From Eledone cirrhosa (Eukaryota), in NCBI GenBank assembly GCA_964016885.1, contig OZ024742.1, positions 214,024,001 through 214,088,000 on the forward strand: a stretch of 64,000 nucleotides of DNA, in the 5' to 3' direction. Position 1 is the first letter of the stretch. Each line of letters starts with the position of its first letter. The notes below the pieces were generated by a model. It was given only the letters and a program-made list of their open reading frames with translations. It did not search any database and was not told the origin of the DNA. A program made the translations under genes and the position numbers. Positions 1 through 64,000 of the stretch are shown piece after piece.

Positions 1-41
<41 letters not shown>

Positions 42-135
42 GCTTTTATATATATATACAGCTCCAACCGGGATTGATTGTAGCATATTCTATATTACAT
101 ATATATATATATACGGATTCTGAATACATGTATAA

Positions 136-1046
136 TCTATATATATAAAACTGTGGTTGTCTGTCTGTCTATCGATTTTTGGCACACATTCTCCTCTTAG
201 AATCTCTCACGGAATTGCACCGAAATTGCTATACTTGTACATTGAGCCCTAGCGAAGACATCGGAAAAAAAATATTTCAAATTGACCCACCCTATGTGAC
301 GAAATCGAATATAATGTATCGATTTTTGAGCGTAAGTTATCAGTTATTTCCCTTTGTTCTGTTTACATTGAGCGTCTTACGTAAAAAATTACGCTGGCTT
401 TCTTAGCGTTTAAAATGACATTAACACAATACACGAACAGTTGTCGAGCCAGCAAAATATTGACCTGCAAAATTCATCAGTTCGAACACTTAGCTTCCGT
501 TTTGCTTCATTTCCATTTAAAAGCATTTTAAAACAATATTTTTACTTGAAAACAAGTCTATTTAAAGACTACGTAAAACAAGCAAATATTTCGTAAAAAA
601 AAGCAAAAATTATATAGTTTATTTAAAATATATGTATCTGTAAATTTCGTTAGGCGTGCAGACAGATAGTCGTGCAGAGAGGTGATATACGCGTGCAGAC
701 AGACAGTCGTGCAGCGAGGTGATATAGGCGTGCAGACAGACATAACTGATAATTTGGTTAACTAATGTTTTTCTCTGCGTTGCAGTGTTTACATTTTCGA
801 TCTTTGTTAATAAATAACCATTGCAGTTTTTATCCCCAGCATCCTCTTTTGTTATAACATTCGGGTTATCGTTATGTTTTCTTAACTTCATAAGGCATAT
901 TGTTGGTTGAGGGAATATTAATCAAAAACACCACATGCAAGTCTGCACAGTAGACACTACAGTTTTTAAGCCAAAAAAGAAACTTAACATTGTAACTTTA
1001 ACACAGCTACTGAGCGACCCCGAGCAACGCCGGGCTTTACTGCTAG
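136..1046 (+). mobile_element. Non-autonomous Helitron-type element
   Basis: 5' TC start (TCTATATATATAAAA); 3' hairpin CCCGAGCAACGCCGGG followed by CTAG; sits between A and T with no TSD; internal ~36-bp minisatellite at 654-741. Confidence 0.7.
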
Positions 1047-1075
1047 TAATATATACATACATGTATATGTATGTA

Positions 1076-1120
<45 letters not shown>

Positions 1121-1196
1121 GAAGTTCTTCTGTAGGAAAGGTAAGGGAAAAGAGAGTGCTCTATGTAGGTTACAGACCTTTTTAATTATGTAATAC

Positions 1197-1298
1197 ACAA
1201 CATCAGATAATTATTACATTTACCAGTGGTTTCTTGAAGACAGATGTTTATGTCTGTCTTAAAGAAACCACTGGTAAATGAAATAATTATCTTATGTT

Positions 1299-1300
<2 letters not shown>
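1197..1300. repeat. Imperfect palindrome containing the 3' half of a hammerhead ribozyme (PLE pLTR fold-back)
   Basis: Arms ACAACATCAGATAATTATTACATTTACCAGTGGTTTCTT / AAGAAACCACTGGTAAATGAAATAATTATCTTATGTTGT; GAA-ACCACTGGT-A resembles hammerhead stem III plus GUA; (TA)n directly downstream. Confidence 0.6.
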
Positions 1301-1345
<45 letters not shown>

Positions 1346-1348
<3 letters not shown>

Positions 1349-1647
1349 TGGCTGCCAACTCGTTTACGAGTACGGCCACTACTTTATATCCATGTAGGAG
1401 AACCCCTACCGAAGCGCTGAACGAGTGTGACTTTTTAGTCCAGCCATCGACTTAAAAACTCTGGTACACACACTACACATGTGACAATTATTGACACATA
1501 GTGCTGGGCCCATGGTACCATGTGACGACAAGTGCAGAGAGATCTCCAGATATAAAGCAATGCCTGTGCCGTGAAGCTTTTATAGTGAGCAAAGGCACTG
1601 CACAAAGCCAGTCCCACTCTCTTAACCAAGATGATATTTACCAAAAA

Positions 1648-1650
<3 letters not shown>
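1346..1650 (-). mobile_element. 5'-truncated copy of the RTE-tailed non-autonomous element
   Basis: Reverse complement of the 62.6-64 kb family, with the same CTCG-N4-CGAGTTGGCAGCCACC end; flanked by (TA)n. Confidence 0.8.
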
Positions 1651-1680
<30 letters not shown>

Positions 1681-1681
<1 letters not shown>

Positions 1682-1764
1682 CGACGGAAATGTGGTAAGG
1701 AACTAGATGGACCATAACGCACCGTCGAAACGGCTTGAGCTCAGCCGTCGGGGTCCTACTCGTT

Positions 1765-1822
<58 letters not shown>

Positions 1823-2240
1823 TAGTAAGAATTATTTCAAGAGTAACTTACTATTTTGAAAATTTGGACTGTGAACAACAATTATAATTGAGTGGCTGCT
1901 ATTTGCAGTATAGCAATATAAGGTTGCACTTACCAATGAAACGGTCGTAAATACCTGGATCCTTCTCTTAATGCTTACCTGTGTTTTCTCTTTTATACTA
2001 TATTTATATATATGTATATAACGAAGGAAATGTGGTAAGGAACCAAGTAGACCATAACGCACCAAAGTACTCAATACTTAGGGTAGTAGAGTGGGTAATA
2101 GGAACGAGTAGGACCCCGACGGCTGAGCTCAAGCCGTTTCGACGGCTAATTCTGGACGCAGAAGTCCAGAATTAGTCCAGAAATAGTCCAGAATTAGCCG
2201 TCGAAACGGCTTGAGCTCAGCGGTCGGGGTCCTACTCGTT

Positions 2241-2296
<56 letters not shown>

Positions 2297-2726
2297 TATG
2301 TGAATTATAATACGGTGTCGATTGAGAATTCTGAATATAGAATTAAAAGCTTTCACAAATTATTGACTGCAGAACATAATCTAATATGAAGCTCCATGAA
2401 GCCCCATAATGAAAGAAATGGGCATTAGCACATATGCCCAGTTAGTTCCTTTATGGGGTTTATATGCCTAATATTTGACTATTTTCTGTAGCCAAATACG
2501 GCGAAAGATATTATTTGTATAAACGTTTGTATATGTATAATAAAGCCGAAACAATGCAAGTATGGACATAGAATAAAGAATGCAAAAGATATTGTTGACA
2601 ATTAGTCTTTTACCTTAGATTTATTTAAATGTCCTTAATTTTCGAGATAATATCTCTTCTTCGGAGGGAAGTAAAGCGGTTAAACCAGCTTGCCAAGTCA
2701 TGCTGAGAGGAAATTATTTGTGTTTT

Positions 2727-2811
<85 letters not shown>

Positions 2812-2992
2812 AAAAGGTTCAAGACCCCGACGGCAGAGCGCAAGCCGTTTCAAAGGCTATTTCTGGACCAATGAAATAGCCGTCGAAACGGCTTGAGCTC
2901 TGCCGTCGGGATCTTTAACATTTTCCTATTACCCACTCTACTACCCTAAGTATGGAGTACTCTGGTGTGTTATGGTCCATTCCTTACCACAC
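1681..2992. mobile_element. Three rearranged pLTR fragments of one PLE/retrozyme family (1681-1768, 2021-2245, 2807-2992) in (TA)n
   Basis: Shared GTCGAAACGGCTTGAGCTCWGCCGTCGGG motif (GAAA, stem III ACGGC/GCCGT, GUC); inverted arms 2098-2157/2186-2245 and 2807-2929; each copy abuts (TA)n. A related fragment lies at ~61410-61475. Confidence 0.65.
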
Positions 2993-3013
2993 TAACTTAT
3001 TTTAGCTATTGTT

Positions 3014-3666
3014 CGCGCTAGACTGAGGTATCTGGTCTTTAATGCGAAGAAATATCTATGAAGGCTAGTAGACCTCTGATGATGGATAGTGCTATTTCTA
3101 ATTCTTCATTTTAATTTGTATATCACATTTGCAACTACACAACACGCCATTTTTCATTCCTATATGCTTTCCCCTTCGCGATGACCTGTCTTCTTCTCTT
3201 CCCTTACTGCTATCCTCTTTCACTCTCCCCCTTCTCTCTCCTTCACCCTCTTACTTTCCTTCACCCCCTCTGCTAGTCATCCTCTCTCGGCTAGCCTCTT
3301 CCTCACACTTTCACTCACTCACTCTCTGCTACTAACTCTCTCTCTCACTTCCTCCATCGTCCCACACCGTGCGTAATTCTTTCCTCGCTTACTTTCGCAT
3401 GGTTGGGATGAGTCTCTCGTCTTCTCGTCAATATTCGCAAGTTCTTATGTTCAAATGAATCATTGACATGATTTTCTCATTTTTTCCTCTCTTTACGTTG
3501 CCTCGCCATTCATGTTTGTTTACCTCTCTTTCTCGACCCAATTCTTTTTATCCCAATAACTTCGCTAGCCTGAGGTATCTGTCTTTAATGCGAAGAAATA
3601 CCTATGATGGCTAGTAGATCACTGATATGGACAGTCCTATTTCTAATTCATCATTTTAATTTGTAT
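3014..3666. repeat. Element with ~110-bp diverged terminal direct repeats (3014-3124, 3561-3666)
   Basis: CGCTAG(A/C)CTGAGGTATCTG...TTTTAATTTGTATAT occurs twice ~550 bp apart with a CT-rich interior, ending in (TA)n. Confidence 0.6.
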
Positions 3667-3796
3667 ATATATATATATATATATCATACATCACACTCAT
3701 ACACATTTCTGTCTTCTTGTATGTTTACAAACAAACCCCATGCATTTACTTATCCATATGCTTTCATTAGTATGTGACTACCCTCATTATTTTATC

Positions 3797-3885
<89 letters not shown>

Positions 3886-3900
3886 TTATCTCTCTCTCTA
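3797..3900 (+). repeat. (TCTA)n microsatellite upstream of the Tx1 array
   Basis: Direct reading of the sequence. Confidence 0.95.
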
Positions 3901-4120
3901 TCAGACGTGTGTAACTTCGCGGAGAAGTTTCCGTTAATTTATGTAAGAAAAAAACGCGAGTTTTTAGTTAAATTTTATATCATTGTGTAACTTGACTCCC
4001 CGTCTGGACCTTCAGGTGGTGGGTCAACTCATTTTCGCTCCTTCAGGGGCGGAATATCCATTTGAAAAATTTTTTCTCCATCGAATCTTTGAAAAAATAT
4101 TGTAAAATTTTGATTACGTT

Positions 4121-6037
4121 ATGAACGCTGCGTCCAACGATAATGGTGGTGGAGAGGCGGTAAGACTACAAAGCTCGCAGTCAACAACGTCTTCTTCACT
4201 AGATACTATAGAGATGGAAAGACGAAATGAAAATGTAAAAACGAATTCATATCCAAACAACACAAATGACACCAAACAATTCAATGACAACAAAAATAAC
4301 AGCAAAACCAATAATGATGATAAAAGCAACAATGATAACAACAACAAAGAAAAAAATAAAGACAACACCAATAACACCAGCATCAAAGACAACAACAACA
4401 CCAAGGAAAACACGAATAATACCAACATCGGTGACAACAAGAATAACAACAACAATAACAACAATAATGACAACACCACCAATACGGATTCCACAAAGAA
4501 ACCAAAAATCTCCTTTGCAGAGAAAGTTAAAAAAAGGAGGAATTGATATATCTCGACATAACAAATGCTGAACAACTTTTAAAGGACGCTAAGAGATATG
4601 TATGTCACTTTCGAAAAAAATGGTGCTTTCAGCATCAATTCTCCGGTAGAAATTCGCAAGGAAACTGCTCTCAAAACGATAGTTTTTAGGACAGTTTCCA
4701 ATTCTACCCGAAAACCAGTCCAATTGTCACAGAAAGAAATTGAACTGGTTTTCAAAAATTCAATGAATGATATTGCATTCATTCAAAGAAGCAAACTTTT
4801 TGGGAGTATTTCGGTACTCATGAAGGATCAATTGACGGCTCAAAATTACTCTGTGTCGCCAATTGTATCCAACCTGTACACCTTTTTCCCTACATACATG
4901 GGAAAAAGGACACAAAAGATCAGAATCACGAGTGTCACACCGAAGGTGAACATATGGTGATACTGTGCGGCTTCATCAATTTTGATGACGACAGAATACT
5001 GTCAGTAGGAAAGTCCCCCAGAGATGTATTCAATGGGACTAGCATTGAAGTTCTGGTGCAAATGAGCCCAGAGCGAATAGCTATGATCCCACAACGTGTA
5101 CTCCTGGACGGACTCACCTACATAAACTTTTAGGTTGAGGGTAGGCGGCCTTCATGTTACCATTGCTTTAGCAGGGGTCACCTGAGGGCTTCCTGTCCTA
5201 AATTAATGAACCAAAAATAGGCTCTTCTGCCGACACCCATCAAAACAACACAACCACCAACACCACCACCACCACAACAACACCAACACACAAAAATAAC
5301 CACAGCAAACACAGTCCCACCCAACCCCACTCCACCTAAAACCACTGCAAAATCACATACAGACACAACAGCTCCCCAAGACATACCCCTCCCCAATCAC
5401 ACAGACGATACAACAGATGAGGCTATCTCGCCATCACCCAGTGATGACGAGGGAGAACCCCATCGCTCGAAAAGAAAGAAAAGACATCACAAAAGCAAAA
5501 AACCAGCAAACACTACCACAAACATACAACCACCAACACAAACAACAAAAACATCACAAACAAAACCCCCACCTCCTGAAAACAAAATACCTACAACAAA
5601 ACGAAAGCACACAAGAACTACAGACAAAAACAAACACAACACAAGAAAATTACACTTACACTTACATAAACACTGAAAAAAAAACACTAATGGAGACCAT
5701 CACGAACGACCCTTCGGTGAAAACCGAAGGGAAAACTTTCGCCCACTCTATTAAAAATAGCCAAAAACTTAACCTAAAACTGATTAGGGTCCCTATACAA
5801 ACTTATATGTCGCTAAAAGAAATATTTGAGAAGGATGTGGGGAATTGCTGCGTGAAACCACTCAACCGCGTCCTTCTCAAATGTCTCCCCACCCCAGACA
5901 CCCCCATCCCACCAGACCCCACCCCACCAAACATCTCCGTCCCCACTCCACCGGAAACCACCACCCATCCAGACAACCCCTCCAACACCTGCATGAAAAT
6001 CGTGCGGCCTGGTCCCCAGGAGACGAAGGGTGAGTGA
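4121..6037 (+). pseudogene. Tx1 ORF1 (nucleic-acid-binding protein), disrupted
   Basis: Fragments 4121-4546, 4598-4960 and 5417-6037; VEGRRPSCYHCFSRGHLRASCP knuckle near 5135-5200; homologous to ORF1 of copy 3. Confidence 0.8.
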
Positions 6038-6070
6038 TCTCTTTTCCTCTTTTAACTTTTCAGCACCAAC

Positions 6071-9000
6071 ATGGCCAATATAAGAGTTGGATGTGTGAAC
6101 GTACGCGGCCTGGGGATGCCCTGGAAACAGGGCAAACTCTTAAACGACCTCAGGTCGCACAGTATGGATGTGGTAGCCATTTGCGAGTCCAGGATCCACA
6201 GCGAGCGACAGCTGGCCCCCATCTTCGATGACTTTGAGATCTACGCATCTCTCTGTCAACCGGGGGGTGGGGGCGGAGTTGCCGTTTTGCTGCGGAAACA
6301 CCTGGGCCTCGTAACACAGACGGTACATCTGGACCCGGAGGGTCGACTGGTGGTCCTAGACGTTGAGGGTAGTGAAGGTGGAGCCTTCAGGCTGGTCGCC
6401 GCACATGCCCCATCCGAGACACCGCGGCCAGACTTCTTCAAACGTCTAGAGACTTTTCTGGGAACGCCCCGCTCCTTGCTTTTAGTGGGGGGCTGGAATG
6501 GAATCCTAGATGCACGTTGGGACTATGTGGGAGCATGTCCCGATAAAGGGGGGTGTAACAGCCTCAAACAGTTAATCGACTGATTTGACCTGGCCGATAG
6601 ATATCGACTAGATTTTCCGACTGCGCCACTGTGGACGTGGAATAATCGTAGCGGAACATCTAGATCGTACCTAGATAGGGTTCTAGTTAGAAATAAGGAT
6701 AGGGACATGTTAAGCTGTCCACAAATGTTCATGGTTGCCTATTCAGATCACAAACTAGTGACCTGCATGGTCAACCTTGATAGAACCCATAGACAAGGAC
6801 CCGGCTACTGGAAGCTGAACTTGTCGTTACCGACAAGCAAAGCCTACAGTAGACGGATTAGCACTTTAGTTAAACAGCATTTGACAGGGGCCATTTTCAA
6901 CAACAGATGGTGGTACTCTCTCAAGAGGGCAGTTAGATTACACTCGATAGTTTTTAGTAAAGAATTAGCGTTAGATAGAAATATAACCGAGAAGGAACTG
7001 GTAGATAAAGTAGAAGAAGCAATTAGAAGTGGCAACGTAGCCAGCGTGCTAGCAACGAGAACGGCCTTGGACCAGTTCTTCGACGCAAAGCACGAGGGCT
7101 GCGTTGTCAGAAGCAAAATACGTGCTCTGGGAAACGAGGGAGCCAAAGCTGTTAGCTGGGCCCGAGTGACGGAGGCAAAAAGTGGCAACAAGTCCACGAT
7201 TCGGTCTTTGAAGGACCAAAACGGACGCGCGATACGTGAGCCGAAGCAGATGTGTGCGGCTTTTCAGCGGCACTTTGCTCAGCTGTTCGGGGGGGGGGGG
7301 GTGCCGGGAGAGGCTATGGATTTCGGTCCATACCTCGACGGCCTACCGTGACTCTCGGACAGCGAGGCAAAGTTCTGCGAAAAGCCGATTTCAGCCACTG
7401 AGATAGGGTACGCGCTGAGCCAATGCGGCAAACGCAAATCTCCAGGTCTCGACGGTCTACCCTACGAATTTTACGTAGCAATGCCGGACTTATTCTCCGG
7501 TCTCCTGGAAGCGGTCTACTTCAACTGGCAACAGAACGGGAGAATTCCCAGTTCTGTAACCGGGGGCGTGGTCACACTAATCAGGAAGGACGAGAACAAG
7601 GGGGATGACATAGGCAACTTCCGGCCCATAACTCTGCTAAACACAGAGTTACAGATTTTGGCCAAGGTTTTGGCAAAGAGGCTGGCGCTTGTCGTCGAGA
7701 ACCTGGTGGGAGAAGCGCAGACATGCGCAATCCCGACCAGGTCCATACACGACAACCTCCACCACATGCGATACATGATAGAGAGGGTAGGGTGTAAACC
7801 CGGCTTCGGTGGGGCCCTGATCAACTTGGATCAGTCTAAGGCTTTCGATAGGGTTGACCATCGTTACCTGGATGCGGTGCTCGAGACGGCAGGCTTCGGA
7901 CTCGTGTTCAGACTGTGTTCGTGTTCGTGCACAACAGCAACATCTGCTCAAGGGTTAAGGTGAACGGCTAACTCTCGGAGCCGTTCCATATTACGCGATC
8001 CATTCGACAGGGATGCCCTCTCTCCTCCCTTCTGTACGTACTGACTCTCGAGCCACTACTGCGGAAGTTGGAGCTATTGCAGGGCATCCCTCTGGAACCG
8101 GGACTGCGGAAAGCGGCGTCGGCATACGCCGACGACGACACAGTAATGGTGTCGAGCGTCTCGCAAATCGAGGAAGTCACCACCTTACTGAAGGAATACG
8201 AAAGTTTCACAGGAGCGAAGCTGAACCGGGACAAGTCCATCGGTTAACAACTCGGATCGTGGAGGGGCAAACCGATGCCTTCCGATGGCGTCGTCGGACG
8301 CTGGACGGAAGGACCGGTAAAGCTGCTCGGGGTCTGGTTTGATCCGGACCTCCAGGTGGAGAAGAACTGGAACGAAGTGACGGCCAAGGTGTTTGCACTC
8401 ACCCAGAAGTGGGCCGAGTGCAAACTATCCTTGAAAGGTCGAGCGGAGGTGGCGAACACTTTTATAGCGTCAGCCATCTACTACAGCTTGACCGTCGTGC
8501 TTGTCCAGCCAAAACGGTCGCCAAAATGGAACGCGCGCTCTTTCGATTCCTTTGTAAGAGGCGGGCTCTTTTGGTGAGAAGATCCATCTGCTGCCAACAC
8601 CCTTCTAACGGAGGGTTTGGGATGCCGTGGTTGACGATGCGTAAACACGCGCTCAGGTTGCGGCATCTCTACGTATTCCTAATCGGACAACCGGTGTGGG
8701 CCCCGTTCGTGAGGCGAGCATTCCCACGACTCGTCTCGCTGACCGAGCTGCAGTCCTGGGTCAAGCAAAGACCGAGGAAAATAGGCGACTGGCACATCGA
8801 ATGTGCTCAGGAGCTCACAGCCCTCTGGCAGGCGGACCCGGCGATCAGTGGAGACTCCACTTCGTCATTCTGTAGAGGGTTGATCCGCAGCAAGTGCGAC
8901 GACGCGCTCGGTGAAACTCTAGGCGTAGAGGAAGATGAACTGGCCAGTCTGTTCGGTAGGACCTTCCGCCTGGGACCGATGGACAACTTCCAAAAGTCCC

Positions 9001-9485
9001 TGACCTGGCAGTGCTACCGAGGAGCTCTACCAGTTCGAGACAAGCTCTACAGACATGGGCGCCAGGGCAGGGACTCGGCAAAAAGATCTGTCCGAGGTGG
9101 TGCGAGACGAAGAAACCGTCGCGCACGCATTCATACACTGCCCAGGCGTCACTGACCTGTGGGACTATGTAGAACGACTATTGTCGCGGGTGCCGAGTCC
9201 ATTGTCATGATCAAACCTCCACCCTCCTTCAAAAACGAAGGAGAGGCGGTTTTCCTTTGTGTGATAGCTATGGCGAAAGAGGTTGTATGGTGGACAAGGT
9301 TGAAAGGGCTGAGGTCAGACACCTTTCTCTCCGGCCAACAACTGATTCTTTTATTCAAATACCACTCTGGAAGAAGAATCAGGATGGAGAGAGAGGTGCT
9401 GTACCCCAGCAAGTTTTATGAAAGGTGGGTGAAAGTGGCGAGAATGGCCCGAGTGAATGGGCCTTCTCTCTATATCAGCCTGTAG
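6071..9485 (+). pseudogene. Tx1 ORF2: APE endonuclease + reverse transcriptase, with stops and frameshifts
   Basis: NVRGL, SDH, GPGYWKLN, FRPITLLN, DQSKAFDRVDH, RQGCPLS and YADD motifs spread over several frames. Confidence 0.92.
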
Positions 9486-9726
9486 GTTGAGGAAAAGGAG
9501 GAGGAGAGGAAAGGAGTACAAACTCTACGTACTCCTGGAGATGAGGGTTGCACATTTTTTTTCGGGGGTATGTGTTACCCATATAAACTGTCTCCCTCTA
9601 TTGGGGAAAATCGACTAACTTTTTAAATTCCATTTGTGATAACATTTTACACGTTTTTATTGTATGTAAACTTCCCCCTTTGTATTTGTCCCCTTCTTTT
9701 GTGTCCCTGTGGCTAATAAAGAAACA

Positions 9727-9773
<47 letters not shown>

Positions 9774-9938
9774 ACTCGACGGGGTATTAAACAACCCATT
9801 TGTGGCGCCTCCCCCCTATTGGGGATTTCGATTGTTGAAATTGTTTGTTTTTATATTTTTTACACGACTGTATGTAAAATCCCCGGCATGTCTTTGTATT
9901 GTCCCCTTTCTTGTTGCGCCTTTGTGGCTAATAAAGAA

Positions 9939-9939
<1 letters not shown>
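9774..9939 (+). mobile_element. Tx1 copy 2: 3'UTR-only, severely 5'-truncated
   Basis: Matches the 3'UTR of copy 3 (~15750-15904); (TATC)n on both sides. Confidence 0.85.
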
Positions 9940-9982
<43 letters not shown>

Positions 9983-10193
9983 CTCTTGGTAGCTGGACGC
10001 ACACAATTTTGCTGGTAAGTTTCTGTCAATTTATTTACAAAAAACTGAAATTCTTGTTTTAAAAAAACACATTGTTTTGTAGATTAACCCCCAGGGGAAT
10101 TGTCAGCTGGATGGCAATCTCATTTTTCGCCCACAAAGGGGCGAAAATTTAATTTGAAATTGATTTGAAAACTGTTTAAACATTTTTAATATT

Positions 10194-12201
10194 TTGCCAT
10201 CAGCTATAGCAAGCGTTCAAAGAACGCGAGCGAACGTTGAAGAAGGAAAAAGAAAAGAAGAAATAGACTTTAACGTTGCTAAAAATTTTGCCAGTATCGA
10301 GATAGTTAACAACAAAATTTTATATAACGAAAGTCAAGTAGACAACACAAACAAAATTGAATCGCACAGGGAACCACACAGTATACAACACACACTAAAA
10401 TCAACAGAAAAAACAATTGACACAACTACAAACGGAAAACCCGACAGCAACAACAACAACAAAATAACTTATACAGAAACAGTCACAAGTAATAATAACG
10501 TTACTTCTAACTCCGCATGTATTGGCGTCACCATGGAAACCAATATGAACAACAAAAGTAAAAACAAGATCGAACCACACATAGGCGGAAAAAAACAACA
10601 GAAAATAAAACCATTGACACAACTACAAACGGAAAACCCGACAACCACAACAACAACAACAACAACAAAAAACTTTTGCACAAACAGTCAGCAAGTCACA
10701 AGAATTCAAGGATCTCGATATCTCCAATGCGAAACAGATGCTCCCTGAAGCAAAGGAGTTTATCATTTTCGGTGAAAACGGAGGGTTTCAGATAAACTCA
10801 CCCCCAGAAATTCGTCTGGAAATATTTCGAAGGACAGAACTGTTTCAAATGAAACAAAACGACCAACATTCCTCAGTCAAGGGGACATTGAGGCAACCTT
10901 AATAAAGATATTGCCAGACATTGACTTTATGCAGAGGGCCAAACAGTACGGGAGTATTTCGGTACTCCTCAAAAGCGAGGCCCTTGCACAAAGATATTCA
11001 GTGACGCCAATACTGTCACAAAAATATACCCTTTTCCCTACATACCTGCGAAAAAGGACACACAAAATTAGAGTTTCAAACATACCACCAAATATTAATA
11101 TTTGGTGGATATTAGCTGGATTTTTAGAGGAGAGAAAGGACACTATTCTTTCCATCAAAAAGTCAACCAGACACACCTGGTCTGGTACAAATTTGGAGAT
11201 TCTGGTGCAAATGAGCCCGGAAAGAATCTCCAAAATACCAGAAAAAGTGCTGGTGGACAACAACAGCCACATAAACATTACAGTTGAGGGACGAAGACCA
11301 CATTGCTTTCGTTGCAATAGCACCACACACCCAAATGCCTCCTGTCCTTTACAAACACGCTCAACCAAAACAATACAAAAGAAAACACTGTTACCAACAC
11401 CAACATCAAAACAACCACCACCACAACAACAACTCACGAAACAAGCAAACACACCTAAACAAACAGCCACTCAACCAACAACAACAGAAAAAAACACAGA
11501 CGACACCCCTAAAGAACACAGCCCCACCCCATCCCACTCCATCAAACCCTACCACAAACACACACACCGAAACACCACGATCACACAACATACCCCTACC
11601 CCACACTCCTGACGATGATTATTCATCGACGGAGGAGGCTGCTTCTCCTTCTTTAAGTGAAGAAGAGGGAGAGCCTCGGCAATCTAAAAAACAAAAAAAA
11701 GAGACACCACAAAACCCCCAAAACTCCAATCACCAACACCAACACACAACCACAGACACAAACAACAACACAAACAACACCACAGTCAAACATCCACCTA
11801 CCAGCAAAACCAACACCAACACCACCCCAAACACAAGCACCCACCATAAAAAGAAAACTCCCGTTAAACAAACTAAAACAACGCAACAAAAACACAAACA
11901 ACAATACACATACATCAACACAAACAACAAGAGTTTGCTGGAGGTTATCTCCCCAAACCCCAAGGTGGAGACGGAGGGCAAAACTTTCGTCAAAGCAGAA
12001 TCGTCTCCACACCTTAAACTTATAAGGGTTTCTATGGAGACCTATAGCGACCTAAAAAATATATTTTCACAGGACGTGGGCAACCCCTGCCAGAAACCCA
12101 TCAACCGCGTCCTGTTAAAATGTTTCCCCACCCCACCCAACAACCCATCCAGCACCCAAATGGAAGTTGAAGAATCCAATCTCCAGGAAACGAAAAGGTA
12201 A
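10194..12201 (+). pseudogene. Tx1 ORF1, frameshifted
   Basis: ITVEGRRPHCFRCNSTTHPNASCP knuckle; C-terminal YTYINT...EGKTF...NRVLLKC block shared with copy 1. Confidence 0.8.
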
Positions 12202-12243
12202 GTGCATCTTTTCGTCCTTTTTCTCCAACTTTTCTTCACCAAC

Positions 12244-15200
12244 ACGGCTAGTTTACGAGTTGGAAGCATGAATGTGCGTGGCCTAGGGATGCCCTGGAAA
12301 GAGGGCCAACTTTTAAACGACCTTAGGTCACACAGTATGGATGTGATAGCCATCACCGAGTCCAGGATCCACAACAGGCAACAACTAACGGCTTTGAGAT
12401 CTACGCATCTCGCTGTCACCCATGAGGTGGAGGTGGAGTGGCTGTTATGTTTCGGAAGAACCTGGACGTCGAAGTACAGCAAGTACACTTGGACCCGGAG
12501 GGTAGACTGGTAGTCCTAGACGTGAACAGTATTGGAGGTGGAGCCTTCAGACTGGTGGCCGTTTATGCCCCGACCGGGCAATCGTAATCACGTCCAGACT
12601 TCTTTAAGCGTCTAGAGCCTTTTCTGGGAACGTCTCGCTCCTTACTTTTAGTGGGGGACTGGAATGGTATCCTAGATGCACAATGGGACTATGTGGGAGC
12701 ATGTCCCAATAGAGGGGGGGGGGGTGTGTGCAACAGCCTCAAAACTTTAATCGGCCAATTCCAACTGGCCGATAGGTATCGACTGGATTTCCTGTCTGCA
12801 CCACAGTGGAGGTGGGCAAACCGCAGCGGGAGATCTAGATCGTATTTAGATAGGTTCTTCATTAGAGAGAGAGACAAGGAGATGTTAAGCTGTCCACGAA
12901 TGCACATGGTTGTCTATTCAGATCACAAATTAGTCGTCTGCTTAGTCATCCGTGATAGGACACATAGACAGGGACCCGGGTACTGGAAGCTGAACGTGTC
13001 GTTGCCGGCACGTAAAGCTTACAGTGAACGGATAAGTAGACTAGTCAAGCAACAGTTAACGGGAGCCATCGTCAACATTAGATGGTGGTACTCTCTCAAG
13101 AAAGAAATTAGAATAGAATCGATAGGTTATAGCAGAGAGTAAGCCTTAGAGAAAAACAGAATAGAAAGAGAACTAGTAGCTAAGGTAGAGGAGGCACTTA
13201 GAAGTGGCAACGCGGCTAGAGTGTTAGCGCCGAGAACGGCACTGGACCAGTTCTTCGATGCGAATCACGAAGGCTGCGTGGTCAGAAGCAAAACACGTGC
13301 TCTAGGAAACGAAGGAGCGAAAGCTGTCAGCTGGGCCCGAGTGGCGGAGGCAAGAAATGGCAACAAGTCCACGATTCGATCTTTGAAAGACCAAAACTGA
13401 CGCGTGCTACTTGACCCCAAGCAAATGTGCACGGCCTTTCAGCAGCACTTTGCGTGGCTGTTTGAGCAGAACGACGGTGAGCCGAACGGGGCAATGGACT
13501 TTAATTCTTAGCTCGACGGCCTGGCGCGTCTCTCGAACACGGACACCGAGTTCTGCGAAAGACCGATCACGGACACTGAGATACGGGACGCTCTGGACCT
13601 CTGCGGGAAACGCAAGCCACCCGGTCTAGATGGTCTGCCCTATGAGTTTTACATAGGCATGGTGGACATGTTCTCTGGCGTCCTCGAAGCCGTCTACTGC
13701 AATTGGCAGCAGAACGGGAGAATTCCCAGTTCTGCAGGCAAGGGCGTAGTAACGCTGATCAGGAAAGACGAGAACAAGGGGGACGAAATTTACAACTTCA
13801 GGCCCATAACTCTGCTCAACACAGAGTTAAAGATTTTGGCCAAGGTGCTAGCGACGAGGTTGGCGCTTGTCGTCGAGAACCTGGTAAGGAAATCGCAAAC
13901 GTGTGCAATCCCGACCAGGTCCATACACGACAACCTCCACCTCATGCAATACACCATAGAGAGGGTGCGTAGTAAACCCGGCTTCGGTGGGGCTCTGATC
14001 AATTTGGATCAGTCTAAGGCATTCGATAGGGTCGACCATCGATACTTGGAAGCGGTTCTCAAGGCGGCCGGTTTCGGTCCCGTTTACAGAGGCTGGATCG
14101 AGGCGATGCATACCAGCATCTGCTCGAGGGTCAAGGTGAATGGCTACCTATCGGAGCCGTTCACAATCACGCGTTCCATTCGACAGGGGTGCTCTCTCTC
14201 CTCCATTCTGTATGTATTGACTTTAGAGCCACTACTGCGGAAATTGGAGCTGTTGCAGGGCATCCCTCAAGAACCGGGACAGCGCAAAGCGGCGTCGGCT
14301 TATGCCGACGACGTGACGGTAATGGTGTCGAGCACCTCGGAAATCGGGGTGATCGGCAACTTACTGAAAGAATACGAAACGCTGAGGGGAACAAATCTAA
14401 ACCCGGACAAGTATGTCGGTTTGCAACTCGGTACGTGGAGAGGCAAACCGATGACGTCCGATAGCGTCGTTGGACGCTGGACGGACGGACCGATGAAATT
14501 GCCCGAGGTCTGGTTCGGTTCAAATCTCCATGTGGAGAAAAAAGGGAACGAAGTCACGGCAAGGTGTTCGCGCTCACCCAGAGTGAAAACTGTCCTTGAA
14601 CGGTCGAGCGGCGGTGGCTAACACTTTCATAGCATCCGTCATCTATTACCGCTTGACTGTTGTGCCTTGCACCGTGAACACCTCGCCAAGATGGATCGCA
14701 TGCTCTTCCAGTTTCTGTGGAAGAAGCAGGCTCCGCTGGTGAGGAGATCCGTCTGCTGTCAGAACCCTTCCAACGGAGAGTAGAGCATGCCGTGGCTGAT
14801 GATGCGCAAACATGCGCTGAGGCTGCGGCATCTCCAGGTATTCCTCACCGACGCCCATCCGGTGTGGGCACCGTTTGTGAGACAGGATTTCCCACAGCCC
14901 ATCTCGTTGACGGAGCTGCAGGCCTGGGCTAAGAAAAGACCGAAAACGATGGGCGCCTGGCACATTGAATGCGCTCAGGCACTCACAGTCCTCTGGCATG
15001 CGGGCACAGCAATCAGTGGAGACTCCACTTCGACATTCTATAGAGGGATTGTACATTACAAGGTCGACGACGTGCTTGGAGAGACTCTTGGCGTCGAAGA
15101 CGATGAGCTCACCAGTCTGTTTGGTAGGACTTTCCGCCCGGGACCCATGGACAACTTCCAGAGGTCCCTGGCCTGGAAGTGCTACCGAGGAGGTCTACCG

Positions 15201-15672
15201 GTTCGAGACAAGATCTACAGGACGGACGCCCCGGCAGGGATCCTTCGAAGAGGACGTGTCCAAGATGCGCGCAGGACATTGAATCAGTCCTGCACGCAAT
15301 TGTACACTGCCCGGACGTAACCGACCTGTGGAACTATACAGAACAACCGCTGTCGCGTATGGGACAAATCCAGTTGACTGCCGAGTCCATAGTAAGGATC
15401 AAACCGCCAGCCACTTTCAAAAACTAAAGAGAGGCGGTTTTCTTCTGTACAGTGGCTATGGTGAAAGAAGTTATATGGTGGACGAGATTGAGTGGACTTA
15501 GGACAGATGCCTTTCTCTCCGGACAACAATTGATTCCCTTCTTTAAGTATCACTTTAGAAGGAGAATGACAGTGGAGAGAGATGCACTGCAATCCTGTAA
15601 ATTTACTGAAAGGTGGGTGAATGAAGCGAAATGGACCGAGTGATTGGCCCTTCTCTGTTTTTAAGCCTGTAG
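12244..15672 (+). pseudogene. Tx1 ORF2 (APE-RT-CCHC), disrupted
   Basis: GDWN, SDH, GPGYWKLN, KAFDRVDH, YADD and CPRC...HAIVHC motifs; start codon appears mutated to ACG. Confidence 0.92.
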
Positions 15673-15918
15673 GTTAAAGAAGAGAGCAAAAGGAATAAAG
15701 GAGCACTTGCACAACACGCTCCTGGAGTTGAGGGTTGTTCTATCAACGTGATATTAAACAACCCGTTTGTGGCGCTTCTCCTCTATTGGGGATTTCGGTT
15801 GTTATAATTGTTTGTTTATATTTTTTACACGACTGTATGTAAAATCCCCGGCATGTCTTTGTATTGTCGCCTTTTCTTGTGCGCCCTTGTGGCAAATAAA
15901 GAAATCTATCTATCTATG

Positions 15919-15973
<55 letters not shown>

Positions 15974-15975
<2 letters not shown>

Positions 15976-18263
15976 GCCGGACTTGTTCCCCGACCTCCTC
16001 GAGGCGGTCTACTGCAACTGGCAACAGAACGGGAAAATTCCCTGTGCTGTGACCAAGGGCGTAGTCACGCTAGTGAGGAAGGACGAGAACAAGGGGGACG
16101 ATATAAATAATTCCAGGCCCATAACTCTGCTAAATACAGAGTTACAGATTTTGACCAAGGTGCTAGCAAAGACGTTGGCGCTTGTCGTGGGCAACCTGGT
16201 GGGAGATGCGCAGACATGTGCTATCCCGTCCAGGTCCATCCACGATCACCTCCACCTCATTCGATACATCATAGAGAGGGTTGGGAACGAACCCGGCTTT
16301 GGTGGGGCCCTGATCAACTTGGATCAATCTAAGGCATTCGATAGGGTCGACCATGGTTACCTGGATGCGGTGCTAGCGGCGGCAGGCTTCGGACCCGTTT
16401 TCAGGGGCTGGATCAATGCCATGCACAGCAGCCGCATCTGCTCCAGGGTCAAGGTGAACGGCTACCTCTCGGAGCCGTTCGAAATCGCGCGGTCCATCCG
16501 ACAAGGGCGCCCGCTCTCCTCCCTTCTGTATGTAATGACTCTAGAGCCACTACTGCGGAAGTTGGAGTTGTTGCAGGGCATCCCGTTGGAACCGGGATTG
16601 CGGAAAGCGGTGTCAGCCTACGCCGATGACGTAACAGTAATGGTGTCGACGGCCTCGGAAATCGGGGCGATCGGCACCTTACTGGAGGAGTACGAAAGTT
16701 TTACAGGAGCTAAGCTGAACCGGGACAAGTCGATTGGTCTGCAACTCGGCACATGGAGGGGCAGATCGATGCCCTCCGATGGCGTCGTCGGGCGCTGGAC
16801 GGAGGGCCCGGTGAAGTTGCTCGGGGTCTGGTTCGGACCAGACCTCCAGGTGGAGAAGAACTGGGGTGAGGTGACGAACAGAGTGTTTGCACTGACTCAG
16901 AAGTGGGCCGAGTGCAAACTGTCCCTGAAAGGTCGGGCGGAGGTGGCGAACACTTATATAGCGTCCGTCATCTACTACCGCCTGACCGTTGTGCCTTGCC
17001 CAAGGGAAACGCTCGCCAAAATGGAGCGCGCACTCTTCCAATTCCTTTGGAAGAAGCGGGCTCCTATGGTGAGGAGATCCATCTGCTGTCAACACCCTTC
17101 GAAATGAGGGCTGGGGATGCCGTGGCTAATGATACGTAAACACGCATTAAGGTTACGGCACCTTCAGGTATTCCTCTCCGGTCAACCGGTGTGGGCCCCG
17201 TTTGTGAGGCGAGCCTTTCCCAGACTCGTCTCACTAACCGAGCTGCAATCCTGGGTCAAGCAAAGACCGAGAAAACTGGGCGCCTGGCACACCGAGTGTG
17301 CCCAGGCGCTCACGGCTCTCTGGCAGGCGGACCCGGCTGTCAGTGGAGAATCCACCTCGTCATTCTATAGAGGGCTGGTGGTTAGCAGGTGCGACGACGC
17401 CCTCGGAGAAGCCCTAGGCATGGAGGAAGACGAACTGGCCAACCTGTTCGGTAGGACATTCAGCCCGGGACCCATGGACAACTTCCAGAGGTCCCTGGCC
17501 TGGCAATGCTACAGAAGGGCTCTGCCCGTTCGAGAAAGGCTCTACAGACACGGGCGCCCGGGTAGGGACCCATCGAAAAAGATCTGTCCCAGATGCGTGT
17601 GCGACGAGGAAACCGTTGCACACGCATTGGTACATTGCTCGGGCATTGCCGATCTGTGGGGCTATGTCGAACAACTGCTGTCAAGGGTGGTACCGATCCG
17701 GTTAACCACCGAGTCTATTGTAACGATCAAGCCGCCTCCCCTCTTCAAAAACGAAGGAGAGGCGGTGTTTCTGTGCGTAATAGCCATGGCGAAAGAGGTT
17801 GTATGGTGGACGCGTCTGAAAGGACTGAGGTCAGGCACCTTTCTCTCTGGCCAACAACTGGTCCGTTTCTTCCGATATTATTTCGGAAGAAGGATCAGGA
17901 TGGAGAGAGAGGTGCTGCACCCCAGCCGTTTCTATGAAAGATGGGTGAAAGTGGCGAGAATGGCCCGTGTGAATGGGCCTTCACTCTACATCAGACTATA
18001 GGTGAGGAAAATGAAAGACCAAGGGAGCACCCCTTCTCTGTGCTCCCGAGGAGAAGGGTTGCACACTTTTTTCGGGGGTGTGTGCGACCCCCCAAGGCGC
18101 CTCCTCTCTATTGAGGACTTTGTTATAAATTTTATTTTTGTTATATTTTATTTTATTTTTATATATTGTTATTGCCTCCTCCTTATTGAGGACGCCTTGT
18201 TTTGTAAACTCCCCTCATTGTACTTGTCCCACTTTTGATGCCCTGGTGGCAAATAAAAGAAAC
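15974..18263 (+). mobile_element. Tx1 copy 4, 5'-truncated at the start of RT
   Basis: RT to C-terminal CPRC..H..HC in one frame (15974-18001) with a single in-frame TGA at 17105-17107; 3' end resembles copy 1; (TATC)n on both sides. Confidence 0.93.
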
Positions 18264-18264
18264 A

Positions 18265-18335
<71 letters not shown>

Positions 18336-18358
18336 ATATCTATCTATCTATCTATCTA

Positions 18359-18407
<49 letters not shown>

Positions 18408-18789
18408 TTACATGTTCATCGATTTATAAAGACATAAATATCTGTGGCTATAAATATCCTTCTCCCTCAACACATTCATTCTTGTACCGTAATGTAATAT
18501 ATTATTTTACACTGTTATAATTTTTTCTGAATAAAAGCACCCTGAAACACATCATAGATAAACACCATATAATGACATATATTCATCAACTTAAGCGAAT
18601 TTACTTCCCAACTGAATGACTGAAATGAATGTTTTCTCTATTTTTATTATGTTATTAAATAACATTAGCTTGGAAAAGAGAATTCCAACCACTAGAACAG
18701 TTAGAGTTCCTTGTTAAGGTTTGTGTACGAACCAAGAGTATATTCAGGAACTCATATTGTCATAAAAATCAAATAGAATGGTTTATAAA

Positions 18790-19290
18790 CCAGCACGCAC
18801 ATACACGCAATAACACATATACACGCTCACACACAAGCACGCGTGCACACACATGCACACACATACGTACACACACCTACAGAAACACAGATACCTGGAC
18901 ATGTACGCACGCACATAAGGATACACACATTTATAATACATACACACATACACACAAGGACACATATATACACACACGTATAGAAACTCACAGACATGTA
19001 CGCACGCACATAAGGATACACACATTTATAATACATACACACATACACACAAGCACACACACACAAGGACACATATATACACACACGTATAGAAACTCAC
19101 AGACATGGACATGTACACACGCACATTAGGATATACATATTTATAATACATACACACATACACACAAGCACACACACACAAGGACACATATATACACACA
19201 CGTATAGAAACTCACAGACATGGACATGTACACACGCACATTAGGATATACATATTTATAAGACACACTAACACACACACGCATATCTAT
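18790..19290. repeat. CA-rich minisatellite with ~100-120 bp units
   Basis: Repeated blocks CACACGTATAGAAACTCACAGACATG and AGGATA(C/T)ACA(C/T)ATTTATAA. Confidence 0.75.
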
Positions 19291-19555
19291 ATATGACGTC
19301 CAAGTTTCTCTACATCTCACTGCTAACCATGTGACCAATACGCCATTAGTATAACTACTCCGATTCTGAACATGGGGCTGTGAAGGCTTTGAAATATTAA
19401 TACACACAGGCATTATGGATTTAGGAATGTTACTATTCCAAACTAAGCAAAAAATGGTAGTAAGGGAAAACTAAAAATACTTGATAAAAATGATCAAACT
19501 AAACCTCTGAAGAAAAGCCATTCCATATTTATATACACGTACACACACACACTTG

Positions 19556-19626
<71 letters not shown>

Positions 19627-21624
19627 AGTAAAAAGAAACGAGTTAGAAGCACAGATATCTTGATAATAGAAGCTTGTTTCGTTGCAACTTTTTAATTAAC
19701 TGAATAAATCTTGCTCATTCACAATTACATAAATATAATTAGATACACATAACGATATATTTCTATGAATATCATCTTCCATGTGGTTAGTGTGCATCAT
19801 AAAATATTTTTTATTCATACTTCGAACATGCCAACAGGGCATAGCCTAGATTTCATGTGCATCATTGACGACTATCAATGCGGTAGAAGAATTAAGTCTG
19901 CAAGTTTTGGTGCCGCTATGCACTTTGGCTTTCCTAGTAATGATTAGTTGAAATCTCTGTGTGTAGCTGGGGTTTTCATACTTGTAATTCCACTTTCAAC
20001 CAGTAGAGCATGTTGGAATATTTAAATATAATTTGTAAACGTTAAATGATTAAAAAAAGATATATATGCTTCTAACTAGTTTCATAATATTTAGTAAATT
20101 TTGTTTTTATTTAGTAAGCTGTGATTAAATCAAAGAGAGAATTTCTTATATACAATGGCGGTACCTCAGCATGACCAATATCCAATGACTTAAATTAATC
20201 GAAAGATAAATATCAATAATGATAATAACCTTAATAAACAATAGAGACTGATCACAGTTGAATAACAAAATTCCAATAACATCGTCAAATACAAAAGCGA
20301 AAAAACAAAAGGAAACTATAATGTTGTTCGTATTCGTAATAAATAAAACTGTTACATATCTTATATAATATGTATATTATACACAAAATAGATTTTTAAA
20401 TAACATACACGTACGAACATAATGAACAAGTAACGTGGCACAAATAAAACAAAAAGAACCAATGAAAATAAAAGCAAAGCTATTTAAAAACAAATCAACC
20501 ATGTCCATTAATAAACCAAGCAACAATAAAAACGATCCCGGTCGGGCCACACGTGTGAAGAATACTGTAACAAGAACTAAGTGCTGTGAGAACACTACGG
20601 GACTTATGTAATATTTGTGTCAGAAGCAGTTTATAGGAAGACATTAACATCCAGTAAGGAATTAATGTTTTGATATGACATTGCTTCTACTGTTATCGTT
20701 GTTGTCATCCAACAAAATAAATAAATGAATAAATAAATAAATAATAGAGAATGTTGGTCGAATGAACAATACATTGGAGTGTAATACTGATATTATATAT
20801 TCATACTATACTCAACACACTCACAATCACCATAATAAAATGGAAGAGTTATGAAAAGGAAAAAAAAGCACAATGCAACAAAATCAAAAACAACAAAAAA
20901 GCACAAAAAAGAATAAAACTTAATATATGGAGATTCAAAGTAAGCAATAAATAGATACCGGAAATAGAAACAGAAAACGCACGTAAAGAATAAACACTGA
21001 ATTAAAACAAAAGAATACACCATACGCAAAACTTAAGCTCGCACAAAATAGAAAATACATCATAAAATCCATGACAAACACAAAACACATAAGCCTATAA
21101 AAATGAAAGAAAATAAACACACAATAAATTCGTACGGGGAACAATGAAAACAACACTAAGCATTCCATACAAGAAAAGCATGTAGTACAACAAAATACGA
21201 TAACTAAGATAGTAAAAAAGGAACGAAACACGAATTAAGGAAGATCACACAATAGCCTTCTGCACCAAATCATACGCTCGTACCCAGACCTAACAATAAA
21301 TACATAAAATAAAAACCACAGCACAACTGATCAAGCGGAGTCAATATTCAGAAGAACCTTACAGAAGCAATGAGTGAAAATAGAAGCGGGCAAAAGAAAA
21401 TTGCTGAATATGGTCGGAAAGAAACTGTTGCCCAAGTCAGAAGCTCTATGAAAATAGCTAAGTATAATGAGAGTCTACGTGAAATACAGCATAGAGTAAT
21501 GAACTATTAGAAAGTCAATAGACTGAGTGATCCTAATCTATTCAGTTGCTGTGGGAAATCAGGCTTAATCTTAAAAGTGTAAGTCTATCCTCAGTCAAAC
21601 CTTACTAATATTTATAGAAAACGC

Positions 21625-22094
21625 GCAGGACTGAGGCCAAAGTTGAGCGCATGAGACAGGTGGTGTGTGCCGATCGTCGACTGACTGTTCGATTGATCAT
21701 AGGTAAACAGAGCATGAATTACACAGTGATTGAAAGATTAACACAGAAATTTGGTCATGCGGAAGATCTCCGCGAAAATGGTGTCGAAGCTGCTGAACGA
21801 TGGCCAGAAGAGGCGACGCATGCATGTGTGTCAGGACATCCTTGAGCATCATGAAACCGAATCAGACTTGCCGGGGAGAATCATCGCCGCTGATGAGTCA
21901 TGGATTTTCGAGTACGGCCTGTTTTCCGGACGTGAGAATCCTTCCCGGAGAGCATGGAGGCGTGCAGGAAAAAGATGCGAAAGTGTGTTAGACACGAGGG
22001 GAATTATTTCGAAGTAGAAAACTTATAGTTTCAAACTTGGATTTGAAAAATATTTTTTGCGACCCGTCCTGTTTCTTTTCTAACACACCTCGTA
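21625..22094 (+). mobile_element. Internally deleted mariner transposon remnant
   Basis: RRLTVR; RKISAKMVSKLL...RRMHVC; RIIAADESWIFEY (first catalytic Asp region); 3' end CACACCTCG followed by TA. Confidence 0.75.
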
Positions 22095-22218
22095 TATATC
22101 TCTGACATTCACTACATATAATATATATATACACATGTATAGAATAACATACAAAGTAAGCTATAGGTACATCCCCAGTAGAATGACCTAAAATAAGCTT
22201 ACTCTACCATCATTCATG

Positions 22219-22304
22219 CCATAAAGTTTCCACTGATGAGACAACATTGGCAATTCCATTACATAAAATGAACAAATATTGAAGAATTCAGCTTCATCAG
22301 ATGG
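22219..22304 (-). ncRNA. Putative type I hammerhead ribozyme (degenerate stem III)
   Basis: Minus strand: CCAT-CTGATGA-long stem II (GCTGA/TCAGT)-GAAACTTT-ATGG. Confidence 0.5.
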
Positions 22305-22499
22305 TATTCGTTGAAAGGATAAATTAATTACCGCCTGTTACTTAACGGAGGACATCAACTGCTTTACCAGCATAGTGTAATTTTCACAACCAAGCAAATA
22401 TTAAGCAAATGTTTGTATATGTTTGTATATGTGTATATTTATATATATTAATTTATATATATATATATATGAGTGTGTGTTTATGTGAATGTGTTTGTT

Positions 22500-22890
22500 G
22501 ACACCTGCAATATAGCTTAAGAGAAACATGACAATAATGATAGGAACCCAATATTTGAACTGGTTTATAGAATTCTCTTGGCCTTTGTCACTCTAAGTAG
22601 AGCTTTAAAGAATTAGCTTTTAAATAATTTCCCTTTTCTTTAAATCCATGAACCATGACCGACCCCCAACCATCTTATAGACACCTGAAATATAAGCATT
22701 GTTAGCTTAAGAGAAACTTAAAAATAAGGAGTGGCACCCCAATTTGAACTTGTTTATAGAATTCTTTCTGCTTTTGTCACTCTAAATATAAATTATAGCC
22801 TTAAAGAATTAGCTTTTAATGAATTCCCTTTTCTTTCAACCAATGACCTCCACCCATCCCACTCCCCACCCTCTCCTACCACCTGAAAAT
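22500..22890. repeat. Diverged ~180-bp tandem repeat (2+ units)
   Basis: ACACCTG(C/A)AATATA...GCTTAAGAGAAAC...GAATTAGCTTTTAA occurs twice. Confidence 0.7.
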
Positions 22891-23061
22891 ATATAAATAC
22901 CACAACATTTATTTTGGGCAGCCAGATTCCTGATGATTTCTAAAGAATCAAACAGTTCTAGTCCTGTAGAATCACATCTCTATATTAACACTTTTATACT
23001 CTGCTATGTATTGAGTACCTTACTTACTGTGGTTACCTCCGACTCAACCCGGAATAACTTA

Positions 23062-23121
<60 letters not shown>

Positions 23122-23125
<4 letters not shown>

Positions 23126-23801
23126 AGTGGAAGCTTAGTCAAATCGAAGCTTTGGCCGTGGGCAAGCAAAGTCGACCTACAATATGAATGAGTTAGCAAA
23201 GCACTCAATAAGGGTAGGTCCTTAGAGTAATAACATACGTTTAAATAGCTTGACAAATTGAACATTGTAGTAGGCAAAACCTAACACACAATATCAAAGT
23301 AACGAAAAAACTAACAGGTTAAACAAGATACACCTGGACAAATTAAACGATAAACGTTTAAAATGTTTCTGTGAATCCGATATCAAATATCCGACTTACG
23401 TAACAGACACGCTCGTGGTATTCCATGATCGAACAGAGGATTCATTTCATCAACAGGGATTCCGTTCTGCCAAAAAACCGGAGTGGACAGCTAAATGCTG
23501 CTGCTATAAGCGAGCCACCGTACATTTAGTTGTCACATGTTATTTCCAGCAAGGGAGGCAACCCCCAGTTTTTGGCGGGTATATTCCAAGTGTTAACAAA
23601 GGAAATATTCTAATTTCCGCTAACATTTAGAATAAAAGCTCTCAACCAGATGTTATTATACAAATAATTAACCAATCAACAGAATTGTCTAATTAAATTA
23701 ATCAGTTAATTATTAAATCTAGGAGAAAATGATACAAGTGGAAGCTTAGTCAAATCGAAGCTTTGGCCGTGGGTAAGCAAAGTCGACCTACAATATGAAT
23801 G
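23122..23801 (-). mobile_element. pLTR/retrozyme-like unit with 69-bp terminal direct repeats
   Basis: 23122-23190 matches 23733-23801 (1 mismatch seen); internal degenerate hammerhead on the minus strand at 23357-23456 (TTGATGA, TGAATCC/GGATTCA, GAAA); abuts (TA)n. Confidence 0.5.
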
Positions 23802-23969
23802 CGTTATGTATATTTGTATGTGTATATGTATGTATGTATATTTATATCTGTGTACTTGTATGTCCGTACGCATGTATGTGTCAATGTGTGTATATATGCA
23901 TGTATGTATACATGTGTGTATGTATGCATAAATGCATGTATGTGTGTATGTATGTATGCTTTGTATAAA

Positions 23970-24258
23970 GATACTCTGCCTCAGCAAGTCTGGATTCAAA
24001 TGTCATCTCGCAGTCATAAAGTGAGACCAGTGGTTGACCACGAGGCTGCTGTCGGATATGCTACTCATCATATCTGTCAGGCATGTGGAAAAAAAGTATA
24101 GATCAGCAGGAGGGCTCAAACGTCATACACAAGTACATGACGACCAACCACAGCCGGCTATTGCCAGTGAATATTTTTATTATGGTTGCCAACTCTGAAG
24201 AAGACATTTTAGATCATTGGCTGGGTTAAAAAGTTACATTCGATCGCAGCACCGTTAA
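23970..24258 (+). pseudogene. RTE-like LINE C-terminal fragment with two C2H2 zinc fingers
   Basis: CQACGKK.YRSAGGLKRHTQVH and CQL*RRHFRSLAGLKSYIRSQH; similar to the finger in the 62.6-64 kb family. Confidence 0.55.
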
Positions 24259-24399
24259 TTATTAATACTAGCAGAAGAACCGCCCACGGCGTTTTTCTGC
24301 TAGTTGGTATTATACGCAAATACGTATGCATATAGATATGATATGTAAATTGAAAAGTAATTGACAATATCTTCTTCGCCCACTTATTTCTGAGAGGGT

Positions 24400-24690
24400 C
24401 GTGGGAGCAGAGTCCTCCTCAAACACTCCTCACAGCGAGTTTGTCAGAATCAAAATCTCTAACTGATTCAGCTGGATTCCAAAGCGTGTCCACTCAAGCT
24501 CATGGATGTAATCCAACTATCTAACTCGAGTTCTACCCCTGGGTCTCCTGCCGGTTGGTTTTGCCTGTAAAATCTGTCCAGCGATTCTTTCCTGGGACAT
24601 TCTAACCATATGCCCATAGTATCGACATTACTTGTTCAGAATCTATTACAGATTTGTGTGGTTAGCCGCAGCCTAAAAGTGCACCATTTT
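24400..24690 (-). pseudogene. RTE-clade LINE 3' fragment
   Basis: YYGHMVRMSQERIAGQILQAKPTGRRPRGR motif; same family as 59-60 kb. Confidence 0.7.
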
Positions 24691-24850
24691 CTGTAATTTG
24701 ACAAATGATTGCAATACTCTTAGCAGAGTTTGCAGCCATCGTGTATGTATGTATGTATGTATGTATGTATGTATGTATGTATGTATGTATGTATGTATGT
24801 ATGTATGTATGTATGCATGCATGTATGTATGTATGTATGTATGTATGTAT

Positions 24851-25010
24851 GTGCACTATGTGTCAATAATTGTCACAAGTGTAGTGTTTGTAGCAGAGTT
24901 TTCAAGTCACTGGCTGGACTAAAAAGTCACACTTGTTCAGCGCATCGGTAGGGGTTCTCCTACATGGATATAAAGTAGTGGCCGTACTCGAAAACGAGTT
25001 GGCAGCTACC
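24851..25010 (+). mobile_element. Short copy of the RTE-tailed element within (TATG)n
   Basis: Same 3' ~160 bp as the 62.6-64 kb copies; (ATGT)n on both sides. Confidence 0.85.
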
Positions 25011-25089
25011 ATGTATGTATGTATGTATGTATGTATGTATGTATGTATGTATGTATGTATGTATGTATGTATGTATGCATGTATGTATG

Positions 25090-25885
25090 TTTTCTCTTTC
25101 TCTTAATTTCGAGTATATTTTTGACAGACCACCTTCCTGAGGGCAAGGTTGTAAAAGAAAAGAAATTGTCATCCCTTGAATCGCAAGAATGTTTTGCAAA
25201 TTTTGAAGGTGCCAGCTATCGCAGCCATTTGTAGACTATGAATTAGGGAGCTGCGCTCTTGGTCTAAGCGGGTTGGTATATAACCCGTATCTCCAATAAT
25301 GATGGGTATGAAGCTAAAGGTGTATCTTGGATACTGGATTTGTAAACTCATTATCAATGGTCCGTAGATGTCCTACTTCTCCTGTATTTTTCTGACAACG
25401 TTTACATCAAGTGGGCAGCTGATCTCCACAATAGAACACGTTTTCAATGTGTGGTCCCAAACAGCCATATCAGGTCGGTTGGGCTTTAATTTGGTGGCAG
25501 TTTTTATTTTCAGGTTCCACCAGTATTCCTTAGTGCCATCTGTCTCAATATATTCTTCCTCGTTTGTTTTTAATATTGTTTTCCAAAGTGCGTTCCAAAT
25601 GGTTCTAGCTATCCCATCGTGTCTCATGGGGAGGTAGTAGCGATATGACATTCTTTTGCAGCTGGCAACAATGTGGCTTACATCTTCGATCTTTGTTTTA
25701 CATAGCCTGCATTTATTGTCAGCTGATGGCTCTCCCCTTTTGTGCATCAGATATTTGGTAGGGAGTTCTTGTTCCTGTATTGCATAGAGATATCCCTCAA
25801 GGTGTGGTGTCATAAACTTGTCGGAACTCCATGCCAGGTTTTTTGAGTGGTTTATCCCCTCTATGGCCTGTGTTTTAGGTAGGAA
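25090..25885 (-). mobile_element. 5'-truncated R4/Dong-related RLE retrotransposon in (CATA)n
   Basis: EGYLYAIQEQ, CRLC..EDVSHIVASC, RHD, NRPD, EISCP and IPIIIG motifs; 3' end runs into CATACATA. Confidence 0.85.
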
Positions 25886-26086
25886 GGTATGTATGTATTA
25901 TTAATGCTTGGTTATATATATATATACATATGTACAAATGTATTTATAATTTTGAATATGTATGTATCAATATATGCATGTATGAATATATGTATGAATA
26001 TATGCATGCATGTATGTATGCATGCATATATGCATGTATGTATGCATGTAGGTAGGAAGGTATGTATGTATGCATTAATAATACTT

Positions 26087-26133
<47 letters not shown>

Positions 26134-27270
26134 TGTATAAATGTATTTATAATTTTGAATTTGTATTTAATTATACACATTCATAATGTGTATGTTTGCC
26201 AATGTACTTTAAGGATTTTTCATTTTACATTTGTTTTGTCCATTATTTTTCTCAAATAAAATAAACATTATGTTGTTACTAATGCTACATGTAAAAAATC
26301 GTCACACCTTCATCATTATTTATATTATTTATTATCGCTAGTAGTACCAGTAAAAATAATTATAGTAGCATTATTAGAATAACATCAATAACAAAAGCAG
26401 AGTAAGAAAAATGATCGAAGCAAAATGAATAAATAAATAAATTTCTCCAATGAACAAAATACACTCAAAATATCGTTTTGAAGATCAGATAGGATGCAAT
26501 TGTAGTAATAGTTGCGATTCACATGCTGCCCTCCAGTGCCTCGAATGTGACTGGAATATGTAAGTTATTTGTAAGAAGAAAAAAATTAAATAAAAAAGAG
26601 TGTGAAATTATATATGCTGATGCACGTTCGTCTTGCTCAGTGGAGGATACAATCTAAAACAAATAAGAATAGAAAATTGGCCTAAGAATACATTTCATAT
26701 AAATCTATTCAAAAGGAATTATATTTTTATTTCCGTGCAATCGTTGGAATTCTACATTTTTATTCATTAAATCTATCAATATCGGCTACATCATCAAACG
26801 GTACAATGGCGTCTTAGAGTTTTGCTCTCCGATAAATATGCAAATTATCTTGAAAGAAGAAACTAAAACAAAAGTAAAAACAAACAAATAACGAAACAAT
26901 AAAAAAATCAAATAATAAAAAAAAATATCATCTCCATCAATAATTATTATCTTCTGTAGTTTTAATTGTTTTGTCCTCAAGGGAGTGGTTTGTTTCGAAT
27001 GTGCATGTAAAGCTGGTATCCAATATGCAACAATGTATGTAATAATGGCCGCCATAGAACTGAGAAGTGTAAAAATATTGTGAAAATGTATAGTGGATAT
27101 TCATACATATACATATGCACATATATGCACATGTACGCACATATATACACACGTACACCATTGCCTACCCCCAAACACGCATACGGGCATAAGAAGAGAG
27201 AGTGATAGAAAAGAGAGGGAGAGAGAGTTATATGTGTATACGCATCTTCACATATAAACACAATTGTCTC

Positions 27271-27344
<74 letters not shown>

Positions 27345-27444
27345 GATGTATACTTGTATATATATTTACAATATAAGTATGTATACATACATACATATAT
27401 GTATATATATACATATATGTATATATATATATATACATATATAC

Positions 27445-27475
<31 letters not shown>

Positions 27476-27481
27476 CATACA

Positions 27482-27528
<47 letters not shown>

Positions 27529-27709
27529 GTGTGTTAGATTATTTCTTTTAATTTGTTTTATTCGAATTGACGTAAATCACAGCAACGAGTATTGACAATC
27601 TGTAGTTTCGGGATCCATGCTCTTCTAGTGTCAAATCTCCTTTACATGAAATAAAATGCACAAACTCACACACACGCAAACACGTATTTACTTAAACCCG
27701 CATATATAT

Positions 27710-27819
<110 letters not shown>

Positions 27820-27985
27820 GACGGGAAGAGGAGTAAAAATCGTTCGACAACAAATTTGAGGACAGTTTTAAAATATTTTCTTTCTGATTTATTGTAGTAC
27901 AAGTAATTATATAGTTTAGTTAAAAGTATAGTAATAAAATAGGTAAAAACAAGATTTGAATAGAAAAAGTTCAAACCATCTAAAC

Positions 27986-28501
27986 CAGTGATTCTCAACC
28001 AGTGTGCCGCGAGGTCTTCCTAAGCATGCCGCGAAATTTTGAACATCACACTAAGAAAATGCGAAAAACCACGTGATCCCAATTGAATATTCACAGTCTG
28101 TGGTGTAACATGTTGCACCACATAGCTTTGTTCATTTAGGGATGAGCGAAATGTTTTCAAATGTCGCAATGCTAAAAATTCTATATATTTTATTGTTTCG
28201 TTCCTCATAAGTATTGATCATATGAATGGATATTGGTCAATACTTGTCTTAAGGAAGAAAAAAATACATTATTATATCATGCATCTTTTTTTCACTTTTA
28301 TGGTAGATTCTACCTCTAAAACTGAGAGAAATTATATATTTCTTTTTCATCTAGTCCTAATTTTTGCTGAGATATGATCAAAAATGGTTGAAAAATAGCG
28401 TAATTTTCAGAGTTCAAATTTTTCATATATATTTAGCCAGGTGTGCCGCTACCTTTTGTGTTCCAAGGTGTGCCGTTGACAAAACATGTTGAGAACCACT
28501 G
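27986..28501. mobile_element. hAT (Charlie-type) MITE
   Basis: TIRs CAGTGATTCTCAAC / GTTGAGAACCACTG; 8-bp TSD ATCTAAAC / TTCTAAAC. Confidence 0.88.
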
Positions 28502-29605
28502 TTCTAAACCTTCCTCACTCCTGATTACTCGAACCCTCAACTTTCTCTAGTTATTCTTGCGTCATTGAAATTCAAGTGTCTTTTATGGCGTGCTCACCGG
28601 TTAAATTATTCGAGTAGGATCCAACGTCATGTTCGTTGATTTGTAAGATTTCATAACCACGATTTCAGTATGATCGTATATGCCTTTCCGAACTGTTTCC
28701 CAGTTTGAAATGTCCTGAATCTTTTATACTCGTCATTGATCACCATTTAGATTTGAGAATGTCTGTAATATTCAATGGGATAATATTCAGTTTCTCCTCA
28801 AGGTAGATGGGTCCCTTTTCCCAGGAGTTGGATCTTATTTCACTGTAGAACAATCTCCACAGGATATACGTTCTATTTGAAAAGAGGGTTTATTTCTTTA
28901 TGGAGGATGATCACACTTGCACATTTAAAAATTACGTTTTGGATGTGTTTCTTTAGAAATTTATTCGGAAATAACTACCGGCTATCCTCGACTGCCATCT
29001 CGTCTACATCCCCATGTGTGGAGTGGATGGAAATGCTGTGGTGAACGGGCGCATTGATGCCGTCCGCTTTGTCTTTGCCCTCAACAATTGCGAAGAAAAT
29101 TTTCTCTCGTGTTTCTCCTTCCATAAGAGGTCGTGGATCAATTCATGGGATTAGGGGAATTTACAGAGTCCTTAGTGTAATTTCTCTGGTTCTCGTTGCT
29201 CTGAGATCAGTTTTGCTGAGGTCAATTTGTATTTCATCTTTTCGGAGACGATAAATAAATTCAGAGTAACGAATTATACAACTAGAATGTCGAATATGAA
29301 GCGTTGTTGCAGGTCTTTCCAGCCATTATGATCAAAGTTAGTTTGGCATGTCGTGAAGCTTCCTTTTCTGTACCCACGTTGCTGGGGTAGAGAGGAGAGA
29401 ATAGCATCCACATATTAATAGCTAGTTTTCTGCCAAAAATTCCTCTAGGGCATGCGCCTCGGACAGGAACTATTCAGGTGCATATTCATAACATTACGAG
29501 ATGTAGAGATATACTGAGCACCACGAACATACACACACGCATACACACATACACAGACACACACAAACATCCACATACACATGCACGCACACGCGCACAC
29601 ACACA

Positions 29606-29700
<95 letters not shown>

Positions 29701-29779
29701 CACACACACACACATGTACATGTATATGTATATAATAGTTATTTAGTTATTTGGTATGTACATTTCAGCTACTGATGTT

Positions 29780-31445
29780 TCATAACTTTAACTTCTCACT
29801 GGTATTATGTGGATACGGCTATGGATACAGGACTCGGCATTTGTGCTTGCAATGTGTTTTATCTTTACAATCTTCAATTTGGGGCAATACTGACCTTCTT
29901 ATGTACGACATTATCGGTTCTGTGATATGTTTATATACTATGCCATGTTGTTTTCTTTAGCTGTAATGTTGTCTTTGAACCCAATCACTCTTCCACCTCA
30001 TCTTTTTTCTGGGATATATATCTGTCAGTGTCCCTCTTTGGATGAAATACCTCGTACCTAGTCAACAGCCTTCTCGTCTTTCGGTCTAAACTGCGTAACT
30101 CTTCCACTTCTCTATATATAAGGAGCGAGACGACCTAGGCGTTGAGAGCTTCAATCTTATTCTATCCATTCAGTTTCAACTTAAGGATAAGTTTCTGTCT
30201 GTGCAAGTATTCCGCCTAAATGTTTTCTTTTATTCCCTCCTCCATTATGTTGTTCATTTCCAGTAAACCCAAGGACTTATAACCCTCCTCTTCTATTTGG
30301 TTCTTAACTTCCATCGATTGCAGCAACAACACATTCACATATTCTGCAGCTACTTCCTGTATTCTGCTTCATTATGTACATCATGTGGTTTCAGTTCAGT
30401 GCTCCGTAGTCAGTTTTATATATTTGGCTTGTCTACTTCCTCTCTATTCAGTTTTGTTTTGTATTGGCCATGTAAAGAATTTTCTTGCCATCGTTTTAGT
30501 AAGTAATTCTGGAGATCTATTTTCAATTAATATTTTGCTTTTCACAATTTCTCTTGTTGCTTCATCTTTGTTTCCATTTAACTTTCAATTATCTGTCAGA
30601 CCAGCTTCCTTGAAGACAGAAAGCCTTGTTTGTTTTATTCATGTTTCGTCGGGATTTATATTAACTTACCTATGTTATTCGTTAGATATTTTTGTAGTCC
30701 TACAGTGGTTATTTTATAAAAGTTCTTTAGTCGCATAAGGCACCTACCCCTTGTATTTCTATATCTGATTTGCGGTGGTGTATTCTAAATGTAGTTATTT
30801 TTGTCCTTGCTTTTCAGTCTATTCCTGCTAGTTCTTTGGGTGTCCAGTTCAGAATATTAAAACTATAGCCTATTACTGGGACCGCTAGATAACTGATGTC
30901 AATTATTCCATTCTTTGCTTATAGTTCTCTTTTAAGTAGTAATGTAATCCGTCGATATATTCCCTACGAATCTTTTCTTTCATCTGTGTGCATTGAATCA
31001 GGTTTAGTTCGTTCATTCCGTTGTATTTGTTTGATCTAATTCTCTGAACACGGTTTGTTTAGCATAATATTAGTGTACTTCATCATTATTATTATTACAT
31101 TAATATCTCAAAAAATGTCCCTAATGAACATCAAGCCGCTACATGCAGCATCAAATATTCAGGACGTATCGGAGGTTCCTTATTGTTCCGAGTAGGCATG
31201 CCTTCTGGAGTATTCTAAACTCTTCTTTAAACAGTCTTGGAAGCTCTTTGAGATAGTACCTAGTGCTCATGGCGATGGGGACGACCTTGATTCATGACAT
31301 TTCCAAATTCTTTTCAGTTCCCACATTAATTCCTGGTACCGGTTAATTTTCTCCTCCTTTTCTTGCACTCTTATGTCAAAGGGGGAAGCTACATCTGTAA
31401 TCAAGCAAAATCTTTTTGCTCTGTCAAAAACCACAAAGTCAGGCC
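29780..31445 (-). pseudogene. Highly decayed R4/Dong-like fragments
   Basis: 31130-31445 reads RPDFVVFD..CLITDVASPFDIRVQEKE.KINRYQEL.WELKRIW, similar to the 52-56 kb elements; RT-like remnants (GYKSLG) at ~30.0-31.0 kb. Confidence 0.6.
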
Positions 31446-31449
31446 TTAA

Positions 31450-32225
31450 ACAATAAATATGAAGATGTGTTTTTTCTCTCTCATAATTATTTGAAAATAT
31501 CTATATTTTATTTTAAGAATATCAAAATTGAAATGATAATAGAATTTAGAAATGAAAATCTGTAAGGTAAACATATTCATTGTCATTTTTTGTTGGTGTC
31601 CAAATGAATGAATTGTTACTCACACACTCACACACATGCACTCTCACATACATATAGTAAGACAGACACACACAGACATACATCCACTCATACCTAGCTG
31701 TCATAACATATGTATCTCTGTGTGTAGATGTGTGTGTGTGTGTGTGTGTTTAATTGTCTGTGTGTGAAGATAATGTGTATGCAACTTACTAACGCTATAT
31801 GCATGTGTGGGTTTAATTCTCTGAGGCCTAACGTTAAAATCAAATTATCACATATACACTCACGCACACATACACTCACACACACATACACTCATATACA
31901 CTCACGCACACATACACTCAAACACATACATTCTCACATACACTCACATACATATACTAAGACAGACACACACACAGACATGCATTCACGCACACCTGTC
32001 TGTCATCACATATGTATCTGTATGTGTTGATGTGCGGTTGAGTTTAATTGTCTATACGTATGTGTAGATGTGTGTGTGTGTGTTTAATTCTCCGAGGCCT
32101 AACGTATGCAACGAATTCGCAAACACACACTCACAGACACATACACACTCATATACAATGGGACATCATCGTGGTGATGGTGTTGGTGGTGGTAGTGGTG
32201 GTAGTTTACTATAGTTCACTATATA
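31450..32225 (-). mobile_element. Partial copy of the Helitron-type element at 60065-61143
   Basis: Reverse complement of blocks such as TTCATTTGGACACCAACAAAA and CGTTAGGCCTCAGA. Confidence 0.65.
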
Positions 32226-32370
32226 AAAGTTATTTTAGATAGGATATATTTTTTAAATCCAAATGAAAATAAAAATTACATGTTGAAACTCCCGGGCTCT
32301 AATACCTTGTAAAATTAGATTTGATGGTCCAGGCGTTTGAGAATGCATAGGAACAGACAGAGAGAGAGAG

Positions 32371-32443
<73 letters not shown>

Positions 32444-32561
32444 GTGAGTAATATTGTAGAACAATAAAACTATGCATATATCAGATAAGTAGCACTCAAC
32501 AGTTGTTTGAACTGGAGTATATATAAAGAAGAAATTAAAAGATGGTTAAAAAAGTTCCATA

Positions 32562-32631
32562 TATTTTATTATGCGCATTTCGAAAACAAGATCAACCTGG
32601 GACAAAAATTGTGTTCTCATCAGATAGAATA
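32562..32631 (-). ncRNA. Type I hammerhead ribozyme downstream of a Naiad-type fragment
   Basis: Minus strand: TATTCTAT-CTGATGA-stem II-GAA-ATGCGCAT-A-ATAAAATA; stem I 7/8 paired; palindromic stem III; AUA site. Confidence 0.75.
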
Positions 32632-32820
32632 AGTTAACATGATATATGAAGCCTAAAAACACTTGTGAACAAGAAAGTGTTCAGTCAACATATGACAAAA
32701 ATATAATAGAAGAGAAAAATAGGAATAATGAAGAAAAGGAAAGAAGAAGGAAAAAGGAAAAAGAAATAGAAGAGGAAAAAAGAAAGAAAGAAGTAGGAGA
32801 GAGAAATGAGAGAAAGAGAG

Positions 32821-32877
<57 letters not shown>

Positions 32878-33537
32878 CGTTTGATCGGGAACGCTGTCAA
32901 AAATGAAAAACAGCTGTGAATAACGGCTAACAAAATAATAAAAATAAATAAATAAATAAATATATAAATAAATTGATGAGGTAAATGTGCTAATATTAGA
33001 AATATTAGTGGTATAGAATATGGAAACTGGGTATATTATTTAATATCGAGTTTGAATACTAACAATTGGATTAAGAAGTGTAAAAATGTATTAATAAAAT
33101 AAAAAATAAAATAAAATAAAATAAAATAAAATAAAATAAGATAGACTAGAATAAAAAAAATAATAAATAATAAATAAAAATAAGAATAGTTTATCTATGC
33201 CAAAATTAAAAATTACTATTAAAAATGTATATATGTGGGGTATAGTATTTGATTATTATTTTATATCAACAAGTAAATAAAGGAAATTGCTAGAAACGTT
33301 TATAAACGTAGAAAGACATATGACGTCATAGATTGTATATAAAATCTACGAAGGTTTGAACGAAAAAATTAACGCCAATAGAGAAAGATGGTGAAAGGCT
33401 TAATAATGCAGAGAAAAGGGGATTAAAACATTGTAGAATATAATGAAATATGTGAGAATAATGTGTGAAAAGATATATGTGTAAAAATATATATGTGTAA
33501 AAAATTAACCGTTATTCGTAGAATAAGTTATAGGACA

Positions 33538-34385
33538 TTAGCTGTATAACTTGTGAAAGGTCTTAAAAGATTTATGAATACAGAGACCAAATAAATCCGT
33601 ACGTCTATTAATTAAAGAGTTGAAATTCGAGATAATGGTAAATTTTTCAGCTAGACATAAATTACAAACCCTAGACATGGAAGCGATGGAGTAAGGTAAA
33701 GCGTTGCAAATTTTACGCTAAGAGATTTCGTAATTAATGTTTTTGTCTTTTAAGGACTAGATAAGTTCTGAGAGTGCAGTGCTGGTCCTTTTAAGTGGAT
33801 ATTTAAATGTAGAAGAATGGTTATAGAGTCTTGCTTTAAAAGAAGTAGACCCAATGTAGCTATAGGTATTGGTCTATTAGGTTTTTATCGAGACAGAAAT
33901 TACTAAGAGGACAATTAGTTCTAATAGGGCAGTTGCATTTACGATTAAGATTATTAACAGAGTTATTTACCAGTGGCCCAGGATTATTTATAATAGGAAC
34001 TGGAGGGGTGGAATTAGCTAAAGGAGGTGCTAAAGTTTCCTGATTTATTTGAAGCATTCCTCAAAGATACATTTGACGTCGTATTTATATTTATGTTATT
34101 TTGCCTAGAGTTTACATTGACGTCGGGCCTTAGAGTGTTATTATTATGACTCTCATGGTTAGATGCATATGAGTTATTATTTAATATTTTATAATTATGT
34201 CTTGAGATAATTTTTCAAAAGTTGGAAGTAGTGGAATATGAGAATTTAATGGTATGCTTATTAAAAATCTTGCTATAAATATGTGAAGGGGGAAGCTGTT
34301 ATCTAAAGACCTAAAAAATAATTTAGGGATATTACTAATAAGTGAAAGTGAGAAGGGAGCGTTGTACCAAAGGATATTTTTATAT
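33538..34385 (-). pseudogene. Naiad-type PLE, linker + GIY-YIG endonuclease, decayed
   Basis: LWYNAPFS, IFNKHTIKFSYSTT, CNCPIRTNCPLSNFC, YIGSTS and CNLCLAEK motifs. Confidence 0.8.
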
Positions 34386-35015
34386 CGCAGCTACGTTCCT
34401 AGAGTACTCGGAAAAATTAATTTCCATTTATTTCGCTAGACGATACCACTCGAAACTGGCTGACACGTGGTTAGGAGGTGCTGGCTGGGATTTATAATCG
34501 AAGGCTTTTATCTTTACTCCATATCCCACCTTTATAACTTATCGAGATTACCTATAATACACTGAAACTTTTTTCATATAAGACTCTCTCTGTAATTTCA
34601 TTAAATAAATCTAGCAACACAAACATTTAATTTTCTATTAATTTTCTAATAATTTAATTTCATCCTATAACTCTTAACATAAGTTAACGTTCCAATTTTC
34701 TGTTCACACATTAGACCATACAGATACCCATATATATGCCTTTGTTAAAATATTTTTTCTTTGGAATAACATTTTTCGCGGCCTCCTCTAGCATGACTGG
34801 CTTTTCTTCTTTCTTTCTTTCTTTTTTTATTCTCTGGCGGGGGTGGTGGTAGTACATTATAAGCCTTCGCCCCCTCACCAGATGGTCATTAGTAGACCGA
34901 GTTGCCATCACTTGAGGGCGACTGACCGAGGTGAAAGCAGCTAGTTGATCAGTCGTCCTCTCTGTCTCTGATTTTCGGACCCATGAATTTTATATATTCC
35001 TTTGTTATATTTCGA

Positions 35016-35073
35016 ATACCTGATGATATCACCGGATTCATACGGAACCCGGTCATTGAAATGATCATAGTAT
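35016..35073 (+). ncRNA. Type I hammerhead ribozyme
   Basis: ATAC-CTGATGA-stem II (ACCGG/CCGGT)-GAA-ATGATCAT-A-GTAT. Confidence 0.75.
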
Positions 35074-35822
35074 AATAAACTTTTCAAGAATTTACACCAG
35101 TCCAGCCTCCTGTTATTTTATTTGTAATATATATATATAGGTATAATATGTGTGTGTGCGTGTGTATGCATGAGAGTGTGCGTGTGTATGCATGAGAGCG
35201 TGTGTGAGCGTATCTATATGTATGTGTATATATGTATATGTGTATATATGTGTGTATATGTATGTGTATATGTATGTATATATATATGTAGATATGTGTG
35301 TGTATGTGTGTGTATGTATGTATATATATCTGTATATGTATGTGTATATATTTATATGTGTGTGTGTATGTATATATATATATATGTATATGTATGCCTA
35401 TGTATGTACACATATATATGTATATGTGTATGTATGTATTTATATGTATGTATGTGTGTATGTACCTTTATGAATGTTTGTTGTGTGTGTGCCTGCCTGT
35501 GTGTACGTGCGTGTAAGTGTATGTACGTGTGTACACGGGATGATGGAACCATAGGACATTACCGTGGCGGTTACGTGTAGCTGTGGGCTTGCTACGGGTC
35601 GTGTTGGCTAGGTAACCCATTATCATTGTTGCTATTGTGGTGAAGCCTTTTACGCGTCCCTTTCGCTTTATGCTCGGGTGCACTCGCCTTCCTTACGTTA
35701 CGTTTACGTGTAGCTAAACGCTGGTTAGAGGGTGTAGGTAATAGGCCATCGCTATTGTTAATCTTATAGGAAGGGAATAAATCTAGTAGGCTACAGCAGC
35801 TAACGTTGCCTGAACCGTGACC

Positions 35823-35924
35823 ATTATTATTTTGCCTTTCATCCTTACGGGGTCGATAAAATAAAGTACCAGTAATGTACTGGGTAATTGCTGGCCTTGT
35901 GCCTAAAGTAGAAACAATTATTAT
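35823..35924 (+). mobile_element. SINE-like 3' fragment with (ATT)n tail; second fragment at ~51606-51665
   Basis: GGGTAATTGCTGGCCTTGTGCCTAAAGTAGAAACAATTATTAT is identical at both loci. Confidence 0.6.
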
Positions 35925-36085
35925 GCGGTAGGTCTTCTACACCACCACTCATATATATATATATATTAGAAAGTGAGGGTTTTTTTACAAAATGTAAAAT
36001 AACCGAGGGGTCCTACACGTGTGAAAGTATAAAGAAAAAAAGATGAAATCGAAAATATATATATATATATATATACATATATATG

Positions 36086-36500
36086 TATTGGTAAACGGAA
36101 TAGAAAATGCTGACAAATTGTTCACAGTTGAAAAATGGTTTAATTAGGAATAAAAGAGTATTAGTGATTGTATGGGTTAGTATTCAGTTGTGGTTTTAAG
36201 TTTTTAAGTTTTTACCGGTTGCGCATTTCTAAATGCTTTTCAAAAATAATTTTGAGATAGAGTGTCCGTGCTGTTTGCTCTGATGAGAGCAGAGCAAACA
36301 GATCAGAGCAAACAGCACGGACACTCTATCTCAAAATTATTTTTGAAAAGCATTTAGAAATGCGCAACCGGTAAAAACTTAAAAACTTAAAACCACAACT
36401 GAATACTAACCCATACAATCACTAATACTCTTTTATTCCTAATTAAACCATTTTTCAACTGTGAACAATTTGTCAGCATTTTCTATTCCGTTTACCAATA
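36086..36500. repeat. Long palindrome: 199-bp arms, 17-bp spacer
   Basis: 36086-36284 is the reverse complement of 36302-36500, no mismatch seen by eye; (TA)n flanks. Confidence 0.92.
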
Positions 36501-36551
36501 TATAATAACTTGTGTGTTACACCTCTATTCTTTTAACAAACATATATATGT

Positions 36552-36624
<73 letters not shown>

Positions 36625-37149
36625 TAATTTAATATATCAACTAACATAAGCGCACAGATGCACGCCCATGCTAGCAAATTTAAGTAAGTAAAAAATAAAA
36701 AAAAAACTTTTTTTTAAAAAATATTTTCTTATTTTACGTCCTTTATATTATTGTTCTGCATTCTCCTGCATTGAACCACCTATGTACTATGACATAACCT
36801 GTGTATTTGCTAGCATGGGCGTGCATCTGTGCGCTTATGTTAGTTGATATATTAAATTATCTATATTTATCTCCAAATCACTGATTTGTCGAGCAAACTT
36901 GCCAAAACCACTTCTAAAAAAATTTTTTTGGGGGTGTTAGTAGGCGTCAGTCATCTTACCATCCCATTCCTTCTAACTAGCCTCTGTGTCACGTGATTGA
37001 TTCTTTAGAATCGGCCATTTGACTTGAAGCAGTGAGAATTTCGGTACATAGAATCCAGTCCTCGCAAACTGTTCGATCTACCGAATTATTATTATTTTTA
37101 TATGAGCCGCCAGTGTCCGCGCATTGCCTGGAGACTTAACTGAGAATAG

Positions 37150-37231
37150 ACTCCCTGATGACGCAATGAATTCTCGACAGTTGGATTACGTAACTGTCTT
37201 TATCCCATTGCAGAAACTAATTAGTTGGAGT
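37150..37231 (+). ncRNA. Type I hammerhead ribozyme (unit 1)
   Basis: ACTCC-CTGATGA-stem II (GCAATG/CATTGC, GACAGTT/AACTGTC)-GAA-ACTAATTAGT-T-GGAGT; GUU site after 37226. Confidence 0.85.
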
Positions 37232-37708
37232 GAAAATTTAAGTAAGTAAAAAAATTTTTTAAAAACTTTTTTTTAAAAATATTTTCTTATTTTACGTCCT
37301 TTATATTATTGTTCTGCATTCTCCTGCATTGAACCACCTAGGTACTATGACATAACCTGTGTATTTGCTAGCATGGGCGTGCATCTGTGCGCTTATGTTA
37401 GTTGATATATTAAATTATCTATATTTATCTCCAAATCACTGATTTGTCGAGCAAACTTGCCAAAACCACTTCTAAAAAATTTTTTTTTTCGGGTGTTAGT
37501 AGGCGTCAGTCATCTTACCACCCCATTCCTTCTAACTAGCCTCTGTGTCACGTGATTGATTCTTTAGAATCGGCCATTTGACTTGAAGCAGTGAGAATTT
37601 CGGTACATAGAATCCAGTCCTCGCAAGATGTTCGATCTACCGAATTATTATTATTTTTATATGAGCCGCCAGTGTCCGCGCATTGCCTGGAGACTTAACT
37701 GAGAATAG

Positions 37709-37790
37709 ACTCTTTGATGACGCAATGAATTCTCTACAGTTGGATTACGTAACTGTCTTTATCCCATTGCAGAAACTAATTAGTTGGAGT
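37709..37790 (+). ncRNA. Hammerhead ribozyme (unit 2), core mutated to TTGATGA
   Basis: Copy of 37150-37231 with a C3-to-T change. Confidence 0.7.
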
Positions 37791-38203
37791 GAAAATTTAA
37801 GTAAGTAAAAAATAAAAAAAAAAATTTTTTTTTTTTTACAAAAATATTTTCTTATTTTACGTCCTTTATATATATATATATATATATGTAGATAAATCTA
37901 CCAAGAGTTTACGGTAGTGTCCAATCCGTATGAAGAACTCAATGTATTCCGGATATCATGGAAAGAAGAGATGTAATGAAAAACCACTTTCGGTGAAAAA
38001 TAAACGGTATACAGAGTCAAGATAAAATATTAAACAAATAATGAATAAACAATTCCTTATATTAAACAAAAAAAGTTCATTATTTAACGATCGTTTCTAG
38101 GGTATATATGTGTTATAATTGGTATGCATATTCAACAGATCTATGTACAAAATTATACAAAATTATACAAATTATCAAGATTAAATATACATACCAAAAC
38201 AAC

Positions 38204-40110
38204 CTGAAAGATCACAAATCTAACTTTAACTCTAATCCTTCTATTAGACTTATATGTCCCTCCAAATCAGATATTGGAATAATTAGCAAAAAAATTTTAG
38301 ATAGAGTCATCCCACAAATAAGAAAACACGTTATTTTACCACTCTGGGAAAACACCTCCCAGGTAATTAACTGGTTTAAAAATATTAGGTGTAAATCTTC
38401 TGCTTCTTTCCTACAATTTGATATAGATAATTACTATTCTTCTATATCACCTATACTCCTGAACAAAGCATTGATATTTGCTAAAAATAGATCTAACTTA
38501 ACTTTGGATGACATTAACATTATTACACATGCTAGACTAACACTTATTGAATTTCAGAATGAATACTGGACCAGAAACACATACAGTAATCTTTTTGATA
38601 TTACTATGGGTTCAAGCGATTCCGCCCAAATTACTGATCTTGTGGGCCTCTTTCTCCTTTTCAACATAAATGCCTCTTTTCCCCACCTCAAAGGTGGTTT
38701 ATATCGTGATGACTGTCTTCTTCTTTCTAACAACCTTAGCCTTTCAGAAATCGAAAAAAACAAAAAACATATTAGAACTTTCCTTAAAGACTATTATAAT
38801 CTTAATATTACTTTTGAAAAAACAAGTAAAGTAGTAAATTTCCTAGATATAACTTTAGATTTAGCTACGGGTATCTACCAACCTTACCATAAACCTAACC
38901 AAAACTTACATTACATACACTCACAATCTAATCACCCTAAATCTATCCTTAAAAACCTTGCATATAATATATCACTTAGAATTTCTAACCTTTCTTCTAA
39001 CCAAGATGTATTTGATAAAAATGCGACCTTTTATAATGAAGCTCTAGATAGAAGTGGCCACAAAAATAGATTAGAGTATATACCTTCTACTAAAAATACT
39101 GAAAGCATACAACATAATATTACCAACAAACACCAAATGAAAAGTACACACCTAAATGCCACCCACAATATACCCCAAAATACTAAATCTTCTAATATAA
39201 AGTATAGTAACCCTCAAAAAACTACTCATCATACAACTATAATAAATATTAATAATAAAACTCCTAATAAAAAAGATAAAACACCTAAATCTACAAATAT
39301 AACTAAAAATAGTTGTGGTGAGATCATTAACATTAATCCTCCTAGTAAAAATCACGATACAACCTATAAAAATAATAAAAATAATAAACAACATAGAAAC
39401 CGTAATAGACGGGTTACTTGGTATAATGCTCCTTTTAATTTACAAGTTAAGGATAATATTGCTAAAAAATTTTTTTATATCCTTGAGAAAAACTTCCCGC
39501 CAAACCACAAATACCATCAAATCTTAAATAGGTCTACAGTTAAATTCTCATACTCTACAACAAATAACATAAAACAAAATATAAGTGCATATAATGCATA
39601 TAAATGTAAGAAAACCATAAGTATACCACCAGTACATCAAATTAACCATAATATCTCCTCAAATACAGAATTAACGAAAGGATGTAACTGTAGAAACAAA
39701 GCAAACTGCCCATTAAAAGGGAATTGTCTTGTTAACAACATAATCTATAAATGTAATGTTAAAACTAAAGATTCTATTTGCTCATATATAGGAGCTACCT
39801 CTAACAATTTTAAGACAAGGTTTAATACCCACAAGCATAGTTTTTTAAAAATGCCGCACTGGCTAATACAACATCTCTAGCAGAAAAAATCAATAGTTAT
39901 AAAAATAAGAATATAAAATATGATTTGACCTGGAGTGTGCTCAAAAGAGCCACCCCTTATCAAAATAATAGAAATGAATGTAGATTATGTTCCCAAGAAC
40001 TATTTGAAATAATGAAGTCTAAGGATATCTTATTAAATAAACGACAGGAATTAATTATATCGTGTAATCATAAACTAAAAAAAACATTTAAATATTATAA
40101 ACCTAATTAA
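38204..40110 (+). pseudogene. PLE reverse transcriptase + GIY-YIG endonuclease (one frameshift near 39860)
   Basis: RLICPSKSDIG, FLQFDI, MGSSD, GLYRDD, FLDITLDL, SNHP, WYNAPF, CNCRNKANCP, IIY..YIG and CRLC motifs; the CxCx5C and CxxC motifs match Naiad. Confidence 0.9.
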
Positions 40111-40569
40111 TAACATTATTCTAGAAATTAATTTAATTTAAATGTTAGTTAACCTATAAATTTAATTTAATTAATATTTTATTACAGATGAGAATATAAA
40201 ATATTATGTAATCATAAATTGTGAAAAACCTTTAAATATTACTAATATATACTTAGTAATTTAATTTATAGATTAATTTTAATTTATTTAAACCTTTTAT
40301 TATAACTCTTTTACAGATAAAATATAACAAAATAATATCGTGTATCCAATGACAGAGAAATAATTTTTAGTATTATAGACCTAATTAATATACATTTTGG
40401 AAATATATTTATTATTTGGTTTTAGTTTTAATCAACCTAAAAATTTTAATTTTAATTTGCTTAAAATTAGTATCCTTATACAGACGAATTGCAGAATGTC
40501 ATGTAATCATAGAATGGGATGTGTTTTAGATATATACCTAGTTAATATATTCTGTGCAATTTTTTGAAA

Positions 40570-40643
40570 AAGATATGTATATGTATATGTGTATGTGTAT
40601 GTGTGTGTGTGTATGTGTATCTGTATGTATGTATATATGTGTA

Positions 40644-40686
<43 letters not shown>

Positions 40687-42152
40687 ATATGTATGTATAT
40701 GTGTATGTGTATGTATATGTATATGTATGCGTATTAATTTTGATTTCTATTTGCATATAATTATATTATGCTATTGATGAAATACAATATCTGCTTTATG
40801 TATTGTATACCTAATTAACATATACTATTGAAATAAATATATAATTTTTAATTTAGTTAACATATAATTTATATGCTACTACCGATGTAATACTTTATTT
40901 TATTTTTATTTGGGTTTCTTTTCCCTATTACTAAATTCATTTCCTAATATTGATACCATAACGTTATTAACTTTAATTTAGTTATACTGTAATTAATAAT
41001 CTACTACTGTTTGACTTCAAAATTCTGCTTCAAATATTATAAACCTAACTAATTTACACCTTAGAAATCAATATGTTGACTATCTTTGGTTTAGTTAACA
41101 TATGATTAATGGTATACTTATTTATTTTGAGATGCATTGATTTTGCCTTGGTTCTTGTTTGTCGTATTTCCTAGCACTGAAAATATGTAAGAACATACAT
41201 TGGATAAAGATATGGAAAATATTATATGTTTCTTGAAACATATATTTACTTTGATCCCCTTCTCCAAACCCCCCCTTTCCCCCATACTATTATCATCTGT
41301 ATTTGTAAGCGTCTATGTATGAATATATATGTAGGTAGGTGTCTATATAGGTTTGGGTATTTATATCTAAATATAAAAATACATATATGCGCATGCAAAT
41401 ATGAATGTAAGATTGCGTGTGTATATATGAGTGTACATATGTATGTATATATATGTATATATATGCATTATATATGTATGTGTATGTGAATGTGTGTATG
41501 TATATGTGTATGTATGTGTATATATGTGTATATATGTGTATACTTGTATATATAGGAATATATATATATGTGTATATATATATATGTATATGTATATGCG
41601 TGTGTATGTATGTGTATGTATGTGTGTTATATATATATGTATGTCTCTCTATTTATATGTTTATCTTCGTATCTATGTGATATATATGTGTGTGTGTGTG
41701 CACGTATGTATATGTATGTGTTTTGTGTGTGTTTGTATGTGTGTGTGTATATATGTGTATGTGCGCACACACACATACACATATATATATGTGAGTGTGT
41801 ATATGTGTCTGTATATGTGTATGTGTGTATATATATATGTATATGTATATATATATATAGATATATATATATATATATAGGTGTCTATGTGTGAATATAT
41901 GTCTTTATTCGTATGTGTGTATTTATGTATGTATATGTTTATGTGTATATATGTATGTGTATGTATGTATGTATATATATATATATATATATATGTATAT
42001 GTGTATATATATATATGTATATTATTCTTTATTATTATAATATAACTTATGTGTATATGTGTATAAGTGAGGTTGTGTATGTGTATATAATATGTGTATA
42101 TATAAGTATATAAAAAAATATATATATATATATGCGCATGTCTGTTTTTTTA

Positions 42153-42238
<86 letters not shown>

Positions 42239-42658
42239 GGTGTTTGTATGTGTATTTATGGTGGTATGAGTGTGTGGATATATATGTGTATGTATATATA
42301 TATATATATGTATGAGTGTATGTGTGTGTATATATATATATACATATATATATGTGTATATATATGTATATATATATGTGTATGTATGTGTGTATATATA
42401 TATATCTCTATTAATGCGTGTGTGTATGTATATACATATGCCTTTTTATTATTATTTTTATTTGTATGTCTGAGTTAGGTGAGGTTGTAGTGTTTTTTAT
42501 GTATATACGCATATATGGAAGCGTATGTATTTTTATATATATGAGTATAAGTAGGTGCATATGTATGTATGATTATATATCTAATTCTATGTATGAATGT
42601 ACATCTATATATATATATGTGTGTATGTAAGTTGTGTGTGTATGTATCTATATGTCTA

Positions 42659-42703
<45 letters not shown>

Positions 42704-42782
42704 CGATGTGCGTATATGTATGTACATGTATGTACATGTATGTGTGTATGTATGTGTATGTATATTTAGATGTATGTGTATG

Positions 42783-42831
<49 letters not shown>

Positions 42832-43075
42832 ATATATATATATGGATATATATCTTTATTATTTATTTTTTTTATATATATGTGTATGTGTGTATGTGTT
42901 GCGTGTGTGTGTGTTTTATATATATATCTTTATATATGTGTATGTGTATGTTCGTGTAAGTGTATGTGTGTGTATGACTGTATATGTATGTGTGTATGTG
43001 TGTATGCGTAAATATTTCTATGTGCGCGTACATGTATGTATGTGTATATATCTGTATGTGTATGTATATTATATT
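40570..43075 (+). repeat. Compound (TA)/(TG)/(TATG) low-complexity tract
   Basis: Direct reading of the sequence. Confidence 0.9.
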
Positions 43076-43650
43076 ATATTTATTATATTTTATTGTTTTA
43101 TTTTTTTATTTTTCTTAATTTATAGATACATTTATATTAGGCAGTCTGCTCAGACAATTGAATACTGACCCCTTCCCCCCCTCCCACCTAATTTCTGTAT
43201 CTTGATCTAGAAATGTGTGTGCCAGTGTTTTATGTGAGTGAATTAATATCCATGTGCTTATGATTTTATATCCACATATATAAATGTGAGTGGGGGTGTG
43301 TGTGTGTTTGTATGTTCGTGGTTATGTGTATATTTATGCATATACGCGCGTGTATGTGTGATTGTACTGATATGTGTGAGTATGAAAAAATATATTTATA
43401 TACTTGACTCCATAAGTATCAATGCGCATCTTATCTGCGCATGGTAAGCTTACAGGGATATTAACCTTGAAATTTTGTGTTTGCATCCATCTTTTTAGTA
43501 TGCGTATACAAATTATACATACATTTTTGTAAAATATGTGTAAGGGTTTTACATGTATATACACACACCGAACTGCTTTTAACCCTTTGTGTTTTCATTG
43601 GTCAATTTTGAACTGAAATTTTGAATTGTTGTTATTATCAATAAATATAC

Positions 43651-43805
43651 TTCATTATTTCTGAAGACGGCGTATATATGTGTTTGGTATGTATATTTAA
43701 TCTTGATAATTTGTATAATTTTGTATAATTTTGTACATAGATCTGTTGAATATGCATACCAATTATAACACATATATACCCTAGAAACGATCGTTAAATA
43801 ATGAA
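43651..43805 (+). ncRNA. Type I hammerhead ribozyme with a ~115-nt stem II
   Basis: TTCATTATTT-CTGAAGA...GAA-ACGATCGT-T-AAATAATGAA; perfect 10-bp stem I; palindromic stem III; GUU site after 43795. Confidence 0.88.
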
Positions 43806-43850
43806 CTTTTTTTGTTTAATATAAGGAATTGTTTATTCATTATTTGTTTA

Positions 43851-43927
<77 letters not shown>

Positions 43928-43928
43928 G

Positions 43929-44046
<118 letters not shown>

Positions 44047-44261
44047 ATATTTAAATAACGTGAGAGAGAAGAAGAGGTTTAAAGGGATGAGCGATACATA
44101 TAGTCAGTTGCCAGAAGGGGTTTTAAAGTGATACATACATCAAAGTTCAATCTTAGTTCAAACATACACTTTGTTATTGTCACAGAGCAAGGTGAGTAAC
44201 TCTCGCGGGTGTTTGAATAATTGTCCCCAAAGGGCTGATAATCAGGTTCACATGATGGTGG

Positions 44262-45195
44262 TTTTCATTTTGTCCTTAATTGTAAGTTGTGATGTTGCTG
44301 TTCCACTCATATTTTCTATTTAATTTTGGTTGTAATTCTTAATATTAAGATAGTAGAAAAACCAGGTACCTCCGTAAAAACACTTATTAGCAAGACATAC
44401 CCTTTTCAAAGACCCCCCTGTATAGATAAGAAATGTATAACCTGTAAAATAAGCCCCCATATTAACTGTAAAACTAGAAATGTAGTATATAGCATAAGAT
44501 GTACTGAAGGACAATGTAGAGATAAGAATATAGTGTACATAGGTGAGACAGCTCGTAGTGTAGAGGAACGGATAAATGAACACTGGCGAGACCTTCAAGA
44601 TAGTAAAGAATCATCTGTACTCTACCAACATGCTAAAATAGAACATAAGGGTAAATTAGAGAACATAGAAATAAAAATAGAATCTACACACAGAATAGTC
44701 GCAATGTTTAGACAAATCACAGAGGCAATAAACATAAAAGAATTACAACCAAAATTAAATAGAATATATGAGTGGAACAGCAACATCACAACTTACAATT
44801 AAGGACAAAATGAAAACACACACGCACATAGAACAAACAACCAACCGGTAACATGTAAATAAACAAATACATAAACGAATATAAACACACACAGACACCC
44901 GGATGTGGCGCATGCGCAGTCTGAGCACACAACACACACACAGAAACAAAATGGCGTAGGACAGAACAAGGGAGAGGCACAAAAACAAAGAAAATAATCC
45001 CAGTCACTGAAGAGGTCACAGAATGTGTGACGAAAGAACTTTGACAATATATAAACAACTATCTGGTTGTGGAACCAACCAACCAACCAGAAATTTATAA
45101 ATTCCTAAATTTATAAATTTATTATAATAAATTGAAGTGAAAGCAGCTGGTGCGTGTGTTTCTTATTGGCAACATGACCCTCCCAAAGTATAACA
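44262..45195 (+). mobile_element. 5'-truncated PLE (non-Naiad): GIY-YIG fragment ~44345-44802 with inverted 5' segment and pLTR
   Basis: CIDKKCITC..C.TRNVVYSIRC..YIGETARS..RINEH..RQITEA..LN; ~44262-44340 is the reverse complement of ~44738-44817. Confidence 0.85.
45003..45045 (+). ncRNA. Minimal type I hammerhead ribozyme
   Basis: GTCA-CTGAAGA-G-GTCACA/TGTGAC-GAAAGAACTT-TGAC. Confidence 0.75.
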
Positions 45196-45852
45196 ATATA
45201 TATATATATATTGATTGTTATTCTGGTATCATATCTCTGTTTTTAGCCTAAGAAAATACCTATATGCGTGTATAAATAATACATGCATATATTTATTTAA
45301 AAAAAATCTAATTGAGTTCTTCACACGCAGGGTTAAAATTGTTGAAAAAATTAATTGACCCGCATGTATATTATTTTACTTTCTTATGTTTCGCGATGAC
45401 CTCCCCTTTCAGCTTGATGACAGTGTGAGATTTCCCATTCTGAGACAGCTGGAATTTCAAATTTGGCGGTCATTCTGATACGGAGAGAGACCATCGCTAA
45501 CATTGGATTGGACATCGGTAAGATAGTTTTTTTTATATCGATGTTTGACGGGCATCCACTGATGATTTATAAGCTCCCACCTGCGTATATTCCTACGGAA
45601 TATGTGCAGGCTTCTACATAACCTGGACACATTTTCCCAATTTGTAGAAAACTTATAATGAAACAATTGTTTGGAAAGGGAGATATATTTTAATTATGTC
45701 TCATATAAAATAATACAACTGGCATTCCGCAAATTACATATAGTTAGCACCCCAAACGTAAAATTGGGATTATACTAAGGTATATCCTAATATTTGTTGA
45801 GTGAGATGGAAGCCAGTCAGAGTATAGCTTAAAGCTTTCTCTGTTAATGTAT

Positions 45853-45890
<38 letters not shown>

Positions 45891-46016
45891 AGTTTTAATA
45901 TAGAAGAGCTTCTAAAGGAAGAAATCATCAGGAAGCTGGCTGTCCAAGTAAATGGTAGTATTTATACACGAGCGAACGGAACCTATAAAGACCCTGGACT
46001 TTACCCTGAAAGATAT

Positions 46017-46087
<71 letters not shown>

Positions 46088-46148
46088 TATATATATATGT
46101 ATATATGTATGTATGTATTTATGTATATATATATGCGTGTGTGTGAGC

Positions 46149-46179
<31 letters not shown>

Positions 46180-46229
46180 CATACAATGATATTAAATAAA
46201 TGGAAACTATATTAATAAAACCATATTTA

Positions 46230-46286
46230 TTCTATTATATATATTTCAAGGGTACAGCAACTTTGGTACGCTTTCATCAGATAAAA
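46230..46286 (-). ncRNA. Type I hammerhead ribozyme at the 3' end of the split Naiad element
   Basis: Minus strand: TTTTAT-CTGATGA-AAGCGTAC/GTACCCTT-GAA-ATATATAT-A-ATAGAA. Confidence 0.78.
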
Positions 46287-47434
46287 CACAAAGTTTGTTT
46301 TATAAATTTTGACATATCCAAGAAAAAGATATTTTACCGGTTCAAGTTTTCCTTGGATAGTGAAGGGATAAGAGAAGAAAAGTCAGATATTTCAAATTAT
46401 TAAGATGAGTATGCAAATGAGGTTGAGGTATATGGCCTAAAAAAAAACGTTATTGTAAACAATTTGAATATATGTATGTATGAGTAGGAAGAAGAAAAAG
46501 GAAGAAGAGCTTGTATTTACGTTAATTTAAAAGGAATTAACAGTTTGGGGGAATGGTGGAATATTATTCCAGAATTTAAATTTATTTAGCTATGTTATGA
46601 GCTATAATATTGTATATATAATCAATTATGATTCTAAGTATATTTTATCTTATTACATTCCAATAGGTTATAAGTATATAAATATCTATATAGATTAATA
46701 ATTGTGCATGTATAAGTATTATAGAAATAGAAATAATTTACAATTATTAGTTGTTTATATTTCTCATATGAGTTACAAAGGAAGTTGATTTTGCATTTTA
46801 CATTAAAAAAAACTGGTGGTTCAAGTTGTAAGAGGAGAACAATTTGTAGATTCGAATATTTTGTTCCAACATTGAAAATGTTTTCAGAATATTGTTAATT
46901 TAGCGAAGTCATATAGTTTATCGTACACATATTATATCATGTTTATGTTTGCACGATTGAAAGGGAAAAATAACTCCAATCTTGTTTGTTAACCGTTAAA
47001 TTTGATGAATGATTTACTCAAGAAAATATATAGAGAAAATTATATATTATTTTGTGTGAGATTAATTATTTTAGTCGAAAGATATGTGAAAGTTTGAATA
47101 TCAAAAGGAGAGGAAAACGTAATGTGCATTTCGAAGAACTGTCATAAAGAGGATACATTTTCAGAATGTCAATTAAAGATTATCAATATACATCTAAAAA
47201 AATATATTTAGAGGGGTATCATTAGGAAAATAATAATGTCAGAAGTAAATTATATTAAAAATATATATATATTAAAACAAATTAATGTCAAAAGGAAAAA
47301 ATAGTAGAAATATTAAAAAGTTAAGAAGGAAGATCATTTAAAAGAATTTACATTTAAATTTAAATTTAAATTTTTAAAGAAGATAAGATCATTTTGAAGG
47401 TGTATAAGATATAGTCAAGTGTAATGAATATCAT

Positions 47435-48230
47435 AAATTAAAAATACTTCTGAAAGTGGAATTTTGGCGATGTCTGCAAGAAGAAAATAATTCTGTTTTA
47501 AGATTAATAGAGTTTTGACAGTTAATTATATAAAAAAAATTCCTCTATACACAAGCTACAGAATCTTGAGAAAGCCATATTTCGGTATGCAGGTGCTTTC
47601 GAAATGGTTCCCCAAGATATTGAATAATCTATATTGTTGTCTTTTAAGTTCCAAATTAAATGTGAAAGTGAAGTGGAAGATTTTTTATCGGATCTCTTAA
47701 ATGTGTTTTTATGGTTATACCAGCGTTCTTTGAATTTTAGAGAAGTGGCACCAATATAGTTAAATACTTTGTCTCTAGCTTTAACTGTGCATTTATAAAT
47801 TACGTTTTTGTCTAAGCAATTATTTTGTAAAGGGCAGTTTGATTTACTTCTACAGTTACATTTTCTGGAATTGTTTTTCAGAACGGTACTATTATTCTGA
47901 ATATTGTTGTTAGAAATAGTGTTGTTAGAAATATTATTATTGCTATTTTGGTTAGTTTCGGTAGGGTTTAAATTTAAGTTTCTATTATTAGTTCTATTTA
48001 TATTTTGTGCTATGATCATAGTAGTAGAGTAGGATAGTTTTATAGTGTGTCTGTTAAAAATAGAGTGGTATCTGTGGGCTTTAGGAAAACATTTATCTAG
48101 TGCTTTAAAGAATAGCATTGCTAAAGGTGTTTTAACGCTTAATGAGAATGAGGGAGAGTACCAAATCATATTTCTAGTTCTAGGTTTTTTGTTTGGTTTA
48201 GTGTTTAAGTTAAATTGTTTATTAATATTA

Positions 48231-48268
<38 letters not shown>
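47435..48268 (-). pseudogene. Naiad-type PLE, C-terminal half (poly-Asn linker + GIY-YIG)
   Basis: RTRNMIWYSPSFS, IKLSYSTT, CNCRSKSNCP, VIY..YIGATS and CSLC motifs. Confidence 0.88.
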
Positions 48269-48269
<1 letters not shown>

Positions 48270-48270
<1 letters not shown>

Positions 48271-51200
48271 AGTTGCATTTATCTTGCTTTATGTTCATAC
48301 GAGTTATCACCAAGTCACAACCAGTGACTTCAAGAGACAACAAGGTCCGCCATGTTCAAGAAAGAACATACATATTCACACATGCATCTTTATTGTTTAG
48401 ACTTGTGATGTACTTATATTGACAGAATCTTCCTTAGTATATGGGCAGTTCCCATTAGTACTATCTTTTGTATTTCTCCTATACGCGGGTTTCCTGGGAT
48501 TTGCGATAAGTAATCATTAGATCCCTTAGGTATCATTCCCAGAGCGCCTACAACCACTGGTATTGTTTTAGTTATCAATTTCCACATTTTTCCAATGTCT
48601 ATCTCCAGGTCCTTATACTTGCTCAATTTTTCAAATGTTTTTATAAATACATTCTTGTCTATTGGAACAGACATATCAATTAGCAGGCATACCCTCTTTT
48701 GAAAGTCCTTCAATATTATATCAGGTCTATTTGCATCTATTTTTCGGTCTGTTTGGATGCTAAAGTTCCACAAGATTGAGATGTGATCTTTTTCAAGTAT
48801 GGGAGGTGGTTGATGCTCCCACCAATTCTTTTGATGGGGCAGGTCAAAATGCTTACACATTATCCAATGTATGTATTGTGCAGCTCTGTCATGCCTGTTT
48901 AGGTATTCGGTTGGAGCTATAGGACTGCACACTGAAATTATATGGTCAATGGTCTCTGGTTGTTTTTTGCATACACGGCATAATGGGCTGCACCCATTTT
49001 TTATTATGTTGGCTTGGTAATTTTTTGTTGGCAGACACTGATCTTGTGCCGATATAATCAGTCCTTCAGTCTCCGATTTCAGTCCAGAGGATGCCAACCA
49101 CTTATGGGTTAAGGTTTTGTCAACATCAGGATTGTTAGCTCGCTCTGGGTATTTTCCATACAGAGGCTTTTCTTGCCATTTCTTAGCCAGTTTCTGTAGC
49201 AGTTCTTTCTTTGCAGTTACTTTTACCTGCTTTGCTTTTTCTGTGTTTTCCATTTCAGCAGTAAATGGGACTTCTGAAATTTGTAGTCCATTACTGTATC
49301 TTTGTGCATCTTTTGTAATGGAATATGATCTTTTGATGCTTTCGTGTTTCAAAACGAGTTTGATCATCCAATCATGTGATTCCCTTAGATATGTAGATAA
49401 TCCAATTGTTGCAGTTTTCAACGCAATGTCTAACTGGACTAACCCACATCCTCCTTCTTTCCTAGGGAGATATATTCTATCTATAACTGCCTTAGGGTGA
49501 TGCATTCTGTGCATGGTTAAGAATTTTCGAATTTTTGTATCGAGCCTACGGATCTCTGTGCTTGACCAGTTGATGACATTGTAACTGTAGGTTACTACTG
49601 GTATGGCAAGCGTGTTTATGGCATCGATCCTATTCCTTGCATTCAATTCCGTTCTTAAGATTGCTCTTACTCTGCGGTAACATTCCTTCCTTATCCTTTC
49701 CCCCATTGTCGAGTGCTTGATTCCGTCTCCTTCACAAACACCTAGATATTTGTAAGTTTTTTCTTGATCAAGTTCTCTTATCACGTTCCCCCGATCAAGA
49801 TTAATGTCTGAACTCTTCAGCAGCTTTCCTCTGGTGAACGTTGCTTTGGCGCATTTATCTAGTCCAAACTCCATTTTAATGTCATCACTGAACTGCTTCA
49901 CAGTGGATAATAGACCTTGCAATTGTTCATCATTTTTTGCAAATAGTTTCAGGTTATCCATGTAGAACAGGCGATTAATGGTTTTGTCATAGAATTTATA
50001 TCCATGTTTTGTTTCATTGAGCATTTTACTTAATGGTATAAGTGCGATGCAGAATAAAAGCGGTGATAAAGAGTCACCCTGAAAAATTCCACAATTAATA
50101 TTAACTTTTCCAGCTTCCAGTGATTTTGTTTCACTATTCAAAAGGAGTGTCGTTTTCCATGTCTTCATACTGAATGACAAAAACCTCCTGACAACGGGGG
50201 ATATTTTGAAAATCTCTAAACATTTTTCAATCCAACTGTGTGGCAAACTATCGAATGCTTTTTTATAATCTATCCAAGCAATCGATAAATTTTTGTGTCT
50301 ATTATGACAATCTTCCAGTATCATTTTGTTAACCAGAAGCTGATCCTTACAGCCATATGAGCCTCGTTTACACCCTTTCTGCTCAATGGGAAATAGGTCA
50401 TTTGTTATCAGGTGGTCATATGTGTATTCAGTTAGGACTGATGTTAAAAGTTTATACATTGTGGTCAAGCAAGTTATCGGTCTGTAATTTTTGGGATTGT
50501 TTGTCTCATCATTCTTCGGAAGCAGGAATGTAATGCCGTTAACTAGCCATGAGGGTATCTTTTCTGGCTCCTTAACTATTTCATTGTAAAGTTGGGCTAA
50601 CAGCTCATGAGACTCTGTGAAGGCATTTATCAAAAAGTTTTGTATTTTGTCTTTTCCTGGGGATTTGTATTTGCTGGTTTTTCTTAGAGCCAAGCGCAAC
50701 TGTTCAACTGTTGTATTTTCCCATGTTTGTTCCTCAAGGTGAGCTGTATCTTTCATTTGTCTGTCTATCCATGGGGCATGTATGTTATGAACTTTTTCTT
50801 CGGCCCAGATCTTTTTCCAGAATTCTTGCACTTCCTCCTTGGGTGGTATTGATTTAGCAGTTATTGTTGACTTACCAATTTTTCTGTAGAAGTTTCTTTG
50901 GTTGTTTTTGAACATATTATTGTCCTTATAGAATCTAGATCGTTTTTCAAAGCGCCTTATACGAGCAGCTTTGGCCGACACTTTTTATTGATTATTTCTA
51001 TCAGCATGTCTATGTCACATGTTGATTTTATACTGTACTTTTTTTTCAATTTTCTAAGTTTAGTTTGTTTAACATGTTCACCTACTTTATAGTTTGTTAA
51101 AATTTCTATGTCAGATCGGAGAAGGTTTATTTGGCGATTGATGTTCTCTTGCCAAGTAGATTTCTTGTGGGAATTCCTTTGTTTTTTCATCTTCACTCCA

Positions 51201-51600
51201 CATAAGTGAGTGTTGACTTTAGCCGATGCATAATAGAGAGGATTTAACTCAGTAATGTTTAGTTTGTTTGTGATGATAATGTTTTTGAGAATTATGTTAG
51301 TCTTGTGTATTATCTTTTGGTTCTGTTTGGAGTTCTGGATCTTAGGGAGGGTGTCTTTATTATCTTCCCTTGACCATTTTTCTCTCTTTTTCTTTGGATT
51401 TCTTGGTGGTGAGCATGGAGGGCCATCAGTAGGAGTATTCCGGTTATGGGAGGTCTCCAGCTCCGAAGTGATGGGAAGGTTTGAACCATTAGCTGATTTT
51501 TCGACCCCAGTCTGGTTCCTCCCTGAGGGACGCGGCCCTTTTTTACCCGGGTGACGGCCGATCCGTTATGAGATTTTATCATTAGACATTTACTTTATTC
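48270..51600 (-). mobile_element. R4/Dong-like RLE retrotransposon A (near full-length, frameshifted)
   Basis: 855-aa ORF 48414-50981 with RT ([29 protein letters not shown] replacing YMDD), CCHC and RHD/NRPD RLE; upstream frames to ~51580; 3'UTR ends in (TAA)n. Confidence 0.92.
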
Positions 51601-51697
51601 TGTCGCATTTTATCCTTATCCGCCAAGGGGTAATTGCTGGCCTTGTGCCTAAAGTAGAAACAATTATTATTATTATTATTATTATTATTGTTGTTAT

Positions 51698-54598
51698 TCC
51701 TTGAATCTCAGTCATTGATGTTGGTTAACTGGAAAGTCCGTTGGATTTTCCCTTAAGGCTGCTCTTCCTCCTTGATGTTATTTCCTCCTTGGACATCCCC
51801 TGGCCTACTGTCCCCTCCTTCAGTACAGCTCTGAGCATTGGCTCCTTACTATAGGTCACGTATTTGTATAGGTTGTTTTTCTCCATCCGAACACAGTCCT
51901 CTATGCTGATAAGACCTCTTCCACCCTCAGATCTCCTTAGGTAGAGTCTATCGACATCACTCCTCTTGTGGAACATGTTGTAGATAGTCAATAAGTTCCT
52001 AGTCTTCCTATCCATTTCTTTTTGTTCAGCCACTACCTGCAGCCTCAGATATTCAGGACGCATCGGAGGGTTCTTGCTGTTCCAAGCAAGCATGCCTTTT
52101 GAAGCGTTCCAAAAAGCGTGAAGGGGCCGATTTTCTTTAACCATCCCTGGAAACTTTTGGAGATAGTCCCCAGTGCGCCTATGACAATCGGGATCACTTT
52201 GACTTCATGGCAGTTCCAAATCCTTTTCACCTCCCACTTTAGGCCCTGGTATCGGTTAATTTTCTCCCTCTCCTTCTCTTGCACTCTCGTGTCGAACGGG
52301 CAGGCCACATCCACAATCAGACACGATCTTTTTTCTTTGTCCACAACCACCAGGTCAGGTCTATTGTGTTCCAGTTTTTTGTCCGTCTGTATCCTAAAAT
52401 CCCACAGCACCTTCACCTGATTGTTCTCCATCACCGCCTCAGGCCTATGCTCATACCATTTCTCAGAATGTGGTAAATTGTTTACTTTGCACAGGTGCCA
52501 GTGGATCACCCTGCCCATCACATCGTGTCTCCAGCCCTTATAGTGGGTCTGGGCTAGGTGTTTACACTCGGACACAATGTGAGCCACAGTCTCCTCTCTC
52601 TCTCCACAGATCCTGCACAGTGGGCTAGCCTCCTCCTTGTAAATATGGTGCTTCAACCACTTCGTTTTGAGGGCCTGCTCCTGCGCAGCCATTAGCATTC
52701 CTTCTGTAGCCTTTTTGAGGTCTCCTCTTCTCAACCAGTTCCATGTCTGTGGATCTCTAAATTCAGTTTTCTCAAAGAAGGTACTATGAAGGGATTTTCC
52801 CTTAAGGCTGCTCTTCCTCCTTGATGTTATTTCCTCCTTGGACATCCCCTGGCCTACTGTCCCCTCCTTCAGTACAGCTCTGAGCATTGGCTCCTTACTA
52901 TAGGTCACGTATTTGTATAGGTTGTTTTTCTCCATCCGAACACAGTCCTCTATGCTGATAAGACCTCTTCCACCCTCAGATCTCCTTAGGTAGAGTCTAT
53001 CGACATCACTCCTCTTGTGGAACATGTTGTAGATAGTCAATAGCTTCCTAGTCTTCCTATCCATTTCTTTTTGTTCAGCAACATTCCATCTCAGAATTCC
53101 CGCACTGTACCTAATAATAGACACAGCTCGGGAATTTACTGCGCTTATGGCATTTCTGCTGTTCAGATGTGACTTCAATACGCTCCTTACTCTCCGAATG
53201 TATTCAGTTCTTAACAATTCCTTCATTTTTTTGTTCTTTATGCCATCAGCCTCCAGAACGCCCAAATACTTGTATCCTTCCTCAGAGTCAATTTCCTTTA
53301 TCATCTCACCTGTTGGTATCTGGATCCCGTTACTTCTGCTCAACCTACCCCTCCTCATCACAATGACTCCACATTTACCAATACCAAACTGCATACATAT
53401 ATCACTGCTGAAAATACGGACAGTGTCAACAAGCACATCCAACTCCTTCTCACTTTTCCCGAAGAGCTTAAGATCGTCCATGAAGAGGAGGTGATTGATG
53501 GTAAGCTCTCCCCTTCCCAACTTGTATCCTGCTCTCACTTTTCGCAGCATGATGGTCAAGGGCATCAGGGCAAGGACAAACAACAGAGGGGACAGGCTAT
53601 CTCCCTGGAAGATACCTCTCTTGATCTTCACGCTTCCCAAGGATACTCCAGTTGATGTCAACTCTGTCTCCCAGGACCCCATACTCCTGCCCAGCAACTG
53701 TCTGATGTTATCTGCCACCCTGAAGATCTCCAGGCTTTTGGTGATCCAAGAATGAGGCACCATGTCAAATGCCTTTCTGTAGTCTATCCATCCCATGGCA
53801 AGATCAGTGTGTCTCCTCCTGCAATTCCCCATTACCATCTTATCAATAAGTAACTGGTCCTTTGTACCACGTGACTTCTTTCGGCATCCTTTCTGTTCGT
53901 CCGGTAACAAGTTGTTTGTGTGGAGGTGATGGTAGATTTCCTCAGACACAATGCTCGTCAACAGTTTCCACATTACGGACAGACATGTGATAGGTCTATA
54001 GTTGGTAACATCATTACCCTTGATTCGGTCTTTCATTATCAGAACTGTGGTACTTTTGTCAACCACTCTGGCACCTCACCCGACACCAAGCAGTCATTGA
54101 ACATGGCCGTCAGCTTCGGGTGGAGGGATGTTAAATGTTTAATCCAATACCCCTGCACACCATCTGGGCCTGGTGACTTCCAGTTGGTTAGTTTTTTGGC
54201 CTGCCCCTTAAGAGTTTCAACTGTGATACTCAAATCAGTCTGTTGCTGTGCCTGCTCACCGATCTCCCTCTGTACTGTCTCAATCCACCCTGCCTGGACA
54301 TTATGTCTAACATCCTGCTCCCATATTCCTCTCCAGAATGTTTTAGTTTGCTCCGCCCCAGGGATCAAGTCGTTGCCTCTTTCTTTCCCCTCAAGCTGTC
54401 CAAACAGCATCTTCTGGTTGTTGTCGAATATGCGGTTCTGTTTATACTGACTGACTCTGTTCTCGTATCGCCTGATTTTTGCACTCTTTGCTACAATGCG
54501 TTGCTTCAGTTCCTCTATGATAATATTTAGCTTTTTCCTCCTAGTTTTGTATTTTATTTCCAGTCTATTTTTAGTGCCTATGTTTTTTAGTGTCCCAG
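51698..54598 (-). mobile_element. R4/Dong-like retrotransposon B (5'-truncated; second family)
   Basis: ORF 52045-54066 plus frameshifted 54039-54598; FMDD, CRIC..H...C, RHD and NRPD motifs; (TAA)n on both sides. Confidence 0.93.
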
Positions 54599-54629
54599 TT
54601 ATTATTATTATTATTATTGTTATTGTTAT

Positions 54630-56582
54630 TCCTTGAATCTCAGTCATTGATGTTGGTTAACTGGAAAGTCCGTTGGATTGAATATCAAGCCACTACCTGC
54701 AGCCTCAGATATTCAGGACGTATCGGAGGGTTCTTGCCGTTCCAAGCAAGAATGCCTTTTGAAGCGTTCCAAAAAGCGTGAAGGGGCCGATTTTCTTTAA
54801 CCATCCCTGGAAACCTTTGGAGATAGTCCCCAGTGCGCCTATGACAATCGGGATCACTTTGACTTCATGGCAGTTCCAAATCCTTTTCACCTCCCACTTT
54901 AGGTCCTGGTATCGGTTAATTTTCTCCCTCTCCTTCTCTTGCACTCTCGTGTCGAACGGGCAGGCCACATCCACAATCAGGCACGATCTTTTTTCTTTGT
55001 CCACAACCACCAGGTCAGGTCTATTGTGTTCCAGTTTTTTGTCCGTCTGTATCCTAAAATCCCACAGCACCTTCACCTGACTGTTCTCCATCACCGCCTC
55101 TGGCCTATGCTCATACCATTTCTCAGAATGTGGTAGATTGTTTACTTTGCACAGGTGCCAGTGGATCACCCTGCCCATCACATCGTGTCTCCAGCCCTTA
55201 TAGTGGGTCTGGGCTAGGTGTTTACACTCGGACACAATGTGAGCCACAGTCTTCTCTCTCTCTCCACAGATCCTGCACAGTGGGCTAGCCTCCTCCTTGT
55301 AGATATGGTGCTTCAACCACTTCGTTTTGAGGGCCTGCTCCTGCGCAGCCATTAGCATTCCTTCTGTAGCCTTTTTGAGGTCTCCTCTTCTCAACCAGTT
55401 CCATGTCTGTGGATCTCTAAATTCAGTTTTCTCAAAGAAGGTACTATGAAGGGATTTTCCCTTAAGGCTGCTCTTCCTCCTTGATGTTATTTCCTCCTTG
55501 GGTATCCCCTGGCCTACTGTCCCCTCCTTCAGTACAGCTCTGAGCATTGGCTCCTTACTATAGGTCACGTATTTGTATAGGTTGTTTTTCTCCATCTGAA
55601 CACAGTCCTCTATGCTGATAAGACCTCTTCCACCCTCAGATCTCCTTAGGTAGAGTCTATCGACATCACTCCTCTTGTGGAACATGTTGTAGATAGTCAA
55701 TAACTTCCTAGTCTTCCTATCCATTTCTTTTTGTTCAGCAACATTCCATCTCAGAATTCCCGCACTGTACCTAATAATAGACACAGCTCGGGAATTTACT
55801 GCGCTTATGGCATTTCTGCTGTTCAGATGTGACTTCAATACGCTCCTTACTCTCCGAATGTATTCAGTTCTTAACAATTCCTTCATTTTTTTGTTCTTTA
55901 TGCCATCAGCCTCCAGAACGCCCAAATACTTGTATCCTTCCTCAGAGTCAATTTCCTTTATCATCTCACCTGTTGGTATCTGGATCCCGTTACTTCTGCT
56001 CAACCTACCCCTCCTCATCACAATGACTCCACATTTACCAATACCAAACTGCATACATATATCACTGCTGAAAATACGGACAGTGTCAACAAGCACATCC
56101 AACTCCTCACTTTTCCCGAAGAGCTTAAGATCGTCCATGAAGAGGAGGTGATTGATGGTAAGCTCTCCCCTTCCCAACCTGTATCCTGCTCTCACTTTTC
56201 GCAGCATAATGGTCAAGGGCATCAGGGCAAGGACAAACAACAGAGGGGACAGGCTATCTCCCTGGAAGATACCTCTCTTGATCTTCACGCTTCCCAAGGA
56301 TACTCCAGTTGATGTCAACTCTGTCTCCCAGGACCCCATACTCCTGCCCAGCAACTGTCTGATGTTATCTGCCACCCTGAAGATCTCCAGGCTTTTGGTG
56401 ATCCAGGAATGAGGCACCATGTCAAATGCCTTTCTGTAGTCTATCCATCCCATGGCAAGATCAGTGTGTCTCCTCCTGCAATTCCCCATTACCATCTTAT
56501 CAATAAGCAACTGGTCCTTTGTACCACGTGACTTCTTTCGGCATCCTTTCTGTTCGTCCGGCAACAAGTTGTTTGTGTGGAG
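54630..56582 (-). mobile_element. R4/Dong-like retrotransposon C (5'-truncated, near-identical to B)
   Basis: Uninterrupted RT-RLE frame 54705-56582; (TAA)n on both sides. Confidence 0.93.
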
Positions 56583-56644
<62 letters not shown>

Positions 56645-56648
<4 letters not shown>

Positions 56649-56947
56649 TCTAGGATAATTTGTCATGTTATTGTTATCTATGTATTTAATTTTATTCTAG
56701 TATCCTACTCTATGTAAAGCTTCATTATAATATTCTGCCTTATCATCAAAAATATTTTTATTAGCAGAGATGCGTGAAATCCGTTGTTGGACGCTATTGA
56801 CAATAATCTTTTTTATATTTCAAGGATGATTAGAATTGAAACATACGTAAGTTAGATTTTCGCTAATTTTATGGAATGGATAATAAAGACCTGTGCTAAG
56901 GTTTAAGGTTACCTCTAAGAAGTTAACGATTTTGTAATTATTCTCTG
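56645..56947 (-). pseudogene. Naiad-type PLE RT C-terminal/thumb fragment
   Basis: Minus-strand translation KIVNFLEVTLNLSTGLYYPFHK...SNHP*..QRISRISANKNIFD..YYNEALHRVGY, collinear with 38825-39080. Confidence 0.82.
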
Positions 56948-57159
56948 AATACATTTATATTCGTTGAATTACCAATAACTTAAATATCCCTGTTGCTCTT
57001 GCTAATTCTCTCGCCCACTATCTATTAACACTTCTAATATTTAACACTGCCGGCACTAGTATTGAGCACCCTCTGCATACGCTATTTGGCAAATAACTAA
57101 ATGTATCACCTATCCCTCCTTTCCTCTCTCTCGATACGTAAATACTCTCTCTCTCTCTC

Positions 57160-57243
<84 letters not shown>

Positions 57244-57283
57244 GAAATTACATGAATCAAAGTTCTATTCAAATCATTTATTC

Positions 57284-57328
57284 GCTTACAATTGTTTCTT
57301 CCAAACCGAGGTTTGCAGTCTTCGGAGC
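57284..57328 (-). ncRNA. Hammerhead ribozyme, variant core CCGAAGA
   Basis: Minus strand: GCT-CCGAAGA-CAAACC/GGTTTG-GAA-ACAATTGT-A-AGC. Confidence 0.55.
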
Positions 57329-57877
57329 AATTTTTCATTGATTGTTTACATACATGACCTCCTTTTCAACACAAGAGACATACAGAAACATATCTATATA
57401 TTGATGCACAGTGGGTTGACATCCATCATAATATTTAAGCATGGCAGTTTACATTCAAAGATTAAAGTCATATTAAAAGAAAATTACAACAAAATTAAAG
57501 TTATAATACAACATTGGCAGTTTACGAAGAAGATTCAGGAGGATAGTTAGAAGAAGTTAGTTATACGTGGGGGCATGCACGTGTGTCTTATTTATATAAG
57601 ATTATAGTGCGGTAAGGTGTTATATGGTATATAAGCACTTTAAGCGGGCAATCAATATTATTATGGGGGTTGTATAGTATTTTATATGTATGATATAGAA
57701 GCTTGTGTGCAGAGAAATATTTAAGAATGAGAAGCAAAACAGTGTTATGGTTTTTCGTATACATCACCATTTTCACAATCGAGGAAACGTAATACATAGA
57801 TTATATGTCCTTCACATAATCTACGATGATTCAATATTGGATGCTTGATGAATTAGGTTGGAATATTCTTTAATCCA

Positions 57878-57912
<35 letters not shown>

Positions 57913-57964
57913 CATATATGATAAAGAACACAAGAGCGTCTACAACATTAACAGATTTTTATTG

Positions 57965-58008
57965 GCTTACAATGTTTCTCCTTAAGTAACAGTAGGATTC
58001 GTCAGAGC
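57965..58008 (-). ncRNA. Minimal type I hammerhead ribozyme
   Basis: Minus strand: GCT-CTGACGA-TCCT/AGGA-GAA-ACATTGT-A-AGC; (TA)n ~45 nt downstream. Confidence 0.68.
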
Positions 58009-59029
58009 TATAAAAGGGGTTTGATTGGTGTTATGGACTCTACCAACCAAACATTCAAGAACAAAGAGTAAAGAGAGTAAAGAGCAAATGTAGGGGACGA
58101 TAAGTCTAATTTTGGTGCGGGAGGGTGGGTGTGGGTCCTTGTTTACTAGCTGTGGTGATATTCATTCCCGTTAGTCGAGTGGTTAGCTGAACCATAGATG
58201 GGGTGGCGTCGATAGTATGGTGCAGAGGGTGCGCAGAGGCTACACAAACACAAAGGGCATACAATATATATATATATATAACGGAGGAGAAAGTACATGA
58301 GGTAATTAGAAATGGAAAAAGAGTAATAATAATAATCTATAATTAATAATGTATAATAAGGCATGGGGAAGATTACACTATAATAAGGTATAAAAGTAAG
58401 GATAAGGTAAAATATAAAGGAGGATAAAAGTGGAAATAATAAAGATAACAAATATATATGTAAAAAAAATATATGTAAAAAAATATATATGTAAAAAAAT
58501 ATATATGTAAAAAAATATATATGTATAAAGAAATATAAGCGAGTATTTGGAGGGGAAAACACAATGTAAAAAAACCGATTTTTTCAAATAAAAATAAAAA
58601 TATTATAATTATGGGGGGAGAAAACGGGATGGAGAAATATGATCAAATGTGATTAGTTCAGAGAATATAAGATGATAATAGTTATGTCAAGTTTATACAT
58701 CTTAATAATATGCTCACACCCCTCCTCACTCAAACACCTAAAAACAAACACACACAAACTGACAGATACTCTCGCCTATGTATATACATATATATATGTG
58801 CGTATGTGTGTACGTGCATGTCCATTGTCGCCAAACCTTCATATAATTCTTAGCACTTAAATATGCTTTTCATCTATAAGATTTTCTCTTCAGTTTGTAT
58901 ACACAAATATTTACGTGTATTTGTATTATGTTTATTAATTAGAAGAGCATGGTTAATTGGAAGAGCAGTTAGGATGGCGGATAAATTATATGTTCTAAAC
59001 CATCTTCTTTAACTCTGTCTTTCAACTTT

Positions 59030-60050
59030 TCGGATCCAATATATAAACACGAGGTGAGCTCTATGACTCGAAGGAATTGATAGAACGTCGGTATGCCTTC
59101 TGATTTATTACCCACCTACACTACGCCACTAAATGTGATAAGCTACCGTTGTCAGTACAAACACCGCGCGTATTAGAACAAAATCTTGCTCAACGATTGA
59201 AAAGAGAGGAGATAGAGGAGCGCTCAATGATTTTGCAAAGGCTCTTTCAAATGTGGCTGTTGTTTAGTTTGAACATTTGAAAAGCGATGCCTGTAACGAG
59301 GAAAATAATAAAAAGCGAGATCATTGGTGTTAAATCGAAAACACTCAATATATTTGTCAGACTCTGACAAGAGTGCGTAATGTCATCTCTCTTGTTCATA
59401 ATCTTCATGGGCAGGATTGACATGTGCACCCAGGCTGGCGTGATCTAAAGACTGTGGATGTAGAATCAGCTAGCTGGAATTTGCAGACGGCATGCTATTA
59501 ACAGGAGGCCGAATTAAATACAAGAATTGCACGAGTTGGTGCAGTAATGCGTCAGTTTCAGTATTCGGTCATTAGAAGGAAAGTAGTAAAAGCCAACCCC
59601 TCTCTTGAATTCGGTATTTGAGCCAACCTTTTCCTATTGTCACGAATCTTATGTAATGATGTAAAGAATGCGATCGCGAATAAAAGCAACTGAAATGTGG
59701 TTCCCCCGAAGAGTCTTCTGAGTAACGTTACTCGATAGAATGCGTAGCTCAGAGACTCAGAGAACCGCTCGAGGTAGAGACGCTACGCCGCGAGTTGAGA
59801 AATCACAGCTGCGATATTACGAACATGCGGTCAGAATGTCTCAGGAATGAATTGCGGGACAGATTTTACGGGCAAAACCATTTAGTAGGACACCTAGTAG
59901 TAGACCACGTACAAGATGATGGGTTAACATCCATAAGCTCGGCTGTTCTCGCTTGGGCTCCAGTCGGATAAATTAGAGACAGTTGTTTCTGATCCGCTGG
60001 AAGTCGTGCTTCAGAACACTTCCCCCACGATCTCCCAGAAATATATGCGG
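59030..60050 (+). pseudogene. Decayed RTE-clade LINE, 3' part
   Basis: ELNTRIAR, YCHESY, RSRIKATEM, LDRMRSSE, KSQLRYYEHAVRMSQE and RPRTR motifs. Confidence 0.7.
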
Positions 60051-60064
60051 GAAGTAGAAGCAAA

Positions 60065-60683
60065 TCTCTCTCTATATAAAATTCTTTGTTTCTTTATCTG
60101 TCGTCTGTTCCTATGCATTCTCAAACGGCTCAACCAAATAAAATTTTACGAGGTAATCGTAATCAACTATAGTAAACCACCACTACCACCGCCACCACGA
60201 CCTTATATTTTGTATATGAGTGCGTATGTTCTGTGAGTGCATGTGTGTGTGTTTGCGAGTACGTTAGGCCTCAGAGTATTAAACACACGCACTCATCTAC
60301 ACATACATGTGTTGACTGACAAGTAATAGTTGTGCATGAATGCATGTCTGTGTGTGTCTGCCTTAGAATAAGTATCTGAGTGTATGTGTGTGTGATAATT
60401 TTTATTTTCACGTTAGGCCTCAGATAATTAATCACACATACACGTCTACACATACATATTGCCATAGTAATTTGCATTCACATTAACTTCACACACACAG
60501 ATCTACACATACAGATACATGTGTTGTCTGACAAGTAATAGGTTTGCGTGAATGTAGGTCTCTGTGTGTCTATCTTAGTATAAAACAACACAACGACGTC
60601 ACATTTTGTATATAAATGTGTAGATTGTGTGACTGTGTGTGTGTTTGAGCGTTCGTTACGTACATTACTAAATACACACGCAA

Positions 60684-60755
<72 letters not shown>

Positions 60756-61143
60756 GTATATATATATATACATATGTAGTGACTGACAAAAATGAACGGA
60801 CAAGCTCTGCGTGTGTCTGCGTGAATGTATGTCTGTGTGTGTCTGTCTTAGTATATGCATATAAGTGTATATGTGAGTGAATGTGTGTGAGTGTGTAGCA
60901 ACAATTTATTCATTTGGACACCAACAAAATATGACACAATGAATATTGTTTACCCCAAGGTGCTTCAAGATTGACAGATTTTCATTTATAAATTCTATTA
61001 TCATTACAATTTTGATTTTTTTTTTTAACAAAATATAGATATTTTGAAATAATTATGAGAAAAACAATATATCTTCATATTTTTGTTTTTCTAATCTGAA
61101 TAAGAACAGCAGTAACCAGGGCAATGCCGGGTAATTCAGCTAG
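60065..61143 (+). mobile_element. Non-autonomous Helitron-type element
   Basis: 5' TC...CTATATAAAA; 3' CCAGGGCAATGCCGGG hairpin then CTAG-T; internal CA/TG repeats. Confidence 0.65.
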
Positions 61144-61371
61144 TATATAGATAAAATATATATAGGTATGTATATATATATATATGCATATATATATATA
61201 AAAATTAGAAAAAACAAAAAAAAAACTTCAACTTTGTACATGTACACACACCCAACACATCAAGTTTGGAACAGTAATACAACATACCCATCTTTAGAAA
61301 TTGATTGGGGATAGACTTACAAGAACTAAAAGTTAAATTTATGCTCTCACACGTGTGTATATATATATATA

Positions 61372-61407
<36 letters not shown>

Positions 61408-62484
61408 AAGATTCCTCCGACTCTTTATGATATATACCCACATTCTACTACCCCAAGTAACGAGTACTCCGTTGAGTAATAATTTAATTAGTTGCAAACT
61501 GTTGCTATTCTGATATATATTTACACGAGTATAGTTCGTGAATAAACAAGACTAAAACACATAGATGTAAACACAAATATTTTTCGAACGCTTGGGAAGA
61601 AGTATGTATGTATGTATGTATGTATGTATGTATGTATGTATGTATGTATGTATGTATGTATGTATGTATGTATGTATGTATGTATGTATGTATGTATGTA
61701 TGTATGTATGTATGTATGTAGGATTGATTGCGCGTTTGTCTGTGTACACACATATATATATTTGATACAAAAAATTGAAAAAAAACAAAAAAAAAACTTT
61801 AAAAACCTTTTAAAAATCTCTTTTTATTTAACTTTCAAATGGGATCGAATCCCTGGTCTACGTTTATTAAAGAGTCAGCGAATCATTGTAGCTCATTTTC
61901 AGGTGTAATGGCCCGCAGATGGGTAAAAAGAAAATTCACTGGGATTGAAGGACCCTGAGCTGTTGTTACAGTATCTTTCTAAAAGAGAGAAACTTTGAAA
62001 TAAAACCTGCAGTTGATGATTACTGGTTATCTGGCTTAGGCTTGTCACCAGACACAGATCACTGAAACTTAGAGAGTGGTGCCCGTGTAGTACAAGTGTT
62101 TGCCACTATAATCCAATGATGTACAGATGTCTCTTTTGTGATCTTCTCATCTGTCATTTTTACAGCTGTAAGTCCTATGGCTATGGAGGAGTGGCGACGT
62201 GTGCAGACCTGACCAGTTGGAAGCATATAGTTGCAAATCTATACATAGGCGACAGGAGTCTTATCATAACATCGTCGTTATGTCTTTCTGTGACAAGGGT
62301 TAACTCCGGTGGAGATACCTGTGTCTGGGTAGCCCTATCAGGGAGAGCACTGCTCACCCAAATTCTTGGGAAGGTGTTAGAAAAGGTGCATTGAAAATGC
62401 CTGTCACATCAATGTTGGGTAGTTTAGTGCGGCTATCGTCTGTTCATTCAAGCAGGAAAAGAAAAAGTAAATTATAAAGTAAAC

Positions 62485-62517
<33 letters not shown>

Positions 62518-62593
62518 TGTATGTATGTATGTATGTATGTATGTATGTATGTATGTATGTATGTATGTATGTATGCATGTTTGTATGTATGTA

Positions 62594-64000
62594 TGGAGAG
62601 ATGACCCCTTAGCCTTTGTCACCGGGAGAGATGACCCCTTAGTCTTTGTCAAGGCAGAATTCCAGGAGAAGGAAAACTCAGATATAACACCTGCAACTCT
62701 GATGGTATCCAATGATGTTGACTTGTTCTTCTTTTTGGTAAATATCATCTTGGTTAAGAGAGTGGGACTGGCTTTGTGCAGTGCCTTTGCTCACTATAAA
62801 AGCTTCACGGCACAGGCATTGCTTTATATCTGGAGATCTCTCTGCACTTATCGTCACATGATACCATGGGCCTAGCACTATGTGTCAATAATTGTCACAA
62901 GTGTAGTGTTTGTACCAGAGTTTTCAAGTCGCTGGCTGGACTAAAAGGTCACACTTGTTCAGCGCATCGGTAGGAGTTCTCCTACATGGATATAAAGTAG
63001 TGGCCGTACTCTAAAACGAGTTGGCAGCCACCATGTATGTATGTATGTATGTATGTATGTATGTATGTATGTATGTATGTATGTATGTATGTATGTATGT
63101 ATGTATGTATGTATGTATGTGCAGTGCCTTTGCTCACTATAAAAGCTTCACGGTACAGGCATTGCTTTATATCTGGAGATCTCTCTGCATTTGTCGTCAC
63201 ATGGTACCATGGGCCCAGCACTATGTGTCAATAATTGTCACAAGTGTAGTGTTTGTACCAGACTTTTCAAGTCGCTGGCTGGTCTAAAATGTCACACTCG
63301 TTCAGCGCATCGGTAGGGGTTCTCCTACATTGATATAAAGTATTGGCCGTACTCGAAAACGAGTTGGCAGCCACCATGTATGTATGTATGTATGTATGTA
63401 TGTATGTATGTATGTATGTATGTATGTATGTATGTATGTATGTATGTCAGGTTACCAGTTGGTGCTACTGGTAACATGTATCCCAGTACAACCTGTCCCA
63501 TGGTCGCGTCGTTGGCGACTAAACTGGCAACCACACTAAGGTTTCTTGGTGAGGAGGGTGACTTTGGACATCCTGCAGGACTAAAAACAAAACCTGTCAA
63601 AGGGCAAAGGAGCTCTTAAGAGTCAATGGCCATCCAAAATCACCGGGAGAGATGATCCCTTAGCCTTTTCCAAGGCAGAATTCTAGGAGAAGGAAATCTC
63701 TGATATAACACCTGAAACCCTGATGGTATCCAATGATGTTGACTTGTTCTTCTTTTTGGTAAATATCATCTTGGTTAAGAGAGTGGGACTGGCTTTGTGC
63801 AGTGCCTTTGCTCACTATAAAAGCTTCATGGCACAGGCATTGCTTTGTATCTGGAGATCTCTTTGCACTTGTCGTCACATGGTACCATGGGCCCAGCACT
63901 GTGTCAATAATTGTCACAAGTGTAGCGTTTGTGCCAGAGTTTTCAAGTCGCTGGCTGGACTAAAAAGTCACACTCGTTCAGCGCATCGGTAGGGGTTCTC
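62594..64000 (+). mobile_element. Three head-to-tail copies (62594-63033, 63119-63377, 63447 to window end) of an RTE-tailed non-autonomous element in (ATGT)n
   Basis: Shared 3' end with staggered 5' ends; encodes HKCSVCARVFKSLAGLKSHTRSAHR*; 3' stem-loop CTCG-AAAA-CGAG; separated by (ATGT)n. Confidence 0.85.

What the first reader, a model, noticed from the sequence alone, without database searches (positions are those of the whole stretch)
36619..37870. Tandem ~559-nt hammerhead retrozyme whose first unit begins 7 nt after the cleavage site
Seen: 2.1 non-coding units, each ending in a hammerhead with palindromic stem III ACTAATTAGT. The array starts at AAATTTAAG, which is 7 nt past the GUU site. 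An inverted 60-bp piece precedes it and (TA)n flanks both ends. Known: metazoan non-LTR retrozymes and PLE pLTRs carry minimal hammerheads that can act as dimers and yield circular RNA. Inference: reverse transcription of a ribozyme-cut multimeric or circular RNA by a PLE RT, possibly a new retrozyme family.
Basis: partly seen in the sequence, partly recalled or inferred. Interest (0 to 1): 0.75.

Follow-up and report, generated by a model that had tools for sequence, protein, structure and literature searches.

The report
Retrozyme stamped by Penelope-type copying
This is one young copy of a 559-base non-coding repeat, present thousands of times in this animal genome, that carries a predicted self-cutting RNA motif; its copies end at two fixed points and start unusually often at the predicted cut, which likely records the RNA cutting itself and being copied from both sides by a Penelope-type jumping-gene enzyme.

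Summary
The array has 2.1 non-coding units, a type I hammerhead with a GUU site after 37226, an inverted 66-nt arm and (TA)n flanks. The family has 4,396 exact motif hits (about 2,600 loci, estimated) and two sister families. None of 59 sampled loci is joined to an ORF.

Arms end 80 or 202 nt after the cut. In 35 of 37 two-armed loci one end of each kind is paired; none pairs like with like. This is the Penelope 'tail' mark, here 122 nt long. Most starts are scattered, but 29 loci start exactly at the cut, against 3 and 1 hits at control sites, so the ribozyme likely cuts in vivo. This copy's start (7-10 nt after the cut, at a 4-nt microhomology) is only suggestive.

Nine cut-start arms read through intact junctions, which points to linear, partly cut multimers; a circle is not shown. 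The hammerhead is not minimal, and the second copy's core is mutated. The adjacent young PLE shares the hammerhead oddities and end spacing, so it is a candidate helper.

Verdict: a new member of the animal retrozymes. The scan noted the same marks in other families of this genome.

The parts
36542..36619 (.). (TA)n target, left side
36614..36679 (-). Inverted second arm: unit positions 137-202, ending at the long (+202) 3' end fused to (TA)n
   Evidence: 66 nt, 98.5%; same end in many loci
36676..36679 (.). 4-nt microhomology (AAAT) joining the 5' ends of the two arms
36676..37226 (+). Unit 1 (unit positions 8-559); 2 substitutions from the majority of young copies in the columns scored
36806..36846 (+). 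Predicted long hairpin in the 122-nt tail, upstream of the long end; also predicted in both sister families
37150..37231 (+). Type I hammerhead with intact core; extra C after A9 and extra A before G12, extended stem II, palindromic stem III, predicted cut after 37226 (GUU)
   Evidence: cut position supported
37227..37785 (+). Unit 2 (positions 1-559)
37709..37790 (+). Second hammerhead with C3>U, a stem I C>U and a stem II G>U; likely impaired, changes likely post-insertion
37786..37871 (+). Partial unit 3 (positions 1-80), ending at the short (+80) 3' end
37866..37887 (.). (TA)n target, right side; separates the array from the neighbouring PLE
37885..43859 (+). Separate two-armed insertion of an autonomous PLE family (candidate helper): inverted arm 37885-38201 with the long end; 5'-truncated main arm 38200-43859 with the short end; RT-linker-endonuclease frames 38066-39880 and 39841-40110 (frameshifted)
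43651..43805 (+). Hammerhead of the neighbouring PLE: same extra C, extra A, GUU site, palindromic stem III and long stem II

Best explanation
This is a recent insertion of a non-coding tandem repeat with a type I hammerhead motif (a retrozyme) that was likely written into a (TA)n tract by a Penelope-like (PLE) reverse transcriptase-endonuclease acting in trans. Shown: the unit, the motif, thousands of dispersed copies, no ORF link in the sample, two fixed 3' ends (+80, +202), their strict pairing in head-to-head arms, shared variants between arms, and an excess of starts exactly at the GUU site. Inferred: (1) arrays are transcribed into multimeric RNA; (2) the hammerhead cuts, but slowly, so most junctions stay intact; (3) the PLE enzyme cuts both strands of a TA tract, and each DNA end primes at one of two internal start sites on the same RNA; (4) the two cDNAs stop at random or at a ribozyme-made 5' end and are joined through microhomology, giving a long arm and an inverted arm; (5) the best helper candidate is the young 830-aa PLE family next door (about 35%). 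In this copy the +80 arm ran 1,190 nt through two intact junctions and the +202 arm ran 66 nt.
For: Copy number: 4,396 hits. Ends and pairing: 35 of 37 two-armed loci among 59 pair +80 with +202, 0 pair alike, 2 are unclear; p about 1e-11 against independent choice. The same rule holds by eye in 30 resolved sister-family loci, with about 10 not assignable, in 4 loci of one autonomous PLE (+54/+153) and in 3 of the neighbour PLE (+73/+210). PMC11167929 shows in vitro that a PLE protein cuts and extends both strands and starts at two internal RNA sites that define the tail. One template: among older pieces, arms of one locus differ by 2.1% against 7.0% between loci, and A510G is in all four pieces of L102 on both strands. 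In vivo cutting: 32 hits (29 loci) start exactly at the cut against 3 and 1 hits at two control sites with the same TT|G context; all 30 hits inspected are true junctions, and in 10 of the 28 loci both arms start at the cut. Structure: 8 of 21 pairs change on both sides, 87.6% of cells paired against 34-46% when slid. No ORF link: no sampled locus is contiguous with a PLE frame or shares a 5' flank with another.
Against: There is no RNA-level evidence of expression, cleavage or circles. The minimum-energy fold of the isolated motif is not the hammerhead (-23.3 against -18.5 kcal/mol), and stems I and III show no two-sided change. The unit has no sequence likeness to the candidate helper (score 73 against shuffles 79 +/- 7). 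The 3' ends are TA-like, so part of their sharpness could be microhomology priming or later trimming. The 59-locus sample required the 23-mer across the cut, so insertions with no arm crossing it are missing. The denominators of the start tests were not matched exactly. Among young pieces the within-locus advantage is small (0.7-0.8% against 1.0%). Only four PLE families' hammerhead regions were seen, so an ORF-bearing parent could have been missed.
Confidence: 0.8

Rival explanations
1. Same element and enzyme, but the main template is a ligated 559-nt circle copied by rolling-circle reverse transcription.
For: 39 of 96 arms are longer than one unit. Units of one array share variants (L088, L102, L107). 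The circular fold is stable: z -4.0 for this unit and -4.0 to -4.9 for sister units. Circles are shown for coral, mussel and axolotl retrozymes (PMC7229834).
Against: In 9 of 28 inspected loci an arm starts exactly at a cut site yet reads through one or two intact junctions, which a covalent circle does not give; a jump across a nicked circle could. The 12-unit array L120 shows variants shared by subsets of units (G223A in four, G133C in three), so long arrays grew after insertion. The pairing rule also holds for multi-kb autonomous PLEs, so it is not evidence for a monomer circle.
Confidence: 0.35
2. The array is the pseudo-LTR end of an ordinary ORF-bearing PLE, 5'-truncated before the ORF.
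For: All insertion marks are PLE marks (PMC8557442). A PLE ORF abuts the array in the window. One sister-family arm is joined directly to a PLE 3' region (L098).
Against: Arms longer than a unit always continue into another unit, and none of 59 loci is joined to an ORF. The neighbour PLE is a separate two-armed insertion with its own hammerhead. The other 19 top copies of the L098 PLE continue into their own hammerhead, not the repeat.
Confidence: 0.07
3. A DNA-level satellite spread by recombination and fold-back repair, with an inert hammerhead-like relic.
For: Block duplication in a long array. The junctions show microhomology.
Against: Fixed polar 3' ends, scattered 5' ends, strict end pairing, dispersal into TA tracts and starts at the exact cut nucleotide.
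Confidence: 0.03

Closest known systems
Metazoan non-LTR retrozymes (PMC7229834, parts 2-4 of 6 read; bioRxiv 10.64898/2026.07.22.740005, parts 1-3 of 5 read)
   Same: Non-coding tandem units, one type I hammerhead each, GC under 50% (36%), stable predicted circle, thousands of copies, PLEs in the same genome, short palindromic stem III.
   Different: The unit is longer than the 170-400 nt given for invertebrates but within the 51-972 bp reported for the wider set. It has a GUU site, extra nucleotides on both sides of stem II and a two-part stem II. The insertion anatomy (two fixed ends, paired arms, starts at the cut) is not described in the parts read. Circles are not shown here.
Insertion units of endonuclease-bearing PLEs, with the two RT start sites of Anolis Poseidon PAc (PMC11167929, parts 1-2 of 4 read; PMC8557442, passages)
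   Same: 5' truncation, partial tandems, an inverted 5'-truncated arm, a one-sided tail, AT-rich or (TA)n targets, start sites downstream of the hammerhead, and mostly uncut RNA as template.
   Different: No ORF. The tail is 122 nt instead of 30-40. Strict long-short pairing is counted here. Evidence for cut templates is present, whereas PAc RNA-seq showed no reads ending at the cut.
PLE hammerheads (PMC4209133, parts 1-2 of 4 read)
   Same: [quoted passage not shown]
   Different: Helix III has 3 bp, so it is not the minimal form. It has an extra A before G12 and a GUU triplet, which I did not see described in the parts read.
Non-autonomous Chlamys PLEs such as MRC1 (PMC8557442, passage)
   Same: ORF-less head-to-tail multicopy insertions moved by PLEs.
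   Different: Those resemble their autonomous partner at the 3' end and mostly lack canonical hammerheads. Here no sequence-related partner was found.

Membership tests
Metazoan non-LTR retrozyme | Type I hammerhead in each unit of a tandem repeat | tested here: met
   the second copy in the window is mutated
Metazoan non-LTR retrozyme | Non-coding, GC below 50% | tested here: met
   longest stop-free frame 51 aa, GC 0.36
Metazoan non-LTR retrozyme | Dispersed multicopy family not attached to an ORF and without LTR structure | tested here: met
   primer-binding site and polypurine tract were not searched for separately
Metazoan non-LTR retrozyme | Self-cleavage | tested here: inconclusive
   indirect genomic support only: 29 loci start at the cut against 3 and 1 control hits; no assay
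Metazoan non-LTR retrozyme | Expression as linear and circular monomer RNA | not testable with these tools
   no RNA holder listed
Metazoan non-LTR retrozyme | Target-site duplication longer than 4 bp when present | tested here: inconclusive
   flanks are (TA)n, so a duplication cannot be read
PLE-made insertion | 5' truncation with fixed 3' ends | tested here: met
PLE-made insertion | Inverted 5'-truncated arm and one-sided tail | tested here: met
   35 of 37 two-armed loci; tail 122 nt, longer than the published 30-40
Autonomous PLE (pLTR of an ORF-bearing element) | Joined to an RT plus GIY-YIG ORF | tested here: not met
   0 of 59 loci
Minimal PLE hammerhead (min-HHR) | Helix III reduced to the conserved core | tested here: not met
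   3-bp stem III with a 4-nt palindromic loop, invariant in 12 of 12 aligned rows
Neptune/Nematis-type PLE (neighbour element) | C-terminal endonuclease with a cysteine-rich linker after the RT | tested here: inconclusive
   CNC..NCP..GNC linker and a C-terminal YIG motif seen by eye; Pfam gave no hit for the window's frames; no tree was built, so the clade is not assigned

The most novel reading that the evidence does not exclude
The genome records a full retrozyme cycle with a named helper: the adjacent intact 830-aa PLE family, which shares a GUU hammerhead subtype with extra nucleotides on both sides of stem II and a 120-140-nt tail, works as a dimer that copies one RNA from two fixed sites, one per DNA end. 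The ribozyme cuts in germ cells, and the enzyme copies partly cut linear multimers or jumps precisely across the nick rather than needing a ligated circle.
Probability: 0.3. Interest if true: 0.7.

Novelty: new member of a known kind. Interest (0 to 1): 0.5.

Why it matters
That PLEs move animal retrozymes has been proposed from co-occurrence and pLTR homology (PMC7229834; 10.64898/2026.07.22.740005), and whether these hammerheads cut in vivo is open (PMC4209133, PMC11167929). This family gives countable marks for both: PLE-type paired ends and starts at the cut nucleotide. It also offers a ready in vitro system, a 559-nt RNA with predicted start sites and a young intact PLE ORF. The class itself is known, and the scan has seen the same marks in other families of this genome, which limits the surprise.

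Tried and rejected
Rfam: no hit at gathering level, only hairpin noise at E-value level. Pfam: nothing for the window's PLE frames. Sequencing runs: no RNA holder listed; contigs laid cannot show ends or circles, and the low-depth pieces in X4 and X5 were not interpreted. The apparent cluster of starts at query 507-517 was a break of the search at a low-complexity stretch and vanished. The idea that strict end pairing proves a monomer circle was dropped, because autonomous PLEs do the same. L098 as an ORF-linked parent was rejected. The search for a divergent ORF-linked hammerhead relative gave 195 hits; 29 of the 30 inspected carry units of this family or related ones (L260 shows only a short piece) and none was seen joined to an ORF. 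A sibling PLE family search returned the same family plus three chimeric-looking copies. No sequence homology between unit and helper. The earlier-findings look-up by sequence was empty, and the rearranged-hammerhead notes concern other families. Paper searches listed no paper that describes paired ends or cut-site starts for retrozymes; subscription journals are missing. bioRxiv supplements are closed, and the supplementary figures of PMC11167929 and PMC7229834 were not seen (the text search found nothing); they may show similar insertion anatomy. No fold or complex prediction was run.

Full report
Numbering. Unit positions (U) count from the first base after the predicted cut; window 37227 = U1 and the unit is 559 nt.

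1. Observation. The array is real: U8-559, U1-559, U1-80 on the plus strand (36676-37871), preceded by an inverted U137-202 (36614-36679, 98.5%) and set in (TA)n. The two arms share four bases at the joint. No frame is longer than 51 aa and GC is 36%. The motif is a type I hammerhead by eye: a 5-bp stem I, CUGAUGA, an extra C, stem II opening with G-C, an inner helix, an extra A, GAAA, a 3-bp palindromic stem III and GUU. Rfam does not detect it. Its minimum-energy fold is an alternative about 5 kcal/mol lower. In 12 hand-picked rows from this and sister families, 8 of 21 pairs change on both sides, all in stem II; stem III never varies and stem I varies on one side only. The structure was drawn from the first row, which favours it over the slid controls. 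The window's second hammerhead has C3>U and two further private changes.

2. The family. A 23-mer across the site has 4,396 exact hits in the 3.0-Gb genome and 0 for the reversed control; the first 100 hits form 59 loci, which extrapolates to about 2,600 loci. Two sister families of 520-540 nt give 1,446 and 2,337 hits. I fetched all 59 loci with 3.5-kb flanks; L120 was fetched for its length and left out of the counts. Copies are 84-98% like the window's unit. PLE fragments are common in the flanks because many elements share TA tracts, but none is contiguous with an arm, and the unusual 5' flanks of one-armed loci are not shared between loci.

3. Ends. Of 59 loci, 37 have two head-to-head arms. 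In 35 one arm ends near U80 and the other near U202, none pairs like with like, and 2 are unclear. The 22 one-armed loci end at U80 (12), U202 (9) or, in one, at U80 after an internal deletion. Independent choice would give about 49% mixed pairs (p about 1e-11). By eye the rule holds in 30 resolved two-armed loci of the sister sets, with about 10 not assignable and none alike. It also holds in two autonomous PLE families: +54/+153 in 4 loci and +73/+210 in 3. This is the known PLE layout of an inverted arm and a one-sided tail (PMC8557442, passages). PMC11167929 (parts 1-2 of 4) explains the tail as the stretch between two internal RT start sites and shows both strands cut and extended. The tail here is 122 nt against the published 30-40.

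4. Starts. The 96 arm starts are scattered, with clusters at AT-rich spots; six fall in U1-12, one being an alignment artefact, against 2.1 expected. The sample needs an intact junction, so I tested the cut directly with patterns that demand two non-T bases before the start. At U1 there are 32 hits (29 loci); at two control positions with the same TT|G context there are 3 and 1. All 30 U1 hits inspected (28 loci) are junctions, and one of the 3 controls is a point mutant. The U1 pattern also catches some sister copies, and the second control covers fewer subfamilies, so denominators are not equal. In 10 of the 28 loci both arms start at the cut: seven of the 80+202 type (one read by eye) and three of the 639+202 type. 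In 9 of 28 an arm starts at the cut and still crosses one or two intact junctions. I infer that the ribozyme cuts in vivo, that cutting is incomplete, and that linear RNAs served as templates. The window's start lies in that shoulder, so it may be a trimmed cut end, but AT-rich microhomology can also put starts there.

5. One template, circle or not. Among older pieces, those of one locus differ by 2.0% (same arm) and 2.1% (opposite arms) against 7.0% between loci; among young pieces by 0.8% and 0.7% against 1.0%. Part of the older gap reflects subfamilies. Locus-specific variants run through both arms in L102 and L062. This fits one RNA, or near-identical RNAs, per insertion, and fits a circle and a homogeneous multimer equally. 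The 12-unit array L120 carries variants in subsets of units, so its length is no evidence for rolling circles. The circular fold is stable (z about -4, 60 shuffles), as for published retrozyme circles, but no RNA run was listed.

6. Helper. The ORF to the right belongs to a separate two-armed PLE insertion, 37885-43859. Its family is very young: all 150 scored matches are listed at 100% identity over 249 aa, many within 830-aa open frames, in tandem units of about 6.65 kb. Its hammerhead has the same extra C, extra A, GUU site, palindromic stem III and long stem II, and its ends lie at +73 and +210. Among the hammerhead-like motifs my script listed in the loci, only the retrozyme families had this combination; the script missed the PLE's own motif, so it is not exhaustive. 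There is no sequence homology between unit and PLE, and other TA-targeting PLE families with long tails exist, so the helper is a candidate only. Its linker fits the Neptune/Nematis description in PMC8557442; I built no tree.

7. Comparison. It works like a non-autonomous PLE passenger and meets the testable features of metazoan non-LTR retrozymes (PMC7229834, parts 2-4 of 6; 10.64898/2026.07.22.740005, parts 1-3 of 5); cleavage and circles remain untested. The extra nucleotide after position 9 is typical of PLE hammerheads (PMC4209133, parts 1-2 of 4), and odd pairs at the base of stem II have precedent (PMC3088659, passages). That GUU is a slow triplet is recalled, not taken from a call. My paper searches listed nothing on paired ends or cut-site starts in retrozymes, but supplements and subscription papers were not seen. 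The scan's earlier notes report both marks for other repeat families of this genome. I read them after my own counts and did not check their data; they are not independent support.

8. Verdict. A new member of a known kind, with unusually clear mechanical marks. Confidence is 0.8 for a PLE-moved retrozyme with two-site priming, about 0.35 that a circle is the main template, and about 0.35 for the neighbour PLE as helper. Interest 0.5.

Noticed in passing
window 36082-36535: Perfect 203-bp inverted repeat with a 17-nt spacer and about 31 extra nt on one side, set in (TA)n; a PLE-type two-armed stub of another family, with relatives in L114 (98%), L080 and L082.
   Followed up: partly
window 37885-43859; L231-L234: Very young autonomous PLE family with 830-aa ORFs, 6.65-kb tandem units, a microsatellite-rich 3' region of about 3.7 kb and a 137-nt tail.
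   Followed up: yes
window 40030-41120: Degenerate AT-rich repeats of 110-145 nt in the PLE's 3' region; part of the PLE unit, not the retrozyme.
   Followed up: partly
window 48414-50984 (-): 856-aa open frame of a non-LTR retrotransposon, RVT_1 E=7e-27; the C-terminus looks like a zinc knuckle plus restriction-like endonuclease (recalled).
   Followed up: no
window 44293-44802 (+) and 47522-48355 (-): Two further PLE endonuclease fragments of different families; the first hits Pfam GIY-YIG.
   Followed up: partly
L098:460-500; L080:4178-4190: Retrozyme arms joined without TA to other PLE-type elements: a sister-family arm to a PLE 3' region at a shared 10-nt word, and an arm to the palindromic stub family. 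Possible template switches; single cases.
   Followed up: partly
L120 (G000:C3:9135985-9143316): Array of 12 near-full units plus an inverted arm, with variants shared by subsets of units, suggesting block duplication after insertion.
   Followed up: partly
loci L001-L240: Many other hammerhead-like motifs with palindromic stem III lie in the same TA tracts; 46 motif variants were listed.
   Followed up: no
L271-L300: Junctions at the cut site often carry one or two extra A between the arms, possibly non-templated additions.
   Followed up: no
window 62775-63447: Two-copy 343-nt tandem repeat, each copy ending in (ATGT)n.
   Followed up: no
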